Assembly (NCBI RefSeq): GCF_002075285.3
Contig: NZ_CP021983.2
Coordinates: 3,090,001-3,122,000, forward strand
DNA: 32,000 nucleotides
Source of the DNA: Halomicronema hongdechloris C2206
GTDB lineage: Bacteria; Cyanobacteriota; Cyanobacteriia; Phormidesmidales; Phormidesmidaceae
Direction of reading: 5' to 3'
Of this stretch, positions 1 to 32,000 are shown one piece after another; position 1 is the first letter of the stretch; each line of letters opens with the position of its first letter. Under the pieces are notes generated by a model. It did no database searches. It had not been told where the DNA came from and saw only the letters and a list, made by a program, of their open reading frames with translations. Position numbers and translations under genes: made by a program.

Positions 1-2565
1 CAGTTGTGGCAGTAGGGTCTCGATGATCAGGGCCTGAATGCCATTGCGACCGAAGGCATGGGCCACCGCCTGATGTACCCGCTGTTGATGGCGGGCCGCG
101 GTCAGGGCTTGCTGTTGGCTGTCGAGATGGGCCTGTTGCTGCTGCAGATACTGGTATTGCTGACGCAGGGCTCCCAACTGGGCCAGATGCTGCTCCCGAG
201 CCTGTTGACGCCCTTGCAGTTGCTGCTCTAGGTGGACCACTTCGGCCTGGGGATCGGGAGTGGTCTGCAGCCGTTGGTCTAGTTCGGTGAGCTCCGTCTG
301 TAGGCGGCTGAGTTCCTGCGATCGCATCTGCACCTGCCGCTCGATCTCATCCACCTGCTGCTGCACTTGGGGCTGCTGCTGCCGGGCCTGCTCCAGCGCC
401 TGGTACCGCAGCCGCCAATCTTGGGCCGCCCGCAGCTGCTGGCGCAGCTGATGATGATAGTCCGGGCTATAGTCGAGATGGGCTAACTGCTGCTCCACCT
501 GGCTCAGGTGTTGCTGCTGAGGCGATGCTGCCAAGGCTGCTAGCTGGGCTTCCACCTCTGCCAGGGTTGCCTCCAGGGCCTGACGGCGTCCTTGCAAGTG
601 GCGGTGCTTCTGCTGGGCCTGTTTAATCTCGGCCTGCTTGATCTCGGCCCAACGCAGCCGATCCACCTGTCCCCGGGCCAGGGCATGATCGCGCTCGTCG
701 TAGGGTAACTCGGCCAGTTGTTGCTCCACTGCCTGCAGGGCCGTCTGCACATCGGCGGCATAGTTCTGGTGCTCTAGGGCCTGGCGCAACTGGGTCTGCT
801 CCTGCAAAATCTGCTGCAACCGCTGTTGCATGCCGGCACTGCTATCCAGTTGGGCCTGCAGCTGTCCCCGCTGTTCCAGGGTGGGGTCGTAGTTGGCCAA
901 TTCAGCGTCTAGATCGCGATATTCCTGCCGTAGCACCTGCAGCTCCTTCTCCGACACCGCTAGTTGCTCCCGAATCACCCAGATCTCTCGCTGTAGGTCC
1001 TGCTGCTCCTGGCGATGGCGCGCTAAGATGCCTTGCCGGTGGTCCACTCCCAAGGTGCGATCGCACACCGGGCATGGGGCATCGGGCTGCGCCAACAACT
1101 CCATTTTCTGCTCCAGCTGGGCCAGTTGGGTTTCACAGGCCCGCTGTCTGTCCTGCAGCTGCTCCATGAAGCGACGGCGTTCCAACCCCTTTTCCCGCAC
1201 TCGCTCCTGATAGGCACGCCGCCGTTGCAACTGTTCTAGGGTATGGGTCACCTCCAGCACTGCCTGCTGCAACTGAGGCTGCTGAGCCTGGTGCTGCTTC
1301 AAAGTTTGCTCACTGTGGCTCAGTTCCTCCAAGCGAGCCGCCAGCCGCAGTGCTGCCTGTTGTAAGTCGCGCTGTAGCGCCTGGCACTGCTGCAGTAGCG
1401 GCAACACCTGTAGCTGCCGTTGATCGAGCTGATGCAAGCGCTCCTGGGCCTGGCGCAGCTGGGCCATCGCCGTCATCACCTGATCCTGCCTCTGCAAAAT
1501 GGCCGCCAGCTCCACCCCCTCCTGCTCCAGCCCTTGCAACTGCTGCTGAGCTTGCTGCTGTCGTCTCAGCAACTGATCTCGAGGCTGGGTGACCTGTTGC
1601 TGCAGCTGCTCTCGCTGGGCGTGTAACCGTTGGTAAGCTTCCCAAACCTGGGAGAGACGCGCCTCCTCCGCCTGTAGCTGTGACCACTGCCCATAGCCTT
1701 GGCTAATTGCCTCTGCCTGAGCCAACAACCGACTCACCGCCTGCTGCCGTTGCTGCAGCTCTTGCAATTCTTGCCGTAATCGGCTTCGTACTTGTTGACC
1801 GTGATCAACTTGCTGCAGTAGCAGTGTCCGCTGTTGTTGCCACCGTTGTCGCCGCTGCCGTTGCTCCTGCAACCCGGCCAGAGTAGTTTGGTCGGCTTGT
1901 TGTTGCTGATCGAGTGTGGCCAAGCGAGTGGTCAATTCCTGCTGCTGTTGTGCCACCAACTGCTGCTGACTCAATTGGGCCTGAAGATCCACCAGGGTTT
2001 GCTCCAAAACCTTAGCTTCGGCCTTGGCCTGGCGAACCCGCTCCTTAGCCTTATCCGCCAGCTGATCGTATTGATCCAACTTGAGTAAATCGGCCAGAAT
2101 CTGCTTGCGCTCACTGGGGCGCTTCAGCATGAACTCATCGGCGCGTCCCTGACGTAAATAGGCCGAGTTGACAAAGGTGTCATAGTCCAGTCGCAGCTGC
2201 TGGCAGATCAGCTGCTGCGTTGCCCGCACCCCTCGCCGAGTCAAGCTGAGAAAGCCTGACTCAGTTTCGACTTGAAATTCTAAAGAGCTATTCTGCCGAC
2301 GCCGGCGGCTGCGGAGAATGCGATAGGTCTGATGATGGTGCTCAAAGACAAAATCCACCTGAGCTTCCATCTCGCCCCCATGGATGACATCGTCATCGCA
2401 ACTGCCGCGACTCTGGCCCCAAAGTGCCCAGCTAATGGCCTCCAGTAATGATGACTTACCGGCTCCATTGGCTCCGGCAATACAGGCCACATGCAGGCCC
2501 TGGAAATTGAGACTGGCCTGCCGATAACTGAGGAAATTTGTCAGGGTCAATTGCTTGGGAATCAT
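1..2565 (-). CDS. sbcC: SbcC/Rad50-family double-strand-break repair ATPase, N-terminal ~855 codons (3' end lies beyond the window start)
   Basis: Absent from the ORF track because there is no stop in the window. My translation from the ATG (complement of 2563-2565) gives MIPKQLTLTNFLSYRQASLNFQGLHVACIAGANGAGKSSLLEAISWALWG, with Walker A GANGAGKS. A long Q/L/E/R-rich coiled coil follows. An in-frame CPVC zinc-hook motif sits at complement 1063-1074. Confidence 0.8.
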   Translation of the reverse strand, partial: MIPKQLTLTNFLSYRQASLNFQGLHVACIAGANGAGKSSLLEAISWALWGQSRGSCDDDVIHGGEMEAQVDFVFEHHHQTYRILRSRRRRQNSSLEFQVETESGFLSLTRRGVRATQQLICQQLRLDYDTFVNSAYLRQGRADEFMLKRPSERKQILADLLKLDQYDQLADKAKERVRQAKAEAKVLEQTLVDLQAQLSQQQLVAQQQQELTTRLATLDQQQQADQTTLAGLQEQRQRRQRWQQQRTLLLQQVDHGQQVRSRLRQELQELQQRQQAVSRLLAQAEAISQGYGQWSQLQAEEARLSQVWEAYQRLHAQREQLQQQVTQPRDQLLRRQQQAQQQLQGLEQEGVELAAILQRQDQVMTAMAQLRQAQERLHQLDQRQLQVLPLLQQCQALQRDLQQAALRLAARLEELSHSEQTLKQHQAQQPQLQQAVLEVTHTLEQLQRRRAYQERVREKGLERRRFMEQLQDRQRACETQLAQLEQKMELLAQPDAPCPVCDRTLGVDHRQGILARHRQEQQDLQREIWVIREQLAVSEKELQVLRQEYRDLDAELANYDPTLEQRGQLQAQLDSSAGMQQRLQQILQEQTQLRQALEHQNYAADVQTALQAVEQQLAELPYDERDHALARGQVDRLRWAEIKQAEIKQAQQKHRHLQGRRQALEATLAEVEAQLAALAASPQQQHLSQVEQQLAHLDYSPDYHHQLRQQLRAAQDWRLRYQALEQARQQQPQVQQQVDEIERQVQMRSQELSRLQTELTELDQRLQTTPDPQAEVVHLEQQLQGRQQAREQHLAQLGALRQQYQYLQQQQAHLDSQQQALTAARHQQRVHQAVAHAFGRNGIQALIIETLLPQL

Positions 2566-2628
2566 CCATTTGCCCTGGGCCGCATCCAATACGATAGCAG
2601 TACACGCGATCGTTAATACAGGCGATCT

Positions 2629-3432
2629 CTATGCCCTGTGGATAAATAGGTCATAGAGGGACAAAATCACCTCAATCACGATCAAAATCACCACATACAA
2701 CTCCAACCGCAGGCCCGTATTTTGTTGTTGTAAATCCAAGGCCGTTTCAGCGGTGCGGGCAACTAGCTCCAACTTACGGTCGAGGGCAGCATGGCGCTCG
2801 CGAATTTCGTACTCATCCTCTAGGCGTAGATACAGTCGATCCAGCTCTGGATACTCCCACAGCAGTTCCGGCTTATCAATGATTTCCACCCGTCCCACCG
2901 TCTTATGCTGAATCAAGAGGGTATTGCCAATTTGCTTCAGCAGCTCCTGCCCACGATGGCGGTTTTGCCCAGGTTGTTGCAAGCTGACAGCAAAGGGTTC
3001 AATTTGATCAAAGACCTGGGCTGCCCCAACCTCATAGTGAGCCAGGACAACACTCTTGGCCAGCACCTCTGCCACCAACTGCAGGCTAGCCGGATCAAAC
3101 TGGGATAACCAGACGACACCATCCTCCACCTTGCCAGCATTGCTTGGCCGCAAGCGAATCATCACGGCCTCCGTCTCAGGATGCTCAAAACAGTCCTGGG
3201 TGTGGGCCTGCACCCGCTCCAGGAAGGCCGTCTCTTGGCAGGGCGACGCCCCAAATACCACAAACGCCCCATAGTCAAAGACAACCGCTTGCCCCGACTC
3301 ACCAATGGTAGTCATCAGGGGTGACATCATGCTGGTTACTGGATCACTAAAGGGTTTGAGATCGATGCTTTGGCCTAAAAAATAGGCTCGTGCTTGAATA
3401 ACGTCCTGATCGGGAAACAGTAGGGTAGACAT
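2629..3432 (-). CDS. RMD1/DUF155 family protein with a C-terminal TM helix
   Basis: 267-aa ORF. The pattern VVFDYGAFVVFG ... LAKSVVLAHYE ... KPELLWEYPELDRLYLRLEDEYEIRERHAALDRKLELV ... LELYVVILIVIEVILSLYDLF matches my recollection of DUF155. Confidence 0.65.
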   Translation of the reverse strand: MSTLLFPDQDVIQARAYFLGQSIDLKPFSDPVTSMMSPLMTTIGESGQAVVFDYGAFVVFGASPCQETAFLERVQAHTQDCFEHPETEAVMIRLRPSNAGKVEDGVVWLSQFDPASLQLVAEVLAKSVVLAHYEVGAAQVFDQIEPFAVSLQQPGQNRHRGQELLKQIGNTLLIQHKTVGRVEIIDKPELLWEYPELDRLYLRLEDEYEIRERHAALDRKLELVARTAETALDLQQQNTGLRLELYVVILIVIEVILSLYDLFIHRA

Positions 3433-3688
3433 TTGAACATAGGTGGTTGGCTAGGATTGATCCCAAGTATGGTCTGGGATCAGTCGGGATGGTTGGTCAC
3501 CCCAATGGGGTGCCGACGGCCATGGGGTATCTCGCCACACCATGACCAACGGTACTGGCGTGGCTCCCAGGTTGGGCCCTCAGGCAATACCGAATGACCT
3601 AAGCTACCTGACAGAGGCAATATATCGAGCTTATCTATAGCGCGTCTATGCCGATGAGTTGGTCACCGCAGATGACAGTTAGGCAACC

Positions 3689-4270
3689 ATGATGAAACGT
3701 GTGTTATTTGTTTTGGGAGTGCTAGAGGATGATGATATTGATTGGCTACTAACCGTAGGGCAACGCTTAGAGTTCCATGCCGGCGATGTCTTGATTCGAC
3801 AGCAACAGCAGGCTGAGGCCATTTATCTGCTGCTCGATGGCACTCTCCATGTGTCCGTAGCCTCCTGGCCCGATCAAATTATCGCTGAGCTATCCAGCGG
3901 CGAAGTCGTGGGAGAAATGTCCTTTGTTGACACCCGGCCGCCGTCAGCCACGGTGACAGCCGCTACTCCGGCATTGTTACTGGCCATTCCTTGGTCCCCC
4001 CTGCAGTCAATGCTTCAGCAGGACAGCCGCTTCGCCGCTCGATTCTACCGAGCCCTGGCGATCCTACTCTCTAGCCGGCTACGCACCACCGTTCAGCACC
4101 TCGAGGGCGAACATTGGCAACCGGTAGTGCTGTCGGATCAAGAATGTTCCCGCGATATGGCCGAAACGATTTCCCTTGGAGGTATCCGCTTCGATTGGTT
4201 GATGCGTCGACTGCGCGATAACCCGACGGCCCCCACTGAGGCCGATTGGCCCACCTCAGAGCCAGAGTAG
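3689..4270 (+). CDS. Cyclic-nucleotide-binding domain protein
   Basis: 193-aa ORF. A cNMP-binding beta-roll signature is present: FHAGDVLIRQQQQAEAIYLLLDGTLHVS ... GEVVGEMSFVDTRPPSATVTA. Confidence 0.75.
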   Translation: MMKRVLFVLGVLEDDDIDWLLTVGQRLEFHAGDVLIRQQQQAEAIYLLLDGTLHVSVASWPDQIIAELSSGEVVGEMSFVDTRPPSATVTAATPALLLAIPWSPLQSMLQQDSRFAARFYRALAILLSSRLRTTVQHLEGEHWQPVVLSDQECSRDMAETISLGGIRFDWLMRRLRDNPTAPTEADWPTSEPE

Positions 4271-4524
4271 ACTCGTCCTAGAGGGGAGCTACTGGCGCGG
4301 AACAGTCCCTGATGTCACACTGGTAGGATAGCAATGGAGGCATCAATCTGCTCAAGTCTCTGGGCTGGCAGGCTTTATCATTCGATCTATATCATTCGAT
4401 CTAGTAGTTGCGACTGCTGGCAAGTCAGATAGCGCTCAGATGTAGAGCGTTGGCTAGCTCAAACTATTTCGCCTTATCTGGCTCAATCTATAGCTCTATT
4501 CACCCTTGAACTCAGCTCCCGAGA

Positions 4525-5001
4525 ATGGCTTCAGAACCGCATCTCAACAGCATTTTAATCGTCGAAGATAGTAAGGGCCGCCGAGAGATCACTCTGGATG
4601 GGTCGGTGTATTCCATCGGTCGCGACCCCAAGTGTGATATACGGCTATCATCCCAGTTTGTGTCTCGTCACCATGCCACGTTGGTGCAGCTACCCAAGGA
4701 CGACAATTCCTATTACTACCGCATTGTCGATGGCAATCTGAAGGGCAAGCCTAGTGCCAATGGCATGTTGATTAACGGCCGCAAATTACAGGCCCATGAT
4801 TTGAAAAACGAAGACGAGATCGTATTTGGCCCCCAAGCTCGCGCGATTTATTATCAGCTCAAGCGAGATGCCTCCTCCACCTTACCGCCAGACGAATTCG
4901 ACATTACCCTCATCAGCCCCAACATGGTAGAAGAGGAGACTGATGAAAAGATGGCCGAAGATGATGATGGCATGGAACCGCCCAGCATCTCTAAGCATTA
5001 A
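4525..5001 (+). CDS. FHA domain-containing protein
   Basis: 158-aa ORF. FHA motifs are present: YSIGRDPKCDIRLSSQFVSRHHATLV ... NGMLINGRKL ... EDEIVFG. The C-terminal tail is acidic. Confidence 0.85.
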   Translation: MASEPHLNSILIVEDSKGRREITLDGSVYSIGRDPKCDIRLSSQFVSRHHATLVQLPKDDNSYYYRIVDGNLKGKPSANGMLINGRKLQAHDLKNEDEIVFGPQARAIYYQLKRDASSTLPPDEFDITLISPNMVEEETDEKMAEDDDGMEPPSISKH

Positions 5002-5024
5002 TTAAGCATTAATTAAGCATTAAT
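4992..5024. repeat. 11-nt tandem repeat TAAGCATTAAT x3 overlapping the FHA stop codon
   Basis: Direct reading: taagcattaat taagcattaat taagcattaat. Confidence 0.9.
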
Positions 5025-5098
5025 TGGCACTAGTACGTCGCACCTCACGTCGAGACATCGCCCATCCCCTGTTAGGTGGTTAGGTAGCGCTGCAGATG

Positions 5099-5431
5099 CT
5101 AGGACGGTTGCCAGAGGGTCGAGGTGGAAATGGCTTGATTGACGACTTCAAACACTTTCTGGCAGTGGTTGTTGCGCCGTAGGGGCAGCTCTTCATTCTT
5201 GACCACCAGGCTGATCTTGACCTCCTGATCTTGAGACGTGGGAGGATTAATCAGCAACTCGATGGTGGCTAGTTGGCTGATGGAAACCTGCCCAGGCTTT
5301 TCCTTTGCCACCAGATAATCTGCCGTCTCGTAGATCAAGTTAAAATCGCACGATTGCAGAGTGCTAATCAAGGACTGACGCAAGGTCGGGATGGAGTTTG
5401 CTGTCTTAAACAAATTGGTGTATCGAGCCAT
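5099..5431 (-). CDS. Hypothetical protein; start chosen at the internal Met (MARYTNLFK...)
   Basis: The ORF is 5099..5476. No recognisable motifs. The start position is uncertain. Confidence 0.45.
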   Translation of the reverse strand: MARYTNLFKTANSIPTLRQSLISTLQSCDFNLIYETADYLVAKEKPGQVSISQLATIELLINPPTSQDQEVKISLVVKNEELPLRRNNHCQKVFEVVNQAISTSTLWQPS

Positions 5432-5825
5432 GGCTTTTTCCGATGGAGAGCATCTAGCGGGTACACACGTGGGCACGAACTATCAGGAATAAGCTGCTGT
5501 CAGCTAAGTTTCCTCGATTGACTCCGGTAACCTCAGGGGTTCAGAGCGCTCGACATCCTGCAGACTAAGGAATACTAATAGCTTAGCAAGGTCACCCTTT
5601 ATCCTAAAGATGAGGACTGTATCAGGCTATCACAGTCACAATCAGGCTCTTGTCACGCTGTCAGTTTGGAGCCCCTAGCTTAATTTCTTGCTCAGGATTA
5701 CCCTCAAGCTTGCATCCTTTACCAGGCTAGATTGTAGATTATGTTACTAATTCTTAAGGAAATGCCGCGCTTGTCTCAATGCCTAGGGCAAATGATTTAA
5801 GGATTTCGATGGGGCAGGACCAGCT

Positions 5826-6512
5826 ATGCAAGGAAAACTTATTGTCTTGGAAGGGATAGAAGGCTGTGGCAAGACAACTCAATTGGGGTATTTACACCGT
5901 TGGTTACGGACTCAGCCACTGATTCAAGCGCTCCGGGGCCAAGGTCAGATTGGCGATATCATCATCACTCGGGAACCAGGGGGAACCCCTTTAGGCGGGG
6001 AATTACGTCAGCTGTTACTGACTCAAACCACCACGACTGCCATTGCCGCTCGCACGGAATTATTGCTCTACGCCGCGGATCGGGCCCAGCATGTAGAGGA
6101 GGTTCTATCCCCGGCGTTGGCTCGGGGCTGTTTAATTCTATGCGATCGCTATGTGGATTCAACCGTGGCCTACCAAGGCTATGGCCGTGGCATAGATTTA
6201 ACCTTGATTGAGCAGCTCAACCAAATCGCCACTGGCGGTTTAGTCCCTGATTTGACCCTGTGGCTGCAGCTGGGGGCAACCACAGGGTTGGCTCGTAGTC
6301 GCCAACGGGGCAGCATTGACCGCATGGAGCAGGCTGATGTGGCCTTTCATCAACGAGTGCAACAGGGCTTTGAAGCCTTAGCAGCGGCTCATCCCCAGCG
6401 GATTGTGCCAGTGGCTGCGGCAGCTCCCGTGACTGAGGTGACTCAGCAGATCCAAACAATTGTGATGCAGCGCTTGCAGCGATGGTATCGTCCCCTTTCT
6501 CCGGTCTCGTAG
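5826..6512 (+). CDS. tmk: Thymidylate kinase
   Basis: P-loop GKLIVLEGIEGCGKTTQ, TREPGGTPLG, and the LLYAADRAQH and DRYVDSTVAYQGYGRG motifs. Confidence 0.92.
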   Translation: MQGKLIVLEGIEGCGKTTQLGYLHRWLRTQPLIQALRGQGQIGDIIITREPGGTPLGGELRQLLLTQTTTTAIAARTELLLYAADRAQHVEEVLSPALARGCLILCDRYVDSTVAYQGYGRGIDLTLIEQLNQIATGGLVPDLTLWLQLGATTGLARSRQRGSIDRMEQADVAFHQRVQQGFEALAAAHPQRIVPVAAAAPVTEVTQQIQTIVMQRLQRWYRPLSPVS

Positions 6513-7429
6513 GCCAATCGACAGCAGTAGCCTTGCTAACCCGGGCCGTGCAACAGCAGCGAGTCGCCCCTGCCTATCTCTTTGCCGGTCCAGAGGGCGT
6601 GGGACGACGGCGAGCCGCTTTGGCCTTGGCTGAGTGGCTCTTGCACACTCCATCTAGTCAGGCAGGTAACTTACGCCATCGCCTGCAGCAGGGCAATCAT
6701 CCTGATCTGCTTTGGGTGGAGCCAACCTACTTGCACCAGGGTCGGCCGGTGACGGTAGCAGAGGCCATGGAGTTGGGCCTGCGCCGTAAGAGTCCGCCCC
6801 AGATCCGGCTGGAACAGGTGCGACAGATCGGAGGCTTTCTCAGTCGCCCGGCCCTGGAGGCGGCTCAGTCTTTGGTGATAATCGAGGCCGCCGAAACCAT
6901 GGCGGAAGCCGCCGCCAATGGCCTGCTGAAAACCTTGGAGGAGCCCGGTCGGGCCACCTTGATTCTGCTGGCGCCGGACGCCACGACCCTGCTACCTACG
7001 TTGATCTCTCGCTGTCAGACGATTCCGTTTGTGCGCTTGGCGGCTGCGGATCTGCAGCAGGTGCTGCAGCAGACTGGGCATACAGATATTCTGCGGCACC
7101 CCGAGGTATTGGCCATGGCCCAGGGCAGTCCCGGCCATGCGATCGCATGTTGGCAACAGCTGCAGACCATCCCCGCCGACTTGCTAACCACCCTGCACCG
7201 TCCTCCCCGCAGCCTGCGGGACGCCTTAGAACGCGCCCGCCACATCACTAGCACCCTGGATACCGAGACCCAACTCTGGCTGATCGATTACCTGCAGCAG
7301 CATTACTGGCAACAGGGCCTCACCACCCTGGCCATCCTACAGCGATTAGAGCAAGCCCGCCGTCAGCTGCGCAGCTTCGTGCAGCCGCGGCTGGTGTGGG
7401 AGGTGGCCTGGATGGAGATGGTGGGGTGA
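6482..7429 (+). CDS. holB: DNA polymerase III delta' subunit
   Basis: GQSTAVALLTRAVQQQRVAPAYLFAGPEGVGRR, NGLLKTLEEP and SRCQTIPF motifs. It overlaps the tmk 3' end, the usual tmk-holB arrangement. Confidence 0.85.
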   Translation: MVSSPFSGLVGQSTAVALLTRAVQQQRVAPAYLFAGPEGVGRRRAALALAEWLLHTPSSQAGNLRHRLQQGNHPDLLWVEPTYLHQGRPVTVAEAMELGLRRKSPPQIRLEQVRQIGGFLSRPALEAAQSLVIIEAAETMAEAAANGLLKTLEEPGRATLILLAPDATTLLPTLISRCQTIPFVRLAAADLQQVLQQTGHTDILRHPEVLAMAQGSPGHAIACWQQLQTIPADLLTTLHRPPRSLRDALERARHITSTLDTETQLWLIDYLQQHYWQQGLTTLAILQRLEQARRQLRSFVQPRLVWEVAWMEMVG

Positions 7430-7508
7430 TGTTTAGTGAAGAGTGAAGGGTGAAGAGTGACGGGTAGATAGGTGGTGGGGTGTTGGCGGAGCCTGCCCGA
7501 AGGGCTTA

Positions 7509-7640
7509 GGGGTGATGGGGTGATGGGGTGATGGGGTGATGGGGTGATGGGGTGATGGGGTGATGGGGTGATGGGGTGATGGGGGATGGGTGATGGGGTG
7601 ATGGGGTGATGGGGTGATGGGGTGATGGGTGATGGGGTGT
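7509..7640. repeat. G-rich octamer tandem array (GGGGTGAT, ~16 units, two imperfect); STRR-like
   Basis: Direct reading. Near-identical ~30-nt direct repeats (ggggtgt(t)ggcggagcYtgccYgRagggct) flank it at 7486-7510 and 7634-7665. A GAGTTTT x3 heptamer follows at 7663-7683. The 168-aa minus-strand ORF across it (PITPSPHH repeats) is an artefact. Confidence 0.95.
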
Positions 7641-7790
7641 GGCGGAGCTTGCCTGGAGGGCTGAGTTTTGAGTTTTGAGTTTTGAGTGAGTGAATGGTTT
7701 GGCTCCCTGTCAAACGGTGATTGGGCGGGTGAGTCGGTCGATAGCGGATAGAGGGTAGGGGCGCGGTTGCCGGGCCCAAGGCAGAAAACC

Positions 7791-8206
7791 TAACGACCAA
7801 TCGACCAGCCCTGCCGCAGGTCCAGGGCAGCAGCGCGGAAAAGGCAGCGGGCTTCAATTCAAAATTCAAAATTTATTGCTACCGTGCCGATGCGACGCGA
7901 TCCAGCACTGCTAATCGACATGCCCGTCCGCAGGTCCAGGGCAGCGGTTTGCCCTGGTCGTCGGAGTCCGAGGGGAGCGAATCCCCTCGGGCGAGCGCTC
8001 TGGCTTGGAAAACCAAGTGTGGTCTTACCGAGGTTTACCACACCTTGCCAATGCAACGCGATTCACGACGGCTGATCAATAGCCCTTCCGCAGGTCCAGG
8101 CGGCGGCACGCCCGGGTCGTAGGGGTCCGGGGAAAGCGAAATTTCCCCGGGTGAGCACCCCGAGCTACACAATTAAGCATGGCCTTACCGAGGTCTACCG
8201 CCACTA
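7791..8206 (+). repeat. Hairpin-bearing repeat family: partial copy (7791-7850) plus two tandem ~160-nt copies (7888-8048, 8049-8206)
   Basis: The copies share ...ccgcaggtccagg, hairpin 1 (ccagggca/tgccctgg versus ccaggcg/cgcccgg), gtcgt, hairpin 2 (ccgagggga-gcgaa-tcccctcgg versus ccggggaaa-gcga-aatttccccgg), and ggYcttaccgaggtYtacc. A third full copy is inverted at 14150-14362. Confidence 0.8.
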
Positions 8207-8465
8207 CCCAAAAGCCCTCCCCCGCTTTCCCCCGATGGTCCTAGCGTTTAGGATAGAAGCGATATCTCGATCCATTTATTACCCGATCATTACTGGCGTG
8301 ACGCTATGACTGCTAGCCGTACTGAACCCAGATCCCTCAAGACAGTATGGTTGCTGATTGGCGCCTTAATATTTTTAGGAGGCGTCTCCTGGTGGGTGAC
8401 CCGCAATATCCTACAGTCCCGTCAGGCCCGCCCAAGAGGAAGCCAGCCAGCCCCCTCCCCGTCAG

Positions 8466-9533
8466 GTGCAGGTAGTGGCCCTGGGGCGGCTGGAACCCGA
8501 GGGCCGGGTGGTGGATGTAGCCGCCCCCGACAGTGGTCGCATCAGCCGCATTGTCGTGGAGGAAGGGGAGCGAGTCGAGGCGAATCAGGTCGTGGCCTAT
8601 CTCGATCTCTACGAGGTGCGGCTGGCCGAGCGCGACTATGCCGCCAGTCAACTGAGCGAGGCCCAATCCATTCTGGCGGCAGAGACCCAGGCAGGGGAGT
8701 CTCGCATTCGCGAGGCCAACACCCGCATTGACCAGATCGATCGGCCCCAGGCGGCTGCTATCGCGGCTCAGACCTCTCGCATTGAAGGGCTCCAGGCCGA
8801 ACTCAGGCTGGCTCAACTGGACCTAAACCGGTTTCGACAACTGTATGAGAACGGCGCCATTCCCCGCCAGGACTTGGATCGCCAGCAGGCCGATGTGGAT
8901 CGCCTACAGGCAGATCTCGCCAGTGCCGAGGCCAGCAAGCTGCAGCTGCAACAGGCTCGGGTCAGTGATCTCAGCAATGCCCAGGCCCAGGTAAACTCGG
9001 CCCAGGCCAATCTCACCCTGGCCCAAGCCCAAACTCGGGTAGATTCGGCTGCCCGCAATCTGGCCCTGGCCGAGGAACAACTGGAGCGGACCCTGGTGCG
9101 TGCCCCCCGCGCTGGCCAGGTGTTGCGGCTCTATGTGGAGCCGGGGGAGGCCGTCTCGAATCTGGAGGGTAGCCCGGTCTTGGCCCTGGGCAATACCGAG
9201 CAGATGTATGTGGTAGCAGAAGTCCATGAGACCGATGTGGAGCAGGTGGAGGTGGGGCAAGCGGCCACCATCACCAGCCGCAATGGCGCCTTCGACCAGA
9301 CCCTAAGCGGCACTGTGGAGCAGGTGGGACTGCAGATTTTTAAAAACGATGTCCTCGATGATGACCCCGCCGCCAATGCCGATGCCCGAGTGGTGGAGGT
9401 GCGGATTCGGATTGCCCCCGATGATAGCGAAATAGTGGCAGGGTTGACTAACCTGCAAGTGGATGTGGCCATCGACATCGAGCCGACTACCGAGGAAACT
9501 CTCAGCCCAGCGGTGCCTAGCCCGCAAGGATAA
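8466..9533 (+). CDS. devB: HlyD/DevB-family periplasmic adaptor (membrane fusion protein) of a DevBCA-type ABC exporter
   Basis: VVALGRLEPEGRVVDVAAP start, a long coiled-coil hairpin and a C-terminal beta-barrel region. The stop overlaps the ATG of the next gene (TAATG). The expected N-terminal TM anchor lies in another frame (8306-8465; see finding). Confidence 0.8.
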   Translation: MQVVALGRLEPEGRVVDVAAPDSGRISRIVVEEGERVEANQVVAYLDLYEVRLAERDYAASQLSEAQSILAAETQAGESRIREANTRIDQIDRPQAAAIAAQTSRIEGLQAELRLAQLDLNRFRQLYENGAIPRQDLDRQQADVDRLQADLASAEASKLQLQQARVSDLSNAQAQVNSAQANLTLAQAQTRVDSAARNLALAEEQLERTLVRAPRAGQVLRLYVEPGEAVSNLEGSPVLALGNTEQMYVVAEVHETDVEQVEVGQAATITSRNGAFDQTLSGTVEQVGLQIFKNDVLDDDPAANADARVVEVRIRIAPDDSEIVAGLTNLQVDVAIDIEPTTEETLSPAVPSPQG

Positions 9534-10681
9534 TGAAACGGGTCCCGTTAGCCTGGTACAACTTACTGCGCGATCGCACCCGGCTGACCGTGGCCATCTT
9601 TGGGGTGGCCTTCGCGGTGCTGCTGATCTTTATGAATCTGGGCTTTCTGGGGGCCTTGATTGCTACGGCCACCAATGTCTATACCCAGCTCAATGCGGAG
9701 TTGTTCCTGATCTCGCCCCAGTCCTTAGAACTCAGCAGCACCGAGCCCTTTCCCCGGGAGCGCCTATATCAGGCGGGGGGTATTGCCGGGGTAAAGCAGG
9801 TGATGCCCCTCTATACCGATTACATTCTCTGGCGCAATCCCGAGACCCGCATCAGCCGGGCCATGTTTGTCTATGGCATCAACCCCGAGGACCCGGTGTT
9901 CCTGATGCCAGAACTGCAGCGCCCCGAGACCATCGAGCAGTTGCAGCGGCCCAACACGGTGTTGTTCGATCGGTTGTCGCGGCCAGAATTTGGCCCCCAA
10001 ACCCCGGGCCTGGAAACCGAAGCCGACCGACGACGGGTGGTGATCGGCGGCCAATATACCCTGGGGGGCGGCTTCGCCGCCGATGGCACCGTGATCATGA
10101 GCGACCAGAACTTCCGTCGCTTCCTGGCGCCGCGGCCCCTGGATACGATTAATCTGGGCCTGATCCAGCTGCAACCAGGGGCGGTGCCTGAGCGGGTGGC
10201 GGCAGCGATGCGATCGCAACTGCCAGAAGACGTGCTGGTGCTGACCAAGGAGCAAATCATCGCCCGCGATAGTCGCTTCTGGATTCAGACTACCTCCATC
10301 GGCTTCATCTTCGGCCTCGGGGTGATCGTCTCCCTGGTCGTGGGCGTGGTGATTGTCTACCAGATTCTCTACTCCGACATTCGCGATCACCTGCGGGAAT
10401 ACGCCACCCTGAAGGCCATGGGCTACAGCGGTCGGTATCTATTCATCGTGGTGCTGCAGGAATCGGTGCTATTAGCCCTGATGGGCTATGTGCCGGGGCT
10501 GGTCGTCTCCCTGGGGCTCTACACCCTGACGGTGACAGCGACGGCCGGCAGCCTGCCCATTACCATGACCGGGTTTCGCGTCGTCTTCGTGCTGGCCCTG
10601 ACCATTCTCATGTGTGGCCTCTCCGGCCTGATATCGGTGCGGCGGGCCGTCACCGCCGATCCGGCGGAGGTGTTCGGCTGA
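9533..10681 (+). CDS. devC: DevC-like ABC exporter permease (FtsX/MacB-type), paralog 1
   Basis: 382 aa. N-terminal TM, a large periplasmic domain, then the C-terminal FtsX-type motif EYATLKAMGYSGRYLF plus 3 TM helices, ending in ADPAEVF. Confidence 0.8.
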   Translation: MKRVPLAWYNLLRDRTRLTVAIFGVAFAVLLIFMNLGFLGALIATATNVYTQLNAELFLISPQSLELSSTEPFPRERLYQAGGIAGVKQVMPLYTDYILWRNPETRISRAMFVYGINPEDPVFLMPELQRPETIEQLQRPNTVLFDRLSRPEFGPQTPGLETEADRRRVVIGGQYTLGGGFAADGTVIMSDQNFRRFLAPRPLDTINLGLIQLQPGAVPERVAAAMRSQLPEDVLVLTKEQIIARDSRFWIQTTSIGFIFGLGVIVSLVVGVVIVYQILYSDIRDHLREYATLKAMGYSGRYLFIVVLQESVLLALMGYVPGLVVSLGLYTLTVTATAGSLPITMTGFRVVFVLALTILMCGLSGLISVRRAVTADPAEVFG

Positions 10682-11865
10682 TGTTCAGGCCCATGTTCAG
10701 GCGCACTCCCCTAGCCCTGCTCAACCTGATCCACGATCGGCGTAAGTTTCTCACCTCCCTGGCCGGCGTCAGCTTTGCGGTGCTGCTGATGTTCCTCTTC
10801 AACGGCTTCATGAATGCCCTCTACGACAGCCAATTGCAGCTGCTGCAGCGGCTCAACGGCGAGATCATCGTGATCAACCGGCTCAAGACCACCATGTTTG
10901 TGCCCCGCTCCTTCGCCCGACGCCGCCTCTACCAGGCCCGGGCCCTGGCTGGGGTCGTCGATGCCTATCCCCTCTACACCAGCGAGGCCAACTGGAAAAA
11001 CCCCGAAACCCGCAAGACCCGGCCGGTACGAGTGCTGGCCTTTAACCTGGCCGACCCAGTGCTGCCCCTACCAGGGGTGCTGGCCAACTTAGAGGCCTTA
11101 AAACAACCTAATACCGCCCTGATCGACACCCAGGCCCGGGCCGAAGTGGGGCCCACCCGAGCCGGCCTCAGCAGCGAACTGGCCGAGCGCCGGATCCACA
11201 TCGTCGGCACCTTCAGCTTGGGCACCGACTTTGCCGCCGGCAATGGCAACCTGATCATGAGTGATGTCAACTTCCTGCGCTACTTTGCCAACCGCGGGCC
11301 CGAGGAAGATGAGCGCAGCTTTGCCACCGCCGACATCGGCTTAATCAAGGTGGCCCCCGACGCCGATATCGAGCGGCTGGTGCAAACCCTGCGGGATACC
11401 CTGCCCAATGATGTGCTGGTGTTGCCGCGGGATGGCCCGGAGGGGTTCGTGCAGCGGGAGCGCATCTACTGGCAGGACAATACCAACATCGGCTTCGTCT
11501 TCACCCTGCTGACGGTGATGGGCTTCGTGGTGGGCATCATCCTGGTCTATCAGATTCTCTACACCGATGTGGCCGATCACTGGTCAGAATATGCCACCCT
11601 AAAAGCCATGGGTTACAACAATCAATTTTTTATCGGGGTGGTGATTCAAGAAAGCGTGCTGTTGTCTATGATCGGCTTCATTCCTGGGTTCTTGGTCAGC
11701 AGTTTGCTGTATGCTCTGGCAGCCGGCACCACCGGCTTGGTCTTCAAAATGACCCTAACCCGCGTGCTTGCTCTCTATGGGCTCACCCTGCTGATGTGTT
11801 TGATTTCAGGGGCCATGGCCATGCGCAAGGTGCAATCTGCCGATCCGGCGGAGGTGTTTAACTAA
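10681..11865 (+). CDS. devC: DevC-like ABC exporter permease, paralog 2
   Basis: The start was taken at the ATG overlapping the upstream stop (TGATG): MFRPMFRRTPLALLNL. Architecture matches paralog 1 (EYATLKAMGYNNQFF ... ADPAEVFN). Confidence 0.8.
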   Translation: MFRPMFRRTPLALLNLIHDRRKFLTSLAGVSFAVLLMFLFNGFMNALYDSQLQLLQRLNGEIIVINRLKTTMFVPRSFARRRLYQARALAGVVDAYPLYTSEANWKNPETRKTRPVRVLAFNLADPVLPLPGVLANLEALKQPNTALIDTQARAEVGPTRAGLSSELAERRIHIVGTFSLGTDFAAGNGNLIMSDVNFLRYFANRGPEEDERSFATADIGLIKVAPDADIERLVQTLRDTLPNDVLVLPRDGPEGFVQRERIYWQDNTNIGFVFTLLTVMGFVVGIILVYQILYTDVADHWSEYATLKAMGYNNQFFIGVVIQESVLLSMIGFIPGFLVSSLLYALAAGTTGLVFKMTLTRVLALYGLTLLMCLISGAMAMRKVQSADPAEVFN

Positions 11866-12662
11866 TGGACCCGGCCCCATCGTCCCAGTCTGCAGCCCCA
11901 GAGGCAGCCACAGCCTCTGCAGAGGCAGACCTGGCGGTGCGGGTGCGCGGGCTGAATTATGCCTTCGGTCGGGGAGACCTGCGGAAGCAGGTGCTATTCG
12001 ATATCGGTCTGGATCTGCCTAAGGGCCAGATCGTGATCATGACCGGCCCCTCCGGCTCTGGTAAGACCACGCTGCTGACCCTGATTGGGGCCCTGCGGCG
12101 GGCCAGCGACGGCAGCCTGCAGGTGTTGGGACGGGAGCTGGTGGGCCTCAATGATCGCCAGCTGGTGGCGGTGCGGCGCAACATCGGCTTTATCTTCCAG
12201 TCCCATAACTTATTTGAGTCCTTGACGGCGGCGCAGAATGTGGAGATGGCGGTGGAGTTGACCGGTCGCTTCCAGAGCAAGCGGCAGCAGGCCCTAGATA
12301 TCCTCACCCAGCTCGGCCTCAAGGATCGGGCCGACTATAAGCCGGAGGCCCTCTCTGGCGGTCAGAAGCAGCGGGTTGCGATCGCACGGGCCCTGGTCAA
12401 CCAACCCCAGCTGATCCTGGCCGACGAACCCACCGCCGCCCTAGACAAGAAATCCGGCCGCGATGTGGTGATGCTGATGCAGCGGCTGGCCCAGGAAGAA
12501 AACCGCACTATCCTGATGGTGACCCACGACAACCGTATCCTGGATGTGGCCGACCGCATCATCAATCTGGTCGATGGCACCCTGGAAGCCGACGATAACC
12601 TAGAGCACTTCATCGCCTCCCACGATCCCAAGGCCCTAGATCGGCGCATGTTTATTCTGTAA
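11865..12662 (+). CDS. devA: DevA-like ABC transporter ATP-binding protein
   Basis: Walker A GPSGSGKTT, signature LSGGQKQR and Walker B LILADEPT. The start overlaps the upstream stop (TAATG). Confidence 0.9.
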   Translation: MDPAPSSQSAAPEAATASAEADLAVRVRGLNYAFGRGDLRKQVLFDIGLDLPKGQIVIMTGPSGSGKTTLLTLIGALRRASDGSLQVLGRELVGLNDRQLVAVRRNIGFIFQSHNLFESLTAAQNVEMAVELTGRFQSKRQQALDILTQLGLKDRADYKPEALSGGQKQRVAIARALVNQPQLILADEPTAALDKKSGRDVVMLMQRLAQEENRTILMVTHDNRILDVADRIINLVDGTLEADDNLEHFIASHDPKALDRRMFIL

Positions 12663-12681
12663 ATCCCCGTCACCCCCTCCC

Positions 12682-13164
12682 ATGACCATTTCCTTCGCCA
12701 GTCAGATTCAAGAACTGAGCTACCGCAAAGTCGCCGACTATCTGCAGTCCTCTAATCTGTTTAAAGAGACAGTGCGGGCCGACACTGACCAGCCTCGCTT
12801 CGACAGTCTCTATGGCTCTACCCTGGTGGAAATCGAAGTGCTGCCCTGGGAGGTGCATCCCTGGGAAGCGGCGGATCTGGCCACGGTGCGGGCCACCAGT
12901 TGTGTCACCGTGGGCAGCAGCATCAACGCCCAGCTGATGCACTTCCTGCTGACGGAGAACCGACGCATGCGCTTCGGCGCCTTCCATCTAGACGAGGCCA
13001 ATCAGGTGCTGTTCTCCGAGAGTGTCTTGGGGGGCGAGAATATGGACCTGATGGAGCTGCAGACCTGCATTCTCTCGGTGGTCACCATCGCCGATACCTA
13101 CGACGACATCATCGCCCAGCGGTTCGGCGGCCAACGGGCCGTCGACCGCCTAGCCAAATCGTAA
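12682..13164 (+). CDS. YbjN-like domain protein (tentative)
   Basis: 160 aa. The GAFHLDEANQVLFSESVLGGENMDLMELQTCILSVVTIADTYDDII pattern resembles cyanobacterial YbjN-family proteins as I recall them. Confidence 0.5.
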   Translation: MTISFASQIQELSYRKVADYLQSSNLFKETVRADTDQPRFDSLYGSTLVEIEVLPWEVHPWEAADLATVRATSCVTVGSSINAQLMHFLLTENRRMRFGAFHLDEANQVLFSESVLGGENMDLMELQTCILSVVTIADTYDDIIAQRFGGQRAVDRLAKS

Positions 13165-13171
13165 ACGCCCT

Positions 13172-13870
13172 ATGCTGAGCTCCCTGCTGACGCGGCTGCA
13201 TCGCCGCTATCCCACCGCTAGCCTCACCGCCGACCTGCTGATGGTCCATGACGGTAACTTCGTGGTGCGATCGCAGGTGGCCATCAACGGCATCGTCGTC
13301 GCCTCCAGCCTCGCCGCCGCCACCACCGTAGAAGCCGCCGAAGACCGGGCCAAGCTGCGGGCCTTGCAGGCCATAGACTTGGGCGACACCACTGACCCGC
13401 CATCCCCAAAATCAGACGCCTTTCCTGAGTCAGAAGCAACGCCAGCACCCCCGGCAAAATCCCCGCCGCCCGCCGCTGCGAAAGCGCCAGCTCCTGCAAA
13501 CAAGTCCTCAGATTCCCCTACAGAGGAGCCGACTCAGCCCCCTGCCGCGCCTGCCAGTGCTCAAGCAACTCCCCCGAAACCAGACCCGACGACTACCCAT
13601 CCCTGCAACGGTTCTGCCTCTCCACCTCAACCGTCAGCACCGCCTACCTCCGTCAACAATGCCGCTGCCCCGACTGCCCCAGGAGATACCCCCATCGACC
13701 TCTCCGACATCATCGCCCAGACAGATGTAGAACTGCAGCGGCTGGGATGGACCGTAGCCCAGGGACGCGAATACCTAGAAGCCACCTACGGCAAACGCTC
13801 CCGCCACGACCTCAGCGACGAAGAGCTGTTGGAGTTTCTGCTGCACCTAGAAGCTCAACCCAGTCCCTGA
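13172..13870 (+). CDS. Hypothetical protein with a central Pro/Ala-rich low-complexity linker
   Basis: 232-aa ORF. Both termini look structured, separated by a ~100-aa P/A/S-rich region. Confidence 0.55.
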   Translation: MLSSLLTRLHRRYPTASLTADLLMVHDGNFVVRSQVAINGIVVASSLAAATTVEAAEDRAKLRALQAIDLGDTTDPPSPKSDAFPESEATPAPPAKSPPPAAAKAPAPANKSSDSPTEEPTQPPAAPASAQATPPKPDPTTTHPCNGSASPPQPSAPPTSVNNAAAPTAPGDTPIDLSDIIAQTDVELQRLGWTVAQGREYLEATYGKRSRHDLSDEELLEFLLHLEAQPSP

Positions 13871-14109
13871 TCATCAACAGCAACTGTGCTGTCCCCATAA
13901 CCATAGCGGTAGTCACTTTGCTTAGATGCCGTTCACCCCGAGCGGAGTCGAGGGGCACTATATCAAATCCGCTAAGACAGGCAACATTACGATGATGTAT
14001 CACAACTGCAATCCGTCATTCCGGGCAAGCGCAGCGCGACCTGGAATCCAGGCAGAGGGCTGTGCTATCCGCACAGAACTTCTCGGCGGAGATTTTCAGG
14101 GATGGGATT

Positions 14110-14362
14110 CTGGCTATGCCCTCGGGGTACGCCTGCCCTGGACCTGCGGCTGTCGGTGGGTGGTGGTAGATCTCGATAAGACCGCACTTGGCTGTCTTAA
14201 TCAGAGGGCTCACCCGAGGGGATTTCGTTCCCCTCGGACTCCGACGACCAGGGCAAACCGCCTGTGGTGTTCGCAAAGCGGCTCCGCTCGTAGTGAGCGA
14301 AGTCGAACTGCAGGAGCAACGCAGTCGAACCACCGCCCTGGACCCAGCGGAAGGGCTGATCT
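14110..14362 (-). repeat. Inverted copy of the 7888-8206 repeat family, with an ~80-nt insertion in the hairpin-1 loop, plus the start of a further copy
   Basis: The reverse complement reads cccttccgctgggtccagggc-[~80 nt]-gccctggtcgtcggagtccgaggggaacgaaatcccctcgggtgagc...gtgcggtcttatcgagatctacc, then ccgcaggtccagggcagg. Confidence 0.8.
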
Positions 14363-14824
14363 GTGGGTGGTCTAGATCACGTTGCATCGGTGAGGAGGCG
14401 TCCTGGCATTTGGGGTAGATGTCGTGGGGCCAGGCTTGACGCCCTGGATTCCTGCAGCGGCGGGAATCGTCCATGGCGCTGACGCGCCACACCAAACGAT
14501 GAAAATCGTGTTTACTTTCAGAACAATGACAGAGAACTGTTTTCCTAGGTGAATTAACCGGATTTGATATAACCATAATGGCTGCCGCTATAGAGGAAGC
14601 GCAGCGTCTGAAGAGATAGGCGGGGCCACTTTCACGAGTCGGGCTGACTCCTAGACCGCTGCTGGAACCCAGGCAGCAGTAGCCATGCCATTAAGACAGG
14701 ACATCGTCGAAGGCGATGATCCTTCAGTACTTCAGCAGCCCCCTCGCTTACCGTCTCCATCCCTACTGCTAGCACTTGCAGCGATAACCCTGAGGGATTT
14801 AAACAACCCGTTTGATGCGAAAGA

Positions 14825-15056
14825 GATACCACTATCACCTTTAGTAACATAGATGTTTTTTAACGAGGTGCCGCTAGCTCGTTTAGTAACATGAATGTTT
14901 TTTAACGAGGTACCACTATCACCTTTAGTAACATCAATGTTTCTTAACTAGATACCACTATCACTCGGAGAGATACCACTATCACTTTTAACAACATGGA
15001 TGTTTCTTAACTAGATACCGCTATCACCTTTAGTAACATGGATGTTTCTTTAGTTG
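14825..15056 (+). repeat. 42-43-nt tandem direct-repeat array, 5 full units plus one 21-nt half unit
   Basis: Units start at 14825, 14868, 14910, 14952 (half), 14973 and 15015. The consensus is approximately (g)ataccactatcacctttagtaacatNgatgtttYttaacNag. Units abut with no spacers. Confidence 0.9.
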
Positions 15057-15385
15057 ATGACCCTAGGTGGGAAACTAGCAGTCATAGGGTAGTGATCCCC
15101 TGCTGTAGATTTTTTTGGGCAGAGACATGGGTGGGATATGTCTCAATTCCTGACGCCGCCCATCGTGATCTCGAACTCTTCGAAACCCTGAACCCGATCC
15201 TGCAGGCCCTGAGCCAATTGTGTTTCTTGGTGAAAGATACCGGCAGTGAAGCCTACACCGCCGCCCGAGCGGCTTATAAATCTATCAAGACCAGCGGGAA
15301 GGGCATCAGCCTGGATGAGGTGATCGATAATCTGAAACAACAGTTTCAACGGTCTCGCCGACCCGCGACGGCCAAGGCTGAGTAA
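15038..15385 (+). CDS. Hypothetical protein (115 aa); the start codon lies inside the last tandem-repeat unit
   Basis: ORF only. The C-terminal half looks helical and coding-like (LELFETLNPILQALSQL...). The start is uncertain. Confidence 0.4.
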   Translation: MDVSLVDDPRWETSSHRVVIPCCRFFWAETWVGYVSIPDAAHRDLELFETLNPILQALSQLCFLVKDTGSEAYTAARAAYKSIKTSGKGISLDEVIDNLKQQFQRSRRPATAKAE

Positions 15386-15416
15386 CTGCGATTAACTGAA
15401 CTCTTTGTTGGTCTAC

Positions 15417-15450
15417 AGCAGGGGCATCCTTCGGGGTGCTTCTTTTCGTT
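15417..15450 (+). terminator. Putative rho-independent terminator
   Basis: Hairpin gcatcc-ttcg-gggtgc followed by ttcttttcgtt. Confidence 0.5.
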
Positions 15451-15489
15451 GAGGAGATTGACCACTAGATAAGCCCGGCATTGGAGGTA

Positions 15490-15694
15490 TTATCCAGCAG
15501 TTTTGACGGATAACATCCCTAATCTCCAGGATTAACCATAAAATCTGCTCGATAACACCCTGAGACCTCGGACTTATCAATCAAATAGTCCGTTTAATTC
15601 CTTAAAAACCGGGTATTATCCCGTAGATCTGATAGATAATGTGGGGTATAGGGGGTCTTATCCAGCAGATCTGGCACTTAATACATAGTTATGC
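15490..15694 (+). promoter_or_regulatory. attI-like region: four TTATC(C/G)NGYAG sites ending in GTTATGC
   Basis: ttatccagcag at 15490-15500 and 15658-15668, ttatcccgtag at 15616-15626, and an inverted ctgctcgataa at 15545-15555. The GTTATGC core at 15688-15694 has the same sequence as the R' boxes at 17800 and 19887. Confidence 0.5.
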
Positions 15695-15709
15695 CGCGCA
15701 AGCAACGCT

Positions 15710-16138
15710 ATGCCGCCGAATGAGTACAGCCGAAACGACGTGGACGAACCCGTTGAGGTCGTTGCCTACGATCCGGCATGGCCCGAAGCCTTCAAGTGCG
15801 AGCAGGCCGCGCTCCTCCCTCTGCTCAGCCCTGAAGCGGTCGCCGCCGAGCACTTCGGGAGCACGGCGGTTCCGGGCCTCACCGCCAAGCCAGTCGTGGA
15901 CGTGTTGATCGGGCTGCGGCATTATCCGCCATCCGAGCGAGTGCTGGCTACGCTGAGCCAGTCGGGGTACGTGTGCTTGGGAGAGGCGGGCGTGCCCGGG
16001 CGCCACTACTGCCGGAAGCGCGAGGCGGCAAGAGCGACCGGGCGCTTACTTGCGTACTCGGAACGGAAGGCAGACGTCATGGCGTCGTTGCTGGAGCGGG
16101 CGCGAGCTTGGGCGGGTTTGCCCTCAGGCGCGGCATAA
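15710..16138 (+). CDS. GrpB-family protein, probably internally deleted (cassette A)
   Basis: VEVVAYDPAWPEAFKCEQAAL ... EHFGSTAVPGLTAKPVVDVLIG ... GEAGVPGRHY is GrpB-like. It then jumps to a C-terminal-like AYSERKADVMASLLERARAW without the expected central His-containing segment. At 142 aa it is shorter than the roughly 170-190 aa I recall as typical for this family. GC is very high. Confidence 0.55.
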   Translation: MPPNEYSRNDVDEPVEVVAYDPAWPEAFKCEQAALLPLLSPEAVAAEHFGSTAVPGLTAKPVVDVLIGLRHYPPSERVLATLSQSGYVCLGEAGVPGRHYCRKREAARATGRLLAYSERKADVMASLLERARAWAGLPSGAA

Positions 16139-16259
16139 CCAGCGGCTGCACGCGGACGCAGGGCCGGTGCGTCTGGATTACCGCTTCGCTATTTTGCAAG
16201 CTCACTACTTCGGCTGGCCGTCGGCGCACCCTGCGCCGGTGAGCCGCGAGCCGTTAGAC
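16133..16259 (+). other. attC-like site of cassette A (127 nt)
   Basis: R'' GCATAAC (16133-16139, containing the GrpB stop) is the exact complement of the cassette start G|TTATGC. The L stems are gcggctGcac (16142-16151) and gtgagccgc (16239-16247), with one extrahelical G. R' is GTTAGAC at 16253-16259. Confidence 0.7.
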
Positions 16260-16279
16260 GGCATTGAGGACGGTTGCGA

Positions 16280-17236
16280 ATGAAAGTGCTGGCAATCGGC
16301 GCGACGGGCTTCATCGGCCAGAACGTTCTCCCTCTATTGATCGACCGGGGGCATGAAGTTGCCGTGCTGCACCGGGGAGAGACGGTTCAGAGTCCGCCAG
16401 AAGACGTACGCGAGATCCGAGGTAACCGCGATCGGCTAACTGATTGCCGGGCTGAGCTCGAACGATTTGCACCCGATGTGATACTCGACCTGATCCTATA
16501 CACCGAGCAGCAGACGCAACAGATTGTCGATATCTTCCGGGGCACAGGAGGCCGGGTTGTCGCGGTCAGCAGCGGCGATGTCTATCGCAACTACGACGGA
16601 TTTCGCGGGAAAGCCACGGCTCCACCTGATCCGGTGCCGTTATTGGAGAACGCGCCGCTTCGTGAGACGCGGTATCCCTATCGGGGCCACGAAATGAACT
16701 TCGGGTACGCGCAAGACTACGAGAAGATTCTGGTCGAGCAGCTCTTGCTGGGTGAGCCAGCACTTCCCGCAACCGTCCTGCGGCTTCCTGCCGTCTACGG
16801 CCCTGGGGACAGACAGCACCGGCTGCGGCCTTACCTGCAGCGCATGACGGACCGCCAAGCTCAAATCCTCCTTGAGGAGGGACAGGCCAGCTGGCGCTGG
16901 ACGCGAGGCTTCGTCGAAAACGTTGCCGCTGCAGTGGCATTGGCGGTCATGGATCCCCGCGGCGTAGGTCATGTCTACAACGTTGGCGATGAACCCACTT
17001 TCACCGAGCGCGAGTGGGTAGAGCGAATCGCACGCGTGGCCGGTTGGGGAGGCGATGTCGTCGCAGTGCCGCGATCCGAGCTGCCGGATGATCTTCGGCA
17101 GCCGGTGGACTGGCGATTCCATCTGTGGACTGACACTGCGGCGTTGCGCTTTGACCTCGAGTACGTTTCGCCAGTCCCGCTCGACGAGGCCTTGCGGCGC
17201 ACAGTGGAATGGGAAAGGTCGGGGCTTGGGGAGTGA
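16280..17236 (+). CDS. NAD-dependent epimerase/dehydratase (extended SDR) family protein (cassette B)
   Basis: MKVLAIGATGFIGQNVLPLLIDRGHEV Rossmann motif, with SSGDVY and YAQDYEK (YxxxK-like). The start was taken at the ATG 6 nt inside the track ORF. Confidence 0.8.
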   Translation: MKVLAIGATGFIGQNVLPLLIDRGHEVAVLHRGETVQSPPEDVREIRGNRDRLTDCRAELERFAPDVILDLILYTEQQTQQIVDIFRGTGGRVVAVSSGDVYRNYDGFRGKATAPPDPVPLLENAPLRETRYPYRGHEMNFGYAQDYEKILVEQLLLGEPALPATVLRLPAVYGPGDRQHRLRPYLQRMTDRQAQILLEEGQASWRWTRGFVENVAAAVALAVMDPRGVGHVYNVGDEPTFTEREWVERIARVAGWGGDVVAVPRSELPDDLRQPVDWRFHLWTDTAALRFDLEYVSPVPLDEALRRTVEWERSGLGE

Positions 17237-17247
17237 CAGATGATGCG

Positions 17248-17313
17248 GTCTAACAAGCCGATGAAGCTGACGGTCGCCTTCGGCGCCTGCAGCTTATCGG
17301 CGAGCCGTTCGTC
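17248..17313 (+). other. attC-like site of cassette B (66 nt)
   Basis: R'' GTCTAAC is the exact complement of the cassette start G|TTAGAC. The L stems are gccgatGaagctg and cagcttatcggc, with one extrahelical G. R' is GTTCGTC. Confidence 0.7.
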
Positions 17314-17719
17314 GGCAATCGAGAGAGAAATTCTACCAAGGGTCTGACTGGCGGTGGAGCAATCGGCCGTTGTTCAGTTGAGTTCAACTCAGTGATTCCA
17401 ACTCGCGACAGGTTTCAAAAAGTTGTCGTCAGCAGCGTCAGGGTAAGTATTGTTAGCGATTGATTAAGTCTCAACAGTCCCAACAGATCCTGGCGGTTGC
17501 TTGCCTCAGGATCTTAATCGCGAATGGCGGTATCGACGAGTGCGCTCGGTGGGTGTGCGGGGTCTGCCAACTGGCCAAGGTTACGCTTTGTCAACGGTGG
17601 GTCAGTAGCCGAGGTCCCAGTCGATATCGGTGAATGGCCTAGGGTGAGTGGTTTTGAGCGATTGGTCAGTGGGATGAGTTCAGGTTGCGATCGTGGCCGC
17701 CCCCGCCAGAAGGTTGGCC

Positions 17720-17806
17720 CCCGAACCCTGTGTTGGAGCGGTCTGAGCGAAAACTATCGGCTACACTTGAAACGTGCTGCCCAGCCGCACAACTACGCCG
17801 TTATGC
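17720..17806 (+). other. attC-like site of cassette C (87 nt)
   Basis: R'' CCCGAAC ... gcggTctg / cagccgc stems (extrahelical T) ... R' GTTATGC. It resembles the sites at 19808 and 21322 in length and layout. Confidence 0.55.
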
Positions 17807-17833
17807 TGCAAGAAATCATATAAGGAGACAGAC

Positions 17834-18319
17834 ATGGCAAAAATTCCAGTGTTTTATAGCTTTCATTTTGACAATGATGTGATGCGCGTTCAGCAAATAA
17901 GAAACATTGGCATACTCGAAGGAAATTCACCCGCTTCGCCAAATGATTGGGAACGGTTGAAGCGTACAGGTGAGACTGCTGTTGAACGCTGGATTGAAGA
18001 TAATATGAAATACAAGCGCTGCGTTATAGTTTTGATCGGTTCTGATACAGCAAACAGGCCTTGGGTGAAATATGAAATTAAAAAGGCCTGGAATGATCAG
18101 CGAGCGCTCTTGGGTATTTACATCCATAATCTAAAGTGTCCCAGAAATGGTTTTAGTAAAAAAGGAAAAAATCCTTTTGATGAGCTACAGCTTGAGAGCG
18201 GAACAAAGTTGTCTTCCCTCGTTACGTGCTATGACCCTAGCCCATTGAATGCATATGATGAGATTGCTAAAAATGTTGAAAATTGGATCCGCTGGGCCAT
18301 AAAAAATAAGCAAAACTAA
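17834..18319 (+). CDS. TIR-like domain protein of the DUF1863/ThsB type (cassette D, gene 1)
   Basis: 161 aa. An AAGGAG RBS lies 6 nt upstream of the ATG. KIPVFYSFHFDNDVMRVQQIRN ... CVIVLIGSDTANRPWVKYEIKKA ... ALLGIYIHNL matches my recollection of the PF08937 pattern. Confidence 0.75.
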   Translation: MAKIPVFYSFHFDNDVMRVQQIRNIGILEGNSPASPNDWERLKRTGETAVERWIEDNMKYKRCVIVLIGSDTANRPWVKYEIKKAWNDQRALLGIYIHNLKCPRNGFSKKGKNPFDELQLESGTKLSSLVTCYDPSPLNAYDEIAKNVENWIRWAIKNKQN

Positions 18320-18323
18320 GCAC

Positions 18324-18767
18324 ATGGAAAACACTTTCCTTGATATAGACCCCGAATCATCTTCGATCCAAACTCATCTTGGAATTATTCAGAACGTGAT
18401 TCAACGAATGTCCAGTAACAGCTCGGCCTGCAAAGCTTGGTGCGTTAGCTTGGTCGCCGCTGTGTTAGTCCTAGTGGCTGATAAAGGGAAGCCGGAATAT
18501 GCATGGATAGCATTGCTTCCAATTGTAGCATTTGCGGCATTGGATACATATTACTTAGCGCTTGAGAAAGCGTTTCGCAGTTCATACAATGCATTTATCC
18601 GAAAGCTGCACAATAAGCAAATAACAGAACAGGATCTGTATTCGATTTCGCCTGTTGGCAAGATGAGTATTCTTCAAGTAGAAGCGCTAAGGTCTTTCTC
18701 TATATGGGGTTTTTATTTATCCCTTGCAGTTTTGGTATGGGTTACAAAAGCAACAGTGCTGAGTTAA
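18324..18767 (+). CDS. Small three-TM membrane protein of unknown family (cassette D, gene 2)
   Basis: 147 aa. It starts 4 nt after the gene-1 stop. Hydrophobic segments are AWCVSLVAAVLVLVA, AWIALLPIVAFAALDTYYLAL and FSIWGFYLSLAVLVWV. There is a ~35-aa polar N-terminus and a ~45-aa amphipathic loop. Confidence 0.7.
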   Translation: MENTFLDIDPESSSIQTHLGIIQNVIQRMSSNSSACKAWCVSLVAAVLVLVADKGKPEYAWIALLPIVAFAALDTYYLALEKAFRSSYNAFIRKLHNKQITEQDLYSISPVGKMSILQVEALRSFSIWGFYLSLAVLVWVTKATVLS

Positions 18768-18771
18768 ATAA

Positions 18772-18859
18772 ACCTAACATCTACTCGCAAACCAACCGCC
18801 GAGATTTGATCGGTTGTGAAGCAGTGGTTGTCTATAGAGATTGAAGCGGCAGGTTAGGC
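18772..18859 (+). other. attC-like site of cassette D (88 nt)
   Basis: R'' ACCTAAC lies 5 nt after the stop. R' GTTAGGC lies 21 nt before the next ATG. The internal stems are imperfect (atct/agat, caacc/ggttg), so this site is less canonical than the others. Confidence 0.5.
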
Positions 18860-18880
18860 TACCAGAGCACCAATATCAAT

Positions 18881-19762
18881 ATGACTAGCTACCAAAATAA
18901 ATCTGATGACTACGTTTTCATTAGCTACCGAAGAACCGATTTTGACTGGGTGAAAGCATATCTACTACCAAAGCTAAAAGTTTGGAAAGTAAATTATGTA
19001 ATAGATCACCAAGATTTTCTGCCAGGACAACGTATTGCAGGCACCATACGGGATTATATTAGATCATCTCGAAAGGTTATATTCGTATGCACAAGAGAAT
19101 TCCTCGATTCTGAATGGTGTAGAGAAGAGTTAGAAACGGCTCGTGCAGAAGACCCAGGAAGCATTCAGGGAAAATCTATTCCAGTCGTTTTAGATAAGCT
19201 CGGAGTACCTGACCTGCTAAGTGACATAATATGGTGCGATTTATCCAATGACCAAAATGATGCTAATGAATGGAGGAAATTGTGTGTTTCAATAGGTGGC
19301 AGCTGGGACGGCTACAGGGCTATTCAAGATTTGGTTGCAGCTGCAATTGGAGCAGAATACTCCGTATACAAGCAACTGCCAAAGATAAAATTGAAGAAAC
19401 TTGAAAACCATTTCGACGTGAATGGCGGAGCGTATAAAAGGATAAATAATCTCTTAGTTCAACATAGTCAGAAAAAGTGGATAATATCAAACGAACATAA
19501 CCCATCTACCTATCTAATATTAGACATTCAAGTGAAACCTAATGGAGGCGATGGGTACGTTGCCGAGACAAAGGAATATTGGTATCTTAGATGGTATTCA
19601 TTAAGGGATCAAAAATACCGACATATATACAATGAAACAAATCAGCAATTATATAAAGTTCAAAACTTGAACGGATCGTATAAAGTGGTGGACAACATTT
19701 ACCCAGCTCCTAGGAAGAGGTGGTGGCGATCAATATTAAATTACGTATTGAAGTTTAGGTAA
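18881..19762 (+). CDS. TIR domain protein with an uncharacterised ~150-aa C-terminal domain (cassette E)
   Basis: The N-terminus YVFISYRRTDFDWVKAYLLPKL ... RKVIFVCTREFLDSEWCREELETA is a classical TIR (TIR_2-like) with the conserved Glu. I cannot assign the C-terminal part (WYLRWYSLRDQKYRHIYNETNQQLYKV...). Confidence 0.8.
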   Translation: MTSYQNKSDDYVFISYRRTDFDWVKAYLLPKLKVWKVNYVIDHQDFLPGQRIAGTIRDYIRSSRKVIFVCTREFLDSEWCREELETARAEDPGSIQGKSIPVVLDKLGVPDLLSDIIWCDLSNDQNDANEWRKLCVSIGGSWDGYRAIQDLVAAAIGAEYSVYKQLPKIKLKKLENHFDVNGGAYKRINNLLVQHSQKKWIISNEHNPSTYLILDIQVKPNGGDGYVAETKEYWYLRWYSLRDQKYRHIYNETNQQLYKVQNLNGSYKVVDNIYPAPRKRWWRSILNYVLKFR

Positions 19763-19807
19763 ATGACTTAACATAATCTCTGGTGTAGACAATGCCCTGG
19801 CCCTGCC

Positions 19808-19893
19808 GCCTAACCCTACACAGGAGCGGACGGAATTTATAATCCCGGCATCGATGCAAAAATATTGGCCGCCGCTCAACTTCGACGTTATGC
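19808..19893 (+). other. attC-like site of cassette E (86 nt)
   Basis: R'' GCCTAAC is the exact complement of the cassette start G|TTAGGC (18853-18859). The L stems are gagcggAcgg and ccgccgctc, with an extrahelical A. R' is GTTATGC. Confidence 0.7.
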
Positions 19894-20002
19894 GGCTGAA
19901 GCCCTCGGTGAAGGCAATACCTGTAACCCTCGGTCAGCATTAAAGGCTGCTCTTCTACCGCTCTCTCAGTAAGCGGTGTAAGATGGCAATAAGGAGGGCA
20001 AT

Positions 20003-20230
20003 ATGAGTATTCCTATCATCGACGAGGTTGTTGAACAATTGAAGGTCATGCCTCAACCCTTGCAAAGGCAGGTGCTTGAATTCGTTCGATCGCTGGTAAA
20101 AGCGGAAGTCCGAGGTACACCAGGGCATCAATTGTTACGTTTCGCTGGTTCAATTCCCTCTGATGACCTTCAATTAATGCGTGAGGCGATCGAGCAAGAT
20201 TGTGAGCGAGTCGATATTAGTGAGTGGTAG
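20003..20230 (+). CDS. Putative antitoxin paired with the downstream PIN toxin (VapB-like)
   Basis: 75 aa. GGAGG RBS. It overlaps the PIN ORF start. The C-terminus SIPSDDLQLMREAIEQDCERVDISEW is typical of cyanobacterial PIN-associated antitoxins as I recall them. Confidence 0.6.
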   Translation: MSIPIIDEVVEQLKVMPQPLQRQVLEFVRSLVKAEVRGTPGHQLLRFAGSIPSDDLQLMREAIEQDCERVDISEW

Positions 20231-20546
20231 GTTTTTGCTCGATACCAACATCGTTATTGCACTTCTTGCAGATGAGGCGATCGTTAAAGACAATCTTGCT
20301 CAAGTCAGTGAAGTTTTCATTCCAAGCATTGTCATTGGTGAGCTGTGTTATGGAGCCAGAAAGTCAGGACGAGTTGAAGCAAACCTAGCAAGAGTTGATG
20401 AATTAGTGCGATCGCATATCGCCGTAGGTTGGGTTGAGACACGAAACCCAACACTCACAGGCTTTAGCCAGTATAATTGTACGGTGGGCATTATCTTTTC
20501 CGAGATCCTTGCTAACCCATACTCAACCTACAATGCCCACCACTGA
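20220..20546 (+). pseudogene. vapC: VapC-like PIN-domain toxin, truncated after ~62 codons by a repeat insertion
   Basis: From the GTG it reads SGRFLLDTNIVIALL ... IPSIVIGELCYGARKS ... ARVDELVRS. From ~20405 the frame runs into the HIP1 and gttgggtt hairpin repeat (HIAVGWVETRNPT). The distal PIN acidic residues are missing. Confidence 0.65.
20405..20469. repeat. ~65-nt repeat core (HIP1 plus gttgggttgagRcacgaaacccaac hairpin), copy 1
   Basis: Near-identical to 22048-22111. Both copies are followed by scattered tgcccacc motifs, suggesting a MITE-like element. Confidence 0.8.
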
Positions 20547-20638
20547 AAAAAGGTGGGCAAACAAAGCTTAGAGACGATAGCAAGGGGTGTCTATTATGGT
20601 TTTGCCCACCCTACTTCACTACTTCACTACTGACCGCT

Positions 20639-20713
20639 GGTGGCACAGATGACATCGACAACATACAGCCCCTTTGTTATCAGTGCAATTTATCCAAGTT
20701 CAATGGTCGTTGA
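20639..20713 (+). pseudogene. HNH endonuclease C-terminal remnant
   Basis: My translation gives GGTDDIDNIQPLCYQCNLSKFNGR*, an HNH NxxPLCxxCNxxK motif with no upstream ORF. Confidence 0.6.
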
Positions 20714-20721
20714 AAAGAACA

Positions 20722-21054
20722 CTAATGAAGTTCCAGACAGTGCAACTCGGGATTGTTCAAGAGTTCTTGAATTGCTGTTGCTCCGGAACGAATTAATGCT
20801 TCGACTTGATTAGTTGGTGCATTGCCACATCGCAACCAAACAACTTTGGGTGGAGAGCCATAAAGCCGACTTCTTTCAGAGAAATCTGCATCTTGCGTCA
20901 CTATGCAAAAGTCATTGAGCTTAGCAAAATCCCAGATTTCAGTATCTGTTTTCTCAGCTAGGTCATGGAATTGAACGTGGCTGGATTCAGGAAAAATATC
21001 AGCCAACCGATTAATCAGCTTACGGCTAAGGTTTTGGTCAAACAGCAGCTTCAA
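20722..21054 (-). CDS. DUF5615 (Mut7-C/PIN-like) putative toxin
   Basis: MKLLFDQNLSRKLINRL ... IVTQDADF pattern. It overlaps the upstream DUF433 gene by 4 nt. Confidence 0.65.
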   Translation of the reverse strand: MKLLFDQNLSRKLINRLADIFPESSHVQFHDLAEKTDTEIWDFAKLNDFCIVTQDADFSERSRLYGSPPKVVWLRCGNAPTNQVEALIRSGATAIQELLNNPELHCLELH

Positions 21055-21281
21055 GCAGCACTCACCGATGCAACTAAACGATGTTCGCGATCAGCTGCGA
21101 ACTCTAAACAAGCCCTAATGTCAGTTTCCGTTAATTCTGGAAAGTCGTCAATGATTTCAGCGGTAGACATACCAGCCGCTAACCAGCCCAAGACATCGTA
21201 GACCGTAATCCGCATCCGGCGGATGCATGGCTTGCCACCACGCTTATCAGGCTCAATCGTAATGATGTCGCGATAGCTCAT
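21051..21281 (-). CDS. DUF433 putative antitoxin
   Basis: IITIEPDKRGGKPCIRRMRITVYDVLGWLAAGMSTAEIIDDFPELTETDIRACLEFA is the DUF433 signature. The start may instead be 21305. Confidence 0.7.
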   Translation of the reverse strand: MSYRDIITIEPDKRGGKPCIRRMRITVYDVLGWLAAGMSTAEIIDDFPELTETDIRACLEFAADREHRLVASVSAA

Positions 21282-21321
21282 AATACGGACAGGCTGCTTG
21301 TGCATACCTAAGTCTAAAGCA

Positions 21322-21408
21322 GGCTAACACCTCGCTGCAACGGACGGCGATTAGTTGGTCGATCTGAGGCAAGAGGTTGTCTGCCGCCGTTGAGCTTCAC
21401 CGTTATAC
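21322..21408 (+). other. attC-like site of cassette F (87 nt)
   Basis: R'' GGCTAAC ... caacggAcggc / gccgccgttg stems, with an extrahelical A. The stems covary with the 19808 site (gagcgg to caacgg, ccgctc to ccgttg). R' is GTTATAC. Confidence 0.65.
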
Positions 21409-21515
21409 GGATGAGACTTGCCGTGTAATGGTTTTGTATCTATTACGATCCCAGATGTAGCAAATCTACCAGTCCTAGAACACAGGACCTTCTAATAAGC
21501 AAGCCTAGAGTTACT

Positions 21516-21992
21516 ATGCTGTTCAAACTAGTCAGAGGGGGAATTGCCGGAGCCATAGCCTTTGCTATAGCTAATGTTGTTAGCAATCTCTTATTTTTCC
21601 AAATTGGTAAGCCAATTCTCTTTGATCCAGATATACAGAGTGAAAAATTTATAGCGGTTTTATTTGAGCTGGAACCGCTTCCCTTGATGTTTACTAACAG
21701 CCCCCTCTACATGGCAATTGTTACGGTTATCGGCATTGTGCATGGATTAGTCTTTACCTATATTGAACCAAGTTTCCCCAAAAGCACAATCAAACGCGGT
21801 GTTGCATTCGCTGTGATTTTGTGGGCTTTGATGGCGTTATATTTCGAGTTCCACACGCCGTTTAACATGTTCCATGAGCCGGTATCGCTTCTACTGCTTG
21901 AACTATTCTTCTGGGTCATGGTGCTATTGGTCGAGGGGATACTGATTTCCTTAATGTATGGTGCGAGTCGATCTCCATCCAGGCGACGGTGA
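21516..21992 (+). CDS. Hypothetical 4-TM membrane protein
   Basis: 158-aa ORF with four hydrophobic segments. AT-rich. I recognise no family. Confidence 0.55.
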   Translation: MLFKLVRGGIAGAIAFAIANVVSNLLFFQIGKPILFDPDIQSEKFIAVLFELEPLPLMFTNSPLYMAIVTVIGIVHGLVFTYIEPSFPKSTIKRGVAFAVILWALMALYFEFHTPFNMFHEPVSLLLLELFFWVMVLLVEGILISLMYGASRSPSRRR

Positions 21993-22047
21993 TGAGGCCT
22001 TCAGCCTCAAACCCCACCTTTGCCAACTGTACTCAACCATACAACGC

Positions 22048-22111
22048 AGTGCGATCGCATATCACCGTAGATTGGGTTGAGGCACGAAACCCAACACCCT
22101 CAGGCTAAGCC
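22048..22111. repeat. ~65-nt repeat core, copy 2
   Basis: agtgcgatcgcatatcaccgtagattgggttgaggcacgaaacccaacaccctcaggctaagcc; compare 20405-20469. Confidence 0.8.
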
Positions 22112-22330
22112 ATCACTACTCACAGGTAACAGACGCAAGTGGTGAGTAAGGTGGATAAACATCTTGTCGATAACCTTGGCAAAGCTCAAAAATCTCAACT
22201 TGCCCACCCATTTTAGGAGAAAGTTGGCATTGAACAGATCACAGATACCATCAAAGTCTTAGATAAGGCAATGCCCACTCTACTCACCACCGCTAACCTT
22301 CTAGTTTTCACCATGTAACCAGGAGATCAA

Positions 22331-23200
22331 ATGACGAGCACAAGTACGGTTTACGTGGTGCTAGCGGCTCTCTGCTGGGGGGTATCAGGCGGGATCGGCG
22401 GTATTTTGATGGCCGACGGCTGGGACGCATTCGTGGTGTCGTTCTACCGGGGCGTGATCGGTCTGCTGTTCGTCTTCGTCTGGCTAGCGTTGCGCCCGAG
22501 TGGTAGCGGATTGGCCAGTCGCCAATTATGGTTCTGGTCAGCGATTGCCGGTCTCGGCGTAGCTGGCAATTTCGCGTTTTATTTCGTGAGCATCGCGCAG
22601 GGCAGTATCGCGATTGCGGCTACACTGATGTACTGCGCACCCGTGTTCGTGTATCTCGTGTCATTCGCACTAAAGCTCGAAAGACCCACCGCGTTGAATT
22701 TGGCCGCGATCGCGGTAGTGATGTTTGGCATTGTGTTACTTACCCAGATTTACGATGTCGGCGCGGGCAGTGTCACGTCGATCGGTGTGGGTGCCGGGCT
22801 GCTTGCCGGGCTGTCCTACGCGGTATTTATTCTCGGCTTCAAGTATGCGGCACCGCACGGCAGCCCGCAGGCGATTCTCACGATAGCGTTCGCAGTACTT
22901 GCCACCATCCTGATCTGGCCGGGCGATGTCAATCAGACCGTTGGAGTCCTAAGCACGCCGGATTGGCCGCTGTTCGTGGCACTGGGCGTGTTTGGCGCGG
23001 GATTATCGTTCGTCCTTTATATCGTCGGCCTGAACCGTATCGCACCGGCCATAGCCTCAATCCTGGCAATGATCGAACCCGTCATCGCGTCGCTATTCGG
23101 CGTAGTGGTCTTAAATGAAAGCCTGGTAGGCCCACAAATCTTCGGCATGGGACTGATTTTGGTCACAGTGACTGCATTGAGCGTTGATTCAAACGTTTGA
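22331..23200 (+). CDS. EamA/DMT-superfamily transporter
   Basis: 289 aa. About 10 TM segments in two EamA-like halves. GGAG RBS. Confidence 0.7.
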   Translation: MTSTSTVYVVLAALCWGVSGGIGGILMADGWDAFVVSFYRGVIGLLFVFVWLALRPSGSGLASRQLWFWSAIAGLGVAGNFAFYFVSIAQGSIAIAATLMYCAPVFVYLVSFALKLERPTALNLAAIAVVMFGIVLLTQIYDVGAGSVTSIGVGAGLLAGLSYAVFILGFKYAAPHGSPQAILTIAFAVLATILIWPGDVNQTVGVLSTPDWPLFVALGVFGAGLSFVLYIVGLNRIAPAIASILAMIEPVIASLFGVVVLNESLVGPQIFGMGLILVTVTALSVDSNV

Positions 23201-23280
23201 CAAACATCTACATCTTCTTAACCACTAGCTGAGTAGCGTTTCGATCGAGGACCCAACTGTCTATAGCGATCCTATTTGAA

Positions 23281-23893
23281 TTATGAGAATCGACCGTACT
23301 GATGCATCTTTGGAAAATCAAACACATCAAGCTTGAAAAACTGCTCAAATAGCGCCTTGAGGGCTGTAAAACAAGGCTTCAGTCCGGCTAACGACCGTAG
23401 CCATGTCTTCGCCTGCAACCAGACATCCTCAATCGGATTCTGACTCGGGTCGTTGGGCGCAAAGCGGACACAGTGAATGTGCCACTGGGCTTCTGGCAAG
23501 CCCTGATTGACCTCTTTGAGAAAAGCTTGTAGGTCTTTGGAACGATGGTAGCTGGCTCCATCCCACACCACGAGTAATCGTTGACCAGCAAACTGCTGCT
23601 GCAAAAACTTGAGATAAGCAATGGTGCACGTCGTGTTGCCTGCTGGATGGGCGGCTAGCAACACCCGCTTGCTCAGCAAGTCAAGGGCGCCATAGTAAGT
23701 CTCACGCCTTCGGCTTCATAGGCGAGTTTCCAGTTACTGATAGAGCCCATCGAGACGTCCAAGATGACCACAATCGCTTCATAGCCCCCTGATACAACAG
23801 CTTGACGGCCAGCGCTTGCTTCACCTGTCGCCCGTCTCTCTCTTTACTGATGAACGCTTTGAGTTCTTCTATCTCAGCCGTTGTGCTTTGCTC
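23281..23893 (-). pseudogene. IS630-family transposase remnant (frameshifted HTH fragment joined to the DDE C-terminal half)
   Basis: The C-terminal ORF reads LLVVWDGASYHRSKDL ... FAPNDPSQNPIEDVWLQAK (DDE_3-like). An in-frame stop sits at 23716-23718. Upstream fragments EIEELKAFISKERDGRQVKQALAVKLLYQG and YEAIVVILDVSMGSISNWKLAYEAEGV lie in two different frames. Confidence 0.75.
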
Positions 23894-24065
23894 TCAAAAA
23901 TAATTAAGGATGGCTATAGTTGGCATCCTTGTCAGTAGGGGCATTGGTGGGTATGTCTGCGGGACCTTTCCCTATGCAGATAGGTGCTTAGCTAGCCAGA
24001 TTTGCTGCCGTGGGCTGTAGAGGATTGCCGTACAATTGGCCCTGTTGATCTACTGCCCCATTGCC

Positions 24066-25160
24066 ATGGCATCCCAACGCACCCCCTTGTATGACCTGCT
24101 CTTAGACCAAAACGCTCGCATAGTGGACTTCGCGGGTTGGGAAATGCCCGTGCAGTATGCCGGCATCAAACAGGAACATCGAGCGGTGCGGCAGCAAGCT
24201 GGGGTATTTGATATTTCCCACATGGGTAAATTTGTCCTGCGGGGCCCTGGCCTCTTGGCTGCCCTGGATGGGTTAGTCCCGACAGATTTGAGTCGCCTGC
24301 AACCGGGTAAGGCTCAATACACAGTATTGTTGACCCCTGAGGCTGGCATTGTTGACGATCTGCTCCTGTATCGCCAGGAGGATGATAGCCAGGGGGAGCG
24401 GGTAGTCACCATCGTCAATGCAGCCACGACTGCCAAAGATAAGGCCTGGTTGCGTCAAGCGCTGGAGCCCACCATTGAGCTGCAAGATCTCTCAGCAGAG
24501 CAAGTGCTGCTAGCGGTGCAAGGTCCCTACGCGGCGACCAAGTTGCAGGCCTTGGTGGACATCGATCTGTCTACCATCAAGCGCTATTGCCATGGGGAAG
24601 CCACTCTCTGGGGGCAACCGGCATTCTTGGCCCGCACCGGCTATACCGGGGAAGATGGTTTTGAGATTATGGTGCCCGCCGAAACGGGCCGTCGTCTCTG
24701 GTCGGCACTGCTGCAGGCGGAGGTTACCCCCTGTGGCCTCGGGGCCCGCGACACTCTGCGTTTAGAAGCGGCCATGGCCCTCTACGGTCAGGATATTACG
24801 GAAGCAACTACGCCCTTGGAGGCGGGATTGGGGTGGCTAGTGCACCTAGACCGTAAGGGAGATTTCCTAGGCCGCCCAATATTGGAGCAGCAAAAACAGC
24901 AGGGGGTATCTCGAAAATTAGTGGGCCTACGGATGGAGGGACGACATATCGCTCGCCACGGGTACCCGGTCCTCCAAGACGATCAACCCGTGGGTGAGGT
25001 GACCAGCGGCACGCTGTCCCCCAGTCTGGGGTATCCCATCGCCCTGGCCTATGTACCGCCTGAGTTAGGCCAGGTGGGTCAGGCTGTGACCATAGAGATT
25101 CGGGGCCAGGGGCGGACGGCTACGGTAGTAAAGCGGCCGTTTTATCGCGCTAGGACCTGA
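24066..25160 (+). CDS. gcvT: Glycine cleavage system aminomethyltransferase T
   Basis: [54 protein letters not shown]. The start was taken at the ATG 30 nt inside the track ORF. Confidence 0.93.
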
Positions 25161-25252
25161 AATGTGCTGGAATAGCTGTGCTATCAGTGGTTGCTCATGC
25201 GACACTGACAGAACCAGTGTGTGATTGGTGGATTCAAGAGGCAGGAGGCACT

Positions 25253-25642
25253 ATGGCGTTCGAATATCCGACTAATCTGAAATATCTCGATACCCATGAA
25301 TATGCCCGGCTCGATGAAGATGATGTTGTTACGGTTGGGATTACGGCCTTTGCCGTGGATCAATTGGGTGACATCGTGTTTCTGGAATTGCCTGAGGTCG
25401 GAGATGCCATCGAGAAAGGGGAAAAATTTGGCACCGTTGAATCGGTGAAAGCGGTTGAAGATTTGAAGGCTCCTCTGAGTGGGGATGTGATTGAGCGCAA
25501 TGAGACGCTGTTGGATGCCCCAGAACAGTTGGCAGATGATCCCTATGGCGATGCCTGGTTAGTTAAGGTCAAGGCTGAGAATCTTGAGGATCTCGATGAT
25601 GCCATGTCGGCGGAAGAGTATAAAGATCAAGTCGAAGCATGA
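25253..25642 (+). CDS. gcvH: Glycine cleavage system H protein
   Basis: [21 protein letters not shown] ... the lipoyl-lysine motif ESVKAV. 129 aa from the internal ATG. Confidence 0.92.
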
Positions 25643-25865
25643 TCGCGGCCTAATGGACGCTGATCCTAAGCGCTCTCGTGGGGTCTTAGCTGAGCACTCC
25701 CGGCTTCTGCGGACAACTATGGCGTATGGATAGTCCTGCAACTGGACCTGCCTGGGTCTGCCCTTAGAATTTGTTACACAATGTATAGGGTGGTGCTAGG
25801 TCACTATCCCCCTTAAGGTGTGGATAGTAGGCCACGGCCTAGATGCTTTTTCACGATTATTGAGT

Positions 25866-28865
25866 ATGTCGCAGTCTTTCTACGGGTCAGATACAACGGT
25901 TACCAAGGGTATCTCCTCCTTGGGCGCACCTACGACGTTAGGACGGCAAACGGCTAATGGCCGTCGTCAACAGACCGTTGGTCAATCCACCATAGATGCA
26001 GCCGCTAATGGGGCAACAGACTTTGCCAGACGACATATTGGCCCTGGCCCTGCAGCCATTGAAACCATGTTGCAACGGCTGGGGTATGACTCCCTAGATG
26101 CCCTGACTGATGCGGTGATTCCGGCTGACATTCGCCTGGTCCAGCCCCTACAGTTAGCACCTGGCCTGGAGGAAACTGAGGCATTGCAACGGCTCCGTGC
26201 GATCGCATCGCAAAACCAGGTCTGGCGCTCCTACATCGGCCTGGGCTACCACAACACCAAGATTCCCACCGTCATTCAGCGCAATGTTCTAGAGAATCCC
26301 GGTTGGTATACCCAATACACCCCCTATCAACCCGAGATTGCCCAGGGTCGTCTGGAGGCATTGCTCAACTTTCAGACGATGGTCACCGACCTAACCGGGT
26401 TAGAGATCGCCAACGCCTCCCTGCTGGATGAGGGCACCGCCGCCGCCGAAGCCATGACCATGAGCTTCAATCTACGTAAAAACAAGAAAGCGCGGCGCTT
26501 TTGGGTGTCAGCGGCCTGTCATCCCCAGACCCTAGAGGTCGTGAAGACCCGGGCCCTACCCCTAGACATCGAAGTTGTTGTGGGAGACTATCGGCAGTTC
26601 ACCCCTGACGACAGCTACTTTGGTCTGCTACTGCAATACCCGGCCAGCGATGGGGCCATCTATGACTACGGTGAGCTGATCCACCAGGCCCATGACCACA
26701 AGGCCCTAGTGACGGTAGCCACCGATCTGCTTAGCCTTACCCTGCTCAAGCCTCCCGGTGAATTCGGCGCCGATATCGCCGTGGGCAATAGCCAGCGTTT
26801 TGGGGTACCCCTGGGTTTTGGCGGTCCCCATGCCGCCTTTTTCGCCACCCGCTCCGCCTTTGCCCGGAAGTTGCCTGGCCGCCTAGTCGGCGTCTCTAAG
26901 GACAACCATGGCACTCTGGCCCTGCGACTGGCGCTGCAGACTCGGGAGCAACATATCCGCCGCGATGCTGCCACTAGTAATATCTGTACCGCTCAAGTCC
27001 TGCTGGCCATCATCGCCAGCATGTATGCGGTCTACCACGGTCCCGACGGATTGCAGCGTATTGCTACTCGGGTGCATCAGCTGACGGTGGCCTTAGCCCA
27101 AGGGCTACGGGCTCTGGGATATACCTTGGCTGACACCCCCTATTTCGACACTCTACGGGTTGACATCGGCCAAACCCAGGCCGCCATTCTGGCCCAAGCC
27201 GCTGCCAAGCATATGAATCTGCGGCTGATTGACAATCAAACCCTAGGGGTTTCCTTGGACGAAACCACCACGCCGCAAGATGTCCAGGAGCTGCTGCAGG
27301 TGTTTGCCTGCGATTCAGAGTCCCCTGCCCCTACGGAGCTCACCCTGGACGGGCAATCTCTGGCTATTCCCGAACAGTTGGCCCGCACCAGCCCCTATCT
27401 GAGTCATCCCGTCTTCCACAATCATCGCTCTGAGACGGAAATGCTGCGCTATTTGCATCGGCTCCAGGGCAAGGACTTCTCCCTGACCACCGGCATGATT
27501 CCCTTGGGCTCCTGTACCATGAAGCTGAACGCCACGGCGGAGATGGTGCCGATTACCTGGCCAGAGTTCAGCCAGATCCATCCCTTTGCCCCGTTGGATC
27601 AGGTGCGAGGCTATCGCTACTTGTTTCAGGAATTAGAGAGCTGGTTGGCCGAGATTACTGGGTTTGCTGCCATTTCCCTGCAGCCCAATGCTGGCTCCCA
27701 GGGAGAATATGCCGGGCTCTTGGTGATTCGACAGTACCACCAGCAGCGGGGGGAAGGACACCGTCGGGTCTGTCTGATTCCCCAATCGGCCCATGGCACT
27801 AATCCCGCCAGTGCCGTCATGGCTGGCATGACGGTGGTGGCTGTGGCCTGTGATCAAGACGGCAATATCGACGTGGCTGACCTCAGGGTCAAGGCTGACC
27901 AGCACCAAGATAACCTGGCCGCCCTGATGGTGACTTACCCATCGACCCATGGGGTATTCGAGACGGCGATCCGGGACATCTGCGACATCGTCCACAGCCA
28001 TGGCGGCCAGGTCTATATGGATGGAGCCAATATGAATGCCCAGGTGGGCCTCTGCCGTCCGGCTGACTTCGGTGCCGATGTTTGCCACCTCAACCTTCAC
28101 AAGACTTTCTGTATCCCTCATGGTGGTGGTGGTCCGGGGGTGGGTCCTATTGGTGTCCAGGCTCACTTACGCGACTTCTTGCCCAGCCATGGCCTCACGC
28201 CCAGCGTGGGAGGAAAGCAGGCCATTGGTGCGATCGCATCGGCCCCCTGGGGCAGCGCCAGCATTCTGCCCATTTCCTGGATGTACATCGCCATGATGGG
28301 CGCCACCGGCCTCACCCAGGCCTCCCAGGTGGCCATTCTCAACGCCAACTACGTCGCCTATCGGCTGCGGGACCATTACGATATTCTCTACACCGGCCGC
28401 AATGGGCTGGTGGCCCATGAGTGTATCATCGACCTGCGTCCCTTCCGCAAACAGGCCGGCATCAGCGCCGATGATGTGGCCAAGCGCCTGATCGACTATG
28501 GCTTCCATCCCCCCACCATGTCCTGGCCGGTGGCAGGCACCATCATGGTGGAGCCCACCGAAAGTGAGTCCCTAGCAGAACTGGATCGCTTCTGCGAAGC
28601 CATGATGGCCATTCGGGAAGAGATTCGAGCCGTGGAAAGCGGCCAGGTCAGCGCCGAGGACAATCTGCTCAAACGAGCCCCCCATACCGTCGCCGACCTG
28701 GTCACCGTCGACTGGCAGCGCCCCTACTCTCGCGAGCAGGCCGTATTTCCCTATCCTTGGGTACGAGAGCATAAATTCTGGCCCGCGGTGAACCGCATCG
28801 ATCAGGCCTACGGCGATCGCAACTTGATGTGTTCCTGCCCCTCCATGGATGCCTATAGTGACTGA
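25866..28865 (+). CDS. gcvP: Glycine dehydrogenase (decarboxylating), P protein
   Basis: ~1000 aa. [34 protein letters not shown] and [16 protein letters not shown] (PLP-lysine region). The start at MSQSFYG is tentative. Confidence 0.93.
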
Positions 28866-28879
28866 GGTCTTCCCGTGCC

Positions 28880-29368
28880 ATGGCAGCACCGGCTCCCCAA
28901 CTCCCCCCCAACTGTCGACTGCGGCCAGCCCAGGCCGCCGATCAGTGGGCGCTGCGGCGTTTGGTATTGGGGGCCTTTCTAGATCCCACCCAGATTCGCT
29001 GGTCCCAGTTCTGGGTGATCGACACCGGGGAGCAGATTATCGCCTGTGGCCAGTTGCGGGAGTTCCCCGGTGCCCAGGAACTGGGCAGCCTGGTGGTGGC
29101 CCGGCCCTGGCGGGGACAAGGGTTAGGCTCCCTCTTGAGCGATCACTTGATTGCCCAGGCTCACTTGCCGCTATTTCTAGAATGTTTGGGGCAGCGGCTG
29201 GCTCGCTTTTACCAGCACCGCGGCTTCGTTCCGGCCCAGTGGTCCCAGCTGCCCGCGGCCCTGCGCCGTAAATTTGCCCTATCCTATCTAGCCTGGCGCT
29301 GGGGCCTGCCCCTGACCATCATGGTCTACCCGCCTTCGCTGCCCAGCCCTACTGCTGAGATCTCCTGA
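28880..29368 (+). CDS. GNAT-family N-acetyltransferase
   Basis: Acetyl-CoA-binding motif LVVARPWRGQGLGSLL, with FYQHRGF. Confidence 0.75.
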   Translation: MAAPAPQLPPNCRLRPAQAADQWALRRLVLGAFLDPTQIRWSQFWVIDTGEQIIACGQLREFPGAQELGSLVVARPWRGQGLGSLLSDHLIAQAHLPLFLECLGQRLARFYQHRGFVPAQWSQLPAALRRKFALSYLAWRWGLPLTIMVYPPSLPSPTAEIS

Positions 29369-29582
29369 CAATAGCTTTACTAAGGATCAAGGTAAGCTGA
29401 ATTAACTCTTTTGATATTGGAGGCAGCGCCGATGGTTTGACTGACAAAGCGCTCCCCATGGCACAGGCTAAAGTATAGCGATATGTTACCGCCGTCCGTA
29501 TTTGCGATCGCAGCGCTTGTATACGGAATTTAGAAGGTGATCATTAATACCTTCACTTCCCCTACCTCATAGGTGACTGATC

Positions 29583-29954
29583 ATGACAACGGCAAATCCG
29601 GTGCGGATGTGGGGTGCGATCGCAGGCCTGACGGCCGCTATGACCATTGGATTAGTGACTGATGCTCAGGCCCAGAGCCGAGAGCTGTGGCTGTACGACG
29701 GAGAAGCCACCCTTGTCGAGGGCTACTTCCTAGACGGAGAAGCCATCTTCGGCTGGTGTGATCAAGATTGCTACGACCTCGATCTGTTTCTCTACGACAT
29801 CGATGGCAATCTCATCACTGGTGATGACGCTCTAGATGCTGAGCCCATCGTCTATGCTCCCTACTCCGGCTATTTCTATGTGGAATTAACCATGCCCAAT
29901 TGCTCCCATCCAGAAGGCTGTGCCGTCTGGGTAGACTCCACGGAAGGCTTTTAG
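29583..29954 (+). CDS. Small secreted hypothetical protein
   Basis: Signal-peptide-like N-terminus (WGAIAGLTAAMTIGLVTDAQA). Asp-rich and Cys-containing, possibly a beta-sandwich. Confidence 0.5.
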   Translation: MTTANPVRMWGAIAGLTAAMTIGLVTDAQAQSRELWLYDGEATLVEGYFLDGEAIFGWCDQDCYDLDLFLYDIDGNLITGDDALDAEPIVYAPYSGYFYVELTMPNCSHPEGCAVWVDSTEGF

Positions 29955-30196
29955 TCGAGGGAATGATTTCAGTCCCATGGCAATCCGTGGTTTGGTTAGG
30001 ACAACTGGGGTGATTCAGACCCTAGCGTAGTCAGGGGCAATTCGTCCTTTTGACCTCTGCCTGTGGCTAGAGGCGAAGGTCATACAGTCACCATCTCGCG
30101 CTTTAGGGCGGTGGCGAAATGCCTCTTCTGAGCGATGTGGGTCATTGTATTCCTTTCATAGAATTTAAATGGCGACATCAACAGGAGGGTTACTCT

Positions 30197-30538
30197 ATGG
30201 CACAGCCAGAGACAACACCAATTCGACAACCGACGTCACCCGAAATGCTGTCTCCAGAGCAAAAGCAAACCCATCGCCGCATTCTGGAAACAGAGAATCC
30301 CACCGTGAATCCTGGAGATCGGGTGGATGAGTCCCTGTCTCTAGAAGAAAAGGCGCAGCAGGTGGCCATTAACACCCCGGACATCACCGCCGAGGCCGTG
30401 GTCATTCCCACCTATTTCATCGTGGATAATCCCGACGGCAGCCGTCAGGCTCTTCACCATGTCCGGGATGCCGAGGCCATTTCCGATGTGATTCGTCAGG
30501 CTCGCACCACAGAGGACGGCGAGCGGGTCTGGTGGTAA
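30197..30538 (+). CDS. Hypothetical protein
   Basis: The start was chosen at the ATG preceded by AGGAGG (MAQPETTPIRQ). Confidence 0.5.
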   Translation: MAQPETTPIRQPTSPEMLSPEQKQTHRRILETENPTVNPGDRVDESLSLEEKAQQVAINTPDITAEAVVIPTYFIVDNPDGSRQALHHVRDAEAISDVIRQARTTEDGERVWW

Positions 30539-30614
30539 TAGGCCTTGGCCCGGTATCTAGCCGCCATAGGAACGGCTAGGGCACCGGCATCGCCATTGTG
30601 ATCATCGTAGTCAT

Positions 30615-30647
30615 CCCCCTACGCCTGACTGATGCAGGCGTAGGGGG
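30615..30647 (+). terminator. Putative rho-independent terminator
   Basis: Perfect 13-bp stem ccccctacgcctg / caggcgtaggggg with a 7-nt loop, followed by atgctgttt (weak T tract). Confidence 0.55.
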
Positions 30648-30685
30648 ATGCTGTTTCATGGGCTGTGTGTGGAACTATCGACTCA

Positions 30686-31090
30686 TTAGTCTGTTTGCAA
30701 GGACGGCCAAGCAGTGCTTGACATCTCGTTGAGTTTTACGGCCATGGGCTCAGCTTGGGAGTCCGCCGCGGTTTCCTCGGTAACTGCTGTTCCTGCAGCA
30801 ATAAACTTGGCCTCTAACAGAGAAGGGATGGTCCTTAATATCTGAGTTTGGCCTAGCGGTTGTTTCACAACAGGGCTAGGGAGTTGATTGTCAGTGGTTG
30901 AGCCCCAGTTGGACATTTGGAATGCCGGTAGTTTCAGGGAACTAGCTTGGGAGGAGAGATTGAGATCCGCTGAGTAGGGCACTTGGGGATCGGCAATGGC
31001 TACCGCTACGATAGCCAGGGTTGTCAAAATGCTACTGCTGAGAACTTGATGGAGTCGCCGAGAGCGAGGACGAAGTGTTTCGTTAGGCAT
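30686..31090 (-). CDS. Hypothetical exported or membrane-anchored protein
   Basis: From the internal Met: MPNETLRPRSRRLHQVLSSSILTTLAIVAVAIA, a signal anchor. No family recognised. Confidence 0.45.
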   Translation of the reverse strand: MPNETLRPRSRRLHQVLSSSILTTLAIVAVAIADPQVPYSADLNLSSQASSLKLPAFQMSNWGSTTDNQLPSPVVKQPLGQTQILRTIPSLLEAKFIAAGTAVTEETAADSQAEPMAVKLNEMSSTAWPSLQTD

Positions 31091-31285
31091 ACCTAAGAGA
31101 ATAAAATTGTCGCGTATCTTCCATATACTTAATTCTATGGTAAACGAAGACGATATCAAAGTCCTCTATCATCGGCCAGAAAGTATCTTGGCTGACTCCG
31201 TCAATTCGCACTGTCTGGATCGAGGCAACTGTTGTGTCTAGGGCATCAGAGGGGCATCTCAGCCGTTACGATGTAAATTGAATCC

Positions 31286-32000
31286 ATGGGTGGTCAGAGT
31301 GCTGTGACTAACGTATTGATCTTGCATTCGTCGTTGGGGTCGGGCCACATTAGTGCCTCGAAAGCGTTACAGGAAGCCTTCGCCCGCTTCCCCCAGATGA
31401 CGGTGCGCAGCGAAGATGCCTTAGAGCATGCCAGTCCGGTCTATCGACGGGTAGTGCGGGAGGCCTATGAGCAGCTGAGTGAGCGCTTGCCCCAACTCTA
31501 CAAGGCCTATTACGAAGGCAGCGATGTGGAGGATCTAGAAAAATCTCTGGACAGCAATTTGACCTGGGCTAAGTTGGAGCGGCCTTTTTTTCGCAAGCTG
31601 GAGAATTTAGTCCAAGCGGCTAATCCAGATGTGGTGGTATGCGTGCAGCAAATTCCCAGTCGTCTACTGCAGCTAGTCGAGAAACAAGATACGGTGCGGC
31701 GGCCTCAGTATGTGGTAATCACCGATGCCATTGCCCACAGTACTTGGATCAACTACGGCGTCAGTGGCTATTTTCTGCCCAATGATCTGGGCCGGAATTT
31801 TCTGGTCCAGCGGGGGGTCGATCCAGCCCTGCTGCATGTAACCGGGATTCCGATTCGCCTGGAAATCATGGAACAGAAGCATAAGGCGACGGTGCGATCG
31901 CAGCTGGAACTGCCCCCAGACAGCCGGGTCGTCACCCTGATGGGGGGTGGGTTGTCCCCGAAGCGCGTCCATGAAGTGGTTTCAGACTTATTGGAGTATG
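31286..32000 (+). CDS. MGDG-synthase-family (GT28, UgtP-like) glycosyltransferase, N-terminal part (runs off the window)
   Basis: My translation gives MGGQSAVTNVLILHSSLGSGHISASKALQEAFARF ... VVCVQQIPS ... YVVITDAIAHSTWINYGVSGYFLPND ... VTGIPIR. It is absent from the track because there is no stop in the window. Confidence 0.65.
   Translation, partial: MGGQSAVTNVLILHSSLGSGHISASKALQEAFARFPQMTVRSEDALEHASPVYRRVVREAYEQLSERLPQLYKAYYEGSDVEDLEKSLDSNLTWAKLERPFFRKLENLVQAANPDVVVCVQQIPSRLLQLVEKQDTVRRPQYVVITDAIAHSTWINYGVSGYFLPNDLGRNFLVQRGVDPALLHVTGIPIRLEIMEQKHKATVRSQLELPPDSRVVTLMGGGLSPKRVHEVVSDLLEY

Follow-up and report, generated by a model that had tools for sequence, protein, structure and literature searches.

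Gene content and layout of the array

The window, meaning the whole 32-kb stretch of Halomicronema hongdechloris C2206 DNA analysed here, carries an attI-type site (15466-15694) followed by six co-oriented cassettes, each ended by a predicted attC site; all features lie on the plus strand unless stated. The seven G|TT junctions proposed in the first-pass annotation were all present, as GTTATGC at 15688, GTTAGAC at 16253, GTTCGTC at 17307, GTTATGC at 17800, GTTAGGC at 18853, GTTATGC at 19887 and GTTATAC at 21402, and the last six are attC ends as claimed, the one at 15688 belonging instead to the attI. Cassette GC content spans 40-67% (67, 62, 55, 41, 40 and 47% for A to F), in agreement with the sharp differences described earlier. 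Start codons do closely follow the junction in four cassettes (A, B, D and E), at a distance of 22-34 nt rather than the 16-33 nt originally given.

Cassette A (15689-16253, 565 nt) holds a GrpB-family gene (15710-16138; Pfam GrpB, E 1.8e-23) and ends in attC_A (16133-16259, 127 nt). The GrpB match spans only profile positions 1-105 of 159, and the gene is apparently truncated or internally deleted. Cassette B (16254-17307, 1054 nt) encodes an NAD-dependent epimerase/dehydratase of the SDR type (16280-17236; Pfam Epimerase) ahead of attC_B (17248-17313, 66 nt), and cassette C (17308-17800, 493 nt) has no convincing entry in the window's ORF list ahead of attC_C (17720-17806, 87 nt). Cassette D (17801-18853, 1053 nt) contains genes for a ThsB-like TIR protein (17834-18319; PADLOC ThsB 2.8e-70, PDC-M50B 4.6e-60) and a 147-aa membrane protein (18324-18767; PADLOC PDC-M50A 1.6e-28), followed by the atypical attC_D (18772-18859). 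Both HMMs of the Thoeris-like pair that PADLOC names PDC-M50 are matched on these adjacent genes, making them a candidate PDC-M50, which is itself listed in PADLOC as a candidate defence system. Cassette E (18854-19887, 1034 nt) encodes a 293-aa TIR-domain protein (18881-19762; Pfam TIR_2, 4.8e-23) and ends in attC_E (19808-19893, 86 nt). Anti-phage functions are plausible for the TIR cassettes.

The stretch initially taken as a single cassette F (19888-21402) is a fusion of two. Its proximal part encodes a VapB-like antitoxin (20003-20230; Pfam) and a PIN toxin (about 20220-20546; Pfam) truncated by a repeat element (20405-20628), and its distal part contains the C-terminal remnant of an HNH endonuclease gene (about 20629-20713), a minus-strand toxin-antitoxin pair of DUF5615 (20722-21054) and DUF433 (21051-21305) proteins, both identified by Pfam, and attC_F (21322-21408, 87 nt). 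The composite structure was revealed by comparison with three other loci (L031, L028 and L114, one of them from Oscillatoria sp. HE10JO), which are 84-90% identical to 20629-21408, have an intact HNH gene, and lose their likeness at the G|TTA junction. Carriage of two toxin-antitoxin modules would help to keep the array in place. There is no supported cassette beyond 21408, where the covariance model R2 (below) detected no attC downstream of a 158-aa membrane-protein gene. Nor did a consensus scan for an array promoter (Pc) rise above chance level, with 10 promoter-like matches against 9.4 expected and one weak match at 15466-15493. The window also contains 17 HIP1 octamers, and its GcvT and SDR proteins match those of H. 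hongdechloris C2206 with 100% identity.

The attC sites and their cyanobacterial relatives

All six sites have AAC...GTT ends formed by inverse R'' (RYYYAAC-like) and R' (GTTRRRY) boxes, and the geometry of the 86-87-nt family (below) is canonical, with an R box, 5/6-nt spacers and an L box with two bulges. Two home-made covariance models were built from other genomes only, R2 from 150 attC sites and R1 as a family-specific model. The six best R2 matches in the window were the six sites of the first-pass annotation, all on the plus strand: attC_F (21318-21411, 76 bits, E 3e-17), attC_E (19804-19896, 56 bits, E 3e-12), attC_C (17716-17809, 46 bits, E 1e-9), attC_B (17244-17316, 39.2 bits, E 5e-8), attC_A (16129-16262, 33.5 bits, E 1.5e-6) and, marginally, attC_D (18768-18862, 15.9 bits, E 0.04). 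No further plus-strand match in the window fell below E 2.7, the sole others below that value being two weak minus-strand matches (E 0.11 and 0.26) overlapping sites E and C. R1 gave 79 bits (E 5e-18) for attC_F, 67 bits for attC_E, 52 bits for attC_C and 23.4 bits for attC_B; it missed attC_D, a weak, atypical site in which a canonical L box could not be traced manually. No Rfam family matched the window at gathering threshold, or 13800-15800 at E up to 1; we know of no attC family in Rfam.

Folding the sites, a check proposed with the first-pass annotation, was of little use, as minimum free energy was mostly no better than that of shuffled sequences (z +0.4 to -3.5, with four of the six sites unremarkable). 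A crude scan combining AAC...GTT boxes with constrained folding energy was dropped as a test, the sites not being separable from the GC-rich background. Support for their attC identity rests on covariation, the models and comparative evidence.

A search pattern taken from attC_C, attC_E and attC_F and run on stretches of GTDB genomes recovered the same 86-87-nt family in more than 120 stretches among the matches listed, mostly cyanobacterial, where our own rough information-content estimate gives a chance expectation of about one stretch. In the family alignment 89% of cells were paired, versus 27-48% with the partners slid, and 138 cells were changed on both sides, versus 57 in shuffles, including compensatory changes in the L-box stems; the likeness and covarying stems first noticed among the sites at 17720, 19808 and 21322 are those of one attC family. 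Many of the family's loci contain arrays of 3-6 co-oriented sites, and attC_E is 81-87% identical to attCs in two of them (L069 and L105). In three loci (L076, L065 and L068) a full-length IntI, 50-54% identical to IntI1 and with the IntI-specific insertion, adjoins attC of the same type in divergent orientation, and cyanobacteria hold a large clade annotated 'integron integrase'. The match to models from other genomes, the compensatory L-box changes and the IntI neighbours elsewhere together indicate true attC, so that the attC architecture originally proposed is supported for the six predicted sites.

The cassette boundaries also bear signs of capture. Complementarity between the first bases of each cassette and its own R'' extended to 18 of 24 variable positions, as opposed to 13 of 24 for the adjacent box, and was equalled in 18 of 720 permutations, which upholds the earlier observation that cassette starts complement their own R''. 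The R'' of cassette A (GCATAAC) is the exact complement of its opening GTTATGC, in cassette B the R'' (GTCTAAC) and the opening GTTAGAC complement each other, and the odd opening of cassette C (GTTCG) matches an equally odd R'' (CGAAC). The nearest homologues of the cassette B SDR are metagenomic, and one sits in a foreign high-GC cassette array. To judge from their composition and relatives, the cassettes seem to have had different donors.

The docking site and the loss of the integrase

The region 15466-15694 is a putative attI with its crossover G|TT at 15688/15689. Positions 15466-15690 are homologous to the attI region abutting intI in three other cyanobacteria (loci L076, L113 and L121), with 79% identity to L113 and 75% to L076, where the region directly adjoins intI. 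In L113 and L121 the likeness stops at ...ATAG|TT and the sequences diverge after it, and in L076 it stops further upstream, near window position ~15605. Because this intI-adjoining homology ends at ATAG|TT, the junction at 15688 is assigned to attI and not to an attC. The region contains three 28-nt direct repeats (15486-15513, 15612-15639 and 15654-15681; core TTATCCAGCAG). These repeats, with a TTATSSAGCAG core upstream of a simple G|TT site, presumably resemble DR1/DR2 of class 1 attI1 in layout, the repeats here being three in number and spaced 126 and 42 nt apart.

Immediately left of the attI lies a minus-strand 5' remnant of intI (15408-15465, ~58 nt), which has a GTG start (15465-15463) followed by a degenerate P-R-L-L-D-Q region and aligns to the intI start in the same three loci. 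The remainder of the gene is replaced by an ORF together with a terminator and 42-nt tandem repeats, and IntI profile and tblastn searches found nothing of intI left of the stub. The strand of the stub implies that intI and the array were probably once divergent. In line with the first-pass annotation, which had seen no IntI-like ORF in the 32 kb, IntI1 and two cyanobacterial IntI used as tblastn queries returned nothing in the window, a profile HMM drawn from the 120 top-ranking homologues of a cyanobacterial IntI gave a best E of 1.8 against all six-frame fragments, and Pfam showed no integrase among the main ORFs. A faint likeness to IntI box I at 14740-14835 (minus strand; tblastn E 8.9) was rejected, being absent from the profile HMM matches up to E 10.

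A CALIN is a cluster of at least two attC no more than 4 kb apart without a nearby integron integrase, with about 5 attC on average (Cury et al. 2016, PMC4889954). The present array has six co-oriented attC inside 5.3 kb with gaps of at most 1.6 kb, and since there is no IntI in the 32 kb the label is correct by definition: this decayed chromosomal integron is a CALIN under IntegronFinder's definition. IntegronFinder's definition of a complete integron includes an attI, recognised here through homology to intI-attI regions, and an intI within 4 kb of an attC, coding for a tyrosine recombinase that has the IntI-specific extra domain; of this gene only the stub persists. The first-pass annotation had offered CALIN or sedentary chromosomal integron; the former term holds, and the latter in the sense of Cury et al. 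(more than 19 attC, or presence in all genomes of a species) is not supported by a count of six attC. The species is represented by one genome, the next-best GcvT being only 68% identical.

Origin of the array and alternative readings

The H. hongdechloris C2206 element is a genuine integron that has kept its docking site attI and six cassettes and has had its intI deleted. Because the array begins with attI and the ~58-nt intI start, it is best read as an integron head rather than an internal or detached fragment, very probably the head of a former complete chromosomal integron whose intI was deleted in place. A probable history is that a cyanobacterial IntI captured the cassettes one by one, recombining the folded attC bottom strand of each circular cassette with attI at G|TT, and such attI capture of circular cassettes accounts for each cassette opening with the final six bases of an R' matching its own R''. 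After the loss of intI the array would have become static unless IntI was supplied in trans, and decay would have begun, as suggested by the fused cassette F, the truncated PIN, HNH and GrpB genes and the ORF-less cassette C.

It is quite unlikely that the array is instead a piece of a larger integron separated by rearrangement and still serviced by an integrase-bearing head elsewhere in the genome. According to Cury et al. (2016, PMC4889954), about half of CALINs do occur in genomes with IntI elsewhere and integrons can be split by IS elements, and the window has MITE-like repeats as well as a fragment of an IS630-type transposase, but the array opens with attI and the first intI bases, for which three other cyanobacteria have homologous sequence where their intI and attI meet, and is therefore the head itself. 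Moreover, none of the best 120 homologues of a cyanobacterial IntI is placed on the H. hongdechloris C2206 contig, which is only a hint against an unlinked intI. There is a small chance that the array is a 'split' integron serviced in trans, by an unlinked IntI or by IntI on incoming elements, and not a dead fossil.

Two further readings concern the hairpins themselves. It is hardly credible that they are intergenic repeats of a cyanobacterial family (REP- or MITE-like elements, or terminators) which merely resembles attC, and that the cassettes are ordinary genes: small repeats are plentiful in cyanobacterial genomes, two other repeat families are present in the window and simple folding energy does not part most sites from shuffles, yet the same family forms co-oriented arrays beside bona fide IntI genes in other genomes, the R and L boxes show canonical geometry with compensatory changes, between-genome similarity ends precisely at G|TT, and each cassette opens with bases that match its own R''. 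It is more conceivable, if doubtful, that there are only five cassettes, site D being no attC and one three-gene cassette (17801-19887) carrying the genes for the ThsB-TIR protein, the membrane protein and the TIR protein, as could be argued from the failure of R1, the marginal R2 score and the lack of a canonical L box at that site. Against this, site D is the sixth-best match in 64 kb of searched strand and lies in the expected place and orientation, its R'' follows a stop codon by 4 nt, the R' (GTTAGGC) at this site complements the R'' of cassette E at 7/7 positions, and PDC-M50 as a two-gene system fits the two genes of cassette D.

The array as an integron head that has lost its integrase shares with other CALINs a small size, the absence of a nearby intI and cassettes of unknown or non-resistance function. 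It differs from them in a recognisable attI and an intI remnant too short for any protein profile; of the 279 CALINs of Cury et al. (2016, PMC4889954), only 15 had a recognisable intI pseudogene nearby. With the chromosomal integrons of the cyanobacteria Halomicronema sp. CCY15110, filamentous cyanobacterium CCP2, Synechococcus PCC 7335 and Pleurocapsa PCC 7327 it shares the attI type (75-79% identical to two), the divergent layout implied by the stub and the attC family, with its GCGGACGG...CCGCCGC core and 5/6-nt spacers; in contrast to these, its integrase is deleted and the attCs of cassettes A and B are GC-rich and of another type, more like the attCs of arrays from proteobacteria or metagenomes. 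A cyanobacterial attC model has been published (Ghaly et al. 2021, PMC8352920), and compact defence-type genes have been described as cassettes (Darracq et al. 2024, bioRxiv 10.1101/2024.07.02.601686, which mentions neither Thoeris nor TIR nor cyanobacteria), as predicted here for the PDC-M50 pair and the TIR protein. Toxin-antitoxin modules occur as cassettes here as in TA-stabilised arrays (PMC13108822), one pair lying on the opposite strand.

We found no literature tying H. hongdechloris to integrons, and the IntegronFinder 2.0 supplements have no entry for the C2206 genome. Earlier work has described integrons, CALINs and a cyanobacterial type of attC, and this array adds one case, from a chlorophyll-f cyanobacterium with TIR-type defence and toxin-antitoxin cassettes and with two GC-rich cassettes that have relatives in non-cyanobacterial arrays. 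Were service in trans to prove true, defence and toxin-antitoxin cassettes would go on passing between a cyanobacterium that has no linked integrase and a wider cyanobacterial pool, and the 84-90% identical toxin-antitoxin cassette in other cyanobacteria would reflect recent traffic. Read as the head of a once complete integron, the locus provides a base-by-base record of the passage from chromosomal integron to CALIN, in which intI is deleted in place and attI and cassettes stay and then erode. The case supports, without changing, the existing view of CALINs as derivatives of integrons and of cassettes as moving between phyla.

attC sites and cassette boundaries

The seven G|TT junctions that delimit the six cassettes (A to F) between 15688 and 21402 were all found where the first-pass annotation had placed them. 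A degenerate pattern derived from the 86-87-nt attC sites of cassettes C, E and F recovered just these three sites from the window and nothing from 100 shuffles. In the GTDB species collection, more than 120 stretches were found among the matches listed, mostly in cyanobacteria of many genera and in some Proteobacteria, against a chance expectation, on our own rough information-content estimate, of about one. An alignment of 96 non-redundant sites of this family, all from other genomes, had the canonical attC geometry of a 7-bp R box, unpaired spacers of 5 and 6 nt, and an L box from which two bases bulge. The covarying stems proposed for the 86-87-nt sites were evident in this alignment (e.g. 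GTTGGTGCGG/CCGCACAAC, GCTGCAACGG/CCGTTGAGC and GTTCAAGCGG/CCGCTTAAC), with 89% of cells paired, compared with 27-48% when partners were slid by 1-3 columns, and 138 cells changed on both sides, compared with 57 in shuffles.

Two covariance models were applied to the window, R1, which was built from the 96-site alignment without any window sequence, and the broader R2, which was built from 150 sites that R1 found in cyanobacterial and proteobacterial arrays. On the plus strand, R1 and R2 respectively scored site F at 78.8 bits (E 5e-18) and 76 bits (E 3e-17), site E at 67.4 bits (E 4e-15) and 56 bits (E 3e-12), site C at 52.3 bits (E 3e-11) and 46 bits (E 1e-9), site B at 23.4 bits (E 7e-4) and 39 bits (E 5e-8), and site A at 14.9 bits (E 0.1) and 33.5 bits (E 1.5e-6). 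Site D was not found by R1 and scored 15.9 bits (E 0.04) with R2. The six proposed sites were the top six R2 matches in the window, and R2 detected no further attC there, either upstream or downstream of them; neither simple folding energy nor a rough scan for the boxes was discriminating.

The proposed signature of cassette circularisation was also upheld, as the R'' boxes agreed with the openings of their own cassettes at 18 of 24 variable positions, compared with 13 of 24 for the physically adjacent boxes, and only 18 of 720 permutations equalled the own-cassette score. In cassette C, a rare GTTCG opening has its counterpart in a rare CGAAC R'' box.

Among the fetched comparison loci, many contained 3-6 co-oriented attC sites. 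The commonest cyanobacterial attC (loci L002-L119, e.g. L040 3935-4027 and L101 3395-3487) has the core AACACTGCGTTGGTGCGGACGG...CCGCCGCACAACTTCACCGTTAG, is of equal length in 79 of 123 sites, and is nearly invariant across many genera, including the 'variable' loop. At its first L-box bulge the top strand has a G and the bottom strand a C, whereas in classical attC sites the bulged G is in the bottom strand.

The attI site and the loss of intI

The sequence to the left of the first junction resembles attI regions of other cyanobacteria. Positions 15486-15690 are 79% identical to a locus of Nodosilinea sp. LEGE 07298 (L113), and 15468-15605 are 75% identical to a locus of the filamentous cyanobacterium CCP2 (L076), in the stretch directly abutting the intI start codon. 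In alignments with L113 and with Halomicronema sp. CCY15110 (L121), in which intI is intact, conservation extends through ...TTAATA-ATAG|TT, beyond which the sequence differs in each genome, as predicted for an attI crossover point. On this sequence evidence, the junction at 15688 is identified as attI. Three direct repeats of 28 nt, sharing the core TTATCCAGCAG, lie within the region.

The start-codon position of intI is kept in the window as a GTG on the minus strand (15465-15463), followed by degenerate P-R-L-L-D-Q codons down to approximately 15408. Leftward, intI homology stops at a terminator hairpin (15420-15443) that follows a 115-aa open reading frame (15038-15385), for which no match was obtained in Pfam, NCBIfam or PADLOC. 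A 42-nt unit (GAGATACCACTATCACCTTTAGTAACATGGATGTTTCTTAAC), repeated in tandem approximately six times (14781-15065), runs into the start of this reading frame, and together the repeats and the reading frame occupy the expected place of intI. The attI direct repeats are themselves spaced 126 and 42 nt apart, i.e. by multiples of 42, like the tandem repeat.

The claim that the window lacks an integrase was confirmed, as tblastn across the whole window gave no trace of the remaining ~300 intI codons with IntI1 as query and no intI when two IntI proteins of cyanobacteria were the queries (best E 1.7), and a cyanobacterial IntI profile HMM drawn from 120 homologues gave a best E of 1.8 against all 1156 six-frame fragments of the window. 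Taken at the level of sequence, these observations identify an in-place deletion of intI. None of the best 120 homologues of a cyanobacterial IntI could be assigned to the H. hongdechloris C2206 genome, which is the sole hint against a second intI elsewhere in that genome. The Nodosilinea locus (L113, 3950-4182), which has the same type of attI, keeps the intI start and approximately 20 codons before jumping to the last 52 codons, and is an independent internal integrase deletion beside a cassette array.

Elsewhere, integrases accompany this attC family. Using an IntI1 query validated by its matches, tblastn identified full-length homologues of 50-54% identity adjoining family attC sites in L076, two further loci (L065 and L068) and proteobacterial loci, as well as fragments in several other loci. 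The L076 intI is transcribed away from the cassettes and encodes a 322-aa product with the IntI-specific insertion (ALERKYPNA...RRHH). Homologues of this protein form a large cyanobacterial clade, annotated 'integron integrase' by NCBI and JGI, with members in Halomicronema sp. CCY15110, Pleurocapsa PCC 7327, Pseudanabaena PCC 6802 and Synechococcus PCC 7335.

Cassette content and neighbouring repeats

The sharp contrast in GC content noted between cassettes was borne out, at 67, 62, 55, 41, 40 and 47% for A to F. Cassette A carries a GrpB gene (15710-16138) whose match to the Pfam profile (159 positions) is limited to the first two thirds (positions 1-105), with a divergent C-terminus, and this gene has probably been internally deleted or frameshifted. 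Cassette B encodes an SDR epimerase/dehydratase. Its nearest homologues (72-78% identical) all come from metagenomes, and the few that carry names are from Gemmatimonadales and Woeseia. One of them, at 74% identity, lies in a high-GC array (L122; JGI metagenome 3300086678, contig Ga0683305_0001077) made up of 25 small genes in the same orientation, in which R2 found four attC sites. Cassette C has no convincing gene, cassette D encodes a ThsB-type TIR protein and a 147-aa membrane protein, a pair that matches both components of the PADLOC candidate system PDC-M50, and cassette E encodes a 293-aa TIR-domain protein.

Cassette F contains a VapB-like antitoxin, a truncated PIN toxin, a C-terminal HNH stub and a minus-strand DUF433/DUF5615 pair. 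The part from 20629 to the closing junction has counterparts of 84-90% identity in Oscillatoria sp. HE10JO and in two MAGs; at these loci the HNH gene is complete and similarity to cassette F ends at G|TTA. A 59-nt repeat with HIP1 and a GTTGGGTT...AACCCAAC hairpin is present in two copies (92% identical), one at the break within the truncated PIN gene (20405-20463) and the other between genes for a 158-aa membrane protein and an EamA transporter (22048-22106). As judged from its sequence, cassette F is composite, and it is most simply read as two cassettes joined by a deletion that would have taken out one attC.

Other repeats are present in the window. The GC-rich stretch at 13957-14573 (~615 bp) lacks credible coding capacity and has a perfect inverted repeat (TATCAAATCCG / CGGATTTGATA) at its ends, with TA flanking both sides. 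It folds well on either strand (z about -3.6), has no Rfam match and resembles a MITE of the Tc1/IS630 type with a duplicated TA target. Between the EamA gene and gcvT (23281-23679) is a minus-strand fragment of an IS630-family (DDE_3) transposase, limited to profile positions 60-135 of 146. A tandem array of 16.8 copies of the octamer GGGGTGAT (7509-7639; 95% matches) lies within a 168-aa minus-strand reading frame that has no Pfam match.

Nature and origin of the element

The host sequence is cyanobacterial, as the first-pass annotation had stated, with 17 HIP1 octamers (GCGATCGC) in the window compared with ~0.5 expected. The glycine-cleavage T protein GcvT (24066-25160) and the cassette B SDR each match a protein of H. 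hongdechloris C2206 at 100% identity. No close relative was available for strain comparison, as the next-best GcvT is only 68% identical. Of the two designations originally offered, CALIN (a cluster of attC sites lacking an integron integrase) holds under IntegronFinder definitions, and sedentary chromosomal integron, taken strictly, is not supported. Cury et al. 2016 (PMC4889954) described integrons in Cyanobacteria as well as abundant CALINs, which may have arisen through integrase loss, and a cyanobacteria-specific attC covariance model has already been published (Ghaly et al. 2021, PMC8352920). Cassettes that carry defence systems or toxin-antitoxin modules have likewise been described, and among the papers in the library searched none connected H. 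hongdechloris with integrons.

Based on its architecture and on established integron biology, the array would have been assembled by IntI-catalysed attI x attC insertion of circular cassettes. The array is real and well delimited, and the kind of element is already known: what was once a complete cyanobacterial-type integron no longer has its integrase and is now eroding.

Follow-up and report, generated by a model that had tools for sequence, protein, structure and literature searches.

The window analysed here, a stretch of 32,000 nucleotides from the chromosome of the cyanobacterium Halomicronema hongdechloris C2206, holds two small genes whose pairing raises a question: what does a ThsB-type TIR gene do when its neighbour codes for a small membrane protein? 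A preliminary description drawn from the sequence alone had singled out the two ORFs, of 161 and 147 aa, and both are real, lying on the + strand and separated by exactly 4 nt in the ORF list and in the sequence (Table 1). Together they form an islet of 41% GC (ORF1 0.399, ORF2 0.421) inside a 58% GC chromosome (flanks ~0.58), bearing out the AT-richness described earlier, although not its extent, as the lowest of the 60-nt lines of the pair stands at 0.35 and not near 0.30. Within the window the pair is adjoined by VapBC, whose VapC seems broken up by a repeat element, and is preceded by a stretch (17312-17799) without ORFs.

Table 1. Features of the locus, with positions counted from the first letter of the window.
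Feature	Position	Strand	Basis
thsB (ORF1), ThsB/DUF1863-type TIR, 161 aa	17834..18319	+	Pfam, PADLOC and PDB matches
Shine-Dalgarno-like AAGGAG, 6 nt 5' of the ORF1 ATG	17822..17827	+	read from sequence
thsF (ORF2), predicted membrane effector, 147 aa, three hydrophobic helices	18324..18767	+	PADLOC, BLASTP, hhalign, AF2, hydropathy
ORF3, 293 aa, N-terminal canonical TIR and C-terminal NTF2-like domain	18881..19762	+	Pfam, AF2, Foldseek
attC-like site closing the preceding ORF-less cassette; its R' GTTATGC (17800-17806) is the left edge of the block	17722..17806	+	
attC-like site (R'' ACCTAAC ... R' GTTAGGC) ending the thsB-thsF cassette	18772..18859	+	pattern search, folding
attC-like site (R'' GCCTAAC ... 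R' GTTATGC) ending the ORF3 cassette	19808..19893	+	pattern search, folding
Possible additional attC-like hairpin that immediately follows the epimerase gene	17248..17311	+	folding; weak call
Mobile block, 2,088 bp, two cassettes, three genes	17800..19887	+	blastn of L036 vs window, both junctions aligned

The TIR protein and its membrane-protein partner

ORF1, whose protein begins MAKIPVFYSFHFDND, is a ThsB/DUF1863-type TIR as had been proposed, matching Pfam PF08937 ThsB_TIR (4e-24, 85 bits, curated cutoff 21.2), the PADLOC ThsB model PDLC00433 (2.8e-70), PDB 8WCF_A (E 1.3e-58) and, at ~1e-16, the B. cereus ThsB structures 6LHY/9B7D, with the YEI motif aligned. In the latter alignment E81 of ORF1 (WVKYEI) falls on the Glu of RYEI, reportedly the catalytic E85 (Ofir et al. 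2021), such that E81 is the putative catalytic Glu of ORF1, conserved by alignment. From these relationships ORF1 is predicted to serve as phage sensor and signal synthase. A literature search on structure 8WCF found no papers.

The preliminary description of ORF2 as a three-helix membrane protein without a known soluble domain is likewise borne out by hydropathy, by an AlphaFold2 model and by the lack of a Pfam family above threshold. Kyte-Doolittle analysis and AlphaFold2 together place hydrophobic helices at ~36-53, 59-79 and 125-146, two of them strongly and one moderately hydrophobic; the hydropathy peaks centre on ~42-45 and 69-71, with a weaker one towards the C terminus, and the model (pLDDT 89.8) has helices at 13-54, 57-96 and 125-146. 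An amphipathic helix at the N terminus is also conserved, the cytoplasmic segment is basic (residues 80-124 include 7 K/R), and three residues (R28, K37 and E81) are invariant over 108 cluster representatives of a family comprising 3953 clusters at 50% identity.

Relation of the pair to type V Thoeris and PDC-M50

The pairing is already described, both as type V Thoeris and as PADLOC PDC-M50. Both component HMMs of PDC-M50 match on adjacent genes, PDC-M50B on ORF1 (4.6e-60) and all four PDC-M50A models (PDLC04684-04687) on ORF2 (1.6e-28 to 1.2e-15). PDC-M50 belongs to a set of 145 untested 'phage defence candidates' that Payne et al. (bioRxiv 10.1101/2024.01.29.577857) predicted for PADLOC-DB from their embedding in type I RM, BREX or DISARM loci; it is a prediction without a mechanism, a literature search on it found no papers, and the window copy, unlike such candidates, lies outside any RM or BREX system. 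Yirmiya et al. (bioRxiv 10.64898/2025.12.03.692087) validated type V Thoeris, whose effector they label 'DUF2270', with systems from two strains, Bacillus sp. 1NLA3E and B. thuringiensis DAR 81934.

As the ThsF reference we used the gene downstream of the validated thsB itself, read from its genomic contig. For B. thuringiensis DAR 81934, the validated ThsB (Table S1, Yirmiya et al.) is P0271 at 100% identity, and the gene directly 3' of it codes for 141 aa, a position that fits the consecutive IMG gene ids of TIR and effector (Table S2, Yirmiya et al.). Plasmids of B. cereus and Priestia carrying B. thuringiensis-like TIRs were rejected as a source of ThsF, having no ThsF ORF adjoining the TIR. 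Against the reference, ORF2 scores 3e-15 by BLASTP at only 38% identity and only over its N-terminal half (residues 9-89), whereas hhalign with a profile of 108 diverse ORF2 relatives aligns nearly the full length (124 columns, probability 99.4%, E 2.6e-21). By sequence comparison, then, ORF1 is homologous to the ThsB/TIR family and ORF2 to a validated ThsF, and we consider it highly probable that the pair is a type V Thoeris anti-phage system composed of ThsB (ORF1) and ThsF (ORF2). Orthologous loci point the same way: in Salinimonas chungwhensis (L012) and Thiomicrospira sp. WB1 (L029), an ORF2 homologue (63-64% identical) directly follows a gene whose TIR domain is 65% and 58% identical to ORF1, respectively. 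Yirmiya et al. list both domains verbatim in Table S1 under 'DUF2270 - Type V'; the effector labels of that table are cluster-based and, by the authors' own warning, noisy.

The Pfam family of that name was of little help in deciding membership. PF10028 (DUF2270) has no match on ORF2 at E <= 1 and only sub-threshold matches on 9 of the 108 relatives (best E 9e-4; cutoff 25 bits), and, because the validated B. thuringiensis ThsF fails it too (no Pfam match at E <= 0.01), this HMM does not define type V in practice; given so faint a signal, we dropped it as a membership criterion.

The preliminary description had instead taken the genes for an undescribed minimal TIR-membrane system, possibly SLATT/2TM-like, and in its favour one may cite that neither Pfam nor any NCBIfam model names ORF2 and that Foldseek of the ORF2 model against the PDB returned non-specific helical-bundle matches only (best E 1.3). 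We find this reading scarcely credible. SLATT models have no match on ORF2 at E <= 1 and one weak match among its 108 relatives (SLATT_6 at E 0.0077), leaving a SLATT/2TM identity without support, and the description itself had held that a match to a catalogued system would refute novelty; because PDC-M50 and type V Thoeris both match, the claim that the pairing is undescribed falls. Its suggestion that gene 2 might be a membrane-disrupting effector, on the other hand, agrees with what was later shown for an ORF2 homologue.

The linkage of gene 2 to TIR genes in other genomes, which the same description had named as a test, is found across phyla. Among 30 loci fetched from Cyanobacteria, Proteobacteria, Chloroflexia, Elusimicrobia and one Methanosarcinales MAG, 29 have a TIR gene beside the ORF2 homologue, showing that the thsB-thsF pair is conserved across phyla while TIR types and gene orders vary. 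The commonest ThsB-ThsF pairing is with a TIR of the ORF1 clade (20/30 sampled loci), but TIRs of at least five unrelated architectures partner thsF, lying on either side of it, and in one cross-pairing, from a Klebsiella plasmid, an ORF2 homologue has a B. thuringiensis-type TIR directly beside it. One effector with swapped sensors is typical of Thoeris. Homologous pairs occur inside or beside type I RM loci (embedded in one in Thiomicrorhabdus), others next to HipBA or next to Gabija, and these genomic contexts, like the VapBC beside the pair in the window, are typical of defence genes. Read as type V Thoeris, the locus represents a cyanobacterial, cassette-borne example of a defence type that was defined only recently and occurs very widely, the ThsF family alone spanning about 3,950 clusters at the identity level given above.

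Set beside the validated type V systems, the locus has the same two-gene operon, a TIR gene followed by an effector of ~140-150 aa with three hydrophobic helices, but differs in its TIR (161 aa and of DUF1863 type, against validated ThsBs of 252 aa, which combine a canonical TIR with an extension at the N terminus), in its cyanobacterial host and in its location on an attC-bounded cassette. Type I and II Thoeris (ThsA SIR2-SLOG; ThsC TM-Macro) also rely on a ThsB TIR sensor, that of B. cereus being the one ORF1 resembles, and the type II effector too acts at the membrane; unlike these effectors, ORF2 has no soluble ligand-binding domain, and SIR2, SLOG and Macro domains are absent from ORF2, ORF3 and the neighbouring ORFs, in keeping with the earlier remark that no ThsA-type effector lies nearby. 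Type XI Thoeris (ThsB + HIT hydrolase) has TIRs in one sequence cluster (2661146773) with TIRs that closely resemble ORF1, and the two have a pattern in common (FYSFHY..RVQ..RNI..VLIG..RxWVxYEIxKAW), whereas its effector is a soluble HIT hydrolase and ORF2 a membrane protein; no HIT gene was found near ORF1. A further parallel is offered by the BRiCs brc22/brc23 'Tragantia', in which a ThsB homologue and a non-ThsA partner form a phage-protective two-gene integron cassette (bioRxiv 10.1101/2024.07.02.601719). The likeness lies in a ThsB-type gene and a non-ThsA partner on a compact cassette; their partner, however, is ~300 aa long, of another fold and not ThsF, and their cassettes, unlike this locus, sit in mobile class 1 integrons with an integrase.

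The attC-bounded block and its third gene

The sites that end the thsB-thsF and ORF3 cassettes have RYYYAAC...GTTRRRY boxes with 6/7 R-box complementarity and imperfect internal stems, and the pattern CTAAC-N45-75-GTTAKGC occurs 2 times against 0.12 expected by chance. A strict attC regex over the window returned these two clean sites and one coding-region false positive (784-855). Two further attC-like sites fall outside the strict regex and are weaker calls based on similarity and folding: the one upstream of the pair is built like the site ending the ORF3 cassette (3' 26 nt 85% identical), and the hairpin after the epimerase gene has GTCTAAC, a stem of 12-13 bp in which one base is bulged, and then a degenerate R' box, folds at -28.5 (top) and -29.3 (bottom) kcal/mol and has a partial repeat at 16235-16263.

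Comparison with a second genomic copy shows that the pair belongs to a block, bounded by attC-type sites, which has moved between genomes. Contig L036 carries the block at 93.7% nucleotide identity between unrelated flanks, with homology beginning exactly at 17800 (GTTA) and ending at 19887 (...TTCGACG), at ...CAACTTCGACG, so that the right edge falls after G19887, within the last attC-like site. Both breakpoints coincide with the G/TT crossover of the R' boxes, an exactness showing that attC-type recombination moved the Thoeris pair and another TIR gene as one. Such movement fits an emerging view that compact defence systems circulate on integron cassettes. The AAGGAG ribosome-binding site of ORF1 is kept in L036, as is the attC-like site after ORF2, there in the form ACTTAAC...GTTAAGC. 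In the site that ends the ORF3 cassette, a by-eye check for covariation between window and L036 found two L-box substitutions; because they are not compensatory, they give no extra structural support. The integron cassette of the preliminary description thus stands in so far as attC-like sites flank the pair, but the proven mobile unit includes ORF3, and what moved was a two-cassette, three-gene block and not the pair alone.

Base composition sets the whole block apart as well (GC 0.407 vs 0.58 in the flanks). It now resides in a chromosome region without a nearby integrase: the 20 ORFs of the window that are largest or lie nearest include no integron integrase or tyrosine recombinase, nor is a cassette promoter (Pc) obvious within its 32 kb, and the region is at best a cluster of attC sites without an integrase. 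These absences, together with the ORF-less stretch upstream and the apparently interrupted VapC, could suggest that the locus is silent or decaying, carried along in the relic of a cassette array and no longer defensive. We regard such decay as very improbable given that ORF1 and ORF2 are intact and full length, with all family-invariant residues and the catalytic Glu kept, and that the L036 copy, ~6% different in DNA, keeps each of the three ORFs open, with products 88-95% identical in amino acids, which indicates purifying selection. In other genomes, attC-like sites lie beside the pair in few loci only (L022, L002/L003, L026), and a cassette location of thsB-thsF is occasional and not the rule.

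The co-travelling ORF3 matches Pfam TIR_2 (4.8e-23), and its AF2 model (pLDDT 81) leads by Foldseek to TLR/MyD88 TIR domains and to ARC6/PARC6 and CaMKII-hub folds. A second TIR gene so placed could make this a three-gene system, with ORF3 as a second ThsB-type sensor feeding ThsF as in multi-TIR Thoeris loci. That the three genes co-travel as one block into a second, unrelated context speaks for it, as do the two TIR genes present in the ThsF loci of Shewanella algae, a TARA scaffold and L028 and the adjacent IMG gene ids in Table S1 (Yirmiya et al.). Against it, an attC-like site separates ORF2 from ORF3, the linkage to thsBF seen in L036 recurs in none of the other 30 ThsF loci, which have no ORF3 homologue, and homologues of ORF3 occur without thsBF, in L037 as a cassette of its own after a perfect attC (GCCTAAC...GTTAGGC) and in L038 between a membrane protein and a topoisomerase. 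The ORF3 family is also tiny beside the thousands of the ThsF family, a protein search having found 24 homologues and a metagenome scan for relatives nothing. On balance we think a three-gene system unlikely, albeit worth keeping in view, and treat thsB-thsF as a two-gene type V Thoeris system.

Predicted signalling and its likely ligand

By homology to the validated Bacillus system, phage infection would lead ThsB to turn NAD+ into a cyclic ADP-ribose-type signal by way of E81; a ThsF homo-oligomer would bind the signal in basic pockets on its cytoplasmic side and would then breach the membrane, killing or arresting the cell and stopping phage replication. In the models of Yirmiya et al. (bioRxiv 10.64898/2025.12.03.692087), type V effectors, which are reported to have three membrane-spanning helices, assemble into a channel-like homo-heptamer whose inter-protomer pockets are basic, and the invariant R28 and K37 and the basic 80-124 segment of ORF2 are compatible with such pockets. 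In the validated B. thuringiensis system the signal is 3'cADPR, which makes type V effectors toxic, and signal-triggered toxicity and protection have been demonstrated only in Bacillus representatives (Yirmiya et al.).

Bacterial TIRs are commonly NADase effectors, and one could reverse the roles, making the TIR a toxic NAD+-depleting effector and the membrane protein its anchor, regulator or sensor, with no diffusible signal. Yirmiya et al. concede such a possibility for unverified configurations, and the ORF1 clade with ThsF lies outside the validated ones. We nevertheless hold it improbable, as exogenous 3'cADPR is toxic only to cells with the validated homologous type V system, whose defence the sponge Tad1 abolishes (Yirmiya et al.), as a ThsF whose TIR partners are so diverse in architecture (at least five unrelated kinds) fits a common effector with interchangeable signal producers, and as ORF1 is a bare TIR without a membrane-interaction module.

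The validated type V systems carry TIR clades other than that of ORF1, 3'cADPR is not toxic in the second of them, and the sole proteobacterial one tested, a V. cholerae type V system with yet another clade of TIR, failed to protect in E. coli (Yirmiya et al.). TIRs from the sequence cluster of ORF1 also serve type XI Thoeris, whose TIR product matches no known cADPR isomer (Yirmiya et al.). Because type XI shares the TIR cluster and 3'cADPR is non-toxic in the second system, the signal here is uncertain. One speculative answer, to which we attach a low probability, is that the ORF1 clade makes a nucleotide other than 3'cADPR for which this ThsF subfamily is the membrane receptor, optionally with ORF3 as a second input. 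If so, a very large proteobacterial and cyanobacterial ThsF subfamily would be the receptor for a new TIR product, and, with ORF3 included, two integron cassettes would make up one modular immune circuit. For work on the commonest pairing sampled, that with the ORF1 clade, PDB 8WCF, the solved structure of a close relative of ORF1, would be of help.

Gene pair and its system assignment

The pairing of a TIR gene with a small membrane-protein gene, as given in the preliminary description, proved real: the two ORFs, the gap between them and their low GC (0.399 for ORF1, thsB, and 0.421 for ORF2, thsF, with both flanks at about 0.58) were confirmed, and XM38_029560 is 100% identical to ORF2. A longer reading of ORF1 from a GTG at 17774 is probably spurious, since the ATG has a ribosome-binding site and agrees with the starts of its homologues.

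Features of the thsB-thsF block and its surroundings (window positions)
Feature	Position	Strand	Description
42-nt tandem array	14781-15065		about 6-7 copies, 61-82% identical to reference copy, GC 0.45
115-aa ORF	15038-15385
Weaker attC-like candidate	17248-17311
Interval between attC-like sites	17312-17799		about 490 bp, directly upstream of thsB
attC-like site	17722-17806		relative of site 19808-19893
Ribosome-binding site of ORF1	17822-17827	+	AAGGAG
ORF1 (thsB)	17834-18319	+	161 aa, N-terminal start MAKIPVFYSFHFDND
ORF2 (thsF)	18324-18767	+	147 aa, 4 nt after ORF1
attC-like site	18772-18859		RYYYAAC...GTTRRRY
ORF3	18881-19762	+	N-terminal canonical TIR (TIR_2, 4.8e-23) and C-terminal domain
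attC-like site	19808-19893		RYYYAAC...GTTRRRY
PIN/VapC ORF	20181-20546		PIN match to profile positions 2-69 of 120 only
Repeat, first copy	20405-20463		59 nt
Repeat, second copy	22048-22106		59 nt, copies 92% identical

Profile searches matched ORF1 to Pfam PF08937 (ThsB_TIR, 4e-24), to the PADLOC ThsB model PDLC00433 (2.8e-70) and to PDC-M50B, a component of the PADLOC candidate system PDC-M50 (4.6e-60). Its nearest solved structure, PDB 8WCF chain A (160 aa, E 1.3e-58, full length), carries the deposition title 'Molecular chaperone Tir' and is probably a ThsB of the ORF1 clade; our literature search found no paper citing the entry. Bacillus cereus ThsB (6LHY/9B7D) matched at about 1e-16, with E81 in the YEI motif of ORF1 aligned to the RYEI glutamate, which we take to be the catalytic E85 (Ofir et al. 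2021).

ORF2 belonged to no family in Pfam and NCBIfam searches, and all four PDC-M50A models matched it (best 1.6e-28). Its AlphaFold2 model is confident (pLDDT 89.8, pTM 0.78) and all-helical (residues 13-54, 57-96, 102-106, 114-123 and 125-146), and Foldseek against the PDB found no relative of it; hydropathy indicates two strong membrane segments and a weaker third, and residues 80-124 form a basic segment. The family is both very large and strongly conserved: a first search gave over 1,100 clusters at 90% identity (the best 120 matches spanning several phyla at 66-100% identity), a profile search (E <= 1e-3) gave 3,953 clusters at 50% identity, and R28, K37 and E81 are invariant in 108/108 representatives.

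Thoeris types V-XI were defined by Yirmiya et al., type V comprising ThsB and ThsF, an effector with three membrane-spanning helices that is labelled DUF2270 and whose model is a homo-heptamer resembling a channel, with basic pockets between the protomers (bioRxiv 10.64898/2025.12.03.692087). In the type V system of B. thuringiensis DAR 81934, the TIR product is 3'cADPR, which is toxic to cells bearing that system, and the Tad1 sponge blocks defence (bioRxiv 10.64898/2025.12.03.692087). Three independent links connect the window pair with type V. Firstly, the TIR domains of Salinimonas chungwhensis DSM 16280 (L012) and Thiomicrospira sp. WB1 (L029) appear verbatim in Table S1 under 'DUF2270 - Type V', and both have an ORF2 homologue (63-64% identity) directly downstream of the TIR gene. 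Secondly, the gene directly 3' of the validated B. thuringiensis ThsB (P0271) on its genomic contig encodes a 141-aa ThsF that is homologous to ORF2, both by BLASTP (3e-15) and by hhalign against a profile of 108 ORF2 relatives (99.4% probability, E 2.6e-21, 124 columns). Thirdly, a Klebsiella plasmid carries a TIR of the B. thuringiensis type immediately beside an ORF2 homologue (37.7% identity). Judged by sequence, the window pair is thus a further member of type V Thoeris, also catalogued as PDC-M50, one of the 145 PDC candidates predicted from embedding in BREX, DISARM or type I RM loci (bioRxiv 10.1101/2024.01.29.577857). The preliminary description had guessed rightly, given the homology to validated ThsF, that the second gene is a membrane effector for the TIR; its view of the pairing as undescribed is refuted by these catalogue matches, the very outcome it had named as grounds for refutation.

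The Pfam DUF2270 HMM is unusable for recognising type V, because ORF2 does not match it, 9 of the 108 relatives do (all below threshold), and the validated 141-aa ThsF has neither a match nor any Pfam annotation despite its 'DUF2270' label in Yirmiya et al. On the B. thuringiensis contig (L034:1-6759, FNYB01000013.1), the validated system directly adjoins a Gabija-like pair (OLD-TOPRIM ATPase and UvrD helicase).

TIR partners and the predicted signal

A TIR gene adjoins the ORF2 homologue in 29 of 30 fetched loci, the exception (L027) having a truncated, 122-aa copy. An ORF1-clade ThsB (at least 45% identity) lies upstream in 20 loci, directly so except in L028, and a ThsB of another clade in three. 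The remaining six (L014, L017, L018, L022, L023, L030) have another TIR type, in L018 a different ThsB-type TIR upstream, cut by the contig end, and in the other five a downstream TIR (canonical TIR_2, 476-aa C-terminal TIR, 780-aa SEFIR/TIR-EAD2-VMAP, or 223-aa ThsB-like); all divergent TIR neighbours that were scanned with Pfam scored above its curated thresholds. Several loci hold two TIR genes. Thoeris effectors are recognised by this very pattern, a small conserved protein with exchangeable TIR partners.

Two of these loci deserve separate mention. In a Methylomarinum MAG (L023, 4126-6899), the 780-aa protein, which is of a kind that forms part of vWA-MoxR-associated ternary systems, has a start that overlaps with the ThsF homologue, an indication that ThsF can also be coupled to a far larger TIR sensor. 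A contig that was binned with the MAG of an uncultured Methanosarcinales archaeon carries a thsB-thsF pair (L021, 7494-8426) whose products are 45% and 57% identical to those of the window; this may be an inter-domain transfer or else a binning artefact.

By homology, ThsB would be switched on by phage infection and convert NAD+ to an ADPR-derived signal, which a ThsF oligomer would bind at its cytoplasmic face, leading to membrane breach and abortive infection. The sequences themselves show that both components are homologous, that the pairing is conserved, and that the catalytic glutamate and polar or charged ThsF residues are kept. The signal need not be 3'cADPR: ORF1 belongs to another clade than either validated type V ThsB, type XI TIRs, which produced none of the known molecules, share a sequence cluster with ORF1-like TIRs, and the second validated type V system was not triggered by 3'cADPR (bioRxiv 10.64898/2025.12.03.692087). 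The locus remains of interest for the signal that this ThsB clade would make and for the mobility of the block, which is demonstrably of the cassette type.

Cassette boundaries, ORF3 and neighbourhood

The attC-like pattern occurs twice in the window against 0.12 expected. The strongest evidence for a cassette is contig L036 (2,470 nt, from a different sample), which carries the same three genes at 88%, 95% and 91% amino-acid identity and whose DNA is 93.7% identical to exactly 17800-19887, with unrelated flanks. The left break falls at GTT in the R' box at 17800-17806, and on the right the homology ends with the first base, G, of the R' box at 19887-19893. Integron recombination crosses over at these positions, and the moved unit is therefore two cassettes, thsB-thsF and ORF3. 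The earlier proposal of one integron cassette holds for the attC-like bounds, but not for the unit moved, which includes ORF3. No integrase lies among the 20 largest or nearest ORFs of the 32-kb window. In other genomes attC-like sites adjoin the pair only occasionally. ThsB-containing two-gene integron cassettes, with a partner protein other than that seen here, are reported to protect against phage (bioRxiv 10.1101/2024.07.02.601719). Directly upstream of thsB, the interval between two attC-like sites has no convincing ORF and resembles a cassette that is empty or non-coding.

The C-terminal domain of ORF3 has a predicted NTF2-like fold similar to the intermembrane-space domain of ARC6/PARC6 and to the hub of CaMKII, and the ORF3 family is rare (24 database matches). 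That ORF3 feeds ThsF as a second sensor seems unlikely to us: one homologue (L037, 51% identity) sits behind a perfect attC as its own integron cassette, another (L038, 73%) in an unrelated context, and none occurs in the 30 other ThsF loci, so we treat ORF3 as a separate, co-travelling cassette.

Housekeeping genes (tmk, holB, ABC exporter, GrpB, epimerase, EamA, gcvT, gcvP) and a VapBC pair make up the neighbourhood. The 59-nt repeat contains HIP1, a cyanobacterial motif (GCGATCGC), together with a hairpin (GGGTTGAG-CACGA-AACCC); because the PIN/VapC ORF is overlapped in its 3' part by the first of the two copies and has only a partial PIN match, the toxin gene may have been disrupted by a MITE-like insertion. 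The tandem array extends into the 5' end of the 115-aa ORF, which has no Pfam match.

Follow-up and report, generated by a model that had tools for sequence, protein, structure and literature searches.

A TIR domain joined to an NTF2-like domain on a cyanobacterial integron cassette: a candidate stand-alone anti-phage protein

The chromosome of the cyanobacterium Halomicronema hongdechloris C2206 carries an intact, single-gene integron cassette. The likeliest role of its product, called TIR-X here, is that of an anti-phage protein that acts alone, and not of a new kind of system. The gene (18881..19762; positions are those of the window, the whole 32-kb stretch of DNA that was analysed, and the features given as ranges lie on its forward strand) encodes a protein of 293 aa, 100% identical to XM38_029570/WP_080807859.1, which is annotated only as a ‘TIR domain-containing protein’. 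Its N-terminus is a TIR domain, its C-terminus a modular domain (X) modelled with an NTF2-like fold, it sits in a well-delimited cassette and it is under purifying selection. A role in defence is suggested by context and analogy, and a self-contained sensor/assembly-TIR NADase carried on its own integron cassette is the reading that we tentatively prefer, at somewhat less than an even chance. Immunity in bacteria, plants and animals depends centrally on TIR proteins, and systems differ in how the TIR is switched on. In TIR-X, a TIR resembling those of TLRs is combined with an NTF2-like cone, a control domain that is missing from the current catalogues of defence systems and from Pfam, yet occurs in at least 400 protein clusters. 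Should TIR-X protect against phage, it would add a compact 293-aa sensor–effector design and open a way into the function of the X family at large, with its many proteins in which X follows other modules (HTH-X and type A-X), while the idea of integron cassettes as defence libraries would be extended to a cyanobacterial, integrase-less array.

The TIR-X cassette spans 18854..19887, from TTAGGC through the G of the next R′. As the sequence-only reading had stated, the G at 18853 followed by TTAGGC (18854-18859) is the exact complement of the cassette's own R″ (GCCTAAC, 19808-19814), and these bases conform to the TTRRRY rule; the complement is equally exact in the cassettes starting at 15689 and 16254. 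The attC site of TIR-X (19808..19893) extends from this R″ to an R′ (GTTATGC, 19887-19893) whose G lies at 19887, and its fold contains both an R stem and an L stem, the latter formed by GAGCGG(A)CGG and CCGCCGCTC with one bulged base. Single-sequence fold z-scores of the attC sites are weak (-1.1 to -1.5). Over four related attCs, the L stem is 94% paired, with compensatory changes in three of its nine pairs and a constant bulged base, compared to 27-50% pairing in slid controls. The attC of the preceding cassette (18772..18859, R″ ACCTAAC to R′ GTTAGGC) shares its last six bases with the beginning of the TIR-X cassette, and its counterpart in a related, differently flanked contig (L006) reads ACTTAAC to GTTAAGC, so that the R boxes have undergone a compensatory C>T/G>A change. 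The stretch homologous between the window and L006 begins at the R′ at 17800 and stops exactly at the G at 19887, with 94% nucleotide identity in between; since these breakpoints fall at predicted crossovers between G and TT, they support the cassette borders. After its equivalent of G 19887, L006 has GAATGG, which is not of the TTRRRY form.

The low GC content of the cassette, remarked upon earlier, is borne out (~0.40 vs ~0.60 in the flanks), and its status as a separate mobile unit, argued in the same reading, finds support elsewhere: a 51%-identical homologue (P0004) is the only gene between its two attC sites and follows a different upstream cassette, and the contigs of another (P0003) start and finish in the same attC. 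No integron integrase (IntI) domain was found among the ORFs of at least 100 aa in the 32-kb window, so that the array is CALIN-like. It lies between tmk, holB and an ABC transporter at one end and gcvT/P at the other, and its other cassettes include toxin–antitoxin (TA) as well as non-defence (GrpB, epimerase) genes. Comparison of TIR-X with the L006 copy gave a dN/dS of 0.50, which indicates that the gene is maintained under purifying selection; a pseudogene or decaying cargo is ruled out by this ratio and by the intact ORF.

Residues 12-134 (18914..19282) form a canonical TIR domain with the conserved glutamate, as read from the letters originally. Membership in the TIR superfamily is clear from the Pfam models TIR_2 (E 4.8e-23, 82.4 bits with a curated cut-off of 28) and TIR (E 1e-14, 55.2 bits with one of 21.3). 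The closest sequence matches in the PDB are the TIRs of animal TLRs (TLR15/2, E 3.8e-13; TLR6/TLR1, ~1e-11), with alignments that span FISY, the (D/N)F(L/V/K)PG BB loop and SEWCxxEL. The glutamate of WCxxEL, E83 (codon at 19127..19129, by direct reading of the sequence), is invariant across five close homologues (alignment A8), as is the proline of the FLPG BB loop (P48), both residues being aligned with those of TLR TIRs, and the glutamate is also kept in a second flavour of TIR that is joined to X. We take E83 to be at the position of the catalytic glutamate in NADase TIRs, such as those of plants and SARM1, which makes TIR-X a putative NADase. TLR TIRs keep the conserved glutamate yet are scaffolds, not NADases. 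Weak matches, confined to the TIR part, were obtained with the PADLOC and NCBIfam models of ThsB, SAVED-TIR, bSEFIR and ThcB4 of type III Thoeris. The same TIR clade occurs with another C-terminal domain, as would be expected if sensor and effector modules are swapped, and a metagenome scan for further TIR-X loci yielded only this kind of sister family, with the other C-terminal domain.

Domain X (residues ~146-277; 19316..19711) had been described as matching nothing that was recognized, which holds at the level of sequence and fails at the level of fold. Searches with X gave no significant match in Pfam (the best, DUF3048_C, has an E of 0.0096 and is below the cut-off), in NCBIfam, among the PADLOC models or among PDB sequences. 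Structure prediction and a fold search, the course proposed in the sequence-only reading, place it in the NTF2-like fold. The AlphaFold2 model of X (pLDDT 93.9) has three helices packed against a curved antiparallel sheet, as in solved NTF2-like structures, and Foldseek aligned it with the intermembrane-space (IMS) domain of ARC6/PARC6, the CaMKII hub and KSI-like folds (probability 1.0, TM-score up to 0.71). All 32 matches to PDB structures at E<=1e-3 are NTF2-like (ARC6, CaMKII hub, KSI, Tim44 and BaiE), and a viral structure library returned just weak NTF2 matches, from giant viruses. X is thus modelled with confidence as an NTF2-like alpha+beta cone, nearest to the ARC6/PARC6 IMS domain and after that to the CaMKII hub. 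The ARC6/PARC6 domain (Pfam ARC6-like_IMS, formerly DUF4101; PDB 5had, 5d9r and 5u9o) is the best structural match (TM 0.57-0.71, probability 1.0) at just 12-14% sequence identity. X differs from it in being cytoplasmic, fused to a TIR and unconnected with division, and in a signature of its own (NPS, EYWYLRW, YxExNxQxY), which comprises E159, Y163, P167, N207-P208-S209, E232-x-W-x-L-x-W238 and Y250-x-E-x-N-x-Q-x-Y258. The invariant polar residues (N207, S209 and E232, together with E159, N254 and Q256) alternate along two neighbouring strands, which is what would be expected of the face of a pocket and not of a core.

A profile of X collects 400 representative clusters (at 50% identity), and X is thus a real and widespread domain, defining a large unnamed family with no Pfam model. 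Among the 149 members of the family that were scanned, just one reaches the Pfam ARC6-like_IMS model (PF13355), with an E of 2.6e-5; the other 148 do not match it, and neither does the window protein. A survey of homologues for architecture and context, also proposed at the outset, revealed that X is always C-terminal and follows a variable module, which may be one of two unnamed N-terminal domains (type A or type B), a winged helix (Trans_reg_C) or a TIR. It is sometimes followed in turn by EAD11, in TIR-X-EAD11 and X-EAD11 architectures (carriers of EAD11 in the family include P0147, P0106 and P0172). EADs are adaptors of conflict systems, in which effectors are joined to the core through homotypic contacts (PMC7159879). 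Types A and B, which are unrelated to each other (hhalign), account for ~100 of the ~133 typed N-terminal regions and lack a recognizable defence context; type A-X is linked to a gene for an MFS/BT1 transporter, and type B-X is found among housekeeping genes. Since most X proteins are outside defence contexts, X is not defence-specific. The partner domain of type A is modelled with a pLDDT of 94.8, but searches of the PDB matched it neither in fold (best E 0.84) nor in sequence; type B gave only a sub-threshold hint of an XRE-like HTH. A genome scan with alignment A1 retrieved 18 loci, mostly of type A or B; alignment A3 was too diverse for such a scan, and a word-indexed profile search with it found four proteins. 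TIR-X itself is rare, with ~12 representatives by N-terminal typing of the X family. A pattern scan of IMG/VR found no relatives of X, and tblastn with the whole TIR-X protein gave zero matches in plasmid and phage collections.

Compared to known bacterial TIR effectors, namely TIR-STING and TIR-SAVED (CBASS), the TIR effectors of Pycsar, ThsB (Thoeris) and bSEFIR, TIR-X shares an N-terminal TIR with the glutamate and a single control domain, encoded by a small gene in a mobile or defence context. What sets it apart is that an NTF2-like cone takes the place of STING, SAVED, CARF or a cNMP-binding domain, that it has no cyclase or ThsA partner and that X falls outside all PADLOC models. Membership in Thoeris was considered and ruled out because ThsA is missing and the Pfam ThsB_TIR score, at 15.5 bits, is below the cut-off (21.2): PADLOC ThsB matches TIR-X only over residues 10-90 (E 1e-4 to 2e-6), no ThsA (SIR2-SLOG or TM-Macro) was found within the window, and the neighbouring membrane protein has no Macro or SLOG domain. 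With published defence cassettes, whether in mobile integrons (BRiCs) or in sedentary chromosomal integrons, the TIR-X cassette has in common that it is short, promoterless, one-gene and attC-bounded, and that its array also holds TA cassettes and a two-gene cassette for a ThsB homologue and a partner. The differences are the cyanobacterial host and the CALIN-like array, which has no integrase in the 32-kb window. The papers searched contained no report or test of the TIR-X family, and searches on TIR, NTF2-like and anti-phage, on PDC-M50, on DUF4101 and on Halomicronema with integron returned nothing relevant.

How might such a protein work? Both the ligand of X and the order of events are offered here as proposals. 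The N-terminal classical TIR would be the effector, and TIR domains brought together would constitute an NAD+-cleaving enzyme with E83 as the catalytic residue, by analogy with bacterial, plant and SARM1 TIRs. The analogy with SARM1 is one of architecture, an oligomeric hub that gates the contact between catalytic domains, although SARM1 uses SAM and not NTF2. The cone of X would be the control module: either a trigger would bind in the pocket lined by its conserved polar residues, or the cone would hold the protein in a defined oligomer, which might be CaMKII-hub-like. The hub shares the NTF2-like fold with X at a TM-score below that of ARC6, and assembly of X into a ring would be hypothetical. 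In ARC6/PARC6, the cone pocket holds the C-terminal peptide of PDV2/PDV1, as is apparent from the titles of the PDB entries. On the model of ARC6/PARC6 the trigger might be a peptide tail; on that of NTF2 proteins of the SnoaL/KSI type, it might be a small molecule. Binding of the trigger would license TIR-TIR assembly, and the resulting NAD+ depletion, or production of a signal, would arrest growth of the infected cell. In accord with an immune function, TIR-X is found in other loci next to an Mrr-type REase and near a CAP12/Pycsar-type TIR gene, X occurs behind swapped N-terminal modules, the TIR-X-EAD11 proteins provide a link to the adaptors of conflict systems, and it is well established that integron cassettes harbour small defence systems. 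On the other hand, the closest solved relatives of the TIR are the scaffolding TLR TIRs, with the same glutamate, and in TIR-X-EAD11 proteins the task of sensing should fall to a separate core system, so that X need not be the phage sensor; next to P0147 no such core was found.

A narrower version, which we regard as improbable, is that X is a new, widespread NTF2-like sensor of one conserved ligand or peptide that is wired in the family to DNA-binding domains in ordinary regulators and to TIR or EAD11 in immune proteins, and that TIR-X would be a one-protein alarm in which a metabolite or peptide associated with infection is sensed by the cone, which then turns on the TIR NADase directly. If true, this would represent a sensor–effector pairing new to TIR immunity, within a family that includes a partner domain (type A) without a solved structural relative.

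The cassette immediately upstream (17801..18853, outside the TIR-X gene) raises the question of cooperation, which had been suggested previously and is weakened by the contexts of TIR-X elsewhere. It encodes a ThsB-like TIR (17834-18319) and a 147-aa membrane protein (18324-18767), recognized by PADLOC as ThsB (E 2.8e-70), PDC-M50B (4.6e-60) and PDC-M50A (1.6e-28). TIR-X could be an accessory TIR of this system, in which a trigger sensed by X leads to a nucleotide signal for the PDC-M50A-like membrane protein, and the functional unit would be the two-cassette block, comparable to the extra ThsB genes of Thoeris loci. The block (17801-19887; ThsB-like TIR, membrane protein and TIR-X) is indeed intact in L006, at 94% nucleotide identity and with both outer flanks different, further TIR genes adjoin TIR-X in L007 and L040, and the weak ThsB and type III Thoeris matches of its TIR would fit. 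However, the window and L006 have not been apart long enough for their common adjacency to count for much, and the internal attC is intact and has undergone a compensatory change, implying that the two cassettes are separable. TIR-X is found without the PDC-M50 pair in L007, L008, L019, L038 and L040 (in L008 the membrane protein encoded upstream has no relationship to PDC-M50A), and the 147-aa protein has no ligand-binding domain recognizable by Pfam. Finally, two-gene cassettes that pair a ThsB homologue with a non-ThsA partner are protective by themselves (bioRxiv 10.1101/2024.07.02.601719). An accessory role is, for these reasons, unlikely.

It is similarly doubtful that X does no sensing and is mainly an oligomerization hub (like that of CaMKII, or the SAM domains of SARM1) or a peptide-docking domain, leaving TIR-X as an effector or scaffold whose activity is turned on by its expression level, or which is recruited by a system elsewhere in the genome, through the C-terminal EAD11 in some relatives and here possibly through a basic amphipathic tail. 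CaMKII hub domains are among the top fold matches of X, the nearest solved relatives of the TIR are scaffolds, and the existence of TIR-X-EAD11 and X-EAD11 is what adaptor-mediated coupling of effectors to cores would lead one to expect. Yet a Pfam scan found no EAD in the window protein, no EAD11-bearing core system was found next to P0147 or P0106, the invariant polar residues of X resemble a binding or catalytic site more than an interface, and the TM-score of 0.70 with the ARC6 type is to be set against 0.55-0.6 with the hub. Least persuasive, and distinctly improbable, is the notion that TIR-X is not immune at all, X being the ligand-binding domain of one-component regulators and the fusion a metabolic or regulatory NAD+-linked protein or functionless cargo: most X proteins do have HTH-like or unknown N-terminal domains and lie near housekeeping genes or transporters, and the array also holds GrpB and epimerase cassettes, but the great majority of bacterial TIR proteins characterized to date serve in defence or virulence, defence and TA genes lie nearby, and both the EAD11 link and purifying selection speak against it.

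Around the gene, a scan for promoters and terminators (17300-20100) gave no signal exceeding chance, and Rfam and tRNA scans across the window gave nothing. The protein ends in a basic amphipathic helix, RKRWWRSILNYVLKFR (19715..19759; helix 142-152 in the model of X, pLDDT 73-87), a putative and possibly membrane- or partner-binding element, and similar basic amphipathic tails are present in P0002-P0005, P0030 and P0078.

The open reading frame at 18881-19762 (+ strand) encodes a protein of 293 aa, TIR-X, and its translation matches exactly the protein quoted in an earlier, sequence-only reading. It is 100% identical to XM38_029570 (ASC72003.1/WP_080807859.1) from the filamentous cyanobacterium Halomicronema hongdechloris C2206, which databases annotate merely as 'TIR domain-containing protein' or hypothetical. 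The canonical N-terminal TIR with a conserved glutamate that had been claimed for it is borne out, with residues 12-134 scoring far over cut-off against both Pfam TIR_2 (E 4.8e-23) and Pfam TIR (E 1e-14). The nearest solved structures by sequence are animal Toll-like receptor (TLR) TIRs (TLR15/2, E 3.8e-13; TLR6 and TLR1, ~1e-11), in alignments that span FISY, the BB loop (DFLPG in TIR-X) and SEWCxxEL. The glutamate of WCxxEL, E83 (codon 19127-19129, + strand), is invariant among close homologues and retained in a second, divergent TIR flavour joined to the same C-terminal domain. This is presumably the position of the catalytic glutamate of NADase TIRs, as in SARM1 and plant TIRs. However, TLR TIRs keep the residue and yet are not NADases, so it would be necessary but not sufficient for such activity. 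Weak matches, of the TIR part only, were to ThsB, SAVED-TIR, bSEFIR, Thoeris-III ThcB4 and retron-TIR models.

The C-terminal half had been called unassigned, which holds at the sequence level, where searches of Pfam, NCBIfam and PDB yield no relative, but not by fold. The AlphaFold2 model of this domain, X (~residues 146-277), is confident (pLDDT 93.9, from a 91-sequence alignment) and shows three helices and then four long strands, antiparallel to one another, before it ends in a further helix. All 32 PDB matches found with it by Foldseek at E<=1e-3 have the NTF2-like fold, the top one being the intermembrane-space (IMS) domain of ARC6/PARC6 (5had, TMt 0.71; 5d9r, 0.70), followed by the CaMKII hub and then by ketosteroid-isomerase/SnoaL-like proteins, bile-acid dehydratase and Tim44. 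Together with one X-family member that matches Pfam ARC6-like_IMS (E 2.6e-5), these matches make X a predicted NTF2-like cone, the defining domain of a large family that no Pfam model describes; ARC6-like IMS domains are its nearest neighbours within the fold class, although X falls outside that Pfam family. Conservation in X peaks at polar positions (E159, the invariant N207-P208-S209, the invariant E232, N254 and Q256), with Y163, W234, W238, Y250 and Y258 conserved alongside. Since conserved residues alternate along strands 2 and 3, they would share one face of the sheet, and the polar ones may line a putative binding or catalytic pocket, which we infer from conservation.

A first homologue search returned three groups: four full-length proteins (P0001-P0004, 91-51% identity) plus one fragment; a sister family (P0007-P0021) in which the same TLR-like TIR, ~55% identical, precedes a different, also uncharacterized C-terminal domain of ~200 aa; and 279-aa proteins (P0022-P0024) sharing only the C-domain behind another N-terminus. 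One sister-family gene (L034, 1528-2601) lies downstream of an FRG-domain gene. A profile of X (A1) searched against 1.84 billion cluster representatives then matched 400 proteins at E<=1e-3, of which 302 reached E<=1e-10, X being nearly always C-terminal. When the regions N-terminal to X were clustered for 133 proteins, 53 were of type A (~127 aa), 47 of type B (~116 aa), 12 TIR and nine of type D, the remainder being singletons; a Trans_reg_C winged helix is found by Pfam in P0030. Type A, the commonest partner, includes P0022-P0024 and relatives (loci L001-L004 and L018), and its AlphaFold model is confident (pLDDT 94.8) and has no structural relative in PDB. In two unrelated lineages type A-X genes overlap or abut a gene for an MFS/BT1-family transporter. 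Type B carries a motif, ISxSTLERIFKYGY...LCxFLGY, with an HTH-like look and, at one locus, is surrounded by redox and sulfur genes. Finally, Pfam places EAD11 at the C-terminus of seven family members, in the architectures TIR-X-EAD11 (P0147), type D-X-EAD11 and X-EAD11. These swapped N-domains and EAD11 architectures, with types A and B outside defence contexts, identify X as a constant module with varied outputs, of which only a minority (TIR and EAD11) point to immunity.

The best-supported reading, to which we commit only tentatively, is that TIR-X is self-contained, a TIR effector under the control of its own NTF2-like domain. Either by binding a trigger in its polar pocket or by fixing the oligomeric state, X would allow TIR domains to assemble, whereupon NAD+ cleavage that depends on E83 would arrest an infected cell. 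Effector-associated domains are adaptors whose homotypic contacts couple effectors and signalling domains to core conflict systems (PMC7159879), and the existence of TIR-X-EAD11 ties the unit to such systems. The same architecture hints, though, that primary sensing may not fall to X. We consider it unlikely that X is purely a hub or docking domain with sensing elsewhere. An effector gated by X would follow a logic similar to that of the ligand-gated TIR-STING and TIR-SAVED effectors and of single-gene TIR defence proteins, although TIR-X is a member of none of these. Thoeris was ruled out by a ThsB profile below cut-off and the absence of ThsA. Since a literature search on phage defence found no paper that connects TIRs to NTF2-like domains, and no PADLOC v2 model covers X, we rate the pairing as new within a known kind; the interest of TIR-X comes mainly from X being widespread and unnamed and from its connection to TIR and EAD11.

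TIR-X had been proposed to occupy a cassette of its own (18854-19887). Six attC-like sites, all in one orientation (16133-16259, 17248-17314, 17720-17806, 18772-18859, 19808-19893 and 21322-21408), delimit an array of six cassettes (15688-21408). Besides TIR-X, it holds a GrpB cassette (15689-16253), one for an NAD-dependent epimerase (16254-17308), one without ORF (17309-17800), a two-gene cassette (17801-18853) encoding a ThsB-like TIR and a PDC-M50A-like membrane protein, and a 1.5-kb toxin-antitoxin unit (VapBC-like, 20003-20546; DUF433/DUF5615, 20722-21305, minus strand) ending at the last attC. No integrase lies within the 32-kb window, which makes this, within these limits, a CALIN-like array. 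The complementarity noted between cassette start (preceding G plus first TTRRRY) and its own R'' is exact in three of six cassettes, TIR-X included, but extends to only five of seven positions in the others. In contig L006 (91% protein and 94% DNA identity), homology to the window begins at R' at 17800, stops at G at 19887 and gives way to unrelated sequence on either side; both breakpoints coincide with predicted G|TT crossover points. Between the two copies the internal attC has changed in a compensatory manner (ACCTAAC/GTTAGGC versus ACTTAAC/GTTAAGC), and across four related sites pairing in the L stem reaches 94%, compared with 27-50% in slid controls; one bulged base is constant there, and 3/9 pairs show two-sided changes. 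The more distant homologues P0004 and P0003 form cassettes too. P0004 (51% identity) is bracketed by GCCTAAC...GTTAGGC and by an attC downstream of it, with a different cassette preceding it, and the 1.4-kb P0003 contigs have both ends within the same attC. Breakpoints, compensatory changes and distant homologues thus support real cassettes. P0002 (73%) lies outside any array, adjoining a topoisomerase gene. The right-hand junction of L006 (~2440-2470), where GAATGG follows the crossover G in place of TTRRRY, may be unusual, or may reflect misassembly near the end of the contig. In L033 (5001-5958), a homologue split into two ORFs (P0006, 178 aa; P0040, 156 aa), probably a frameshifted copy, lies in a row of small ORFs that also holds an rve transposase.

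Integron cassettes are already established as carriers of small defence systems (bioRxiv 10.1101/2024.07.02.601719). The neighbouring cassette (17801-18853), whose 161-aa TIR matches PADLOC ThsB (E 2.8e-70) and PDC-M50B (4.6e-60) and whose 147-aa membrane protein matches PDC-M50A (E 1.6e-28), resembles published cassettes pairing a ThsB homologue with a non-ThsA partner (Tragantia, brc22/23). That TIR-X is an accessory ThsB-like signal generator for this membrane effector seems improbable. The one observation in its favour is that the PDC-M50-like pair plus TIR-X forms a block common to the window and L006 between different flanks. However, the two copies diverged very recently, TIR-X occurs without the pair in L007, L008, L019, L038 and L040, the upstream membrane protein in L008 is unrelated to PDC-M50A, and two-gene cassettes of this kind protected on their own in a screen (bioRxiv 10.1101/2024.07.02.601719). 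Other genes of defence type do recur in the vicinity of TIR-X, namely a TIR_2 fragment (L007), an Mrr-type endonuclease (L019) and a CAP12/Pycsar-type TIR (L040). A non-immune role for TIR-X is the least probable reading.

The low GC remarked upon for the TIR-X stretch was confirmed (~0.40 versus ~0.60 across the rest of the window). The palindromic HIP1 octamer GCGATCGC, whose enrichment is typical of cyanobacteria, occurs 17 times in the window against 0.8 expected, which fits a cyanobacterial origin, but is missing from 13.3-20.4 kb, with a single copy within the island, at 20408. This gap marks the island as acquired DNA, foreign to the chromosome. To one side of the island lie tmk, holB and an ABC transporter, and to the other gcvT/gcvP. 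Compared with L006, TIR-X has a dN/dS of 0.50, the ThsB-like gene one of 0.32 and the membrane protein gene one of 0.16, which argues that all three are maintained. A scan for promoter- or terminator-like sites around the TIR-X gene found none above chance. Immediately left of the first cassette boundary, ~5 tandem copies of a 42-bp unit (GAGATACCACTATCACCTTTAACAACATGGATGTTTCTTAACT-like; 14823-15050) might be iterons or the remnant of an attI/regulatory region. A 132-aa DDE_3 transposase fragment (23281-23679, minus strand) lies at the island's right edge, ahead of gcvT, and the composition profile has a sharp GC-skew spike (+0.39) at 7501-8000, within or beside the holB region.
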